A model generated the notes under the pieces. It was not told the DNA's origin. It worked only from the letters and a program-made list of their open reading frames with translations, and did not search any database. A stretch of DNA of 64,000 nucleotides from Hydrolagus affinis. Taxonomy: Eukaryota. Made by a program: the position numbers and the translations under genes. Below are positions 1-64,000 of this stretch, piece after piece (position 1 is the stretch's first letter; each line of letters begins with the position of its first letter). Location: NCBI GenBank assembly GCA_012026655.1, contig JAAILG010001079.1:1-64000 (forward strand), in the 5' to 3' direction.

Positions 1-1163
1 TTCTCAATATCACCGCCTCTTAATACGCGAGTTTAACCGTTTGAGTCACGGACGCACAGACACAAAGGAAAGGGTTCACCTGGAGCCTGTGACCAGGATC
101 AATAATCCAGCCTCAAATCTACAGTCAGGTTTAATATAGTTCCTCACCGCTGAGGTACAAGTTCCCGTGTGAATGCCGGCCCTTAACTTTACATTTACAG
201 TATTTTGAGTGTTTAAACTAATTTAAATTGGTCAATTAAATCAGCTGAAAATGAGCCTATTGGAATTGATGTATGCGAGTAAACTGGCTTTGAGGCACTG
301 TGTCCCTAATGAAAGCCTGTAATGAAAACAACCAGCTGTTCATCCTGCGCTTTCTTCTTTATTGATCCTTTGAGGACTGCAGCAGCATTTTGGCCCATTT
401 TTAAAAAAAATCGTAATTTGTTTTTAAGCAACACTCGCCCTCCCCCCCCCCTTCTCCGGGTTGTTAAGTTTATTTGAGTTTCTATTCGATTAACAAATTC
501 ACAGAGTAACATCAGTGGGACGCTGCAGGATGGGGAGCAGCTCTGCTGCCAGGGCAGGACAGAAAGGACATCAATCGGCTTCACCTGATACACCAACCCC
601 ACCTAGATCATTGCTGCACATACCAGCGCTGAGTGGGGAGGGAGGGCACGGCATCGCACACTCAGCTACTCTGAGCTCCATGGTTAATTGGTGCATCACA
701 CAGTCACTTTACCTCCTCCGCAGACAAACGCACAAGTCAGATGACCGTCTCTCTGCACGTGACAGGGAGACATTGTGCAATTTAGGTTTAGTTTGGACTT
801 TCACTGTTTTCAAACCAAAGGAGCAATGCATCGATTTACTCAATATATGGAACTGTGCTGTAGAGCACCCGAACCCAGCAGTCAGGTTTAACCCACACCG
901 ACTTGACAAAGTAAATGAACCAATCTAAAGTACCAGTGTGGACCCCGATGACATTACCGCTCAACCGTTTGCACTGTAACCCCGAGGTTAGTACGTTAGG
1001 CTTTGCTAATTGATCTACTTGACGTGAAATGTAAAAATTTGACCCATTTAAAACTCTAGAGGGGCCAGTTTTGCTTCTAATTGACATCATGTTTTAGCTG
1101 ACCAGCTCGAATATGAAATCGTGCGAAACGCTGTTGTACAATGCACGTAGACCAGTTTCTCCC
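1..1163. mobile_element. Putative non-autonomous DNA-transposon remnant (PIF/Harbinger-like), left end outside window
   Basis: Relatively CpG-retaining block ending in ...CCAGTTTCTCCC, similar to GGG-start Harbinger-type termini. The minus strand near 705-770 has weak RETV/SDLC-like motifs. No partner TIR is visible. Confidence 0.25.
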
Positions 1164-2452
1164 TTCCCCATAAAGATCACAGGAAAAGTAACACACAGAA
1201 GGTGTTTATACATTCATCCACCACCATGTTTACTTTTCTTAAGGCTGCTATGAATTTTTTTTAACAACTTGCTATCCGCTTTACAAGTATAACTGAAGAG
1301 GCGTCAAATTCACCAGTACCCCAAATTGCCAAGAACATTAAGTTCTGTGAATATCTGATAAACTCAAATAGCCACCTATTATTTACATGAAGCAATACAA
1401 GAGTATACCCAAGCCATAACATACACATTAACACATGAATGAAGAGGAGCTACATTAAGGGATGGGCAAATTCTCCACGATGACAGTATTCTGTCATGGA
1501 GCAAATAAAAGAGTTGAACACCCAATGGGTGGGGGGGGGGGGAGGGGGATGACCTCCAGAAAGAAAGGAAACACGAGGACAAGGACCCAGTTAAATGCTC
1601 GAAGTCATTCAGTAGGAAGGCTTGAACGTCTGAGGGTCCAAACATTGCCCATTGAGGATTTAACACGCCATGTATGCCGGCGACTCCTCTGCCAGCCAAT
1701 CCTAATGCAGGAAGCCTATAGTCCCATTGGATTAACCTGCAAAAAAAAAGTTTTTTAAAAAAAATTCTCTCCTTAATTACTAAATTGACCAACCCAGTTA
1801 CATGTTATGCAGGTATAAGTTCTGAGGGTTTAAAATAAAGTACGAAACAGCTTATTTATGACGACAAATAGTTGAGCCATTAAATCAATAGCTTTTGAGA
1901 AAGAACCTCCAGCACTTTCTAACCTAAAGAATTATCACTATTTCATTTGTTCAAGTGCTGTAAAGGTTAATATCCAAGGTATGTTATGATAGAAAAAGGC
2001 AACATTCTTTGCTGACATTTACCATTTGCTGTAGCAGATGGTCCTTCCTTAAGTGGTGCTTTTTGTGCAATAACAAAAGCCAAAAGGCCTCATTGAAACA
2101 CTGTGTCATGAAGTAATGGAATATGTAGGTCCAGGCTGGAAATACACAATGATTCGAGAAGGTTTTATGTAATTAATTGACCAGTCTTAAATAGTTACTG
2201 TGATGTAAGGAATTTGGAACTCATTAATTTGGGCCCTGACAGTTCTCATATTAGGACTGGCAAAAATGGATTGGAGCGCTCATTCTTTGTAGCAGCTAGA
2301 ATTTTACATGACAGTGAGGTTTAGTGGAAAAGGGCCCGGTGTCAGAGTTTAGCTGCCTACCCTGTAATCACCAGCACTGCTTGGTAATAAAAGGTAATGA
2401 AAAAGAGAAAAAAAATAAAAAAAACAGAATTCCTTGAATAAAAGGAAACAGG

Positions 2453-2467
2453 CCAGCAGAGGGCAGC
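2453..2467 (+). promoter_or_regulatory. CTCF core motif
   Basis: CCAGCAGAGGGCAGC matches the CCASYAGRKGGCRS core exactly and lies in non-repetitive sequence. Confidence 0.5.
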
Positions 2468-3633
2468 TGGCACTTCTTTTCTTCTAGTCTGTGGTGCTGT
2501 AAACTAGGATGTTACAATGAATAGAATTTGTAAGTAATGAAGTGTTGATCTGGCTCTGTACCCTAGTCCTGACAGGCTAATCACAGCATTACTCAAGGCA
2601 ATCAGTAAGGTCAGACTGCTTCGTGAGCCAGGCTTTTCTAATTAGAAAACAATAGAAGCTGTATTGCAATGCTAAAGCTGAGGCCATTGTATTCTTCCCT
2701 CTTTTCTGTGTTGCGATCTTCATTGTTAGAATTTCTAATATAATCAAATGCACTGAATTTCAAAATTGTAGTAATTAATTGTCCAATGCATATTTTACAC
2801 CCCGTGTGTGCGGATGGATAATATACATTCCAGATATGGATCTGCAGAGAGGTAGATAACAGTATGTACATTTCTTCAAACGCATGAATAGGTGGTGGCG
2901 GGTGAGGGGTGAGGGGATTTCGCCATTGCAATGTAAATTTGAAAAAAAATGTGATTAAAAATCATTCAAGTGCACCAGCATATCCACCAAAATACACTAA
3001 ATGTTAAATTATTGATACATTAAAAACATCCATAAGAAGGATTGAGTCGTCATGGATTTGTTCTTTATGCTTTTTTTATTTATGTAATTTGTATATTATA
3101 CTATGTAACTAAGGGCACACACACTGTTATAAGTGTTCAGCCTTCAGTATGATGGCTCAATACTAGGAAGCATTGACTGTGAAAAGCTGCAGCATGAACC
3201 ATACTAGCATATTTGAATACTTTCCTATCACTAAGTTGAACTTATACATTTCTGTCAGTTTCATGTCAACCTTTGGCTCTATGCACAGGAAGGAATTTGG
3301 TGCAGATTGGAAAAGGTTTCCTTGTACACCCTTGAGGTCAAATTGGCCACGATCAGTGTATTACACAGGAAGTCAGAGAAATGGTTTGGCCCACAGACCA
3401 TGTCACAATCATAAAACACACCAAAATGTAGCATCTATATCATGGTTTCTAAAACTATTATTCAGAACACTTTTTGCCTGACGTTTCCTCTATTTAAAAT
3501 ATTAGTGTAAGCATTACATCACACTGCAGACTACACAGGAAGTCTTGTATTTAAAGACTTTGCCAAGAAGCAAACAATTATTATAATGAAATATTCTAGC
3601 CAAAACTTCAAGATATTTTTGCACTTACCAGAC

Positions 3634-3790
3634 AATAAATAATAATAATCCTTGTATTTGGTATAGCACCATTCACATAAGAGGATATCTCAAAGAGCTT
3701 CATAGGATTTATTGTAAAGTGGAGAGACTGTAATTTTTTAGGGAAATGTATAGCCAATTTACACACATAAATGTCCCAATGTTTCAAACC
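3634..3790 (-). mobile_element. SINE 3' fragment
   Basis: (AAT)n tail plus CCTTGTATTTGGTATAGCACC..GGATATCTCAAAGAGCTTCA, homologous to SINE tails elsewhere in the window. Confidence 0.7.
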
Positions 3791-4079
3791 CAACTCCTAA
3801 CAGGATCCAATCAGCCCTGAGTCAGCCGTGCTGTAGATTAATTTCATTAAAATGATCAGATGGTCTGGTATGAGCTTAAAATCGCAGTATTTGTGATCAA
3901 ATTATAAAATTCACCAGACAAGTGTGGACCATATTAATATCTGAAATGCACGGAAATGAGTAGCAAACTATCCCTGGATATTTTGGGATCTTTAAATGGA
4001 AGAATAGAGGATCTTGGAAAGTTAGGCTATTAAGTGATATGGAGAAGAGGCAGGACGTATCAGGGAGTAAATGAACCAT

Positions 4080-4410
4080 ATGCTAGCCACCAAGCCACAT
4101 AGACCATGAAAGTCCTAGGTTTGATCCCTTGCCTTGACTGATTCATTTGATCTCAGCTGGGGTAACAGTGGATGCCCTTGGGTGGACTCAGAGCTCTGGG
4201 TTAAGGAGGGGAAAATGTATTCAGTCAGGATCTAATGCCCTCTTTCTGGAAGTATAAATATGGTGACATTAGATGAGGGTTGAACTCAGTTATGGTGTTT
4301 GTGCCACATTGTCACACAGGGAAAAGTAATATATTGCCTCATGTACAGGAGGTATGTCACACTGGTGCATCTGAACCTCACACACAAGTCAACGGCCTCA
4401 GGAGAGGAAA
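4080..4410 (+). mobile_element. Ancient tRNA-derived SINE (AmnSINE2-like by recollection)
   Basis: B-box-like GTCCTAGGTTTGATCCC followed by GATCTCAGCTGGGG..GGGTTAAGGAGGGGAAAA..CAGGAGAGG. The family name is from memory and unverified. Confidence 0.45.
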
Positions 4411-5677
4411 AGTATTAAGAAAGTCTGAGAATTTTTGGGGGAAATTTAAACTTGCAAATTTATATTTATAAAATATATTTATAAAATGTGCACATTGCAA
4501 AATCAGTGACTGTTGACAACAATTACTTGTAAAGCACTTTGAGATATTTCAGTATGACAAGGTTTTACAAAATAGTGAGTTCTTCTTTGCTGAGTTCTGG
4601 AGCTCTAACACAATATTTCATTTGCCTGAAGTTCCTTATCTAAAGATCTGATGCATGGAGTTGTGAACTGGGGCTCTGACAGACAGCTTTTTAGGCAAAG
4701 AGAAAACCCATTACTGAGCACATTACTGTCAATAATGGCACATCTCCAACATGAGCTAATGACGATTATAAATTAAACTTTATTTAGACAGCTTTTGGAA
4801 GAAACAAATATTTATTTCTATTTAAGATGTGAATGATTGCATGCTGCTCGATGAGAGAAGTGACTGAGAGCTGGAGTTTGTCTCCTATGGTTCCTGAGTC
4901 TTAGCACATTAGTTCCTGCTGCACATAGGCTACAGTTGCAAGGAGGGAATCCAGCATTGTTGTTAAATTGATGGTGATTAGACAGATAAACTGTGATCTA
5001 TTAATTAACACTTTACTGTTTATGTGAAGAGATAGTATTGAATGCCATTTTCTAAAATGTGTATATGCCTTAACATTGAAAAATGTACTTTTGTTTAATA
5101 TCACACATTCACAATTTCTCTGTTTTTCTACAACTGAATCATAGAAATTAACAGCATGGAGGAAGCTATTCAGCAAATCAAACTGTAATGGTACTAATTC
5201 CTCCATTGGATTTATCTACTACAGTATAATCCTAATTCCCTGTTGGTTCCCTGCACTATGTTATATATTTTTATTTCTAACGTTTTTCTAATTTCCTTTT
5301 AACTGCAGCTAAGGATTTAGCATTATTGCAATAACATTTCAATGAGTTAAGTTAAAGTATGTTTGCATTACAAAAGCGCCTGTTGCACAATAAAAAGAAT
5401 AAAACATTTCCACATCCCAAATACGTGGAGATTTCTTGATCTTTGCACAATCACCAACAAGGGTCACTCCTTACGAATAGGAATATTTTCTTTCACTTTT
5501 CTGAGGTGAAACACCTAGATTTCAATAGACTCTTATCATGTTGAAATATCTCAATGCGTAACTTAATGTCAAGTTACCAATTGTCTCAGCAGGAAAATAT
5601 GGAACACGCGAGCACCAAGAAGTTCTCAAAAACATCCATGAGGCAAATGGTCAAATAATGTGGAAGATTGTCAGTCA

Positions 5678-5925
5678 GGAAGGACACTGGAAAAAACTAT
5701 TTTTTCTTTTCAATTAGTGTCATGGGACCTGAAATGTCATCTGAACAAACAGATAGGACATCAGTGTAATGACTCATCTGAAAGCTAGAACCTGACAATG
5801 CAGCATTCCCTCAGTACTGTGGGATCCTATCTTCCTTGGTGTCTTGGGTTGAATGTCAGAGGAAAATAGAATTTGAACCTAACTCTCAAGAGCAAAAAGT
5901 AAGCATTTGAGTGTTACTAATCTGC
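5678..5925 (-). mobile_element. Deu-domain SINE relic
   Basis: Reverse complement of Deu-domain motifs (GGACAC.GG..TAGTGTCATGGGA..CTCATCTGAAAG..GACAATGCAGCA.TCCCTCAGTACTG). Confidence 0.65.
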
Positions 5926-6039
5926 CACTAATAGAGGGCAGGAAGGATTATAAAAGAGGCTAAGGATGTTTGATCTCATCATTCCAGAATACTGAACCTT
6001 CTGTTTTTCTATGACTGCAAACATGTTTCCTAAATGAGT

Positions 6040-6390
6040 TCATTGTTCTGACCTCAACCACCCTTCCTCGTAAACCCATCGCAACTGATTACTTTCTACG
6101 TAAAGAAATAGTTCTTTTTTTGGGAAAATTGACCTTCACATCCCTGAACCTCTCCCCTCTTGTCCTCTTCCTTGGTGTATCTGAAAGGATACATCATGTT
6201 ATACTTAGTTACTTCATTTATTATATTAGAGACATAGGAGTAGGCTGTTCAGCCCCTCAAGCCCATTTCAGCCATTTTATAAGATCATGGCTGATCAGTC
6301 ACTCAACAAGAACAACACAATTACATTTGTATAGCTCAAGTCCAGTTATTTGCCCTTGCTCCATATCCCTTAGTGCCCTGACCTAACAAA
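6040..6390 (-). mobile_element. CR1 LINE 3' relics, interrupted by a short L2 tail
   Basis: GACATAGGAGTAGGC..CAGCCCCTCAAGCC..AAGATCATGGCTGATC is the reverse of the CR1 3' end seen at 31130-31262. An (AAC)n L2-type tail sits at about 6308-6338. Confidence 0.6.
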
Positions 6391-8074
6391 TGTCAATATT
6401 GCAGGCAACCTATCACATTACACCTCACACCAACTGGTTAGCTGTCTACCCAGATTCTTCACCATCAACCAGTTTAAACGAAATGTTAAAAGTTCAACAT
6501 TTTTCAAAGTGTAATACAGATTTTGGTAATCCTGTACTGTGTCACTGACTGTGCAGTTAGTCTGGAACTCTGTCAGGCCATCTAATCAATGGATTCTGGG
6601 GGTGGGGAAACCCTTAAAAGATCTTCTTTGGCAATGCCACAATAAGATGAGAACCATATTTGAGGGGAGGACGGAAGCAAATGAGTCTCTAGCTAGCTGT
6701 ACATGAGAGTGGATGAGTTTGCAGTTATAAAGGCTGCAAAGAGATATGCCACATTCTTTCTTAGGGAAAGGATCAAAGGTAGAGGCTGCAGGGCCAGAGC
6801 AAACAAAGGAAGCCTGAGTATTATTCATATTATGGGCACAGGGCTGGTGTGCAGAGGTGCTAAATTTAGTGCTGTACTTGTTAGTGCATAAGTTGGAGCG
6901 AACTGGGAGCAAGAGTGGAAGGTAAGTGAGGATGCAGCTACTGACAGTGATGCCAGGTGTCTGCTTCCATCAGTCACCGTTAAGAGGTGTTGTTTGAAGC
7001 TAGGCCTCAGAAGGCTGCAGACCGCCCCCCTCCACCACCCACCCAACCAACAATAAATTGTGATACTGTATGTGAATCAAGTATCTCTATATGCATTCAT
7101 TATCTGTCCAGCAACAGTAGCCCCTGCCCCGACTATAGTTATAATACTGTCTTAATACTCATGTATCTCTATGTGGTTTGTCAACTATAAACATAGAAGT
7201 AGCTGCTTCACAATGATCACATTATCAATCAGTGCAGTAGAGCTGTTTCCTCATAGGGTTGTTTAACAGTAACTGAAACAACATGGCTGCTCCTCTGCTT
7301 GCTTTCCCATGTTTTATGGTTGTGTGACTATACTTGTGACCTGAAAGAGGAATTAAACCTTTAAAGGGAGGGTCTACTTCCATATGGTGGACAACCACAA
7401 AGTGGATAATACAACTTCCATCAATCACATGTGAAACCAGTAGTAAATGGGCTCCAGACAGTTCTGCAAATGTAATACTTGATCATCAGGTTGCTCATGG
7501 AACTGGGTTCCGAATAAATTGAAAGAGAAACCACTCCTTTTACAAGATCAATTTCTCTGTATTGCTTTTGGTTTCAACAATTATTCTTTAATCTACCTGA
7601 CCTCAGAGTCAGAAATTTACTAAATGAATAACAAATGTACCTCCCTGACTAGCTCTCTCTGCTGGATCATTATGGTCATTGCACTAGTATTATTAAATGA
7701 ATATTGAAATACTTTACTGTAATTTAATTTATAAGACCACATGAGCAATATAAATGGAGCATGCAATTGTTATTCCCACCCGAAATAATTCTCCCCAAAT
7801 AATTCTCTCATTAAAATAAAACCACTTGTTATTACCAAACACAGCGTGTTAGATCTTTATCATGTATTTCACACTGATAATTGAATACTTTGTGAACTTT
7901 TTAAAATAATCACTTGTTCCTATTACTTTATTACTTTAATTGCTGTAACTGGAAAACATATGTCTGTCTGAGTAACTGCATACTGACTGAATTATACAAG
8001 GAGCTATGAGGCAAACACAGCTACATTGCTTAACGACTGCTCACTGTTTGTGGTTTTTTGTGGGACATTAATAG

Positions 8075-8200
8075 CCAGAAATTAGTAGCCAGGTTAACTT
8101 ACAAATGCAGAGTAACTACATGTTACAATAGATCCTGTGAAGTCCATAGAGATGTCTTGGAGATGTGTAAGGTGCAATATTAAATGCAAAGATTATTACT
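8075..8200 (+). mobile_element. SINE 3' fragment
   Basis: TTTGTGGGACAT..CTGTGAAG..GAGATGT..AAATGCAAAGATTATTA. Confidence 0.55.
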
Positions 8201-11200
8201 ATCTTCATTAACACAGGAGAGTGTGCTTCACTTCAGACACAAGCAAATTTCCATGCATATATGAAATTCTGTTATGGATACTTTTAAGCATAGTAATGGA
8301 TTTCTGTAATTGTTAGGCAACCAGCTGACTAAAAATAAATGTTCATTAACACAAGGAATGGATTAAGGAATACTTGCAAATGTATTTCTAATTCCTTAAT
8401 TAATGTCATCCTTAGATCCCTCGGTCAATTGGCAGCTTTCCAGTAAGGATTACCCTAAATTGAGACTCCAGATTTGGATTTACAAACTACCACCCTGACC
8501 TGCAGCATAAAACTGAGCATTTAACAAACAGTTTCTTGGGTTTTCTTCAATGGCAAACAGGTAGCTGACTCGGAGACACCGATGTTGAGGAAGCAGAGCA
8601 TCGGTGAGCTGCACGCTCAGTAAGGGTAAATCTTAAGGATGGCATTATCCGATGAATTGGTATAAAATTTGCAGGTATTCTTCAAGGCATTTCTTGTATT
8701 ATCAGGAAGAATGCTTTAAAAGAATCTTGCAAATTTTCCCCTTTGTTTATTGCAAAGAGGCCATATTTACGATCATGGACAAACTAATCTCACAAGTATC
8801 ATAGAGACCAACTGAATTGCTTCAGAGCACATCACTGATATTTCTAGGGGTGTAAATATGTTTCTTGTTTTCCCTGCTAATTATCACTTGTTGATAAATA
8901 CAGTCAACGTGGACTGCCTATCCCCTCCCTTAATTCCATCTTAATGGGCAGCTATTGGATTGTTATTTTGTGGAATACTGTACTGATTTGACTCTAATAC
9001 TTTTTACAGAGTTAAGCCAGTAATCTGTAAATCAGCATTCCCCTATAGCATTTCTGACTATATATCTGTACCTTCTGATCTCATTGTCTCTCATTTTCTG
9101 TTGAAACCATTGATTGTTTTTTCCATCTGCCCCCGGTATATTTAATTAATTTGCGTCTCTATATCTGTCACAATCTGCCTCGCTCTCTTTCGCTGACGAT
9201 TTGCCTCCATCTCTGGTTTTTGCTCTTTCTGTCTTGCTCTTTGTCTCTCTAAGCTGCTTACCATGCAGTTTTGACAGCTGTTGACAGAAACATTGCAACC
9301 TTACGGTTATAACCACTTCTGCCAATTCTTTTCAACATTACAAAGAAAAGACTGTTGTCAGTGTCGTCTGCCTGACACCCTATATTTTACAATGGAGAAA
9401 GACCATTTTAATAAGACCTCTGAGGGGCCAACTGCCACTTCCTTGGAAAGGCTTTCCTGTAAGGAAGTGCACTAAAGCTCCCGAGAGGAAACTGTGGAAT
9501 ACACTCCCACAGAGAGAAGTCTGTGTCATCTGATTTTATTGTCTAGATGTCAATAAAATACAGTATCACTTCTGACAGGGTGCACTGTGGTGTTTCATGA
9601 AGTACTGGTTTAAAGTCATCTTCTATATAGAATATCTTCATTTAAAGGTTGCAGTTAACATAGCCACTATATCAGTGTTATGAATATGCGACTGACATAT
9701 CATTAAAGTGCATTGAAATCTGTCCCTTTGTATTGAAGTGAAATTAATGTTTTCTCTCTCTATATATCTATTTCTAAAACATAAAATGGAAGAAAAATAT
9801 TACCTATAGCCCTGGGGGATCGTTTGAAAAATACAACAATGTTTACGTCTTTTGCTTTTCTAGAAGTGTAGTTTATTTCAAAAACAATGTCTAGTGTAGA
9901 TCATTTTCATTCTGCTTGCAATTAGAATAAAAAGCGCTGGCTGATTGAGAATGGATGGGGAACACATTTCTGTGAGATGCGAAACAAATGCGAGGATCCA
10001 ACAAAAGTACAAGGGAGAAAATGAAGCCAAGAAATCCCAGTGCTAATTAGCATTGGAAATGAGAGTCACAGATTGTCTTTTTAAGTAGCTAGAGAAGGGA
10101 GTCCAAGGGATGCAGCATTGAATCTGGCCTATTATACAACACATGTTGTGCAGAGAGTCTCTAGAATGGCCTACCCGATGTCTGTCTGCTACCATGGGAT
10201 CCCAACTAATCCACACATAAATTATTAACGTAACATGTGTAGGTCACAAAGCCAGTTACCATGTTAATCACGTCTGAGCATTTTTCCCCAGCAAGGGAGA
10301 TGGTTTATTACTACTGTACTGGGTGTTTCTCCACTGTGGCAGAGGGTGATGTGAACAGGCCACAGCAGTAGCTTTATTAAGTTAATCATTTCATTTCAAA
10401 TCCTCAACATCCTCTCAGTCATCGATTCTCTCATTTTTATGGCAATAACAACATGCTAAAAGTAGATTTAATGAGTTAGAAAATGCACTATTGACTGTAT
10501 TTAGGCTGTGGTTTTCCTTGGTGCAATGAATGATTTACGTTGGTAGAATTAGCTTTCCCATTTGTTTCATTAAATATACAGTTCTTCTTTTTATTTAACA
10601 AAGAAACAATCTGACTCCATTTAAACAAAGATGCAGCTGATAGAACAAGCGGCATCTAATATTTTCTGTTGGTAAATATATGTTGACAGTGACAAATAAG
10701 ACAAGGGTAAAACCAGCTGTAAAATAATGCAGAATGAAATACAACACATATTCAATTTATGCCAGTAATTCCCCACCAACGCTTCCAGTGCACCCAAAGA
10801 GTAGTACAGTACAGTATTGCTTTTCAAAATCAAAACTGATGAATTCCTGCAGCAAGTGAGGGGTGTCAGTACTCGAAATGTACATAATCCTACATTCGTT
10901 ATTAGTTTTAGCCAAGAAAACTCCTAATCTCTTACCCAAAATGTGCCTGATCTCAACCTCAGGAAAGCTTCCTTACTGCATCCCTAAAAGTGTGAGTTTT
11001 TGCACTTTGTATTCCACTTTGATGGACTCTAAGATTGCAGAGAGGGAGAGAATATGTCTAAGTTGCAACATTGCATAGGAACACCTTTAAAACATATATG
11101 CTTTAAATTTTTTAGCAGCAATGAAACAAAAAACTCTTAAAAATGCAGCTCTTTTACCATACCCTTTGGTCAGCACTCTCAAACAATATACTATACCCTC

Positions 11201-13869
11201 ACCATCAAAGCTATGAAGTGCTGTGAAGTGTTCTACGAGAAGGGCAATGTGTTTGTTCAAGTTGTTGTTGATGACTCAATAAGTAAAAAAAAACGCACAT
11301 TTGAAAGATCAAATGTGACAATCACATCTTTCTCTGCAGTTTTCAATTTTGGTTCTATTTTTTAACCCGGTCAGATCCCTGGAGGATGTGCTATACCGGG
11401 AGACAAGTCCGCCTTTTCTGGCACTTTGATTTTTGAGAGACTTTACAGTAGTGTGCTCTTCATTAACTTGGCCATTAATCTTAATCTGTAAATTGTCGGG
11501 AAGTCATAAATATCCTGTATATCGAACCAGGCTAGCAAACCTCTGACAAAAGGTAGATTCGCAAAGTTGTCTGGTTGCAAATGTCTCCTAGGCTCTCCAT
11601 TTATAAATTCCTCACTCTATACCTTTGGCATTAACATTGATGGTGATTTGAGCCAAGGACATTGACATGCCACGCTCCTTAGGTTGTATATTGTGTACAT
11701 TTGTGTTGTCCAAGTACAATTTTCTGATCTACTACAACATTGAATGACTGCAATGGAGAAGGAGATGAGTAGAGACACAGATGCTAAACCAGGTTTCATA
11801 TCCAGGTACAGTATTTAGAAAGTCACCCATCAAATGCATAATGACATGATGACAAAAGATATTCCTTTTTTTATCCAGGAATAAAATCAGCCAGTTCCTA
11901 GTGAGACTCATTCCTCCTTTCCCTCATATTCTTTCTACTTCTACACAAATTTCTACTAAAGCTTCATCTCCAACTGGCAGAATCCCTGTTGAATTGATTA
12001 AGGAATCACAATAAAGTTGGCAATTAGAAAATCCTGGATGTGTTACGGCTGATTAGACAACAAAAACAACTTGCGGTTAAAAAGCACACCTCACACAAGG
12101 TAGAACCCCAGAGCTATCCTGAGTTGAGGTTAATACAACAGCTAAAATAAAACAAATGTTGATTACATTCCGATTTTGATGAATTCTGTATCGGAACGGA
12201 ATTCCAGACATCTGTCCTGGCTGTGGCCTGGAGGATTGTGAGGATGCATTTCATTTGTTGCTCACCAGATCACTGAGGAGCAATTTCTAGTAATAACTGT
12301 CTGATGACATACTTGTGACTACCTGTTTGGGAGTGAAGTAAGCAAATTGGTCTCTGTTTGATGAAGCTGGCTCTGTGTTGACATGCCTAGTGAAGGGAGA
12401 ATGGAGCTGAATCAGCTGTCTATCGTGGGCTTAGTGACACAATACATAAACCAAGCAGGTCCAGACAGAATACTCTTGGGTACTATTAATGTTTGACCAG
12501 CCTGCCTCTCTCATCAAGAGGACTTGAAGAGGTAGGCGTGTCAATGGGAGGCAGAATTTTTTCCATTTAGCTCCTGATAACCATACAAGCTAAAACCCCA
12601 ACTCCCAGGTGGAGAAGCAATTGGACTTTTACTTGTACCCCATCCTGATAAGCTGTCTGACCTGAAAGGCGCTATACAAGTGTAATTTTATTGTTGTTGT
12701 TTGTTTCTTCCCAATGCACACTCAGGAGTTAACAAACAGAGGCCTGACATTCCTTATGGTTGTAACTGGTTGGAAGCTGTTTTTCTGCGGTTATAAAAAT
12801 GAACCACAGACACCAGTATTAAAATTAAGAATGTATAAAAAAAAAGTTAAAAATTCAGTGTGATCATAACTTTAACATAGAGGTCTTTGTGGGTTCTACT
12901 CTTGGTGCTCAAAGAGGTTATTCCATGTGTCAGACACTCAGCTGATATTAAAAAAAACTTACTCTCTGACCTCTTCATTCTCCCAACTCCATTCGAATAA
13001 TCTGTAGATATTTAGTCAATTGATCAGCACGCTGCACTATAACATCATCATAAATTTATATTGCTCCTCTATTCTTTATATTGACTATTGGAAATGATTA
13101 AGATCCACTTTGTCCTTAGTAGCAGTTAGGTTTTACTGACGCTAAAAGAGGTTTTCAAACAAAATTTTTACTTAATAGCCAAGTTACTTGAAACTTACAA
13201 ATTTGTAGGACATAGACAGTTAGGGGCAATTTAGCCTTTTGAACCTCAGTATAAAACAGCCACTATATTATGAGACAGAAGATGCTGAAATGCTTGCAAA
13301 CCCTTATTTGTGCCACTGGGCTCCAATGTATTAACAAGCTATGGCATGAAAAATGTTTTATAGAACAACACCATCTAATAATGTCCGTTCAATTTAATCA
13401 GGCTCTCCCAGATTCAATAGTGCACTCAGAGCGTTTACTGCAACTCCCTCTGAGAAAGCTCCTGCCAATTATTGAGCTTCTAGTACTTCAAGTGTGAGGC
13501 AGAATTAGATTATTTTATATTAAAATCAGACAATTGTTAGGAAAATGAAACAAAGGTTAAGGAATTAGAAGTTGTTTATTGTGACCACCAATATGTTTGA
13601 TGAATGGGCTTCTCAGACACCAGTGTCAGGTCATTGCTGAGGACAGCCAGTTTGAATGTTAGACCTTTGACTATGTCAGCCTTCACAGAAGCAAAATCTG
13701 TATTAACATAATGAATTGGTGATGATAAAGTAGATTTGAACACGTGATTTTTTTCAATTAATGCTTCCATTCGCAGATATTTTTCTGTAAGAAAATGTCT
13801 TTCCATTTGCAGCTGACTATATTCCAGCCTTTTAAATAGATAGTCATCATAAATAATCATCTTTATATC

Positions 13870-14150
13870 TAATATAATGCCTTTAATGTTAGGAGGATAT
13901 CTCAAAGCGCTTCACATGATACATTGTAAAGTGGGGTGACTGTGTACTTTCTAGGCAATCATGGCGGACAATTTTTGCAAGGCAATATCTGACAAACAAC
14001 CGTAAAGTGAATCACCATTTTTTGTGTGGGGCAGTGGGGGGTGGGAAGTGGGGGTGGGGGTGTTGTTGGATAGGAGAAACTTCTCTCTCTTCTTGAATAT
14101 TGCATGGGATCTTTAACATCTACCTGAACAGACAGACAGTATGTCTATCA
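13870..14150 (-). mobile_element. Deu-domain SINE relic
   Basis: GGATATCTCAAAGCGCTTCAC tail and CATGGGATCTTTAACATCTACCTGAACAGACAG Deu motif. Confidence 0.65.
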
Positions 14151-14451
14151 TGTCTGAATCACGACAGTGAATGTTGGCAGACAATTCAGATGTGGACGGC
14201 GACACATTTTACCTACTACGACCTGCACATAGGTACATTACAGCAGGGTTACTGAATGATAATTAGATTATGGCTGATTGTTCTGGTGACATTTGAGGCT
14301 AATTGTAGTATTTCTCTACCTCAGCAAAGATTGAACCTGGATCCTTTCTATGTAGGTGACTTTGTTCTCTAACCCACAGTGCATTTACTCACCAGTGAAC
14401 CACAAGCTATTTACAAACTGCCTTTTTAAGCACTAATATTAAAATGTATCA

Positions 14452-14735
14452 CATAATAATAGTAATAATCTTTGCATTTGATATCATGCCTTTCACATCC
14501 GTGTGATATTCTTTGTAAATATATACTGTATTCAAAAACAATATAGTTCACAAAGCGCTTCACGTGATATACATGATATATATGGGACGTCCTCCTGATG
14601 TAAAAGGCACTATACAAATGTAATTTTATTGTTGTTGTATTCTGTAAATTTGTGTGAATGTGTTTCGTGGGTGTACTTAACAGCCAATAAATGTACAGCA
14701 ATGTCCCACAAACAGCCATACAGTGAATGACCATT
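14452..14735 (-). mobile_element. SINE 3' part with an oppositely oriented L2 tail (about 14584-14638) inserted
   Basis: Minus-strand SINE tail, then GGGACGTCCTCCTGATGTAAAAGGCACTATACAAATGTAATTTTATTGTTGTTG (+), then SINE resumes (CAGCCAAT..AATGTCCCACAAACAGCC). Confidence 0.65.
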
Positions 14736-16824
14736 TATGTGATGGTACAAAAATAATTAAGCATCATAAAGAAAAACAAAAGGACATTATGCCCAACCTT
14801 TTCTGATGACCCTGGAATTCTTACATTCAGGCTGTAAAAGCAACAGCAGAAATTGAATAATTGAGACTGTTAACATTGTACTTTATAAACTTGTAGTTTA
14901 TAAAGTAAAGCCATTCAACCAAATGAGATGCCTGAAATAACCTTACTGGTAGCTACTGGTGAGGGTTATGCAACTGACTCTCATATTTATGTAAATATGT
15001 TCTTAACATGAAATTCAAAGATGAATGGCTCTTGACTCTCCCGACTTAGTATTATAATGGAACATCGTTTCACAGAACAGAGCAACAAAGTTTGCTGAAG
15101 AAGCATACAGTCGTGCCAGAAGTCCATGTAGACGAGCATTTGGATATGTAAATGGAGGCACAGACTACTGTGGGCCACTTGGAATAAAATACCATTTCTG
15201 CACTCTGCAATCAATCATTATTTGCTATTTCCAGCTCAGACACTAATAGCAATAATGAAATTCGGTCCACAGTCTCTATGTTCCTGATGCTCATCCTGCC
15301 TATTTGCCAGAACATGATTGACTGCAGTCACGAATGTTATGACTACAGGATTCTCCCTGGAGATTAAAACCTTCTCGTTTTACCAATAAAACTCCATTGC
15401 TTACCTGCTCTTCAAAGAAAAAGATTTACAGAGTAGCTCTGTTAAGATCAACTTCAACTATTTTTTGCTTGAGGTCAAATTTCATATTCATCTGACAATC
15501 ATTTAAAGGCAGTTTCTTTTCATCCATAGCTTGATAACTTAACATACAAATCACTGAGCAAACAGAGTCTGTAATGTTCTGTTGGCAGATTTTCCCTCTG
15601 GTGTCAATCCTTCCCTACTGTGGTTACTTTGCACAGCTGTCTGTGACCCTATATTGTAAGTTAATATGATGATAATAATTTTTCCAACACCTGAAACACT
15701 GTTGATGGGACAGAGGGGGAAGGGATACTTTATCCAGTGGTAAAGCAATTATTTGTTGGTGAAATTTAATGTTTTATTTTTTTTAAAAAAATACTGGGAA
15801 TTATTCTCCTTTTGGTAACCTTAACAACCATTTAGCCATGTGTGCTATAATGAGATTTCCTATTATGGATACATACTGACATATACACCAGCAATAGCAG
15901 GTACATTAAGTACAGTAAGTACAAACAGGAGAATAAGTGCCATTTAATATTATGGAGATATATAATCAGAGCCCTAGCTCAAGAGACTAGCTGTACTTCT
16001 ATATAATATTCAGTTTAGCTATCATATTTCTTTGACCTTATCTATATTAAGTATGAAATAGATGAAAAATCAGATGTTGGATGATAATTTCACTGCGTTC
16101 CCACAATTAACATTTTGCACCAACATTTTTTGATCAGCTGGATGTCTGACACGTGCAGAAATTCATTAGTATACTTAAGAGGATCTAAATATGATAGAGA
16201 ATTCTATATCTATTGTATTCGTGCTACTACATGGTGGTAAGTCATTGCTTTCAATATGTGTGCAATCTGGAACCGATGGAGCTAAATTGAACCCATTGGT
16301 AATAAACATACCACAGAAAAACAAATCTGAGTCTTTTAACATCAGCAACAATAACTGCAAGTTCTTCATTGTTTTGCTAATTCTCAGGTGGGGTGCAATG
16401 AGATCTTGAGATTGTGTAATGAAACTGCCCCTAGGCATTTCCATATGTAGTTCTGCTGCCTTCTTCCTGTAAAGTTTTTGTGTCAATTTCAACGTATTGA
16501 AAATGGAAGATGCGGAAGGGCTTTGAACCCCTCAGGGTTGTGGAATCCGGACGCAATGGACTCCTCAGGCTGTGAACTTCACATGCTGTTCGGTGGGTCC
16601 TTTTGAGACCAAATAAACTGTGACAAAGGGACAATGACACATATGTGAAGCTGCAGGCATATGTGATGTATCTAAGTTGGATTTACACAAAACTCAATAG
16701 AGCTCCCCATTCGTCCTCAATAATGAGAGCTTCAAATAATACCCTTTAGCTGAGGATAAAATATATACCATTTCTGCACTCTGCAATCAATCATTATTTG
16801 GCTATTTTTCTGAACATGATTGGA

Positions 16825-16957
16825 TAGTATATTCCGTGAAGCGCATTGAGACGTCTCAAAGACATGATGAGGCGCTATATCAAATGTAACAACAACAACT
16901 ACAATATTACATTTATAGAGCACTTTTCACATCGGGAGGACGTCCCAAGGCGCTTGC
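16825..16957. mobile_element. SINE tail (+) tail-to-tail with an L2 tail (-)
   Basis: GTGAAGCGCATTGAGACGTC..GCGCTATATCAAATG abuts (AAC)n..ATTTATAGAGCACTTTTCACATCGGGAGGACGTCCCAAGGCGC. Confidence 0.7.
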
Positions 16958-17243
16958 AAGGTTTATTATTGATATTGTAACCAGCCCAACATTGCAGACT
17001 ACACTGTTTTCCTCCCTGAACGCTGGAATGCTGTCTGTGTTTGTAGTACACACACTTGGAATGCGCTTTTCTTAATAAAAAGATTTTCCTCAGCAAATAG
17101 TCAGAGCCCTATTTTTCTCATCTAAGATCTGATTTCCTCTCCCCACCAACCCCCACACCCATAAATTTTTTGTCATCTGAATCAGTAAGTTGCTAAACCA
17201 GTCTTAGAGATGGTGTCCCAATGCAATGAATTTAGATTTTAGT

Positions 17244-17855
17244 GGAGTCTCATAGCTTAGTAATTTGAGCACTAGCAATCGAGAGGACCTGGGATTGATG
17301 GCAGGGTGGAACATTGGGCAAGTTTCCTTACTCCACACGCCTCTATTTACCGAGCGGTAAGACAGAACCCAGTTGTTCAACTCCATCCTGCAGCCCCTCT
17401 GCCTCGCTTCCTCCCTTTCTTCCTTCAAGGCCAATCTCAAGGACCTTCCGCTTCGACCGCGCCTTCGGCTGCCCCACTAACTCTTCCCCCTCTCCCACTC
17501 TCCTTCCCCTTCCCCCTATCCTGACCCTCTCACCCCCCGCTCGGGTCCCAACCTGAACGTTCAGTGCTTTGGGACGTCCTCCTGATGTGAAAGGCACTAT
17601 ATAAGTGCAAATTGTTGTTGTTTTTGTTAGTTGATAGGCGGATCACTTTTTGGGGGTAATAATCCTTTCCAAAAAACAATAAAAAATAACAATAATTTGG
17701 TACTCATTCCACAAATGTTTGTGGGACACTGCTGTGCTCAATTGGCTGCTGTGTTTCGCCCACAAAATTTACTTAACAGTATATTCTTTGAAGTACTTTG
17801 AGATATCTCGAAGTTGTGATAAGGCACTACATCAAATGCAAGGATTACTATTATT
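17244..17855 (+). mobile_element. tRNA-headed SINE (long variant), split by an L2 insertion
   Basis: GGAGTC head, GGGCAAGTTTCCTTACTCCACACGCC, body resuming at 17629, and GATTACTATTATT tail. Confidence 0.85.
17378..17628 (+). mobile_element. L2 LINE 3' end (5'-truncated)
   Basis: NSI.QPL.L..SL..F..KA.LKT..FD.AF-type ORF2 end, C-rich 3' UTR and (TTG)n tail. Confidence 0.85.
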
Positions 17856-17987
17856 AAATTGAATTTACAATCTGCCCGACCACAAAGGTGCAATTACTTA
17901 TATGGAGTATCCTAAAACACTATGAAGCTATTGACTATGCATTATTGCTCATAGTTACCCAGCACCATTTCCTCCTCCCTAACGGCC

Positions 17988-18216
17988 ATGTAAAGTGAAT
18001 TGATTATGTATTTGTGGGCGAAAAGCGGCAGCCAACTGTGCATAGCAGTGTCCCGCAAACAGTCGTGGATTGAAATGACCAATTTATTATTTTTTTGAGG
18101 GATTATTATTAGGTGTGTGGAGTAAGGAAACTTGCCCGGGGTTTCGCCCTGTCTGGATTCGAACACAGGTTTCACGCTTGTACGGCGAGTGCTCTAACCG
18201 CTGAGCTAAGGACTCC
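17988..18216 (-). mobile_element. tRNA-headed SINE (short variant), tail missing
   Basis: Minus strand reads GGAGTCCTTAGCTCAGCGGTTAGAGCACTCGCCGTACAAGCG..GTTCGAATCC (A and B boxes) followed by the SINE body. Confidence 0.9.
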
Positions 18217-19011
18217 ACGTATACGTCAGTAAATGTACTGAGACGTTGAGAATAATCTCTAAGGAATTTTCTGATTAGTCACATGATCCATAGGATTCAT
18301 TTATTGTCTTACACACGCAGAGACCCATCACCACATTTAAGAGAATCCAAACCAGACTGAGACTTTATTGTACGTTTGGAAATTCCTTGTCTTAACTAGT
18401 TGACTCATATCCTCACCAAATTTCCTTTTCCTTAATGTGTGATCGAGAGTGTGCCAGGGAGGTGGGATGATCTGATCACTGGAAAATTACAAACCTTGCT
18501 GGCCAAGATTGTCTTTCTGCTGATCGCTGATTGATAAATTACTGAACTTGATAGCATGAAATTACAATGAACTAACACTGGATAGTCTGAATTTTCAATG
18601 CTCACATTTACACCAGGTTCAAAACGGCACTTGGCCATGGGGAAATGGTAAAGCACATATAAAGCGCATGGTGATGTCTGCTTGCTACCCAAAGACTCCT
18701 TTGGCAGAAATCCTACTCTGTGAAGGCTGAATTGTACGTGCCACTAAGCCTCTGAATGGAATTCCAGAGGACTGATGCTGTGATGGGCCTGAGAGCCTTT
18801 CTAAGCTGGCAGGTGAGCTGGGTCTCGATGCAATACAGAAGAGAGCGGTTAAGATGGGTAGAAAACATGTTTGAAACAAATTCACAAACATGTTTGAAAC
18901 ACATTCACAATTGCGAATGTAAAAGTAACATAGTATAAGGAAGGAATTTACTCGCGAAAAAAAAAGGCTATTGAGGTCTTCAATGAAATAGCTGGCTTTA
19001 ATAGAGAAGCA

Positions 19012-19570
19012 GTGCACAAGGAGGTTGGGTTCACCAGGGAGGTAATTACAGAGATGTGTACATTGCTAGTCTTCAGATTTACAGGCTTGCTTAGTGACCC
19101 AGTTTGCTCATCTCTGATTCTTAAAGTCACAACAGCCATTCATTTTTTTGCTACTGGATCCCAACAGTCATCAGGTGGAGGCTACACTAGTGTTGATGTT
19201 GTGTCCACCAGTATTCAAGGGTGAATAATTCAGCGTTCTGTAAGATGGCAAATTCATTCATTCATATTCACTCATCTGCTGGGTACACCAGCAAATACTT
19301 TGTCTAATACTGATGTTGTCGTTCCATGGCTGACGATGCCCACAAGGAATCAGTCAATCATACGTCAATAATAAGCATTTCTATTTCTTCATTGCACATG
19401 TTATTCAGAATGCCGAGGAAATAAATGTCAAATGTATGATGCCAACACTTGCCACCCACCCAGTCAGTCACATGTACTTGGCTTATTTTGAACAAAATAC
19501 AGTAGCTCTTAGGGGAACTGTAACTATTGCAGTCCTTTGAAGCCATGATTCATGACTCTTTTACTCCTCT
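19012..19570 (+). pseudogene. PIF/Harbinger (HARBI1-type) DDE transposase relic
   Basis: FTREVITEMCTLL..LKVTTAIHFFATGSQQ (19012-19224) and *LLGE / PLKP*FMT (19503-19560) match the Harbinger motifs KVT.AL.FFATGSFQ and WLLGD.GYPL.PWLMTP. Contains stops and frameshifts. Confidence 0.8.
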
Positions 19571-19714
19571 CCCAAACAATGATATTGGTTCCTTGATTAG
19601 TTGTGTGTCTTTCAGTACAAGGTGAAACATTGAAACATTAAATTCTTGGCTCTGACTGAGATTGCCCCACCTACCCCACTCTTGAAAGTGGCTCCTCTTT
19701 CCTTTTATTCGGTA

Positions 19715-19860
19715 ATAATAGTAATAATACTAATCTTTCCATTTGATATAGCGCTTTTCACATCTTCTAAATGCCCCAAAGCGCTTCACAGAATATACTG
19801 TAAAGAGAATTGACTGTTTATTTGTGGTACCATTCCACAGCTGGCTGCCCTATGGCTCCT
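19715..19860 (-). mobile_element. SINE 3' fragment
   Basis: (AAT)n..ATTTGATATAGCGCTTTTCACATC..AAAGCGCTTCACAGAATATACTG. Confidence 0.75.
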
Positions 19861-19879
19861 CACCCAAGTGACAAAAACT

Positions 19880-20330
19880 GAAGTCCTATTCACAACATTT
19901 GTAATCTGTATTTTTGGGGGGTTACATATATGTAATCCATCAATATCCTTGAGTCTCCAAATTATACTTCTGAGATTTCCACATTTATATAGGTTCCATC
20001 TGTTTGGTCTGGCCTGCTTCAAGTCATCTATCCATTCCACCCACCCCCAGTGGGTTTCTGACTGTCCACACTGACTGGAACTCCACTCCAGAGTCCTACC
20101 ACTTCACCCTCTTCCTTACAACTTTTCAAGCCCACCTCAACTTTGACTGTGCTTTCAGTCATCTTCTCCCCTTCCCCGCATTGTCTCCCTTCCCCCACTA
20201 CCCTCTTGTGCTCTTCTCCAACCTCTTGAACTCACCCCTCACTGCCAGTTTGAGTACCTCATCAGCTATGTAAAGTGCTCTGAGACACCCTCCTGATATG
20301 AAAAGGCACAACATCAATATAAATTGTATT
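19880..20330 (+). mobile_element. Old L2 3' relic
   Basis: TGGAACTCCACTCCA..TTTCAAGCCCACCTCAA..TTTGACTGTGCTTTC, C-rich UTR and L2-type tail. Confidence 0.55.
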
Positions 20331-22494
20331 GGACAGAGTGCACACCTTTTCCCCAGAGAGCTACACGCCCTGCTTGCCTAATTCTGAAGAGATTGGATCC
20401 TGGTTGACTAGAGTTAGGGCTTGGGAATCCGTGAATACGCATTGAAGTGTTTCTGGAGTTTAACGAGCTAAAATAGCACAGCAAGCCATCTAGAATAGTG
20501 GCAATATTCCCAACCGTTTTTCCATCTTGGACTATCTTTGGCTTGCTGGAACTGAGTGAGAAGAATCCCAGACCCAAGTGACAACTCCACTCCTCCAAAT
20601 CCTGCTAAAAAGCCAGGCTGTTCCATCATCAACAGTGCCCTGGAATACTGTGGATCCAGGATTAATTCAATTACGATATTCTATTTCAAAGAGTGTCACC
20701 TAGCAGTTAGATCAACTCTAAAGAGACCCATCCCCCAAGGAGGATTGTAAAATGGATTGCAAACTGAATTCAATAAGTTAATTACGACTTCCAGTTTGTG
20801 AATTTCGAAAGCCATTTACTTTGCTACATTTTTCTAACCAGCCTTTTTGTTTGGACTTTTCGGTTTTAGGAGCTGTTTGATGATCTTACAAAGTAAACAG
20901 TGATTACAAACAGGAAGCTGCAATTAGTGCATCAAATCTGGTTTGCAAATACTGTATCACAAATTAGATTCCATTTAGCATTACTTTCTTCCCCGAACAC
21001 ATCCTCAGAAAGAAAGGAGGGATTAACCATTTATGATTTGACCATTCATGACAATAGATAGAAAAAAACGTCTGAATGGCCATTTGTCCATTAACGTTAA
21101 TAGGGTCTCCCAGAGATGACAGATTTTATGTGCAATATAGGAAAGGCCTAATCTCTAGGGATACAAATTTCAAAGACATTTCTGACTCTGAAGAGAAAGA
21201 CTCTCAGCGAATTTTTAAATTGCTGATGTGTTACTGTCTGGCTGTTTGTTCTTAATGGTCTTTTACTCATAATTCACCTTGAGCTCCACGTTAGACATTT
21301 CAGCTGGTGTGGCTCTTTGTACTTTCACTTATCCCTTTTGATATGCCTCGGCGTTAACTCGATGTTTAGCTAATTTTCAGAACGTGACGTGAAAAACTGT
21401 TGCAGTTTGTAGGTCACTACAAAGAACGTGGTCTCTTTAAAAGATAAAATAGGTGTGCTGGGTTAGAACCAATACATCATATAAAAGTGATGTACTAGGA
21501 CTGTTACCAGCTGGGGGCTCTATAGGTCTCTTTGAGTGGAAGAGGGCTGACAGTAACATCCATTTGCAACATGAAAAGAGAATCATACATGCAGAATACA
21601 TATTCACCCTCAATCTGTATATAAATCAGAATGTACTGGAAGTCTGATACATTCTTCTCGAAGGCATGTTAAGTGATTGAATGAAATGCAATTGTATGAA
21701 GTATCTGCTTTGAAATAAGTAAAATATTGATGCTTGTGTCTCATTTAATCAGTAGCAGTCACAGAGACAGTGTTTCTTCCCCTATCATCGATTCGCAAGT
21801 GCAAAGGTGATAAATATTATCTTTATACTGATATTCACTTGACATTTCTGTAATATTAATTGTATTCACATGTCATGCAGTAGGAAATTTGTTTAACATT
21901 CATTATAAATTCTGAGTACTGAAACAATAGCTCCACTTCTCAGTGACTGACAGCAAGTGGCACCTGGGGATCTCACCCCTCTCGAAAATTCTGAAAAGCT
22001 GGGGCACTGGACTTCATAATAAATTGAGAGTAGGAGGAATATTTTTTGAAGATTGCTTATTAAATTGGACAAAAGCTGTCTCCCTTTTGGTGATGTCTCA
22101 AGATGCCCTCTGCCTGCCTGCAAACTGCGTGTGTGACTGAGAGCCATTTGCATTACCCTGCAGTCATTTTTATATCTGAAGGTAATGAAGTTGTCAGTGC
22201 TGCCTCAGTATGGCAGAGCTGATATTCAAATGGAGTGTCCCAGCTGATCTGTAAGCCCCTGTATTACCAACTGAATGATCCAATTATGCGCAGCAACTGC
22301 AGCTTTGTTTCTAGGTAGGCGACAATATGTCTGCCCCGGGATTCGACTGCTACAGCACAATTAATCCTTTGACTGTTAATGAGTGTGGCTATATATGCAC
22401 ACCTATGTGATCCGCACTGAAAGAATACGTATATTTATTTGTATTTGTATGTGTGCGTGTCTCGTGCCTGTGACAACGTTTGTTGCACACTGTT

Positions 22495-22670
22495 TTGTCT
22501 GCCTTATATAAAGACTAACAAAGCCAATGAGGAAATAAAGATTTCAATCAGAAAACCCCTGAAAAGATGAAAAGACTAGCCAATGGGAACTGATTTTGCT
22601 AAAGTACCGCTCTCAATGGGTTTCGACAAAACTGAAAAATGTTGGTAATATCAGATCTATTGGCTGATTA
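22495..22670 (-). promoter_or_regulatory. Candidate TATA + multi-CCAAT promoter block
   Basis: TTATATAAAG at about 22504 (TATATAAG on minus). GCCAAT at about 22524 and 22579, and ATTGGC at about 22659. Unique sequence with no expression evidence. Confidence 0.25.
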
Positions 22671-24905
22671 CTGAAGCGTTCGATTTTTGCAGTGTTAATT
22701 CATCAACGTTCACCTGGTTATATTTAACACTTTCTCCCATTTCCAATGCATATGCTATGGGAGGCAATATTTGTCACATGATATCTGTCTCACAAAAAGG
22801 TCAATGGACCATTGTCGGTCTTATGGCTGCTGCCCCCAGCTGGCTCACTGTGCTGCCTGCCATGGCTGACAGCAGGTGGAGCCTGGGTGTCTTGCAGGGC
22901 CAAGTGGGACTGCAGCTCCTGAAATATTAATGGAACGAGTCAAGCTATCAATAGCCTGCGTGCTCGACTAGCCCTTTCTGCTCTCGCACAACCAAATTGT
23001 CCTGTTTTTAACTAAAATATTTATCCATGTTTTGTCAGCCAGAGCTAACCATGATGACTTTGTGATTTTCCTTAGCAAGCCTTCAACAGTGGGAATCAAA
23101 TCTTGCCTCTTTACCATGCCAATTCATCAGTGGGGTTAAGGCTGCTGCTCGCTGCCACCTTCTCTTGCCAGAGACAAATGGCTTTAAAAATTTAAAATCA
23201 ATCATTAACAGATTAGCTGTTAGTTCAAAGTAAATAGCAATCACCCTATTAAGCATCAGCTTGAGTGTGATAAAGGTGAAGGGTAATTGGGAATGAGGAT
23301 GTTTTTGGTAATGTGCTTATAGGACAGTCCAACCAAAGCTGCTCCTTTGTTTGTTTCAGTAATTACAGATGTAGAGTGCCACTGTGAGCCTACCCAGAAT
23401 ACCATGCCTAACACATGCACACAAACACTATGGTGGCAGCTCACTGACACCTCAGACCTCAATTAATTTGAGGCTATCCCAAACCCATCTAATCCATATA
23501 TTCTGCTGCCAAATTAACCCCTCTGAGTATTTATTTGTAACCTGACAAACATCTCCTCTGTTATTGGATACTTGTAAGGTTGCCGTTGCCTAATCACCTC
23601 ATCCAAGGCGTGTCATTGGTAAAAGTTGTGAGTCTTTTATGACCTAAATTACCTTATCCTTTTCATTGGTAGAGTAGATATATCAACCTGGGTGGGGTGG
23701 GCAGGGAAGTACGTAAAAATTAAGTTTAAAAAAAATTAAGATGAAACCCTTTTGAAAATGTTTTTAAAAATTATCTCAGAATTCACCCACGGAATACAGT
23801 CATTACACTCTACAGTAACAAATCATTTGAAGCGCTTTGAGAAGTCATCTTGATGTGGAAGGTGCAATAATAAATGCAATGATAATCATTTTATTATAGC
23901 AAATAACAAAAGCAGTACCAAGAAACGGTAATACCAGAAGAATGCTCTATTTTCAGCATTCGGTATTAACTGTGGCATACTTGTTTCAAGCTAATAAGTT
24001 TACTTTAATAGTTTTCTATTGTGCTGCAAAACATTACCTTCAAACTTGTTTATAAGAAAATCCAAACTGAGAATTGGTGCTGAGAAATGTGTGCTTTGAC
24101 TATAACATATAATTTTATTTCCTTTGTATAATAATGTTCCATACATCTGATATAGTACCTACAATGCTAAAACAGCTCAAAGCATTTTACTGGTAGTTGT
24201 TATCAAGTGTAATGAGTGTATTTGTGGAAATATAGTAACACATTATTTTTTACTGGAGGGTGTGTTACTGAATTCCTGAACATAGCATCTTCATTTCATT
24301 GCTCCTTTGTATTTGGGAAAATGTGAGCTCTGAGGTGAGAGATGGATTAGAGCTGGGAGCGAACACTCCCATTCATGTCTCAAGTGTTAGTGTCCATCAC
24401 TTTCACGTCAAGTAAACTGTAGTCAGCTGTGTATAAATCTCTGTCTTCATAACTCCACAATCTGGGGTAATATTGCATCTGGAGTTGGACTTAGTGAACA
24501 CATATAACATTTTAGAGCATTCATAATTTGTCAGTTGTTTTAAATCCAGAGTTTAAATTTGACTCTGGTTGCCTGTAATTTGTTTTTAAAGTACCTGTAG
24601 TGCAAGCAATGGGCTTCAGAGTTAAAACTGAATTCAACAATTTGCCAAATTCTTCACATTCTGAAATGTCTAGTTAAAAGAGTAATTCTAGATCCAAGTG
24701 GAATTTCTACCTCAGTTTGACTCCATCTCAAATTTGGAAGAACACCAGTATGACATTTATGTTCCTTGCAATAACCACTTTTCTTTGTGAGATTTCCAAT
24801 CCAAAATAATAGCAGTTTTATCTGCTGTTTCCAGGAGGTGGGGTGAGATTGGTCTCAAGAAATCGACGAAGAAGAAAGGAGAGATTGGAAGTTGGAGTGG
24901 CGAAT

Positions 24906-25357
24906 GAGACGTCGATAAGATGTGAAAAGCGCTATATCAAATGCAAGGATTATTATTATTATAAATCCAACAGCGAGCAGAAGGAGAAGACTTTCACCTC
25001 TTTCATCTGAAACGGATTCAGTGCTCTCTCCTTGCAAACGAGAAGACGTGGGTATGAGATTTGGGCAGAACAGAACCTTAGGTAACTTTCCTTACTACCA
25101 ATGTCTCCTTTTACCAACAGTGCTTAAGAACCCGGTTGTTAATCGATTGGCGATCGCTTTCCAGGGGTAATAATCCCTCAAAAAAATTGGTTACTCAATC
25201 CATGGTTATTTGTGGGATATTGTTATGTGCAATTAGCTACTGGTTTCACTCAAAAAATATACAGTTAATTCACTTTACAAATTATATTCTGGGAAGCCCT
25301 TTGAGATGTCTCAAAGATGTGATAAAACACTATATCACATGCAGGGATTAATATTAT
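24906..25357 (+). mobile_element. SINE tail (24906-24962) and degenerate long-variant SINE (about 25015-25357)
   Basis: GAGACGTCGATAAGATGTGAAAAGCGCTATATCAAATGCAAGG(ATT)n, then GAACCCGGTTGTTAATCGATTGGCGATC..GGGGTAATAATCCC. Confidence 0.75.
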
Positions 25358-25775
25358 TCAAGATGAGAACCCAGGGAGGACCTAACATATTGTGCTATCC
25401 TTTCTCTGTGCCTTTTAACACACAAATCTGACAAGATATAGAATATAACTTGAGATTTTAAATGTATTTAGTCCAGTATTTCAGTCCTTAATGAAAGAGT
25501 GCAGTCAAGGTTAACTAACTACATTGACTTAATCTGATTGCAATATCCATTGTAATTTCACAATACAGTATGTGACTGATTTTAAAGGTGTCTTAAAGGA
25601 ATTTGTTTTATCTCATGTGAATTGATCTAAATATAATTGACAATGTTAAAAAGATACTGAGGAGAATTAAACACTCGATACATCCCGTCATTCAAGACGT
25701 TCTGTGGGGGAAAATGTACAATTCTAAACTGATTGTATCTGTTATGAAATGTCACTTTGTTCAATGCCGATATAT

Positions 25776-26149
25776 TAGTAGCAGCCATCATAATATGCTT
25801 CATTATAAAAAGGGTTTTTATATAACTTGCCTGCGCTGGATCCAGGGTGTCTTCCTATCTGCCATCTGGCTTCCTTTGTGCTAAAAAATGGCTGACGTCC
25901 ATGGTATCAGTTAGCCACTGACATCACTTCCTGTGTGCTGCCCATGTGCTGGATGCAGGAGGAAATGTCTGCGGTTACTTGATGACTTGAAAGTTGGCCA
26001 TTTTTAGAATGGAAGGCTTTCTGCGCATATCCACAGTGATGTAACCAATCACCATGCCAAGAATTAATTGGGCAATCGCGCCTGGTTAGTACGTGGGCTA
26101 GAATTTTATAAAGCCTTGACTACCATGTTATAATGGGGATTCTACTGTA
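25776..26149. mobile_element. Tc1/mariner-pogo (Tigger-like) MITE with internal palindrome
   Basis: The right end TTATAATGGGGATTCTACTG-TA is Tigger-type. The left end TAGTAGCAGCCATCATAA is degenerate. Internal inverted repeat CTTCC..CTAAAAAATGGCTGAC / GTTGGCCATTTTTAG..GGAAG. Confidence 0.5.
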
Positions 26150-27129
26150 TGACTGAAGGTGCTGACTCTCTTTTATCCGCAAAGCACCAGTAAAAATTTA
26201 TTAATGTACAGTAAAAATGTCAGGATCCACTCCCATCAGGAGTGTGTGAGTGTGTGTGTATGTGGGTGGGGGGATGACGACAACGGCAGAGGGAGAAAGA
26301 GGAGGAACACTTTAGCATTATTTGCAAAACAATTTCAACTGTAATATTGTCATGAATCTAATTTCCATATGAACCTTTTTTTGTATGAAGTTTACTTAAT
26401 ATAACATGTATTTAATAGAAACATTACAATTCATGGGGCCAGATTAGTCTCTCTCATATGCTTCCCCTCCAAATTGAGTCAACAGCAGAGGCACAGTGAG
26501 TGCAGATGAACATTTCTCAAAATACATTAATTTGCAGGCTATAAATATAAATAAACTGACTGTTCAGCCATGATACTTTGACACTGCTAATGATAGCATA
26601 CTTGTCTAATATTCTTATGTTCCTTATAGAAGGAATACAAAGGACAAGTTTTTTTTTATAGTGTGAGGATATTCACAATATGCAGTACCACTCAGGAATG
26701 CTCCAGTGGTCAAAGTCATCACACTTTGTGAAATAAAGAACTTCTCGTCTATAGTATAAAATGAGAAAAGGCAATTCTGCTAACTAGCCAGCCTTCAAAC
26801 AACAACAAAAAATTACATTTATAGAGCGTCTTTCACGTTGGGAGGTGCATTGTCATAGAACATAGAACTTTCTCATATTATTTTATTTCTTGAAGGAGGT
26901 GAATAGTTGCATGTACATTTTCCAAGATTAAGTATCGTTTGGAGGAGAGAGAAAGATGAGGTGAGAACTCTTTACTTGATAATTTGGATGTAGCTCATTA
27001 GTTGTGTGTGTTTCATTCAGTTCTATGTTGGTTTGTTGGATAAGATCTTCACAGAAATGTAACCATTCTAACTATGGGAGGGAGGGAGCGAGGAAAGCCT
27101 GTCACTTCATGCATGATCTCTTTACTTAA

Positions 27130-27263
27130 AGTGTTTCACCCACAAAACATACAGTCAATTCACTTTACGATATATTCTGTGAAGTGCTTTGAGACATCTC
27201 AAAAACGGGATAAGTAAAGCCTGATATCAAATGCAAGGATTATTGTTATTTTATTATTATTAT
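27130..27263 (+). mobile_element. SINE 3' fragment
   Basis: TTTCACCCACAAAA..ATTCTGTGAAGTGCTTTGAGACATC..AAATGCAAGG(ATT)n. Confidence 0.75.
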
Positions 27264-28231
27264 TAAACTACATCGCCTACTGTTTGATTATAAGAAAGTA
27301 TTGAATACAGTGTTGGAGACCGATTGTGATCTGGCAATCCCTTCATCCCCCCATAGTTTGAGAAAGATCCTAGTAGCATCATCATTAGCATGGTGGTGTT
27401 TATTTTAGGGAGCAATAATGCAAGGAGCACTAGACAGGAGTGAGGAGGAGAGAAAAATATAACAAATTTGAACAAGATGACCTCTTGTTGGGCCTTGGGA
27501 TGTCCTCCCAATTTGAAAGATGCTATACAAATATAATTTTGTTTGCTGTTGTTGTTGATGATCAGTTTATACAGACAGCACAAAAACAAAAGGACATTCA
27601 TTTAATCCAATTTCTTGCTAGATTTAATGTAGCATGTTGAGTTTGAGGAAATAAACAACGTGGGATAACTGCAAGTATAAGGTGACATTAGTTTGATTTT
27701 AGGAACCTTGTGTATTAGAAAAAGGTGATTACAGTCACTGGGATGTAATCGCCCATAGGACTGGAGAAATGTACTAAAAGCTACTGTGATTAAGGGAGGC
27801 TCCTTTTGAATACTAATAGAATAGGCAAAAATCTAGGAACATATGTAGCTTATTAGTCCCTTGCAAATTCCCCGCATGCAGCTGAGCAACAGCAACACTA
27901 ATAAAACAAAGCTTAAGATCTCTTACGAATTTCCATTTGTACAACCATTTCAATACAATTTACTTCTTGCTGTGATGGGAGAGAGCGAAACATATAATCA
28001 ACAATTTCAAGCGTACAATCATCCAAGCAAAGATGGCTCCTGTTTTGCTTGGAAATATATTTGTGAAGAAAAGCCACAATACAGTCTCTCTCTCTCTATC
28101 CATTTGCAGTCTTATCAGAGTCACGGAACAACATGGTTCAAATTGGCAGCCACACAAGAAAAGGTCAGGGAATGAAACGATGAAGGTTTCCCGTGATTAA
28201 AATTCGAAAGCATTCTATGTATGCGAGAAAT

Positions 28232-28465
28232 GTCACCATGGCAACAACGATATCATGGACACAAAATGTACTCTGTTTTTCAAAAAAAATCATTTTCCTT
28301 CAACTACTATAATTGCCTATTTCTATGGTCCATTGGCTGTTAACCTTGAAGTGACTAAGGTAACGGAAGCAAGACCCACTCTGTCAGAACACTCTCCAGA
28401 CTGACCTCTTGCGGTGCTGGGGAGGATGCTACCATGACAACCACGACAGATGTCAGCTAACCAAT
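28232..28465. promoter_or_regulatory. Cluster of three RFX X-box-like sites with CCAAT boxes
   Basis: GTCACCATGGCAAC (28232-28245), GTGACTAAGGTAAC (28351-28364) and GCTACCATGACAAC (28428-28441). ATTGG at about 28332 and CCAAT at 28461. Confidence 0.45.
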
Positions 28466-30546
28466 ATGTAGTTGAGAAAGGCTCCTGTATTGTGAAAATC
28501 GATCTTGTAATGGTAATATGGAGTGCATTCACCAGACTGCCATGTGTTCTGAGCTCCAACATTTATTTTAGCTAGCAGTAAGAAGAAAGCATAAAAAAGA
28601 AATGAAATGAATTTGACCTTTGTTTCTAAATGCCACTTTGTCATATTGCATCAAACTAGTGCCTGATATGAATAAACGAGGGAAAAATACATTTCTAATA
28701 ACATTTCGATACATAGATTCTCGTCATGTCAACCGTTTGCGAGTAAATTCTGTAAAGTCAGACCAGTAACACTGGATTATTTTGGAATTTGTTGTCGCTA
28801 TTCTGAGGTCATCTTCAAATGCACATTAATTTCAATGTGATCTGCTGCTGTCATTTGTATAGCAGAATATTTAATCATGTATCCCTCACAGGTAAAACTG
28901 ACTGGAGATATTCCTTCAGTTCAAATCAATAACAGCCCTTTTCCAGCTCCATAAAATACTTTGCTAAATCTTTGAAGTGACTACACTTGGGTGACCACTG
29001 AGCACAGAGTAAATGTATCCTGAGTTATATCATATGGGAACACTGGTGAACGACATCAAAGGAAATCATTGCTTAGGCACCTTTGAAGAACAATTGGAAA
29101 ATGTGTCTACCCCTCTTTGTTCCTACATTTTGCGGCCAGCGCCAGTGTGTGAGAAGGCCATAAACAAACACACTAATTGGTAGCTCAGAACAGCTGCAGA
29201 TGTGGGTTTTCCTGTTACACTATGTCACCAGACTTGACAAGAATTATAAGATCTGTATCAGCTTCCAATCAAATACTTCTCATGCCACATGTCTCTTGTT
29301 CAGCTCAGTATTAGTATTTGTGTTCAAACAAATGTGATGGGGAGCCAGGGAGGGAGGGGGGAATTTGCCAACCTGTATGGGCTGGAGGTAATTTGAATGG
29401 AAAAGATTAATTGCTGTACATACAGCATAGTTTAGAATCAAAACAGTCACTCTAAACATATCTTCAGCATTTACATGAACTGAATAGGGAGCATTTCACA
29501 ATTGTATGTTTACAGGAGATAAACACTTCCAGCTCTCCCACCTTTTTAAAACTGACATTGCCTTTAGAGATAAATTCAATCAATGCAGTGCAACCCTTTT
29601 ATAATGAAGCATGATTTACCACATAAAAATGTCATTACAAGAGGAGTTTCGCTATATTATGTGCCATCAAAATGAGTGAAACTGCATCTGGGCTTGAAAC
29701 TCTTCTTGTAAAAGGGGTTCCATTATTACAAGATTGCATTGAAACCTGAGCTTGTACAGCACATATTATGCGTTGGATACTATCTCCCAGATTCCCAGAA
29801 AAATAAATACAAGAAGCATAAGCTCTGCAATAAATATTTCAGAATATGCATAAGAAAATTATGTTTTATTCAATCCCATTTAGGTATTAATATATTCCAT
29901 GTGATGAAAGATTATTAAATTCAGTTTTATTTGCTTTGAGCTGAAACACTTAAGATGCAACATTTGCTACATGTGGAGGTTTAAAATGTTAATTTTTTGT
30001 TATTAATTGTGACTACAAGATTAAGAATTTAATCAAATATTAGTGCAAGCCCATTTTACACTACAGCAGATACAAAATGATTATTAATGCACATTCCAAA
30101 TAAAAATTCAACTATCTGGTGTATAATTGTAATTATGAATTAATAAGCATTCTCCATCTTCTGGTTGCAAGAGTTAGTTTTATCCAGATTAACTTAATCC
30201 AATCAAGGGAGGAAATTAAATTTGGTTTTGGGCAAAATAATCTATGATTTGAGATGAGACACTAGCCACCATCAAATAAAGTGCAGAAAAATAACAAGCA
30301 AATAATTGAACACAAATAAATCATAGTATCTGATAATTTGCAGTTAGCTTTAGGCAATACAAGAATTACAGATAAAGAAAGAGTTACGAGGTTATGAACC
30401 GGTCTAGTGAGGGGATTGAACTGGAAATTGGATAATAATTTTAACCTCCTCGGAATACAAGATTTGGTAGTATAAAATGGTTTTGTTTCAAACTGATAGT
30501 TTGAAATGCTCTCTGTATTTGGTAGCCAATTCATAACCATTCAATG

Positions 30547-30848
30547 ATAATAATAATCCTTGCATTTGATATAGCACTTTTCACATCTTCTAGATGTCTC
30601 AAAGAACTTCACAGAAATATAATGTAAAGTGAATTAACTGTACATTTGTGGGTGAAACATGGCAGCCAATTGCATACAGCAGTGTCTGACAAACCGTCGT
30701 AGATTGAAATGACCAATTTATTAAAAAAATTCTTGACGGATTATTATTAATCCGTGTCGAGTAAGGAAACTTGCCCAAGATTTTGCCCTGCCTGGAATCG
30801 AACCCAGGCTTGTAAGACGAGTGCTCTAATCACTGAGCTACAGGACAC
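30547..30848 (-). mobile_element. Full-length tRNA(Val)-headed SINE (short variant)
   Basis: Minus strand: TAGCTCAGTGATTAGAGCAC (A box), TTACAA anticodon loop, GGTTCGATTCC (B box), body, L2-like tail and (ATT)n. Confidence 0.9.
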
Positions 30849-31129
30849 CCCATGAGATCGATGCAACAGGAGTCATTCTGGGAGATCAAAATTTACAGGC
30901 ACATTAGTTTCTTTAAAAATAGATATATTGGCTTCAATGTTTCTCAATTTCTAGTCTTCAAGCATTTCTAAAAAAGAAAATGTCTTCACTCACAAGTGAT
31001 GAAAACTGCAATGTTTCATAACTGATTTATGTGAATCTGATAATTATTGTGCATTTGTCATTCAACATTGAATTGCACAGCCTATAATCTCATTCATCAG
31101 AAGAGCCTGTGAAGGATACAAGACTGAGG

Positions 31130-31262
31130 GGGATAGATTTTTTTTAGGTCAGGGTATAAAGAAATATGGGGCAAGGACAGGTAATTGGAGTTGAGGTATA
31201 GATCAGCCATGATCTTATAAACGATGGAACAGGCTTGAGGGGCTGATTGCTTCTATGTTTCC
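31130..31262 (+). mobile_element. CR1 LINE 3' end
   Basis: ..GGAGTTGAGG..GATCAGCCATGATCTTA..ATGGAACAGGCTTGAGGGGC..CTTCTATGTT, typical of a CR1 3' UTR. Confidence 0.7.
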
Positions 31263-31489
31263 AATTCTGTTCCCAGGCGATATTGTAAAACGTTATGGCT
31301 TTAAAATTATGAGAAATCATTTCTTTGATGTGCTTTGACAAATAATATTCTTATGACAGTGAGAGAGGTTTAGAGGGGATCATAAAAATTATCATGTGAT
31401 CCCATTGCACTACCCTAAAGAATTATTGCATGACTGAACTTTCTAGCATCTGTCTGATGCAATATAAACAATACAATTACCTACCGATC

Positions 31490-31835
31490 AAAATATTATA
31501 TGACATTAAATTTAAATATTATATAACATTAAAGGGAGTAATGGGTTAAAGGGTATTACAAACTATTGGGTAAGAAACATATAAGTGTTACACTAACATG
31601 ATGGGACTCAAACAAGGTATTCCAGCATGCAAGTTCGATGTGGATGAAGCATCTAGTATAATTGTATTTAAGCGCAAGTTAGGTAGGTATACACTTTATT
31701 TTAGTCAGCCGGGTGTCATATGAGTGAGAAGTGAATAGAAGAGTATGGGAAGGAACCAAAATAGTGGATGGAGACTTATGCAGAGTATAAACACTGTCCA
31801 AAAGGCCTGTTTCCATGCTGTACAGTTCATGTAAA
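31490..31835 (+). mobile_element. Old CR1 relic
   Basis: FKRKL.RY-like ORF2 end and GGCCTGTTTCCATGCTGTA 3' motif. Confidence 0.5.
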
Positions 31836-32319
31836 TCTAGTGATTCTGGATTTTAGCACACCTTTAAAATGGTTCCTAGTGGAAATATTGACGAATACAT
31901 TGGAGGTGTTTACCAGATTCTGATTCTGGTAAACAATATCTTTGTATTAGAAACATGCAGACATAACACATCTATCATGATAATGGCTTCTGGCTTCCCC
32001 TACCAAATAGTCCCTAAAACGTTACTGCAATGTCCAATGGATGGCTCATGCCCTTAAAGGGATTATTTTGTAATGGTAGTACATCCATTTTCAGACTGCT
32101 GAGCAGGCACTAAGTTGTGTAGATGCAAAATTCTGCTATTGATCGCTGGTTTTGTAATGGATTCTAGTCAAAGTGATAAGGAGCATGAAGTATAAATCAG
32201 GTTTCCTCCTTCACTTCGCTCCGCTGCTGAAAAACAATATCATTTAATTTCCAGCAGTGTAAACAAAATATTAAATTCCTTAATGCCCTTAACAGTCTAA
32301 CTTTTGAAATTAATGACCC

Positions 32320-33160
32320 GTGTATTTGCATTTGATTTAGTGCCTTTCATGTCAGGACGTCTCAAAGTGCTTCACAGATTTTAATGTAAAGTTTAGTACA
32401 GTATTTACTTTGTAGACCAACACAACAGCCAATTTATATACAGCAAAGTCCCACAAACAGCCATGAAGTGAATGACCTATTCACACGAATGATTCAGGTG
32501 AAGAAGACCTTTCTGCTCATTTGATCTCATACTTCCAGAATATTCATTCTACCATCTTCCAGTCACAGCATCAAGCTGTTTTTTTCAACTTAATCGTGCA
32601 TCCTGGCCTCAACCACTCTTCCTGGTAACCTATGCCAGTTGTTAATTATCCTTTAAGTAAAGAAAAACTTCCTGATGTCTGTTATGAAATTGCCCTTTGC
32701 AAATCTAAACCTATGACCTCTTATTCTACTGTCTTGATGCATCTAATAGTATTGTTCTGGGTTTACTTTTTCAATTCCATTTAAAATGTTAGGTGCTGTA
32801 TGTCTTTAAGGTCCTCTCTAAGACAATACAACAACACCAGATTTACATATACATATATAACACTTTTCACATTGTGGGGAGGTTCAATCCTGTGTACAGT
32901 CCATAGTTTGCACCTGAGCTGGGGATGGGAGCAGACGGGGATAAGAAAGATGGCTAAAGGTGCAGTCAAAGAGCAAGGTTTTGAGAAAGACCTTGAAGAA
33001 GGTGAGGGACGGAGCCATTCATAGGTCTCCAGACTGGAGTTTCAGTGAGTTGGGGCAGTGGTGGAGCAGGTAGGACAGGGGACATAAAGCAGACTAGAGT
33101 CCACCAAGGAGAGGGAATAGATGAGTTGTAAGATTTGAGAAGGTTGCAGAGGTAAGATAT
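32320..33160 (-). mobile_element. Cluster of relics: SINE tail (32320-32480), CR1 (32535-32810), L2 (32825-33160)
   Basis: Reverse-complement tail motifs of each family, matching copies elsewhere in the window. Confidence 0.55.
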
Positions 33161-33404
33161 CTCCCTTACTTGCCCAATAACCAAATACTGTAGCAAGTAT
33201 TTTTTTTGACAGCATGTTCCTTTTTAAATGAACAACAATGTTATCTTGTACATGTGCTGCAGTTAGTTAGCTCGCTTGCTGCCTTCTGAGCATTCCCACT
33301 TTGTTCCGATTGTGCCTTTGAGAGTTAATTGGTTGAAGTATTGGACATGATTTCAAAGTAAATTTATACCACCCCTACCCCATGGCCCACAGCACTATTA
33401 GGAC

Positions 33405-33575
33405 ATTGCTATGGGTGGCCAGAAAACCAGAAGAAACTTTTTCTCTTTTCAAATAATGCCAAGGGATCTTTGCTGTTCACCTGAAGAGGCAGATGGGATC
33501 TCCGTGTAACCTCTCATCCATATTGTTTACACCTCCAAGAATACACCGAGGACTGCATTGGAGTCTGGACTGTAT
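33405..33575 (-). mobile_element. Deu-domain SINE relic
   Basis: GGCCAG..TGCCAAGGGATCTTT..CACCTGA..GGCAGATGGG..CTCATCC. Confidence 0.6.
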
Positions 33576-33981
33576 GAATTTATAATGGATTTCGGTCATA
33601 CTTGAGCCATGAAATTAGTGGCAAATTAGCTAACTTAATTTTTTCGGGTACATTTGACTATTATTAATCTCCTAATTGCTCATCCCTTATTCACAAAGTT
33701 CAGTTTCATCATTTTATTAGATATTCCCTCTTCCATGCTGTTTATGAATAGTGGAAACAGCAGGAGATCCAAAACAGATGCAATGAAGCTTCCCTCAGTA
33801 CAGTACCCTCAAACCGAAATGATTCTGGTTATCATTCTGCATTCTATTGCCAATCCAGTTTTCAATTCAACTTGTGCAAGTGGCATCAAGTCTTAAATTT
33901 TGAAGATGGAAGTGGCAGAATGAGTCTACAGTGATTTGTTTTTAAATCACTGCATTATCCAGTCTGCATTCTCCCTATAAT

Positions 33982-34413
33982 GGTGCCATAGCATAGTGGG
34001 TAGAGCACTCGCCTCAGAAGTGAGAGGAACTGGGAACAATTCCCGGGCAGAGTAAAACATTAGGCAAGTTTCCTTACCCTACATAGCAGCAAGTGGTAAC
34101 CCAACATACACATTAGTGTTCCAAGACTCTACCCTGGGTGAAGGGTGCTATAGAACACTTGTTGTTTTTGTTATTGTAACCTGGTTGTTAGTTGATTGAT
34201 GGATCATATTTTCAGGGGTAAAAATCCCTTCAATAAATAAATAATAAGTATAATAATAATAATTTGGTCACTCAATCCACTACCATTTGTGGGACATTGC
34301 TGTGCACAATTGGCTGCTGCATTTTGCTCACAAAAATATATAATCAATTCATTTTGTAGTTTATTCTGTGAATGACGTGATAAGGTACTAATTTAAGAAT
34401 TATTATGATTATT
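33982..34413 (+). mobile_element. tRNA-headed SINE (long variant) with a short L2 tail insert (34102-34175)
   Basis: Head TAGAGCACTCGCC and GGCAAGTTTCCTTAC. The insert is flanked by GTAACC (34096-34101 and 34176-34181). Confidence 0.8.
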
Positions 34414-35294
34414 ATTTTCTAAATGCTCTGATACTGAGAATTCCTAAAACTGTTTGAAATGACAGCAATCTTTATCCACTTTCACCATTCTATGACTTTC
34501 TATCCTTGTCAAAACCAGTATGATGGCTAAGACTGCAACGGGGACTCAGATCCCCTCCATTGTTCAGATTGTAATCCTCTCAGTTGCCAACCGAGCCCAG
34601 TTTGTGAGAGTGCACATCTGTCCAAGGCGAAACCCAGGATTCTGAACACTGACACCCTCCCATTTTTTTTGATGGGCACTTCCCCAAAGTGCTGAAGCAC
34701 CTGACATTGCTTTGATAACCTCAGCTGCTCTGATAATAGTCAGTCGAATCCCCAGATGATATCATATTCAGTTGGGCTGACGTGAGACAATGACGGGGTC
34801 ACAGTCTGTATGATAAGAAATCCCCTCTGAAGGAGATGGGACAATATTCAATTTCAAGATAGCTCCTGTACGGAGGTCATACTAATTAATAGCATAGCTG
34901 CATGCAAAAGGAAATGGGCTGTAAATTTAGCACCGTTTCCCAGCTAATTCTTTTCACCATTGCCTAGAATTAATTTCTGTTTGCAGCAAAATGTCCGAAA
35001 ACAAATCTAGGTTGAGTCAATGAACAAGTCAATGAAAAGGCCATGCTTTGCACAATTTAATGTCTCAGTACTGCAGTATGTTTCATTTTTTATTTAATTT
35101 ACACAAAATCAGCTCCATAGTCATTCAGGTGGGAACTTCAGAATATTTTTCCATCCCTGCATCTCGACTATTAAAGTTCGGTTTCATTCCTGGCCTCAGG
35201 TGCATTGAAATCGTTCAGCAGTCTATATCTATCCCAGGGCCCTCAAATGCTCTGATCGCGCAAGTTGTTATACAGATTTTTTTTAGAGGGAATT

Positions 35295-35586
35295 AAGCCA
35301 TTCTTCAGATGAGATGGTGAACTGAGATTCTATTTATCTATTCAGTTGGACATTAAAGATTGAACAGTATATTATTATTCTAAGAGGGAAGGAAATTTCT
35401 CCTGGTGTCCTGGCCAACAATCCCCCAAATAAAATTGGTCACTCACTTAATGGATGTTTGTAGGACGTTGGTGTGTACTTTGAGCCTACATTCACTGACA
35501 AACCATTCTATACTAAATCCTGTGAAGCGCTGTGAGACATCATCTTGATGTGAAAGGCACTATATCAAATATAAGGATTATTATTG
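35295..35586 (+). mobile_element. Deu-domain SINE relic
   Basis: TTCAGATGAGATG..GGACATTAAAGAT..TTCTCCTGGTGTCCTGGCCAACA..CTGTGAAGCGC..GATTATTATT. Confidence 0.7.
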
Positions 35587-36819
35587 ATTTATTATCTGCC
35601 AATAAAAAAGAGAGAAAAGAAAGAGCAAACTAAAGTACAGATAGGCTTCATAACTTGGGTCTTTATAGTCCTGGCATAATCATTTCTGTAACACAGTGGA
35701 AGACCATTCTACAGTAGTACCTTTCAATACACAATTGTGTTGCTGACAGCACAGATATTCTCTGTGGGTACAACCCAAAAGAAGCCCGTTGTTTGTACCT
35801 TGCCTATTAGGCGGTTGGTGAGATATTGAACTATATAACAATGTTTCTCTGTGTAGATTTCAAGTCCAAAGGATTATTTTTACACATTGGTAGAGGCCTC
35901 ACATTTCTCATAGTCTTAGAGAACATTTTGTACAATATTAAATTTGGTGAAAATGGTGTCTAAGGTTAAATGTAAAAAAATTTACTTCTCAATATTCCAA
36001 CATATTTTATTGCAACAAATTTGTATTGATTGTCATTTTCTCCCAAAATTATCAAATGTGAGATTTGAATGATTCCATTGATTCTAATTTCTCAACTTCC
36101 AGATGGTCTCAAACTGTAAGAAATACTGATCAGATTTACTGTTCTGTCATAACTATATCATACAACTGATGTAATCTTAGAAATTATTATGTTTTTCATA
36201 TACCTCCCTATGCAATGTATATTTGTTGTAAATCAGTGTTAGTGATGTGCCTGCCAATACACACACCTTTGTAGAATATTCATGTCTTGTTTGTTAAAAT
36301 TTGCAGAGTTCAAGTGTTTCTCCCACTTAAACTTCAATTCCCTGATGATCCTCCAAGTACTGTACTACAGTACTATTTACGCAGAGCATTTGATTTAAAG
36401 AAGGCTCCAGCATTATGGAATTGAGGGGTTATACAGTGATAAAAACAGTAAAACAGTAAAACAAGGTTATCATCCAAGTACCACAGTTTGTTAACTATTA
36501 GCTTTAAAACTGGGGATGTCGTTTTTTACAGGTCATGAGTCAATTTTAGCTAAAACCCTTAAACTGCATCATTACCTGTTTCCTCCACAATAACAATAAA
36601 TGGCCTGCAAATTGTCTTTTATCTATTTCTACAGACAAAAACGTGATTCCATGAACAGTACGCCATTAATATGTGGTTATAATCCTTATTTTCTGTTCCT
36701 AAATGGAGGTTCTGTAATGCTGTAATAGGGGTGCTAAATAAATGCAAGTTGCTGTGGTTCCACCAACTGCCAAAAGGTGGGAAAGTCTGAGTTATCAGGA
36801 GGTGTCTTTTTACAGGTAT

Positions 36820-37484
36820 TGTTGTGGCAAAAATTGTTGTGAAATTTTCAGTAAAATTGTGAAACCCTTAATTTGCTGAAATTAAGTCAGGGATTTCTTG
36901 AAACAGTGATCCCAGCAACGAACAAGAGTGGAGGGGGTTACTAGGAACACCCTTGGTGTTATTATTAGTAGAGATATAGCCACTTTCAGTGCAGGATAGC
37001 AGTGAAGGCCGGCATCCTGAGGGGTCACTATTCATGAAACCAATTTGACCTCTGCTCACAACGATTGTTAACGGAGGTTCTGCATCAACCAGGAGAAGTC
37101 AGTGTCACTCTGTGAAGCTGTCATGGCATAGTCGGTTTGTGGTGCACAAGGCCTTACGAAGTGTAATTGTGGTCAGAAGAAATGTCAGACCCACCGTAGT
37201 AAATGCTTCAAAGCAAAACTAAAATGTAACTCCCGGTGTCATAGAAACCTCAATTGTGTTAACAAATGAACATTTGACTCATCAGTGAATGAAATGTCAT
37301 GTGAAGTTTATAGTGAATAAATATTAATTTTCATAATGTGTTATTTATTTGTTGATAACGCTAACTCATGTCAAGCGCAGTTTATTAATATGATGAAATC
37401 CCTGACTAAAATTTCAGTGATTTCATGGTTTCACAATTTTATTGAAAATTTCAGGGATTTTGCAAAATTCCTGGTTTTATAACA
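36820..37484 (+). mobile_element. Internally deleted Ginger2-like DNA transposon
   Basis: TGT...ACA termini. Inverted repeats of about 58 bp (36840-36897 vs 37395-37453). Flanks GTAT/TTAT form an imperfect 4-bp TSD. Encloses a transposase C-terminus. Confidence 0.75.
36943..37269 (+). pseudogene. C-terminal fragment of a KRBA2/SCAND3-like (Ginger2-type) integrase/transposase
   Basis: Manual translation with 2 frameshifts: RNTLGVIISRD / RIAVKAGILRGHYS*NQFDLCSQRLLTE / INQEKSVSLCEAVMA*SVCGAQGLTKCNCGQKKCQTHRSKCFKAKLKCNSRCHRNLNCVNK*. This matches the recalled S..GGQG..KCNC..C...C.C.K....CNSRCH....C.NK tail. Confidence 0.8.
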
Positions 37485-37674
37485 TTATTGTAACATACAC
37501 ACTGAATGATAGTTATTCTTTCTATCTGTACCTATCACTATGTATTATGTTCAATTGCTACACACCGCATTTGTTGTTATGTATAAATTTTTACATTTAA
37601 ATTTTAGGTCCTAATGTTCACCTAATGTTAGCATGTAAGACCATTTTGCTAAGAATTTAAGATCATGCAGAATT

Positions 37675-37771
37675 GGGGAAAATTCTTCCACTCAGTCATA
37701 ATTTGGCAACTTTTTTCAGTTTTTAAAAGGAATTGGCTTCCAAATTGAGATTGAACTGAAGCATTTTCCAC
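37675..37771. mobile_element. Small palindromic MITE-like element
   Basis: GGGGAAAATTCTTCCACTCAGTCATAATTTGG vs reverse complement of the right end GTGGAAAATGCTTCAGTTCAATCTCAATTTGG. Confidence 0.4.
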
Positions 37772-37886
37772 AATTTGGCACAATCTTCAATATTATGATA
37801 AAATATTTTTATAGGCTAATGTGAGGTAGAATGCTGGATTGATAATGCTTTAAAACCTTTTTTTAAATGGCTCTTTGCTCATAATT

Positions 37887-38295
37887 GAGGGTGGAGGGAA
37901 AGTGGGGGAGTTGGGGTGACCGATGGGACCATTGAAGAGGAGGGTCTTGAGGCGGGACTTGAAGGAGGTTAGCGAGGGGGTGAGGCAGAGGGACTGCAGT
38001 ATGGAGTTCCACAGGTTAGGGGCAGAGTGGCTGAAGGCTTGCCTGCCAATGGTGGGGCATGTGGGTCAGGAGACATGGAGCAGGCTAGAGCCTGCTGTGA
38101 AGAGGGAGCGGGCAGGTTGGTAGGGGGTTAGGAGGTCGCAGAGGTAAGCAAGGCCATGGAGGGCTTTGAATGTGAGGACTAGGATCTTGAATTGAATCTT
38201 CTGGGTGATGGGGAGCCAATGAAGTTGGGCGAGAATGGGGGAGATTGGGTAACGAAGCTTAAAGTGGTAGAGGACCGCAGGGTTCTGGTTTAGAA
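37887..38295 (-). mobile_element. L2 LINE ORF2 C-terminal fragment
   Basis: ORF 38066..38338 contains PISPILAQLHWLPITQKIQFKILVLTFKALHGL, the L2 hallmark. Confidence 0.9.
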
Positions 38296-38569
38296 TGATG
38301 ACACTAAAACCTTTTACTGTAAATGCTCTTGTAAACACACTACAGTACTAGGATCTCTGGGATGAGTTCAGGTGAGGAGATTTCAGGGTCCAGGTCTGCC
38401 AAATGATCCTCCAAGTACTGTACTACAGTACTATTTACTGTACTCAATACAATAGTACACAATAGTAATAATAGTAATAATACAATAGTAATAATAGTCT
38501 ATTTTTGCATCACGTGAATTTCAATTGTCAGGTGACATAGGCAACGTCAGTCTGCTGTCCCTAAAAGGA

Positions 38570-38860
38570 GAAATGATCAGTAGCTAAAAAGATATGTGGT
38601 TTGAAGAGAGACAACTCAGAGGGGACCATATAATGAAGTACAAAATACTGGGCTGGAAAAAGTGTCGAACAATACTGGCAGACACATCAAAGCAATAGAA
38701 CTGAAGAGGTTCAGGATTAGGAAGGGCAATTACATGACAGTTACCACAGTATTTCTTTACACATAGTGGGTCATCAACATCTGAGATGGATTACAGGAAA
38801 AACTAGTTGAGCCTAGCACATTAAACTCATTCAAGAAGTAGGTTAGTGCTGGAATGGGAG
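38570..38860 (+). mobile_element. CR1 ORF2 C-terminal relic
   Basis: QLRGDH..EV.KI / FFT..V.NI..GL.EK.VE..TLNSFKK-like motifs. Confidence 0.6.
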
Positions 38861-38871
38861 TATGTAAATGG

Positions 38872-39548
38872 TAATAATAAATAATAATAGCATTTGATGT
38901 CATGTTTTTCACATTTTCTAGACAACAACAACAAAATTGCATTTATAGAGCGCCTTTCACATCGGGAAGACGTCTCAAAGCGCTTCACAGTATATACTGT
39001 AAAGTAAGCTGACTGTATATTTGCTGGCAAAATTGTAGACAATTGCAGACAGTGTCCCACAAACAGTCGTGGATTTAAGTGACCAATTTAATAAAAAAAA
39101 TTCTTGAGGGATTACTATTAGGCGTTTGGAGTAAGGAAACTTGCCCAAAGTTTCGCCCTGCCAAGAATTGAACCTAGGTCTCTTGCTTGCGAATGCAAAA
39201 TCCTTGTCCTCACCTTCAAGACCATTCACGGCCTTGCCCCCGCCTATCTCTCCGACCTGCTGTCTCCCTATCAGCCTGCCCTTTCCCTCCGCTCAGCCAA
39301 CTCTGGCCTGCTCCACGTCCACCGCCCTAACCACCCCACCATCGGTGGCCGAGCTTTCAGCCTCTGCTCCCACACTGTGGAACTCCATCCCGCAATCCCT
39401 TCGCCTCACTTCCTCTCTTTCCTCCTTCAAGGCCGGTCTCAAGACCTTCCTCTTCGACCGTGCCTTCTGCTCCCCTCCTAACTCTTCCCCCTCTCCTACT
39501 CTCCTTGTTGTTGTTGTGAGGCGAGTGTTCCAACCAGTGAGCTGCAGG
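38872..39548 (-). mobile_element. tRNA-headed SINE (short variant) carrying a second L2-type tail and split by an L2 insertion
   Basis: Body at 38872-39190. The head resumes at 39518-39548 (GAGGCGAGTGTTCCAACCAGTGAGCTGCAGG). An extra (AAC)n L2 tail sits at about 38922-38975. Confidence 0.85.
39196..39517 (+). mobile_element. L2 LINE 3' fragment
   Basis: KILVLTFKTIHGLAP..YLSDLL..APTLWNSIPQSLRLTSSLSSFKAGLKTFLFDRAF, ending in (TTG)n. Confidence 0.9.
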
Positions 39549-39940
39549 TTGTCTAAACAAATTAGATCAAATGATCTTGAGGATCACAATTCTGATCACA
39601 CATTCCACCAAATAATTGACTTGCAGCTATTCAGTGCAGGTGGCAATCAACCTACCTATTAGGCTATTTACCCTATGATAAGAGCATGTTTTATTGAGCA
39701 GATTCCAAGCTGTGCCAGGCAACATCGTGATTATGCCTGAAATTAATCTTCCCAATCCCATTTAAAAATCTAATGTTCAGGATACCTTGCCCATTCTGCT
39801 CCTCTAGTGACCTCTGATGTTGTATGTTATTTTTAATAATAATAGTTGCATTTGATATAGCATCTGAGATGGGTTACAAGGAAAAAGTGGTTGAGACCAG
39901 AATTGAAGTGTCATTCAAGAATTAGGTTAATTACTGGAAT

Positions 39941-40428
39941 GGAGTCCTGTTGCTGAGTGCTTAGAGCACGTGCTTAGCAAGCGAAAGGACCTGGGTTTGA
40001 TGTCTGAGTAGGGGGAAACTTTGGGCAAGTTTCCTTACTCCACACACCTGATTTCCTATCAGTAAGCAGGACCTCGGTTATTAGTCATAGCAGATCTTTT
40101 TTTCCAGGGGTAGTACAGTATTCCCTTCAAAATAAATCAATCAATAAATAATAATAATTTGGTCACTCAATTGCACTTATCAATGTCCCACAAACAACTA
40201 TGGAATTATTGATCAATTTTAGTGCCCTGATAATAATTCCTCAAGAAAAAATAAAATAATAATTTAGTCACTCAATCCACGACTGTTTGTGGGATATTGC
40301 TGTGCACAATTGGCTGCCGGGTTTCGCCCACAAATATACAGTCAATTCACTTTACAGGATATTCTGTGAAATGTTTTTAGACATTTTGAAGACGTGATAC
40401 AGCATTATATCAAATGTAAGGATTATTA
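39941..40428 (+). mobile_element. tRNA-headed SINE (long variant) with internal duplication and inversion
   Basis: GGAGTCCTG head. AATAATAATTT.GTCACTCAAT occurs twice with an inverted SINE piece (about 40182-40220) between. Confidence 0.85.
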
Positions 40429-43369
40429 GTGGGGGGATTGTTGTCCATGGCACTGGGAGAAACTCCCTTCTGTAAATCTTGTTTTTCTTGTTAAGTCACT
40501 TCAAGAGCACACTTCCTTTCTTGATGGACCTCAGATTGATGACACTGATTCCATCTAGTTTGCTGTTATTTCTCCCAGAGAACATAGACTAGTCCTCGTA
40601 GCTAGCAACCTCAGAAGCGAAGGATATGGTTTCTCAATGTGCCTCCTGCAAACACTAGCAGCAGCAGCAGGAGCTATGTGAGTGTCAACAAAGTAAATTA
40701 ACCAGCTGACTGGGAATAGTTGAAGAGTCTTCATCACATGATGCTTTCATGGCCTTTGTCCTTTCCTATCTGCTCAATTACAGAATACGAAAAATAGAAT
40801 TAGAAAACTCTTTCTAAAATGCGATTTTTGAAGTGTGTAGGAATCTTCCAGCAACACAAACCACAAAGAATGAAAAAAGACAAAAGCAAAAAGGATTAGG
40901 TGAATAGGGATTTAAATCAGGAACAAATTGTGGTTTGACACATATCAGGATTTTGCTATGTCAAATGCACATGCAGGGTAGATCTGATTGTAGTTTATAA
41001 CAAAAGCAGATGCTTACTACATGACCTCTGAATTCCAGCCTAATTTATTTTATAGGACACTTTTGCCAAAGTAAAATAGGCAGGTGAAAGATTAAAGCAT
41101 TATAGATTAAGGAGTGCACTTAATACTGAATAACAAATATGTTGCTTTGTAGAGCCAGAAAAAAAACATTTTTCTTTTGCTACTGACACATACAGTATCA
41201 TCTCCAAAGAGTTCAAGAGACTGCAGGATTGTTATCCTAATACATTCAGAATATATTTTTATTTCCATTCCACCACATAATACTGAAAATCCTCCTGTGT
41301 TCAATTATCTGTATCTACCTCATCCCTGAATCACACTGAAAAACCAGGTTCACACTTAGGTTAAGAACATGCATTTACCTAAAAAATATGGGTTTCTCAA
41401 ATATCTACACAATTAACATCACCATATCAATAAGTATTATCATCAAGAGGTGTCAATCATGTAGCAAATTTAGCTTCAGGGAAACAAAACAATTTGAATT
41501 ATAGTGCAGCCTTTTTACATGGCTTCCTTTAAATTGGATAATGATGGGGCTTTTCATTAGGTTTCTTGTGGTGTAATAGATTACAATATTCACCTTTTGA
41601 CCTTGGTGATGAATGCCTCAAGTGAAAGTGCGTGGCAACCTCGTCTCCTGGTGAAGACAAGGTAGTTAAATAACTGTAAGTAACACTGGACTGGAAGAAG
41701 ACAGATATGCAATACATAGACTATGGGTGAAAATACATCAATGCGAGAGAGCAGCAGCTTTGCCATCTGCTTCATGCAGCAGCAGCTGTATTTTTTGTTT
41801 CAATAAATATATTAGTATGATCTAAAATATCCCATGTTTTTTCACTCATGGATTTTCACTAACTGATTCAACCATAGTTTTAAGCAAACCGGTCAAATGC
41901 AGAAATGGAACACAACCTCCCCACCCCCTCCTCCCGACAATACTGTACTGAAAGCTAATAAGATCCAACAGAGACGATTTTGAATGCACACAGTGAAAAG
42001 TGTCCTACATATAAAATATTGCCTGAGCACAGTTCAATTTCTGTTGGAGAAATAATTCCATTTCTTCCTCAAATACAATTTTGGTAACTTCATAGATAAT
42101 TCCATGAATCACTTGGAATTCAGCTGCTTAACTGAATAGAGGGAGAAATTGAAGGGAAGAGGTGACAGGATGCGAGGAAATCTTTAATCCCAGTCAATGT
42201 CGCTGCCTTGTTTTGTAATGTAATGGTGATGAGAACCGAGGTAACTTAGTAGGTGCATAGGAAATAGTAATTTTATTAAAATATTTATCACCAAATTATG
42301 AGATATTTTGGCACCAAATATACTGCAATTGCTGCACAGTATTTTTCCACTGGTGATATGTTTTCCTCATTCAGCATATAATTAGTCAGGTTCCATTGCA
42401 GCGTTTGCAAATGGAGTTTCAGTGATGTAGAAGAAATTAAATTTAACCCCTGCCCTCCACTGAACCAATCATTTCTTGAAGTCATTTGTTTTGCCTTTAT
42501 TTTGATGACTTGAACTTTTGTTCACCTGAAATAAAATGTTTTTTTCTTAACAGCAAAACTGTTGCATCAGGTTCACTCCCCAGAATACAAATCGAAGATA
42601 CTGTCGGAGATTCTTATTACATTATGCTGCAAACACTATCAGCAGGAAAAAAAGACATTAAAGGATACATGGAAAGAGCTGGAAAATGGGAAAGTGGAAA
42701 AAAAAGGCAAATTGAACAAAAAAATGGCAGAGACACGATGGACTAAATGGAACTGAATTTGTCAATGTTTCTGTATTACAAAAGCTTTCAAAGAAACATT
42801 GCAATGTTTAGCCAGATCCCTAATTGTATCATTGCTGTAACCTATAGCTGTCATTTCTTCAAACTGCCAAACAGGGACCTACAGTATTTGTTTCGCTTTG
42901 ATGTAGGAATGATTTCTGCTATAGATCCCCCGTTGTATCTTTCCCATGTTTCCCATTGCATTTCAGTCCTGTCAGAGTTACTTACACAAGATGAGACCTG
43001 GAATGTCCATAATCAGCACTACCCAATGGCCACATAAAAGCTTCCATTTTGTTCTGCTGATAAGAAATCATGTCCGTGATGGTTATTTATCATTCCACAG
43101 TGCTCCTTTCAAGACGTTACAATCAATTTCCTAGTGGCCTTCAGTGTTCATGCAAACCCTGGATTATGTAATGAATTTGGTCAGATCAAAGAATTTTGGT
43201 AACAAGCCAGCACGAATCAGACTTATAGTAACAGTTCTGTCTGTTCAAAGATATACAATAGAATCACACAAACACATTACACACTAAGGAGTTGTGCAGT
43301 ACAGCTTCAGCTTCAATTATTTGTTTTACTGAAGCTGGTGGAAGGTTTTTAAATCACATATTTTTTCTC

Positions 43370-43650
43370 TGTCTTTCAGATTAGTCAAAAACATAGGTCC
43401 TGTCTGCCTGTTCCAGTTGACATTAAAGATATCTCAACAATATTTGAAAAGAGAAAGGAGTTTTGTCCATTGACCTGGCTGTGAATCCTCTAGATTAGTT
43501 TATAATTTACTTTATGGTGCTTGTGACAGCTTGTTGGTGTAAATGGCTGCTATATTTGCCTACAAAATTACTAGAATGACGGTTATTACTTATGAAATGT
43601 TTTAAGACATTTACACATGGCAACACGTTATAAAATGCAGGCTCTTTCTC
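43370..43650 (+). mobile_element. Deu-domain SINE relic
   Basis: GTCTTTCAGAT..GGTCCTGTCTGCCTGTTC..GACATTAAAGAT..AAATGGCTGC. Confidence 0.6.
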
Positions 43651-44734
43651 TCTTCACTTAACACTTGATTCATCATTCGAACCTTGAACATCTCCTTGAC
43701 TGCAATCAATGCCACTCCATGATCAGACAAGAGCATAAGTCAATAAATGTATGTGTGTGTGTGAGGGGAGAGGGGGAATCTCCTCCCTCAAGGGTATGGT
43801 GTTAAGTGAGTGAAGATAAAACAGAGACTGCAACAACAGCATACGCAAAAAAAGACAGAATATTTCAAATAAGCGTCCAAATGAAAAAGTTTAAAAGTAT
43901 AGCTGATGTATAAATTCTCCAATGCGCATTAGTCAACCGAGTAGTACACCTTCTGCATGCTATTTATTAGCTAGTTTGCATCTACAGTGTGTCACTTACT
44001 ATGTTTGCTTGAAATGCAGTCTTCACATATGTGAACTCTCAGCTTCTGTTTTGGATTGAAATCTGGCAGCAGAGAATGATGGTGAACAGATCAAGCTCTT
44101 TCTTGGGGGTCATTGTCAGGATGAGATGTTCAGACAGCTGTTCATGGTCCCTTGCTAGTCACACAATGCATAAATGATTTGAAATTATAACTTTCCTGAT
44201 AATACCAAGCTACATAACACTTGAATGATTTAAAAAGATACACACTGTTCAAAGGTATCTGGATTATTCAGAAGGTTTCTTAAGGAGTGGCAGATGAATG
44301 TTGGTACATGTGTAGTGTAATCGGAAACATCATGCCTAAATCCCAACCAGATATTTATTTGTGGGATTATGTATTGCCTCCAATCAAAAATGGACATAAG
44401 CAAAGTGCTGGAGGAAGGTGATCATTCTATTAAAGTTTCCTGTCAATACAAAAGTGCTTTCAATAATGTTCATTAAATACCTGCTTGCAATTTAGAGGAA
44501 ATGTAGGCAGAACATTTATGGTACAAAGGTCATTCAACCCATCATGTCTGTTTTAGTCTCAGTTCCCCCACTGGAGGTATGCACTCTAACCCAATTTCCC
44601 TGTTCTTTCTCTATCATGTCTGTTTTGGTGCGAGTCTCTCAATTGAAGCAGTCCGGCGTGAAGGGCGCTTATCTTGCAATTTGTATCTATTCTAATCTAT
44701 CTTCTATGGCTTAGCCCATCAACTAGTTGATTCC

Positions 44735-44955
44735 AAAAACAGAAGTTGCTGGGGAAACTCAGCAGATCAGGCAGCATCTGTGGAGAAAGGAAAAAGAGTC
44801 AATGTTTTGGGTCTTCAAGTTCTGACGAAGGGTTGTAGACCCGAAACATTGACTCTTTTTCCTTTCTCCATGGATGCTGCCTGACCTACTGAGTTTCCCC
44901 AGCAACTTCTGTTTTTGTTTCAGATTCCCAGCATCTGTAGTATTTTGTGTTTTGG
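44735..44955 (+). mobile_element. Palindromic Penelope-like non-autonomous retro-insertion with 14-bp TSD
   Basis: 80-bp inverted arms at 44735-44814 and 44837-44916. Identical AACTAGTTGATTCC at 44721-44734 and 44956-44969. Hammerhead core in the centre. Confidence 0.8.
44818..44854 (+). ncRNA. Minimal type-I hammerhead ribozyme motif
   Basis: AGUU-CUGACGA-A-GGGU(UGUAG)ACCC-GAAA-C-AUU/GACU. Both conserved boxes are present, with a 4-bp helix II and helix I AGUU/GACU. Helix III is vestigial. Confidence 0.7.
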
Positions 44956-45384
44956 AACTAGTTGATTCCGATCCCTTTGAATGTTATCAGTTTCCTTGTG
45001 CATTAGTTTGGTTATTTGGTGACATTTTCAGATGATCACAGTGAGGGATGTCAGAACAAGGTTTTCCTCCTTTGGCATCAGAGTCTGAAATTGCTCACGG
45101 CCTTAGCCTAAACCATTCATTTTAAATTTAAGTTTGTGCAAAATTAAAAAAAATTCTTCAACCCAGTTTTAATCTGGATGCTGGTTTTCCACAGATCTTC
45201 GGCAACTTCTCAACAACAGCTTTTAAATCAAGATTAAGTCAGAATCAAGGATCCCAGATCACAAAAAATACAACCAACTGCAGAGTCAATTTATTTTGAG
45301 AGTCAATTTATTTTGAGAATATACCATAAATTTAGTTTTTGAAGATCATCCAGTACAAAAACAACAATTGAATACTCCTCGCAG

Positions 45385-45500
45385 TTCCTTGCATTTGATA
45401 CAGTGCTTTTCACATCTTATCGACGTCTCAAAGCGCTTCACAGAATATACTATGAAGTGAATTGACTGTATATTTGTGGGCGAAATGCGGCAGCCAACTT
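45385..45500 (-). mobile_element. SINE 3' fragment (young, CpG-retaining)
   Basis: CCTTGCATTTGATA..CGACGTCTCAAAGCGCTTCACAGAATATAC..GGGCGAAATGCGGCAGCCAA. Confidence 0.8.
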
Positions 45501-45599
45501 GCATTTATTTTGCACCCTTAATATATATCCAGTATGACAGCATCATGATATTTCCCACCTCCAATCTTTTTATTGCTAAATGCACTGAAAATGCTGTTT

Positions 45600-46750
45600 C
45601 ATGGACTTGGAACTCATATGGTCCAAGCTGACGTATTGTTCGAGGTGCCATCCTTCAGATGAGATGTTAACCCAAGGTCCTTCTACCTGTTCAGTTTGAT
45701 GTTAAAATGCCAATAATCTCTCAAATAATATTGATCACTCACAGCATAAATGTTTGTGGAACATTGCTGTGTGCAAAAGTGGCCACTGTGTGTACCATGC
45801 CAGCCTCTGACACCGCTTCTCCCTCATCCACCTTAGTAAGATCAACCGTAACCCTAATCCTGGTTCAAGTCCTTCACTTTGTCTCCTCCAAAGCTTTCTC
45901 CTCCCACCCCCGCCTGGTCACTTGTGGTGTACCCCATAATTGACAGAACATTTATGGTACAAAGGTCTCCATCCTTGGCCCCCTCCTCTTACTTATCTGT
46001 ATGTCCTCTTGGCGATGTCATCCATAGACAATGGGATAAACTTCCACATTTGTACAGATGACACTACTTCTTCTCCTACAGCTGCGGTTGCAGATCTGAT
46101 GATGTTCTCTCAGCTTGTTTGGCAGACATCAGGTCCTAGATGAGCAAAACCTCCAACAACTAAATGTTGATAAGACGGAACCCTTATCCGTCAACATCTT
46201 CTATACTGTGACTCTAATCTCCGCAACCTCCCCACCCTATTCCTCAGGCTTACCAAACCAGTGCTCAACCTAGGCATCAGATTCAACCCACAGCTGTCCT
46301 TACTTCCCCACATCTGGTCCCTAACCAGGACTGCCTTCCTCCACTTCTGCCACATTGCCCGCCTCCGACTGTATCTTACCATGGACTCAGGCAAAACACT
46401 CATCCATGCATTCGTCAATTCCCAACATATCCCTCATGCCCTCCGATTTACCATTGATGACCGCGCTGTTTGCCACTATGCCTCGAAACTCTGGAACACT
46501 CTTCCTCTATGCCTCTGCCTTGCTTTTACCTTTCCCATCTTCGGGTCGTCATACGAAGACTGTGGTCCTCCGCTACTGTCGAGCACTCTGGGACTTTACC
46601 CTGCATGAGGGGCACTATGTGAATGTAAGTTGTTGCTGCTCTTGTGTACCTATAAAATACACAGTCAAATACACTTTATAGTGTATCCTGTGAGGTGCTC
46701 TGAGATGACCACCCAATGTTAAAGGTGCTGTATCTAATGCAATGATTATT
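45600..46750 (+). mobile_element. Deu-domain SINE split by an L2 insertion
   Basis: Deu motif GAGGTGCCATCCTTCAGATGAGATGTTAA at about 45640. The tail resumes after 46650. Confidence 0.7.
45797..46642 (+). mobile_element. L2 LINE relic with RT-domain remnants, 8-bp TSD
   Basis: CGVP..GSILGPLL..PLGDVI..GINFHICTDDT (YADD-like) and NLGIRFNPQLSLLPHI..AFLHFCHIARLR. TSD TGTGTACC at 45789-45796 and 46643-46650. Confidence 0.85.
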
Positions 46751-48429
46751 TCTTAAGTATTGATTCATATAGGATTATTTCAACCAACAGAAAGAAAAGA
46801 TGTTGGATGGTTTTGAAGCCCCAAAGCTGAGGGCTCAAACTGGTATACTATCCAAATCAGCTCATCTGATTCTTGTCCAGTTTGTCTGCAGTTACTATAT
46901 CTGAGTGATGGGTAGCACTGCAGAGCAGTACTTCCCACCTCCCCTCTCACTGTCCGCAGCAGCTTTGCTTGTTGAGAATAACTGTGATATTGTCTTTGAA
47001 ATCTAATGCCAAAGCTTCAGTTTTAACAAACCAAATAACAAGCTTAACCAAGTGGAAACAAGCAAAGCTTGCCTGACTCCCTTGGTGAAACTAGAACAAC
47101 TCTCTTGTCTGAGCACATTTTCATATTGATGTACACATTAGAAATGACAAATGGAAACTGATCATATTAAAGTAGTGATAGTCTTAAACCCCTGTCAGAC
47201 TATTTATAGTCCACAACAAACCATCCAACATCTAAAGAACAGCTCTGTCTGTACACTGTGCTTAGGGAGTACAAGTCAAGAAAAATATATCTGCTGTTCA
47301 GGTGATAACCCTGAATGTTAAGGACTCCACTTCTAATAGTTTAGTGTGTAATTTATGATCACTAAGAGACAGTAAATAACACAGCAGCAATTGCATTGGG
47401 AAATAAAGTATAAAATATTATAACTGAAAACAACAACAACAAATTACATTTGTAGAGTGCCTTTCACATTGAGAAGATATCCCAAAGCGCTGGGAGAAGG
47501 TTAAAAGAATGAATTATACAAAAAGTATACTTGTCTAGTCTCTTCATGTATGAACAAAATATTTATATGTTAATCCTTGCATTTGATATTGGACCTTAGC
47601 ATGTTATTTTGTCATTTCAAAGTCCTTCATGGGTTATTCGGTAAAGTAAATGGGGCTGTGTGTATTTTGTGGATGAATAGCCCACAGAATAAAAATAGAC
47701 AATAAGTTGCATTTGTAAAGCATTGTCTACTTTACACTTGTGAGTAGGTACCTCTAAACAGTGTGGCATTAGGAAAACACAAATAGTTCACCTTAGTAAC
47801 TGACAGATTAGATCGAGCTGAACTGACTCCAAGGTGATGTATTTGGCAATGGAATGTCAGAACAAGTCAAAAGTCTGTGGCGGCTTTGGCAGTCTGGTTC
47901 CTGAGCCATGTGGATCTGTCGTACTCTAAGACATTGCTGATGAAAACCAACAAGCCTGGCTCATCAACAGGACTTGGAGGGGCAGAGTGGGGAAAACAAT
48001 TCTTCCCAGCTCTGGTTAACCCTGCACGTCAAAGCACTAACTGGCAGGGTGGTCGTAGCAGGACAAGCAGCGAGAAAGCTTTCCTGATAGTACTTTCAAT
48101 GGAAAGCTGAGCAGTTTTAGCTGGTGACATTACAGCAGTACTCCAACATCCACTCTTCAGTTCCCAAGCCTTGGCTTTCACCAACCTGCACCTAATAGGC
48201 TTCAGAGTCAAGTAGCTAGGGTGCAGCCCTTGAGGGAGAGAGTCCACACTCTAATCCAAACATAGATACATTTTCATATATAGCAGCCATACATATGTGG
48301 AATTCTAATTCTGGTTTGGATACTTTTAAGTATGATGATGGATTTCTGCATTTGTCAGAAACCTGCAATTCCCCCCAAAATTCTGCTTCTCTAATATAGT
48401 ACAACTGAAACATGCAGTGGTCTTCAGAT

Positions 48430-48585
48430 CAAAGGTATCCAACCTTTATTGGTCATCCAGCAAAATGCATTTTCTTGATTGAATATTTCTTGATTTATGC
48501 CGTAAATCAGACTTACCTGGACACTTGCGAATATTCAGGGGCCCACTTCTTGACAGACTCATGGGCCACAGGTGGGCCACCACTA
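48430..48585. mobile_element. Degenerate hAT-type MITE
   Basis: CAAAGGTATCCAACC ... GGGCCACAGGTGGGCCACCACTA resembles CAGGGGTGTCCAA...TTGGCCACCACTG hAT ends. Confidence 0.3.
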
Positions 48586-48684
48586 CTTTAGATGAACACA
48601 AGTTCTGCATGATTCATTCTGCAATCAAAAATGCAACACAGGTCCAAAAATGAAAGATTCATAAAAACAACCAATTAGTTAATC

Positions 48685-48819
48685 GGGTTGTGACAAAAGG
48701 TCATTGACCTGAAATGTTAACTCGTTTTCCTCTCACCATAGATGCTGACCTGCTGCATATTCCCAGAGACTTCTGCTTTCAAATCAGATTTCTAGCGTTT
48801 GCAGTATTTAGCATTTTTT
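48685..48819 (+). mobile_element. Decayed copy of the Penelope-like hammerhead element, 10-bp TSD
   Basis: Homologous to 44818-44955 (GATGCTGACCTGCTG..TCCCAG..CTTCTG..CAGATT..GCAGTATTT). TTAGTTAATC at 48675-48684 and 48820-48829. Confidence 0.7.
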
Positions 48820-49733
48820 TTAGTTAATCTGTAATGTGTTTGCAGGTAGTCATATTATAGTGAAGATGCACAGTTATACTACAGCCAGTGTCAAACAAAG
48901 AGGTATAAATGTACATCCGAGAAAAATCCATTACAAGCATACATTCTCCATCCTGCTACATTTTGCATCCACCAAACAAAATTTAACATATGACTTGTCT
49001 GTTTTTTAAAATCAGAAATTTCTAATGTTTTATTCAAGAAGTGATTTATATGGAAAGCACCATTTTTAATACTAATTTAAAAATACCTAGTTAGGATATA
49101 ACGGTACCCCAGTATTTCTCTTGTGGTTATGCAGCAGTGTTATATCAACTATTTTTAGTTTAGATATTTATTATGAATAAACTGAAAACACAGGAGATAT
49201 AAATTAAGCAAGAGATACAACCCCCTATTTTAGGTAAACATTACCCTCAATCCCCATCCATTCAGTCCTGAAGACATTCTCTAGAATGACCACAATTTAC
49301 TCATTTCTGCTTTCAGCCCTTTCACTATTAATACAAAGCTATGAACTACATTTATCTAATATCTATGTTAAAACATCTCAACAGCACATCTATCTGCAGT
49401 GACTGTCTGAACACCAATTAACGAGTTTTATGATCTTTTCTCCAATTCAGAAAGCCTGAAATATTTTCACAGTATCTGTCATTCTATCATCTCGCTGTGA
49501 TAAAAATGCATGCAAACACAGAAAGCTTCACAGAGGCTCTGTCAATCAGTACTCAGCCAGCATGTACTCAAAGACACTTTTCATCTCGCCTGTTTTATTC
49601 CACATTAAAGGAACTGTCAATCTACAGGCAGGGAATAGGTTTCAGATAATCTGCCTCACTTTTGGTGTTCCAGTCACATACTGTCATCTAGTTTGGGTTC
49701 TCCTCCTTTAAAATTGTTGAACAGATTCAAATC

Positions 49734-49826
49734 TGACCACCTCCACCTGACAACATGGCCACCTGACGATTTTGTGCTGACCATCTGACTATCTCCTCCG
49801 ATCAATTCCACCTGACCACCTCCATC
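49734..49826. repeat. Degenerate short tandem repeat (CCACCTGAC-like units)
   Basis: Repeated CTGACCACCTCCA / CCACCTGAC words. Confidence 0.45.
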
Positions 49827-49884
49827 ACAATGGGTTGATCCAAAGCCTTTTAAAAAAATTATTCAGCTGGCATCTTACATATAG

Positions 49885-50197
49885 TAATAATAATAATTAC
49901 ATTTGAGATAGCACTTTTCACATCTTATCGATGTCTCAAAGCACTTCACAGAATATACTGCAAAGTGAATTGACTGTATAGTTGTGGGTGAAGCGCGGCA
50001 GCTAATTGCGCACAGAAGAGTCCCCGCAAATAGTTGTGGATTTAAATTACCAATTTTATTATTGTGTTTTTTTTGTTCGGATTATTAGGCATGTGGAGTA
50101 AGGAAACTTGCCCAAGGTTTCGCCCTGATCTGCCTGGATTCAAACACAGGTCTCACACTTGTAAGGCGAGTGCTCTAACCACTGAGCTACAGGAGCT
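49885..50197 (-). mobile_element. Full-length tRNA(Val)-headed SINE (short variant)
   Basis: Minus strand: GTAGCTCAGTGGTTAGAGCACTCGCCTTACAAG (anticodon TAC), B box, body and (ATT)n tail. Confidence 0.9.
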
Positions 50198-50734
50198 CTT
50201 GAATGGCTTCCCGTTTAAACATTGCTATGGTCTGAGCCTCATTTGCCAAATGTGGTAAATACTGTAGTAAAGGATTCCACATTCCATTAATATAGAATAA
50301 AGAGCTGAGAAGAAAAATACAAACAACTTGAGCACATTTTTTTAAAAAGCTCATCCATCAAAGCAGAGCCAAAAGGAATACTTGATGTCTTCATGTTATT
50401 TTACTTTCACCTCACACATGGTCACGTTGCAGTATCAATACAACATATCATAATATAGCTAGATCTCATTATTACAAACCTGCAGGACCACTAAAGGAGT
50501 TCTTATCCTATTGATTTTGAGCTCCTCTACTGACTACTGTATAATGGAGCTTCCACTGGGACTAGCGAGAAAAAAATATTTGTTGCCATATTTGTCACTG
50601 CTGTCAAACCAATTCTAGACTGCAAGCTGTGTAGACGGGTCATATACATAATGGGGAGGGTGGGGTGGTGGTAAATATATTCTATAAGTTGGTGGTGGGG
50701 TAGAATTTTTTCAATTCAAGATTTCTATTTGTTT

Positions 50735-51030
50735 GTTTTGGATGAAATGTTAAGGTGAGGTGCTGTCTGCCTCATTCACCTGGTCAATAAAAGACCCCAC
50801 AACCACTATTCAGCGAAAGGAGTTTTTCCCAGTGTCTTGGTCATCAATCCTCTAGGTTAATTGGTTAGTCAGCTCAGAACTGTAAGTGGAATCATGCAAG
50901 TGCAAATAGCTGCCATGTTTGTTTTCAGAAACGGGTACTACTGGAAAACACTTGACAGTAATTACCTCTAAAGTGTTTTGAGACATTTTTAGCATGATAT
51001 GACACTAGGCAAATTCAAATTCATTTTTCT
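50735..51030 (+). mobile_element. Deu-domain SINE relic
   Basis: GGATGAAATGTTAA..GAGG..GTCTGCC..AAAGACCCC..CACTATTC..CAGTGTCTTGG. Confidence 0.55.
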
Positions 51031-51399
51031 TTCTACAGCTAAAAAGAGGATTTTTACACTATTGCTTCCTTGATAATATACAATATGGTTGATGCTTAAC
51101 AAAAAACCCTCATAACTTCTTGGTGAGAACATTAACACTATTTGTCTGTCTAACCATTTATCTACTTATTCTCTGTAGGTTTTGTACTAGAAAGTGAGTC
51201 AATGTGTTTAAATGCCATCTATTTCCTCAAGGAAATTGTAAATTATATTTAGGAAGAAAAATCATCTAAAATTACCATCGCCCTCGAAGAATATACTAAC
51301 TGGAAAGGAATAAATTTATCCTATCTGTTGTACAGAACCTTTCTGAATACCTATATCAACTATTTAAATAATCCTTGCATTTGCATATTTCTTCAGATT

Positions 51400-51694
51400 A
51401 TATCAAAAAATTCGATATATCGAGAAAAAATTGATATATCGCAAATATCGATATATCATGTCCGGCGATATATCGATATATCGATATATATATCAGTGTA
51501 ATGCAGACTTTTTCAACTTACCTTGTCGATATCCGAATGCACATGCACACACCGGAATGCGTGAGCATGTCCAGGACAAAAAAAAAACGCGATATCGATA
51601 TATCGATATATAGGCGATATCGATATATCGGTATATATCGACATGGGCAAACCGATATATTGATATCGGAAAATTTCCATATCGACGGACCCTA
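51400..51694. mobile_element. Non-autonomous DNA element with (ATCGATAT)n sub-terminal arrays (hAT/Ac-like by recollection), one end lost
   Basis: Two arrays of palindromic GATATATC/ATCGAT words flank a core of about 90 bp. The right end GGACCCTA is a TAGGG-type terminus. Very CpG-rich. Confidence 0.55.
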
Positions 51695-51721
51695 GTATAA
51701 AGCAAATTAAAGTTGCCCTTA

Positions 51722-52020
51722 ATTTTGTCATTTCTGGTGATTTTTATTTCTATCTTGATCTCTATTCCTTAAGCTCTCACTCAGTCTCTCACTTTGTTTT
51801 TTCCTTCTCTTTAGCCATCTGAATGATTTCCACTTTTTTGATCCTGTCACTTTTCTTTTCTCCATTTTCCTTATTTCCTGCTTTCTCAATATCTGTTCCT
51901 TTTGCTTTCTCTCACTCTTTGCTTTTTCCGCTCTGTCCATTTGTTTATCTTTTTTGATTGCTGTTCCTGTCACTCTCTCTCCCTGTTTCCATCTCTGTCC
52001 CTCACATACCATTTTCAGGT
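51722..52020. repeat. Polypyrimidine low-complexity tract
   Basis: Predominantly C/T. Explains the Lys/Arg/Glu-rich ORF 51728..52012 on the minus strand. Confidence 0.7.
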
Positions 52021-54129
52021 TTCTTAAGTTGTGTGATTCGTTTGGGATATAATTAAAATACTATAATGGAAGCTTGATTCATTGGATATGAAAGGAGTAT
52101 GATTAGAACCGTGCGGGTATATAATGAATACAATTAAAATTACATGGTAAGATATATAATATTTATAGAGCCAGTTATGGTTTATTTAATCAAAAATCCT
52201 GAATATTTACAGTATATGTAACTGAAATTATATGACTATTTATAGTATGTATAATATAAAATGACAGATATACACAAGAGTATAGTATCTAATTAAAATG
52301 AGTCACGTCATACCGATAATTAAAATGAGAGACTACATAACATACAATGCAAATCACAAATAAAATACAAATGATACAGCTGCTGGATTGGAAAGTTTTG
52401 AAAACTCATTACCTGATCAAAATATTGCTTTTTGGTTGCGATGCAAACTGAACCACATCAGCGACCACCTTTGGCCATGATGGATTTTGCTTAGTTAGTG
52501 TAATGGTACCATCGATGTTCAAATCACATCTCTGTACTCCAACCTTCACAGCTTACAGGGTTGCAATTATTGGGAGGTAATGGCTAGGGCCTGATTGCAC
52601 AGGATTATTTACAACATCATGATTTGCATGCATTGTCTCAGGTCCAAATATCGAAATAAATGAAGACCAAGAAGAAACCTGGGAATTGTTATACTACCAG
52701 AGAAGATGAGAAATTGCAGTAATAGTTCAGAACAGCTGAGGCTATTAGCAACGAGCACATAATCTCCAGCAAGAAGCCACTGGGGTCTAACATGCACCAA
52801 TCATTAATGATAGTGAAGATTTTGTTGTGAATAAAGTATGGCGTAAGTAACAGAGAAATGGTTTCAGGTGCCACACGAAAAATGCTGAAAATACAGTGAA
52901 AGAAGACCAGGATATTGGCATTGTGAAGATGCTACAGTCATTATTTATTTTTATCATCTAGTTCAGTTAATTGTCTGTGGCAGCACAGTTATTTACCTAG
53001 GTTATAATCTATCATTGTTATCTAACTACAGTTACAAGGCAAGTAATCTCTGATTCATCTTGTATACTGCTATCATCAGTACAGGAATGGTTAGACACTC
53101 ACTCCATTGAAGAGCAGTACCTCCCGCCAGAACCTTGAATGGACCTGTGCCTGCACTGGATTGCTTCAAAGTTAAACAAGACTGATCATCTTTAGACAAC
53201 AGCTTTGATGAGAAAACCAGCTTTTCCTTGTCATTAACACAGCTCCCCACAAAATCCACACTCAACAGCTGTAGTTAGGGGAAAACAAACATTTTTAAGT
53301 ACACACATAAGACATCAACGTGTAAATAGTGGCTCCAAGGCACTTGTGAAGGGTGCTATGTAAATGCAAGTTGTTGATATTGTTTATTGATTGTGAATGT
53401 TTTACTTCTTCTTTCCTGAATTTACAAGTTCGTCTTGCTTTTCTCAAGTATTAAAGTGTTTATTTTTCTCCTCTTGTTAATTGTATTGATTAATTAATTT
53501 CAACGCCTTGGGATATCCTCCTGACGGAAAGACGGTCTACAAATGTAATTTTGTTGTTGTTGCTGTATTGTTACCAAATGAAAAAACAATTTGAAAAAAA
53601 GGTGTGTTCTTAAACATAAGTGAATCATGTCTTAATTCCTGAAAAAAAGAAAGTTATTTTTCATATTCTGCTCAGAAAATAAAAGTAAAGAATACAACAA
53701 CTAAAACAGGAAAACAGTGATAAATGTTCAACAAATGTGCGTTACAGGACCTGAATGGGCCGAATAGATGTTTTTCATTCCTACTCTCTTACATTTCAAA
53801 TGGACAATAATTGTTTCTATGTTTAAACCAGAAATTCCAAGTGTCCATTATTTATTTGTATAAAACATTCAAATGCATGTGGTACTTGAGCCAATTATCT
53901 AGCCAATTGCCTCTTACTGTGTTATACAGTATTAGCATTTCCTTCAATCTTTGGGGTATGTTCAAATGCAAATTCCTTCATAATGATATTTTTATTGGTA
54001 TGAAAAGAAAGGATAGGCAATCAGATGAATAGAGTCCACAATATGTCCACTATTTTATTCTCATCATTTTTTTTGTTTATTTCAGTTGACTTTACCTTGT
54101 TAATTCCCAGAAACATTTAAATGTGTATC

Positions 54130-54365
54130 AGCCTTTCATAGTTGGTAGAACTCTTACCTCAGAAAGGTGCAGGTTCAACCCCACATCAGGACTTGGAAGT
54201 CTAGGCTGATACTCCAATTTGGTGTTGTGGGTAATCTTCATTGATGGAGCTGTGGCCTTCAGATGAAATATTAAACCAAGGTTCTGTTAGCCTATCTAGG
54301 TGGATGTCAAAGATCCTATGGCACTATTCAAAAAATAATGTTTTCTCCTGGTGTCCTGGCCAAAT
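54130..54365 (+). mobile_element. Deu-domain SINE with tRNA-like head
   Basis: GGTTCAACCCCAC..AGGACTTG..CTAGGCTGA..CTTCAGATGAAATATTAAACC..AGGTGGATGTCAAAGATCCTATGGCACTATT..GGTGTCCTGGCCAA. Confidence 0.75.
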
Positions 54366-55799
54366 ATAGTTGGTTATGATGCGATGTTCAAGCAGCCTTC
54401 AAAGAGAAATGAAAAGACTTGATCAGAAAAATGACTTGTCTGTTCTCACACATCAATGAGTGAAAATAAGTTAAATAATATATTCCCTTACAAAAAAGGA
54501 TTACACATGCATGCAGAAGAATAATTCACCACAGAATTTTTAAGCTACAGAGTGGAAGTATGAAAATAGAACAAGCAGATAAGAAATACATTGAATTGTG
54601 ATAGATGGAAGAAAGAATGTTTGCTCTTGAAAAGGAATACAGAGGTGTGTCTTTACAGAGAATAATATTAGAATCAATTTAAAAAAACAGTATATTTGAT
54701 CACTGACAATGAATGCCACCAATTAAGCTTAACTTCTGGGATATCAGTTAATTTCAGATGAGTTACGGCCAATTTATTAACCAACAGCATAAATGACCTA
54801 ATACTCGAAGCCATTTATAGATGCAGTGTGGGAAATCAGAAATTAATTTCACAGTAAGTATTGAGGACTGAAATGTATTCACAAACTGGAAATGATTGCA
54901 CAAGTAAAACTTTTTGGTTGCCAACCCACATTTTAGATCTCCCTGTATAGCACAGGTTTGCTTGAATGAAACACTGCAGTTCAATATTAGAATAGTATCA
55001 TGGCCTAACTCGTCAACAATTTAGCTCAAGACAAAAAGTCGATGACAAAGGATAGCAGATCATTATTGAGCCAAATGATCCAGAACAACCAACCATTTTC
55101 ATGGTGATAGACAATGGTTAGCTGTGAATTTAGTGGTAGGAACAAAATATTTAAGTTAATGTTGTTCACCAAGCCCTGGTAATTTGGAGCATGTCACATT
55201 TTCATGTGTTGAAGAATACTGCAGGTAGATATTTTGCCTAAATAAAACACAGTGAATATACTATACAGTGAATCCTGTCAGGTGTTTTGAGATGCCCCCC
55301 AACATGAAAGGCATAAGATCAAATGCAAGAATTATTATTAAGTGAGTACTGTATATGATACAAGGCATTAGCTAATATTATGTAAAGGTACTTTAATAGC
55401 TCAGATTAGAGTGGACAACATGCAGACGTATTATGACAATTCATTATCTGGTTAGTTAAAATGAACCACAACATTTAAATAAATATACAGAATAACCTTT
55501 TTGACTCAAAACATACTAGAATAATTAATCTTATGTGCAGGAATGCATTGACTGTTGAGCTTAAACCTGACTTTTAAGAGAAAAAAGCTGACATTATCTA
55601 AATAGTGGAAGAAAATAATCATACTTGCATTTGACCTCATGGGCTCCTTCCTATTAACTCCTTGCAGGAATGTATATCTGTTAATCTTCGTGGATTATTA
55701 GACAGAATGTTTTGAGTTATTTTATCTTTGACAACCAACATTGGAGTTAGATGTCAAACATCTTGGTAGTGATATATTTACCCAATGGATAAGTGTCAT

Positions 55800-56300
55800 G
55801 GTGCCTGTTATACAAGCAAACAGTTTGCCATTGCAGTATTTGCTCTTAATTGTTACACCTGGGAAGTATTTTAGAAAGTGATCTCAGCATGGCTTCTCAA
55901 GGTAAATGTGACACAACATACAAGGACAGACTTCCACTGCAAAGGTGAGCATAGATAATGAATTGGAAGCCCAGCTGAACTATGGGATTAAAATGGTCAT
56001 TACTCTCATCGATATACTCCAGCTTTCATTCCAGCTGAGCTGAATCTTATCAAAAACCAGCAGCAACCTGTGACTATAATACAGAGCTGGAACAAACAGT
56101 GTTGGACTAAATTACTTGCACAAAATATTTTAACTGATTTCACTCAACACTCATCACTCATCAAAGACTTCCAATAACTATACTATAGTGGTCAGAACGA
56201 TACTCTTGGAACATCACATACAAGAATGTACACGAATATGAGCAAACAGCTATAGACAATGGTTGTAGTTAAATTTGCCAATAAGGTTTTTAACCGACTT
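55800..56300 (+). mobile_element. Possible ancient RTE-type LINE relic
   Basis: Scattered HLGSIL, SIDNELEAQL and RLPITIL motifs resemble the RTE ORF C-terminus. Highly degenerate. Confidence 0.3.
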
Positions 56301-58799
56301 GAAATACAACCCAAAAATTATTTAACTGCAGATTGGATTTGAAGCTGAAAAGTACAAAGTTGCAATGTTGTTTTACATCTATTAGGATATCAAACAAAAC
56401 AATTCCCGTAACAAGCTCTTTTGTGAGTCTTATTTGAAGAACAGCAAGAAAACAACTTCTATGACTTCAGTGAATCAAACTAATGACACTCAGATAACCA
56501 ATTAGTGGTGGTAGATAAACCAACTATGGAGGTACAAATGTGCTCATGTCACACACTCTTACCACAAGGAGAACACATATAGCGTACTTCACACGGCGCA
56601 GCATTTTGCAGCAGTTAAAAAATGTACCATTCTTACTGGGGGTGGGGGAGAAACTTATTGAACAATCCTCAGATGCAGAATGTTAAAGAAATCATGCAGT
56701 GCACAGCAAAGAATTGAATGTTAACCTTTCCCATCAGAAAATTCCACACATCTTGCTGTGGATCTCAAGTAGATGTATTAGGGCAATAGAAAATAATCTG
56801 CAGATTTTGGGAGGATAAGATACAATAGATTGATGTATTGTGAGTTTCTGGTATTTTAATAAGAATAATACTCGCATTTGACATAGCGCCTTATCACGTT
56901 ATTGAGATGTCTTAAAGCAATTCACAGATTGTATTGTAACCTGTAGTGACTGTGTTTTAATAGCATTTTAACTTACCCAATTTATTTTCTTGTTGTATTC
57001 ACATGTGCATTAATGGATATGTGGAATGCTATTTCCACATTTATGCAGACTATTACTGTGAAAATTAAGATTTGCAACTGGCAGTTTGTATAGAAAATAG
57101 CCCACAAACTAAATAGAATTTTAATGCCAGACTTTCAGCAGCCAAAAAAATGTTCTCGTCAATGTCTCATAGTGATGACAAAAATCTGATTAACAAATGA
57201 ATTATAGCATCCTTCAGTCTAGAAAACTATACTACCTGTTTTGCCCTATGAAAAGAATTATTTAAACACAGGTTAGTACTGTATTGAGATTGCAGAGAAG
57301 TCTAGGAATTATTTTCCCCTCTTCTCACCCCAAAGAGTGTCAAGGGAAATCTTTTGGGAAGTTTTTGCGATCAGGCTAGATGGTGCAGTGGTCCACTGTT
57401 CAATCCTATTACTATGTTACTCAATTGAAAAACTAGGCTTAAGTATATGTGGAGAGTGAAGCAAAACTAATCCAATTCAGGAGTGCTGAAAGAGTTAAGG
57501 TTGTGAAACTCCTATCATCTTTGTGGTTTCATTTACGCATGTCGTAAACATAAAAGGTGCACTTTTATTGTGAGATTGTGTTATTTTTATAGTGCACTGC
57601 CCATCACATTTAATTTCTGTAAAATAAACATAAACTGTCATACGTTGCGCAATAAAAATATGATTTAATGTCAAGGGATAATTCTGAGAAATGCGAACTA
57701 AACCCATTAGCAGTAACTGTAAAGATCAAAGTCCCATGATGTCTGTAATGCAACTGAATGATTTTGTAGCAGAATGCTACCAAAATTAAACCTGAGCTAA
57801 CCAAATAGCTTTTTAATTCTCACTGACCAAATCAATGGATTTCCATGAATATTTTGACACTGCTTAAATGGGTTTGCATCCTTGCCATTGAGATCTGATG
57901 ATTTTCCCTGTCAGACGGCAAATGTGGAAATATCACCTCTCACTGAACAAAGTCCAATATCTCATTAGAAATGAAAATAGAATAGAAGGAAAGTGCAAAT
58001 GCTGTCAGCAGAAGTGAGGGAAGAAATTAAATCTCCAGAGGCCAGTATATCTTATACAGAAGATTATCCACTGCCAGGCTGCATAAATCATGCCAAGGCT
58101 CTGGGACTGCAATGGGCTAGAAAATAAGAAACCATAAAAATGTCATATTGAAATACAGTTGCAGAGAATTCTTTTATGATGAACTTAAATTTGCCTGACA
58201 TCCCCACAAATTCAGAGGCTTGCTAAGATTGTTTATGCCCTGCATGCTGCTGTCACTCAGGCAGTTCCAGTTACCAGCAAATTATCCTAAACGGGCCTTA
58301 TTATCAAGGAAATGAATTTTTAACCTGGATTGCAAGAGTGTTCCTTTGTTTCCTATTTTAGCATTGCCAATGTTCGCTTCACATGGGAGTTATCCCGATT
58401 TACTGAACTTGTCTCATGGTAACCTTTTGACCATTTGGGGGAAGGAAGGTTATATATTAAAAAAAAGACTGACAATAAAATCTTGGTATATTCACATAAC
58501 TCCACGATTAAACAGAAAGTGTAGTTAGTTGACTGAATCGTGTTGGGTCCTGAGATCTCAGGTTTACATTAAGGTTTAATCCTGTTGGTAATCTCTGGCA
58601 TTCTATCTTGTGGCAATACAACAACAACGACTTGCATTTATATAGCACACCATGCTGGGAGTATCTCGGAGTGATTAATCTCATCATAATCTCATAAAAG
58701 ACATCCTAATAATAATAGTAATACAATGTACAAAAAGCATGAAATTCTTATGGTTTTAGCGTTAAGATCATTCTTTTTAAGAGTTGTGGGAAACAATTT

Positions 58800-59155
58800 T
58801 CTAAATTATGTTTCTAAAATTCTGCACAATCTTAACTATTAAGATAATGGTTTTGAAGCTAAGATTTTCTAGTCCCTGGTTGCGAGAATGAACAAACTTC
58901 TGATCAGCATGATCACTGTTAACAATGCTTACTATAAACGTATGGAACAGTTTCCTTGGTGAAACAGTGGAAGCAGAAAGTGCTGATTCTTTCGAGAACA
59001 AATTAGATAAGATTTCTGTTGTAAAATAAAATCTTGGGATACAAAATAAAGTTTGGGACATGACACGTTAAGCGACTGCCAGGATGTTAAAAGGGGAACT
59101 GGATGTGCCTTGGTCTTCTTTCGCCCAGTAAATTATTTTGTTCTTATGTTCTTAT
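58800..59155 (+). mobile_element. CR1 LINE 3' relic
   Basis: NVWNSFLGETVEAESADSFENKLDK followed by a GTTCTTATGTTCTTA tail. Confidence 0.7.
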
Positions 59156-59299
59156 CTCTCCATTGGAATAAAACATAATAAAAAGCAAAGGATTGATCAT
59201 AATGGGATGAGATCCCCCTCAGGTTCAAGGGGTGTAGCGTCTAATTCACACTCAGCAGAACTGAAGTAATCCATACTGAAATGTCACAATTGTTTCATC

Positions 59300-59410
59300 C
59301 ATAAATATACAGTCAATTCACTTTTTAGTATATTCTGTGAAGCGCTTTGAGATGTCTAGAAGATGTGACAAGCGCTATATCAAATGCAAATAATATTATT
59401 GTTATTATAA
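59300..59410 (+). mobile_element. SINE 3' fragment
   Basis: AATATACAGTCAATTCAC..GAAGCGCTTTGAGATGTC..AGCGCTATATCAAATGCAA. Confidence 0.8.
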
Positions 59411-60417
59411 TAATTGTATATGAGGAGAACATCTGTTTGTTAGAAAATGCTTTAAATACAGAAGCGATATAATACATGCATATAATGCCTAATACCAAAT
59501 TTATATTGACAATTTATACCTGAGTCACTTTTATTCAGGCCCCAGGAGATTTCTAATTATACCTGAGCCTGGATTATTTACTTCATTATTGTATACCTTA
59601 AGCATCCAGCATTTTGGAACCCAACCAACATCTGTCCAAAGGGCTTTACAAAAACATACACTTCAAAGACAAAATCAAAGAGGTCATTCCATGTGAGAAA
59701 TTACAAATGTATGCTTTTGAAGTTTGCTTTGTTGTGGATCAATTTTCAATATACATTACTGTCCATTTAAATTCTGTCAAGTTCATAGGATCTTCAGTGC
59801 CCTCAGAAAGCAAGATGTTTCATAGTACAGGCGGACCTCAATAATGCTTTATTATGCTGGTGTTAAATTGAGAGATGTACAGATTTCCCTCTTCCTGGTA
59901 CCTGACTTGATGTGTTCAGGTACAATTGCCAAAGGCTGTAATGTTCCTGTTAATTAGTTCTGGAGCTAGGTCATAAAAAGCAGCTAACTATGTGTTTTTT
60001 TCTTATGATTAATAGCTGCCAATTTAATTCAGGAAGTGAATGGAAAACTGGAGATCACATCTAAGTGTTATTCGAGTCACTTTTGTAGTACCACACTAAA
60101 TTGCACTTGTAATTGATCTGATCCTTCAAGTTGCCCACATTGGGGTTTGATATGCATTGATTTGTTACTAATAGCAACTTCTGCCAGTAACTGGTAGTGT
60201 GTTATGCTGACCTGTAGGAACTCTTCTCCGGTATGGGATATATTTCCAGTTAGCAGAGTTTCCAATGGGTGAGATTGATATCCTTCCAGTTAACATTAGG
60301 AGTTGGTATTTGTGACTAGGAATTCCTGGTACTAGTAATACCTATTACAAATCATTGCACATTATATTTCTTGGCTCCCTTATCAAATTTATGCAGTCAG
60401 TGTGGTGAGAGATTATA

Positions 60418-60841
60418 ATAATAATAATCTTGATAATTGTTTTGGTGTTTACCTCATCATGCCATCAAGGCTCTCAATATGCTTGACAGGAACTCCTGTA
60501 AAGTGTAGTGTTGTGACTGTGTATTTATAGGTGAATGTAGCAGCCAATTTGCACACATAAATGTCCTTCAAACAGCCATGGAGTAAATAACCAATTTTAT
60601 TTGAGGGCCAGGACACCAGGGAAATTCCCTTCACTTTTTAATTAGTGCCGCAAGATCTGTCACATCCACCTGAATAGACAGATAGGCTCTTAGTTTAACT
60701 CATCCAAAGGATTGTACCTTTAACAATGCATTGCACTCAAGCACTGCATTGGAGTGTCAGTCCTTGACTGTGAGTTCAAAGTCCCGTCATGGACTCAAAA
60801 GCCTTCTGACTCAGAAGCAAGCGTGCTACTGATTGTGCTAG
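60418..60841 (-). mobile_element. Near full-length Deu-domain SINE
   Basis: Tail, GGCCAGGACACCAGGG, Deu domain and head (CCTTCTGACTCAGA.GCAAG.GTGCTAC) all in order. Confidence 0.8.
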
Positions 60842-62179
60842 ATGGACACCTGATTACAATATGTATGTGGTCAAAGTTACCTTCATCCATTCATTCCTGT
60901 TCACTGATTCAACAACAGATGTAGATATGTCTAAAATGGATTGAAGGACATGTAGGTATTTTGACCATGTTTAACAATACCCTCAGTGTTGTTACTCCTG
61001 ATAAAGGTTGAAGCTTGAAAAATTGCAGAGCTGATAATGTGCATTTAAAGGGAATTATTAATTCCGGATTTGATAACAATGAATTTAGCAATGGCAAATA
61101 TTTTTAAGTATTAGTAAAGCATTAAAGAATATTGAGCCTAGATGGCCTAATTTGGTGGCTAGATGCTTGCTTGCAGATCAGAATCTCGCTGGTTCAAATC
61201 CAGCATCAACTGACCCGCTCATTCTGTGTTATTCCTTCTCACTGGTGCACTGTGGCTCAGCTTCTGCTTGCATAGAAACATCTACATTTCCCAGTGTACA
61301 TCCCTGTGCTAGTGTATGCTTTAAGTAGGTGTGCTGCACGTTCTATTCTGATGTATGGCAGATGGTCCTCTGTGTCCTCCTCATTCAGTAAGAGAGCAAT
61401 CGTTATACATCCATTTGTTTTCCCAGCTGTACTGCTCAGACACAGCTGGAATAGTGACATGGAATATCCTACAATGTACTTGGAACAATAATTATTCAGA
61501 GTCTGAATAATATATGTATTAGCCAAACATTTTTCTCCTCCAAGTTCCGTAGTTTCTATGCTTTGCAAGCACTCTTTCTGTTATACTGCCACCACTGTCT
61601 TCTCATATGACGTAATTGCTTTCATGTCTGGGATGTGGTAGGGCAGGGACATATACACACACACTACCTGTCACCCTTGTTGAATGCCCATTTTGCTTTT
61701 GAGCTTTAGGAGCTTGATTTGTTTTCTTACATTAACTCTTCCCTTTTGGCTTTGTTCATTATAATTTGCATAATGCTGCTAATTCCATGCTTACAAATTC
61801 TTTATAATGTTACTTTCTCTGCCAGGGCAGGGTTGATTATAGTAAAAATGAGTTAGCACATCAACTTTCTCCAAAGCGCATACATGCTTTTTGGTTCTGC
61901 CGATAATTATGATTTTGACACTTTTCTGGAACATCAAAGATTTCCTGCAAGCCTCCTGATACTCCATTCTATGAGTCGCACCACCACACTTATTGCCTTG
62001 TTTGGACATGGAGGGGTTGGGGTGTAGGAGAAACACTTTCAAAGCTTCATTCCAAAAGCAACTTTTTGGAAGGATGCCATTGAACCGTTTCCTGTTAGGA
62101 ATTCCATGCCTTGAAGGTAAATTGGCAAACATTTTACTTCTTACATACAACAAAAACAAGAACAATGCATTATTCACAA

Positions 62180-62996
62180 ATCGCTCCCTGGTTCACCAGC
62201 CACCTCTGTCCCTCAAGGGTCAGGTGTGGGCCACTGAACGCACCTGGCTCAAATCTGGCCTAACCAGTCTAACATTTTCCAACCTTTCTCCCTCTCCTCT
62301 GTCATCACCACCATAATCTATCATGAAGCACACCACCTTGGCCCCGTCCACAACCCTCTTGTTACCTTCCTGCTCCACCTCCTCGCCGCTCTACATGAAA
62401 GGTGCTCTATAAATCTAATTTTGTTATCGGCCTCCCCCATCTTTTCCCTCTATATGCTGCAGATCATCCAAAACTCTGCATCTTGTGTCCTCTCACGCAC
62501 CAGGCTCCGCGACCCCATGACCCCCACCCTCACCTGGCTCCATTGGCTCCCCATCCCTCAGAGGATAGAATTCAACATCCTTGTCCTGACTTTCAAGGCC
62601 CCCCATGGTCTTTGCTTCCTCCTAACATCTCTGACCTGCTGATGCCCTATCAACCTGCCCTCTCCGTTCAGCAGGCTCCAACCTGCTCCATGTCTTCTGC
62701 CCAACTCACCCTACCATTGGTGGCTGGGCTTTCAGCCTTTCTACCTTCATTCTTTGGAACTCCATGTCACAATCCCTTTGCCTTGATCCCTCCCTTGCCT
62801 CCTTCAAGGCATGACTTAAGACCCTGCTTTACGACCATGCCTTCAGCTGCCACACCTACCTCTCCACCGTCCCTCATCCCAACCCTGCCCCCCCCTTTCC
62901 CCCATTCTCAGGTCCTGACCTCTGACTGCTCAGTGCCTTGGGACATTCCCCCAACATGAAAGACACTCTACAAATGTAATTTTGTTGTTATTGTTG
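62180..62996 (+). mobile_element. L2 LINE relic (ORF2 pieces and 3' end)
   Basis: ERTWLKSGL, then LQIIQNSASCVLSRTRLRDPMTPTLTWLHWLPIPQRIEFNILVLTFKAPHGL, C-rich UTR and (TTG)n tail. Confidence 0.9.
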
Positions 62997-63084
62997 ATGA
63001 TGCTATTACATAAACATTGGCTGTTATAAATTCAATAATGATAGAATAACATTTCTTCCGTGTAGGAATAATATAACAATCCCT

Positions 63085-63235
63085 GCATAAGAATGTCCCA
63101 CAAACAGTCTTGAATTCAAAAACCATTTTTTTGAGGGATTAAATCTGCCAATCGACCAACAATTGGGTTCTGTATTCTGCCAGGTCTGTGGAGAAAGAAA
63201 ACTTGCCCAAGGCTCTGCTTCACTCTAGAATTGAA
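63085..63235 (-). mobile_element. SINE internal fragment (long variant)
   Basis: AATGTCCCACAAACAGTC..GAGGGATTA..GCCAATCGAC..GGGTTC..AAACTTGCCCAAGG. Confidence 0.7.
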
Positions 63236-64000
63236 GGAATTTTGGACATTCATAAGATTTCATTGATATTTCTTTGCAAAAGTTCCTCTTGACGCCCAGT
63301 TTCAATGACAAAATAAATGTTGTTTCCTTATGTGAAAAGCCATATTTGATATGCTTAATGTAACCTCAGTATTACTGGTTAATTGGGATTTTTGTTAGTA
63401 ATGAGAAAATGGATTATCTGGATGCGCTGATTGAATGTAATTAATAATTCTTTCTCCTCGTTAGATAGTCAGTTCATTTTTGGTCTGCGATGGGTGAGGA
63501 GTGGTCAGTTCACAGTTCTTTGATTCAAAACTATGCACAGTATATGGATTGGAACAGCACTGAGGAACTTTAGTTGTATATTAAAATAAGATATTTTCAA
63601 TGTTTCTTTAAAAATTTCTGGCCATAAAATATAATTGTGTCATCTATGTATAAATAGACTTTAGAATGAGTTCAGATTTTTGGCAGGTCATATAACACCA
63701 GAACAGCAAAGGAACTAGTGCAGAGCCCTGAGGAACATAGATGTCAATCATATTCATGTTAAAGAACGATCCATTAAAACAACTCTTTGAATGTCTGTCC
63801 ATAAGATAAGATTGAAGCTATTTCACTGAATTATTTGATAAGGCACTTTCATGTATTTTATTCCTAAGTACTGTATGTCATGACTGACAGTGTCAAAAGC
63901 TTTTCAAGATAAAAAGAATATTGTTTCACATAAGTTATCCAGTCAACACTGTTGTAAACTTCATTGGTAAATTCAATTCAAAAAATCAGCCTTTGCAAGA

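Follow-up and report, generated by a model that had tools for sequence, protein, structure and literature searches.

A hairpin insertion in a Hydrolagus affinis contig is very probably a heavily 5′-truncated Penelope-like element carrying a hammerhead predicted to be inactive

The palindromic insertion near position 44,850 of the 64,000-nt Hydrolagus affinis stretch analyzed here (the window) is very probably a heavily 5′-truncated insertion of a Penelope-like element (PLE) in a very-high-copy repeat, composed of a direct module with a tail and an inverted copy without one, flanked by 14-bp direct repeats and carrying a hammerhead motif that is predicted to be inactive. The locus itself is likely an ordinary copy of the repeat and a real PLE stump. 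We describe the anatomy of the insert, its hammerhead and predicted folding, the family to which it belongs and the occurrence of the same core in unrelated families.

Results

Anatomy of the insert and its flanking repeats

The insert is 221 nt long and lies between two 14-mers that are 100% identical (Table 1), as the original prediction had it; the chance of such an exact match, with ±10 nt of slack at each boundary, is about 4e-6. These exact flanking repeats support a retro-insertion with a target-site duplication (TSD), and the view that the insert is without coding capacity was also upheld. The inverted arms had been described as 80 nt long around a 22-nt spacer, which is correct on a strict reading; on extension they span 44734–44818 and 44833–44917, giving arms of 85 nt with 93% complementarity (6 differences in 85) around a spacer of 14 nt, and the start of the right arm is corrected from 44837 to 44833. 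The outer end of the left arm abuts the left 14-mer exactly, and an unpaired tail belongs to the direct copy only. The GAAA box of the inverted copy reads AAAA. The predicted fold energy of the hairpin is −147.5 kcal/mol (z = −18.5), and none of 200 shuffles was equally stable.

Table 1. Coordinates, strand and basis of the features in and around the focal insert and its second window copy
Feature	Position	Strand	Basis
Left 14-bp TSD copy, AACTAGTTGATTCC	44721..44734	.	Exact repeat search, boundary chance estimate
Inverted PLE end module lacking the tail; runs from within hammerhead helix II/loop II to internal 3′ end site	44735..44818	-	Arm alignment; family end site 44916–44920
Direct PLE end module (a pLTR fragment), beginning with first base of hammerhead helix I	44818..44955	+	Self-match with second window copy, family contigs
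Minimal type I hammerhead motif	44818..44854	+	Descriptor, folding, palindrome survey, family reads
Helix I; CUGACGA+A; helix II	44818–21/44851–54; 44822–29; 44830–34/44838–42	+	Descriptor
GAAACAUU, cut predicted after 44850; A44848 disrupts the helix III palindrome	44843–50	+	Descriptor
38-nt tail, direct copy only	44918..44955	+	Arm comparison; family 3′ ends 44953–44954; 30–40 bp tail in literature
Right 14-bp TSD copy	44956..44969	.	Exact repeat search
Second family copy, older and with one arm; 72% identity across 135 nt	about 48685..48819	+	Window self-comparison
Left 10-bp candidate TSD of second copy, TTAGTTAATC	48675..48684	.	Control 9/5000 random boxes
Right 10-bp candidate TSD of second copy	48820..48829	.	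Direct-repeat search, control 9/5000

The hammerhead motif

The RNAmotif descriptor in Fig. S7 of Cervera & De la Pena (2014), which specifies a helix I of 3–7 bp, CUGANGA(N), a helix II of 3–7 bp and GAAANNUH, was re-coded as a script and run over both strands of the window. It matched once, at 44822 (AGUU / CUGACGAA / GGGUU-GUA-GACCC / GAAACAUU / GACU), and 300 dinucleotide-shuffled versions of the 64 kb together gave 1 match; the match is far from chance. As the sole descriptor match in 64 kb it bears out the hammerhead core boxes that had been seen at the center of the hairpin, and the published descriptor supports their assignment to the PLE-type minimal type I hammerheads (min-HHRs). In min-HHR numbering the predicted cut after U44850 is placed correctly, and helix II, present as described, is better drawn with 5 bp closing a loop of 3 nt. 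The tiny palindromic helix III of the original prediction is absent from the focal copy, in which positions 15.2/16.2 are C/A and ACAU stands for ACGU. The proposed Rfam check was run as a covariance search over two stretch sizes and returned no hammerhead family at E ≤ 10, its only matches being microRNA hairpins, all well under the gathering thresholds; the Rfam hammerhead models presumably miss forms that have no helix III.

Elsewhere the helix III palindrome is found in 93 of 104 motif sites (other families, among the matches listed, L108–L110 left out), and C-A at 15.2/16.2 in 4 of the 37 short-register sites among the matches listed. Latimeria 3, a published representative, is also non-palindromic with C-A at these positions (PMC4209133), and with both of these precedents the broken palindrome is no proof of inactivity. 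The loose-end consensus of the family RNA (435 reads) has GGGTC/GACCC, GAAACGTT and the palindrome ACGT, from which the focal copy departs at T44834, A44837 and A44848, two of them CpG-type changes; the ACGU palindrome is kept by at least part of the family and lost in the focal copy. Since both arms share all three changes, the template likely carried them already. Independent decay of the shared changes in both arms is possible, and the CpG at 44871–72 has decayed differently in each arm. Judged from the sequence, the self-cutting motif is real and the hammerhead likely an inherited passenger.

Folding of the hairpin

The pair probability of helices I and II is approximately 0 in the full hairpin, which supports the original view that the hairpin sequesters the 3′ half of the ribozyme. 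The penalty for adopting the ribozyme fold was calculated as 30.4 kcal/mol for the whole element and 25.6 kcal/mol for a transcript ending at 44860, as 16.9 kcal/mol for a transcript starting at 44800 (about 19 nt of left arm) and 7.4 kcal/mol for one starting at 44810 (about 9 nt), and, without the left arm, as 4.1 kcal/mol for the direct copy and 0.8 kcal/mol for 44818–44860. With a penalty of 25–30 kcal/mol, and with the ACGU dimer palindrome lost in the focal copy, the suggestion that cleavage is controlled by folding was not supported. In these models the hairpin acts as a lock on the ribozyme fold and not as a switch, and the ribozyme of the focal copy is predicted to be inactive; given the penalties with the left arm present, a read-through transcript would keep it shut.

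Repeat family and second window copy

Four runs (DNA runs X11, X12 and X14 and RNA run X21) were mapped to 44250–45370 at 80% similarity. Contigs of the family at 80% similarity or more numbered 20,823, 2,590 and 4,280 in the three DNA runs, a level at which contigs mix subfamilies and summed depth does not equal copy number. Mapped depth fell almost wholly on the element, mostly on its right-hand module, and the focal sequence is a member of a very-high-copy family. In the loose-end rows listed, the 3′ ends of the family form two clusters in the three DNA runs, at 44916–44920 and 44947–44954, about 35 nt apart. Among the six loose-end rows listed for each run, X11 has 117 contigs at 44920 and 120, 153 and 337 at 44947, 44953 and 44954; X12 has 23 and 21 at 44919 and 44920 and 38 and 89 at 44953 and 44954; and X14 has 65 and 81 at 44916 and 44920 and 63 and 147 at 44947 and 44954. 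In the focal copy the inner of these sites is where the left arm stops, and the direct copy extends to the outer one. Upstream of 44818 the loose ends carry a common C-rich consensus (agreement 0.37–0.51 among the rows listed), which argues that part of the family continues upstream and that the focal copy is 5′-truncated relative to that part.

Joints leading from the left arm to the right part make up 10 of the 15 listed (of 64), each with a different pair of from and to positions and, in X11, with one contig each. Since the listed joints differ in place from contig to contig, the palindrome was likely made anew at each insertion; this variation, together with the concentration of depth on the right-hand module, counts against the palindrome as a fixed design of the element. 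On the model of the original prediction the insert would be a non-autonomous retroelement, palindromic by design and mobilized as a single unit of 221 nt, whose hairpin gates the ribozyme. The clean TSD, the intact core boxes and helices of the direct copy and a ribozyme fold that is nearly accessible once the left arm is removed are all in keeping with such a unit, but the fold is penalized with as little as 9 nt of left arm, the independent CpG-type changes in the two arms (at 44871/44872 and 44843) fit neutral decay, the second copy in the window has no left arm and the junctions differ between contigs. We consider this reading very unlikely.

A one-armed insertion could instead have gained its second arm later, apart from integration, through fold-back repair or template switching during replication. 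One-armed copies do exist, and the junction overlap is only about 1 nt, but in the focal copy the left arm stops at the inner 3′ site of the family and runs exactly up to the TSD, and the geometry of arm, tail and TSD recurs in unrelated families, which makes later acquisition of the arm highly improbable.

The second window copy has a degenerate core (GTGACAA / GAAATGTT), and its 5′ start lies within about 2 nt of the point at helix I where the focal direct copy begins. The octamer TAGTT(A/G)AT is common to the TSDs of both copies (44724–44731 and 48676–48683), with 7 of 8 bases identical, a likeness reached by 401 of 20,000 random 14/10-mer pairs (post hoc, n = 2); a target preference may possibly lie behind it. 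DNA transposons generate TSDs of fixed length. A miniature inverted-repeat transposable element (MITE), or a DNA transposon of the fold-back kind, in which the 80-bp inverted repeats are terminal and the hammerhead match is incidental, would be small, non-coding, long in its inverted termini and high in copy number, as the family is; the direct repeats of the two window copies, however, vary in length (14 bp in the focal copy versus 10 bp in the second), the 38-nt tail stands between the right arm and the right 14-mer, so that the ends are asymmetric, and the descriptor match is far from chance, so that we regard a DNA transposon as extremely unlikely. A hairpin RNA co-opted by the host, as a microRNA or endo-siRNA precursor or an editing site, would account for the near-perfect 85-bp stem and the sub-threshold Rfam microRNA matches, but those low scores reflect generic long stems and the insert is young (arms differing at 6 of 85 positions), and we find the idea scarcely credible.

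The same core in unrelated families

A pattern derived from the focal core was found at no fewer than 106 metagenome loci and 4 genome-contig loci (L001–L110), and two patterns gave 0 matches in viral contigs. None of the 110 loci listed resembles the focal family beyond the core (best match 28 nt). Among the matches listed, all in unrelated families, a head-to-head arm is present at 47 of the 91 loci with enough flank. A direct repeat of at least 10 nt occurs at 8 of 49 head-to-head sites, in every case 27–44 nt beyond the end of the arm, compared with 1 of 1499 in a cross-locus control; the other 41 of the 49 have no direct repeat of that length. Proteins matching RT/GIY-YIG are found at 16 of the 110 motif loci listed, and at L107 the motif is preceded, at a distance of 90 nt, by the end of a GIY-YIG ORF with 87% identity to a coral protein. 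L107 (3001–3967) is a contig of a bacterial metagenome-assembled genome with an animal-type PLE end, which is likely host contamination of the bin.

Because the search pattern was built from the focal core, this architecture is general for the motif class, and the parent of the focal family is not identified by it. The link to an ORF, known from other families with the same core, likewise supports the motif class and not the parentage of the focal family. A tblastn search of the window with 42 PLE-like proteins for a PLE ORF gave no match at E < 0.05. Elsewhere helix I pairs in register at 82 of 104 sites; four shifted alignments give 0–3 sites each, but a shift of +2 gives 29 (matches listed). 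Two registers of helix III were observed in L001–L106, ACGU (37 sites) and ACAUGU (67 sites), among the matches listed, and these covary with helix I (ACA/UGU versus CUC/GAG) in families that have one core in common.

Flanks, RNA reads and the wider window

The right flank (44972–45085) has zero depth in all four runs. An X11 contig spans 44250–44732 and ends 30 letters later, as expected where a high-copy repeat begins, and an X14 contig stops near 44669. No empty-site joint is present among the 15 listed (of 64), the right flank being without coverage. Run X21, which is from another organism and of which about 27% was read, placed 7,152 family reads, in both orientations, on the element; just 130 of them reach 99% similarity or more, flank depth is below 1, and no pile-up of read ends was seen on the element among these family reads. 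Places with A>G/T>C number 10/12 in this RNA, close to the 8/10 in the DNA run of the same organism. At 44919 and 44953 the X21 loose-end consensuses, built on 511 and 516 reads with an agreement of 0.68, point towards strong expression of particular copies of the family in that organism.

No match above the curated Pfam cut-offs was obtained for the 270 frames of at least 55 aa in the window, nor was a host exon found there; a bacterial promoter scan, irrelevant to the insert, gave 0 sites. Decayed RT-associated LINE fragments at 37919–38299, 39191–39467, 46189–46425 and 62319–62956, which we take to be L2-like, match a Callorhinchus milii protein, and a nearby RT-like frame has its best match in a Callorhinchus milii protein at 77% (1 match among 10 candidates). 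An abundant interspersed SINE-sized repeat is present at 45386–45504, 19703–19827, 30543–30849 and 59288–59412 and in many other window copies. Exact or near-exact repeats of 36 nt (36345–36380 and 38403–38438, 2.1 kb apart) and 43 nt (15189–15230 and 16765–16807, 1.6 kb apart) are unusually long for TSDs. The focal element is bracketed by a 24-nt exact direct repeat (44508–44531 and 45944–45967, 1,436 nt apart), to be read as a large TSD or as a templated insertion, and a perfect tandem duplication of 17 nt lies at 45282–45315.

Discussion

Three marks of insertions by endonuclease-positive (EN+) PLEs are present in this material: a one-sided tail of 38 nt together with two discrete 3′ ends in the family, an inverted 5′-truncated copy adjacent at the 5′ end, and direct repeats that vary in length (14 bp in one window copy, 10 bp in the other). 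The mechanism that we think likely follows Frangieh et al. (2024) and Craig et al. (2021): an RT/GIY-YIG protein supplied in trans by a PLE would nick both strands of the target 14 nt apart, after which one cDNA would be primed at the end of the tail (about 44954) and the other some 37 nt upstream of it, at the internal site (about 44917). The two cDNAs would each stop short, one at 44818 on the 5′ edge of helix I and one at 44833 in helix II, and would be joined head to head with an overlap of about 1 nt, gap filling then yielding the TSD. As the predicted cut site is spanned by both copies, the RNA that served as template was likely uncut. This template could have been an entire PLE or a shorter derivative that is non-autonomous. 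In intact PLE transcripts the ribozyme would be expected to work as a dimer or with the help of protein.

A more specific proposal, which we put forward tentatively and think rather unlikely, is that the family is a SINE-like non-autonomous PLE derivative of about 137 nt in a cartilaginous-fish lineage, whose template RNA would start, or on which the RT would stop, at the 5′ edge of helix I, and which would have made very many insertions, with no need of cleavage, at targets resembling TAGTT(A/G)AT. It is suggested by the start of both window copies within about 2 nt of helix I, by the broken palindrome that both arms share and by the 7 of 8 bases common to the TSDs. As for a tRNA-derived SINE, ARAGORN (a tool that misses decayed heads) reported 0 genes in the window, and no tRNA head was recognized by eye. 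If the SINE-like proposal were true, thousands of natural insertions would make the model of PLE priming at two sites on two strands testable.

The locus taken alone matters little, being a decayed copy of an abundant repeat; what it offers is a small and clean illustration of the PLE insertion signature. How PLEs form inverted repeats and tails, and what purpose their hammerheads serve, could be studied in the family, which provides natural insertions in large numbers. Hairpins of this kind also mimic MITEs and microRNA precursors when sequences are annotated. Searches of the published literature, outside repeat databases and the supplements of the 2026 preprint (Li et al.), which may hold one, turned up no chondrichthyan family of PLE hammerheads.

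Comparison with known systems

The comparison draws on the works cited here and on PMC8969392, PMC6765202 and PMC4350176. The typical Penelope structure comprises an inverted pLTR, a 31-bp tail and an 8–10-bp TSD (Arkhipova et al. 2013, PMC3846280), and an inverted 5′-truncated copy with a tail of 30–40 bp at one end is described by Craig et al. (2021, 10.1101/2021.04.23.441226). The focal insertion is like these complex insertions of EN+ PLEs in its head-to-head inverted 5′-truncated copy, its tail at one end (38 nt here), its variable TSD and the hammerhead within the repeat. It is unlike them in being cut down to the last ~137 nt, with no ORF remnant.

The min-HHRs as defined by Cervera & De la Pena (2014, PMC4209133) are palindromic at 15.2–16.2 and of low dimer activity; dual min-HHRs lie on opposite strands about 100–700 bp apart, and most copies are single and truncated. 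The focal motif shares with them a 4-bp helix I, CUGANGA with an extra nucleotide, G10.1-C11.1 and GAAANNUH, and differs in its C/A at 15.2/16.2 and in its host, no cartilaginous fish being among the 56 motifs of Fig. S3 in that study. Non-LTR retrozymes, which form tandem arrays, are also non-coding, PLE-derived and equipped with a type I hammerhead, and are reported in the one chondrichthyan sampled (Li et al. 2026, 10.64898/2026.07.22.740005). They are defined there by a tandem arrangement in which two or more successive units each have a complete hammerhead, whereas the focal element is a single inverted insertion; its inverted arrangement with one complete motif rules out a non-LTR retrozyme.

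In PLE insertion as described by Frangieh et al. (2024, PMC11167929), both strands are cut and extended, the RT has two start sites that match the tail, and the hammerhead is protein-assisted, its cleavage being unnecessary for insertion. Poseidon of Anolis (PAc) is autonomous and biochemically tested, whereas the focal element is known from sequence alone; like PAc in that study, it would have had two RT start sites matching the tail and used uncut RNA for insertion.
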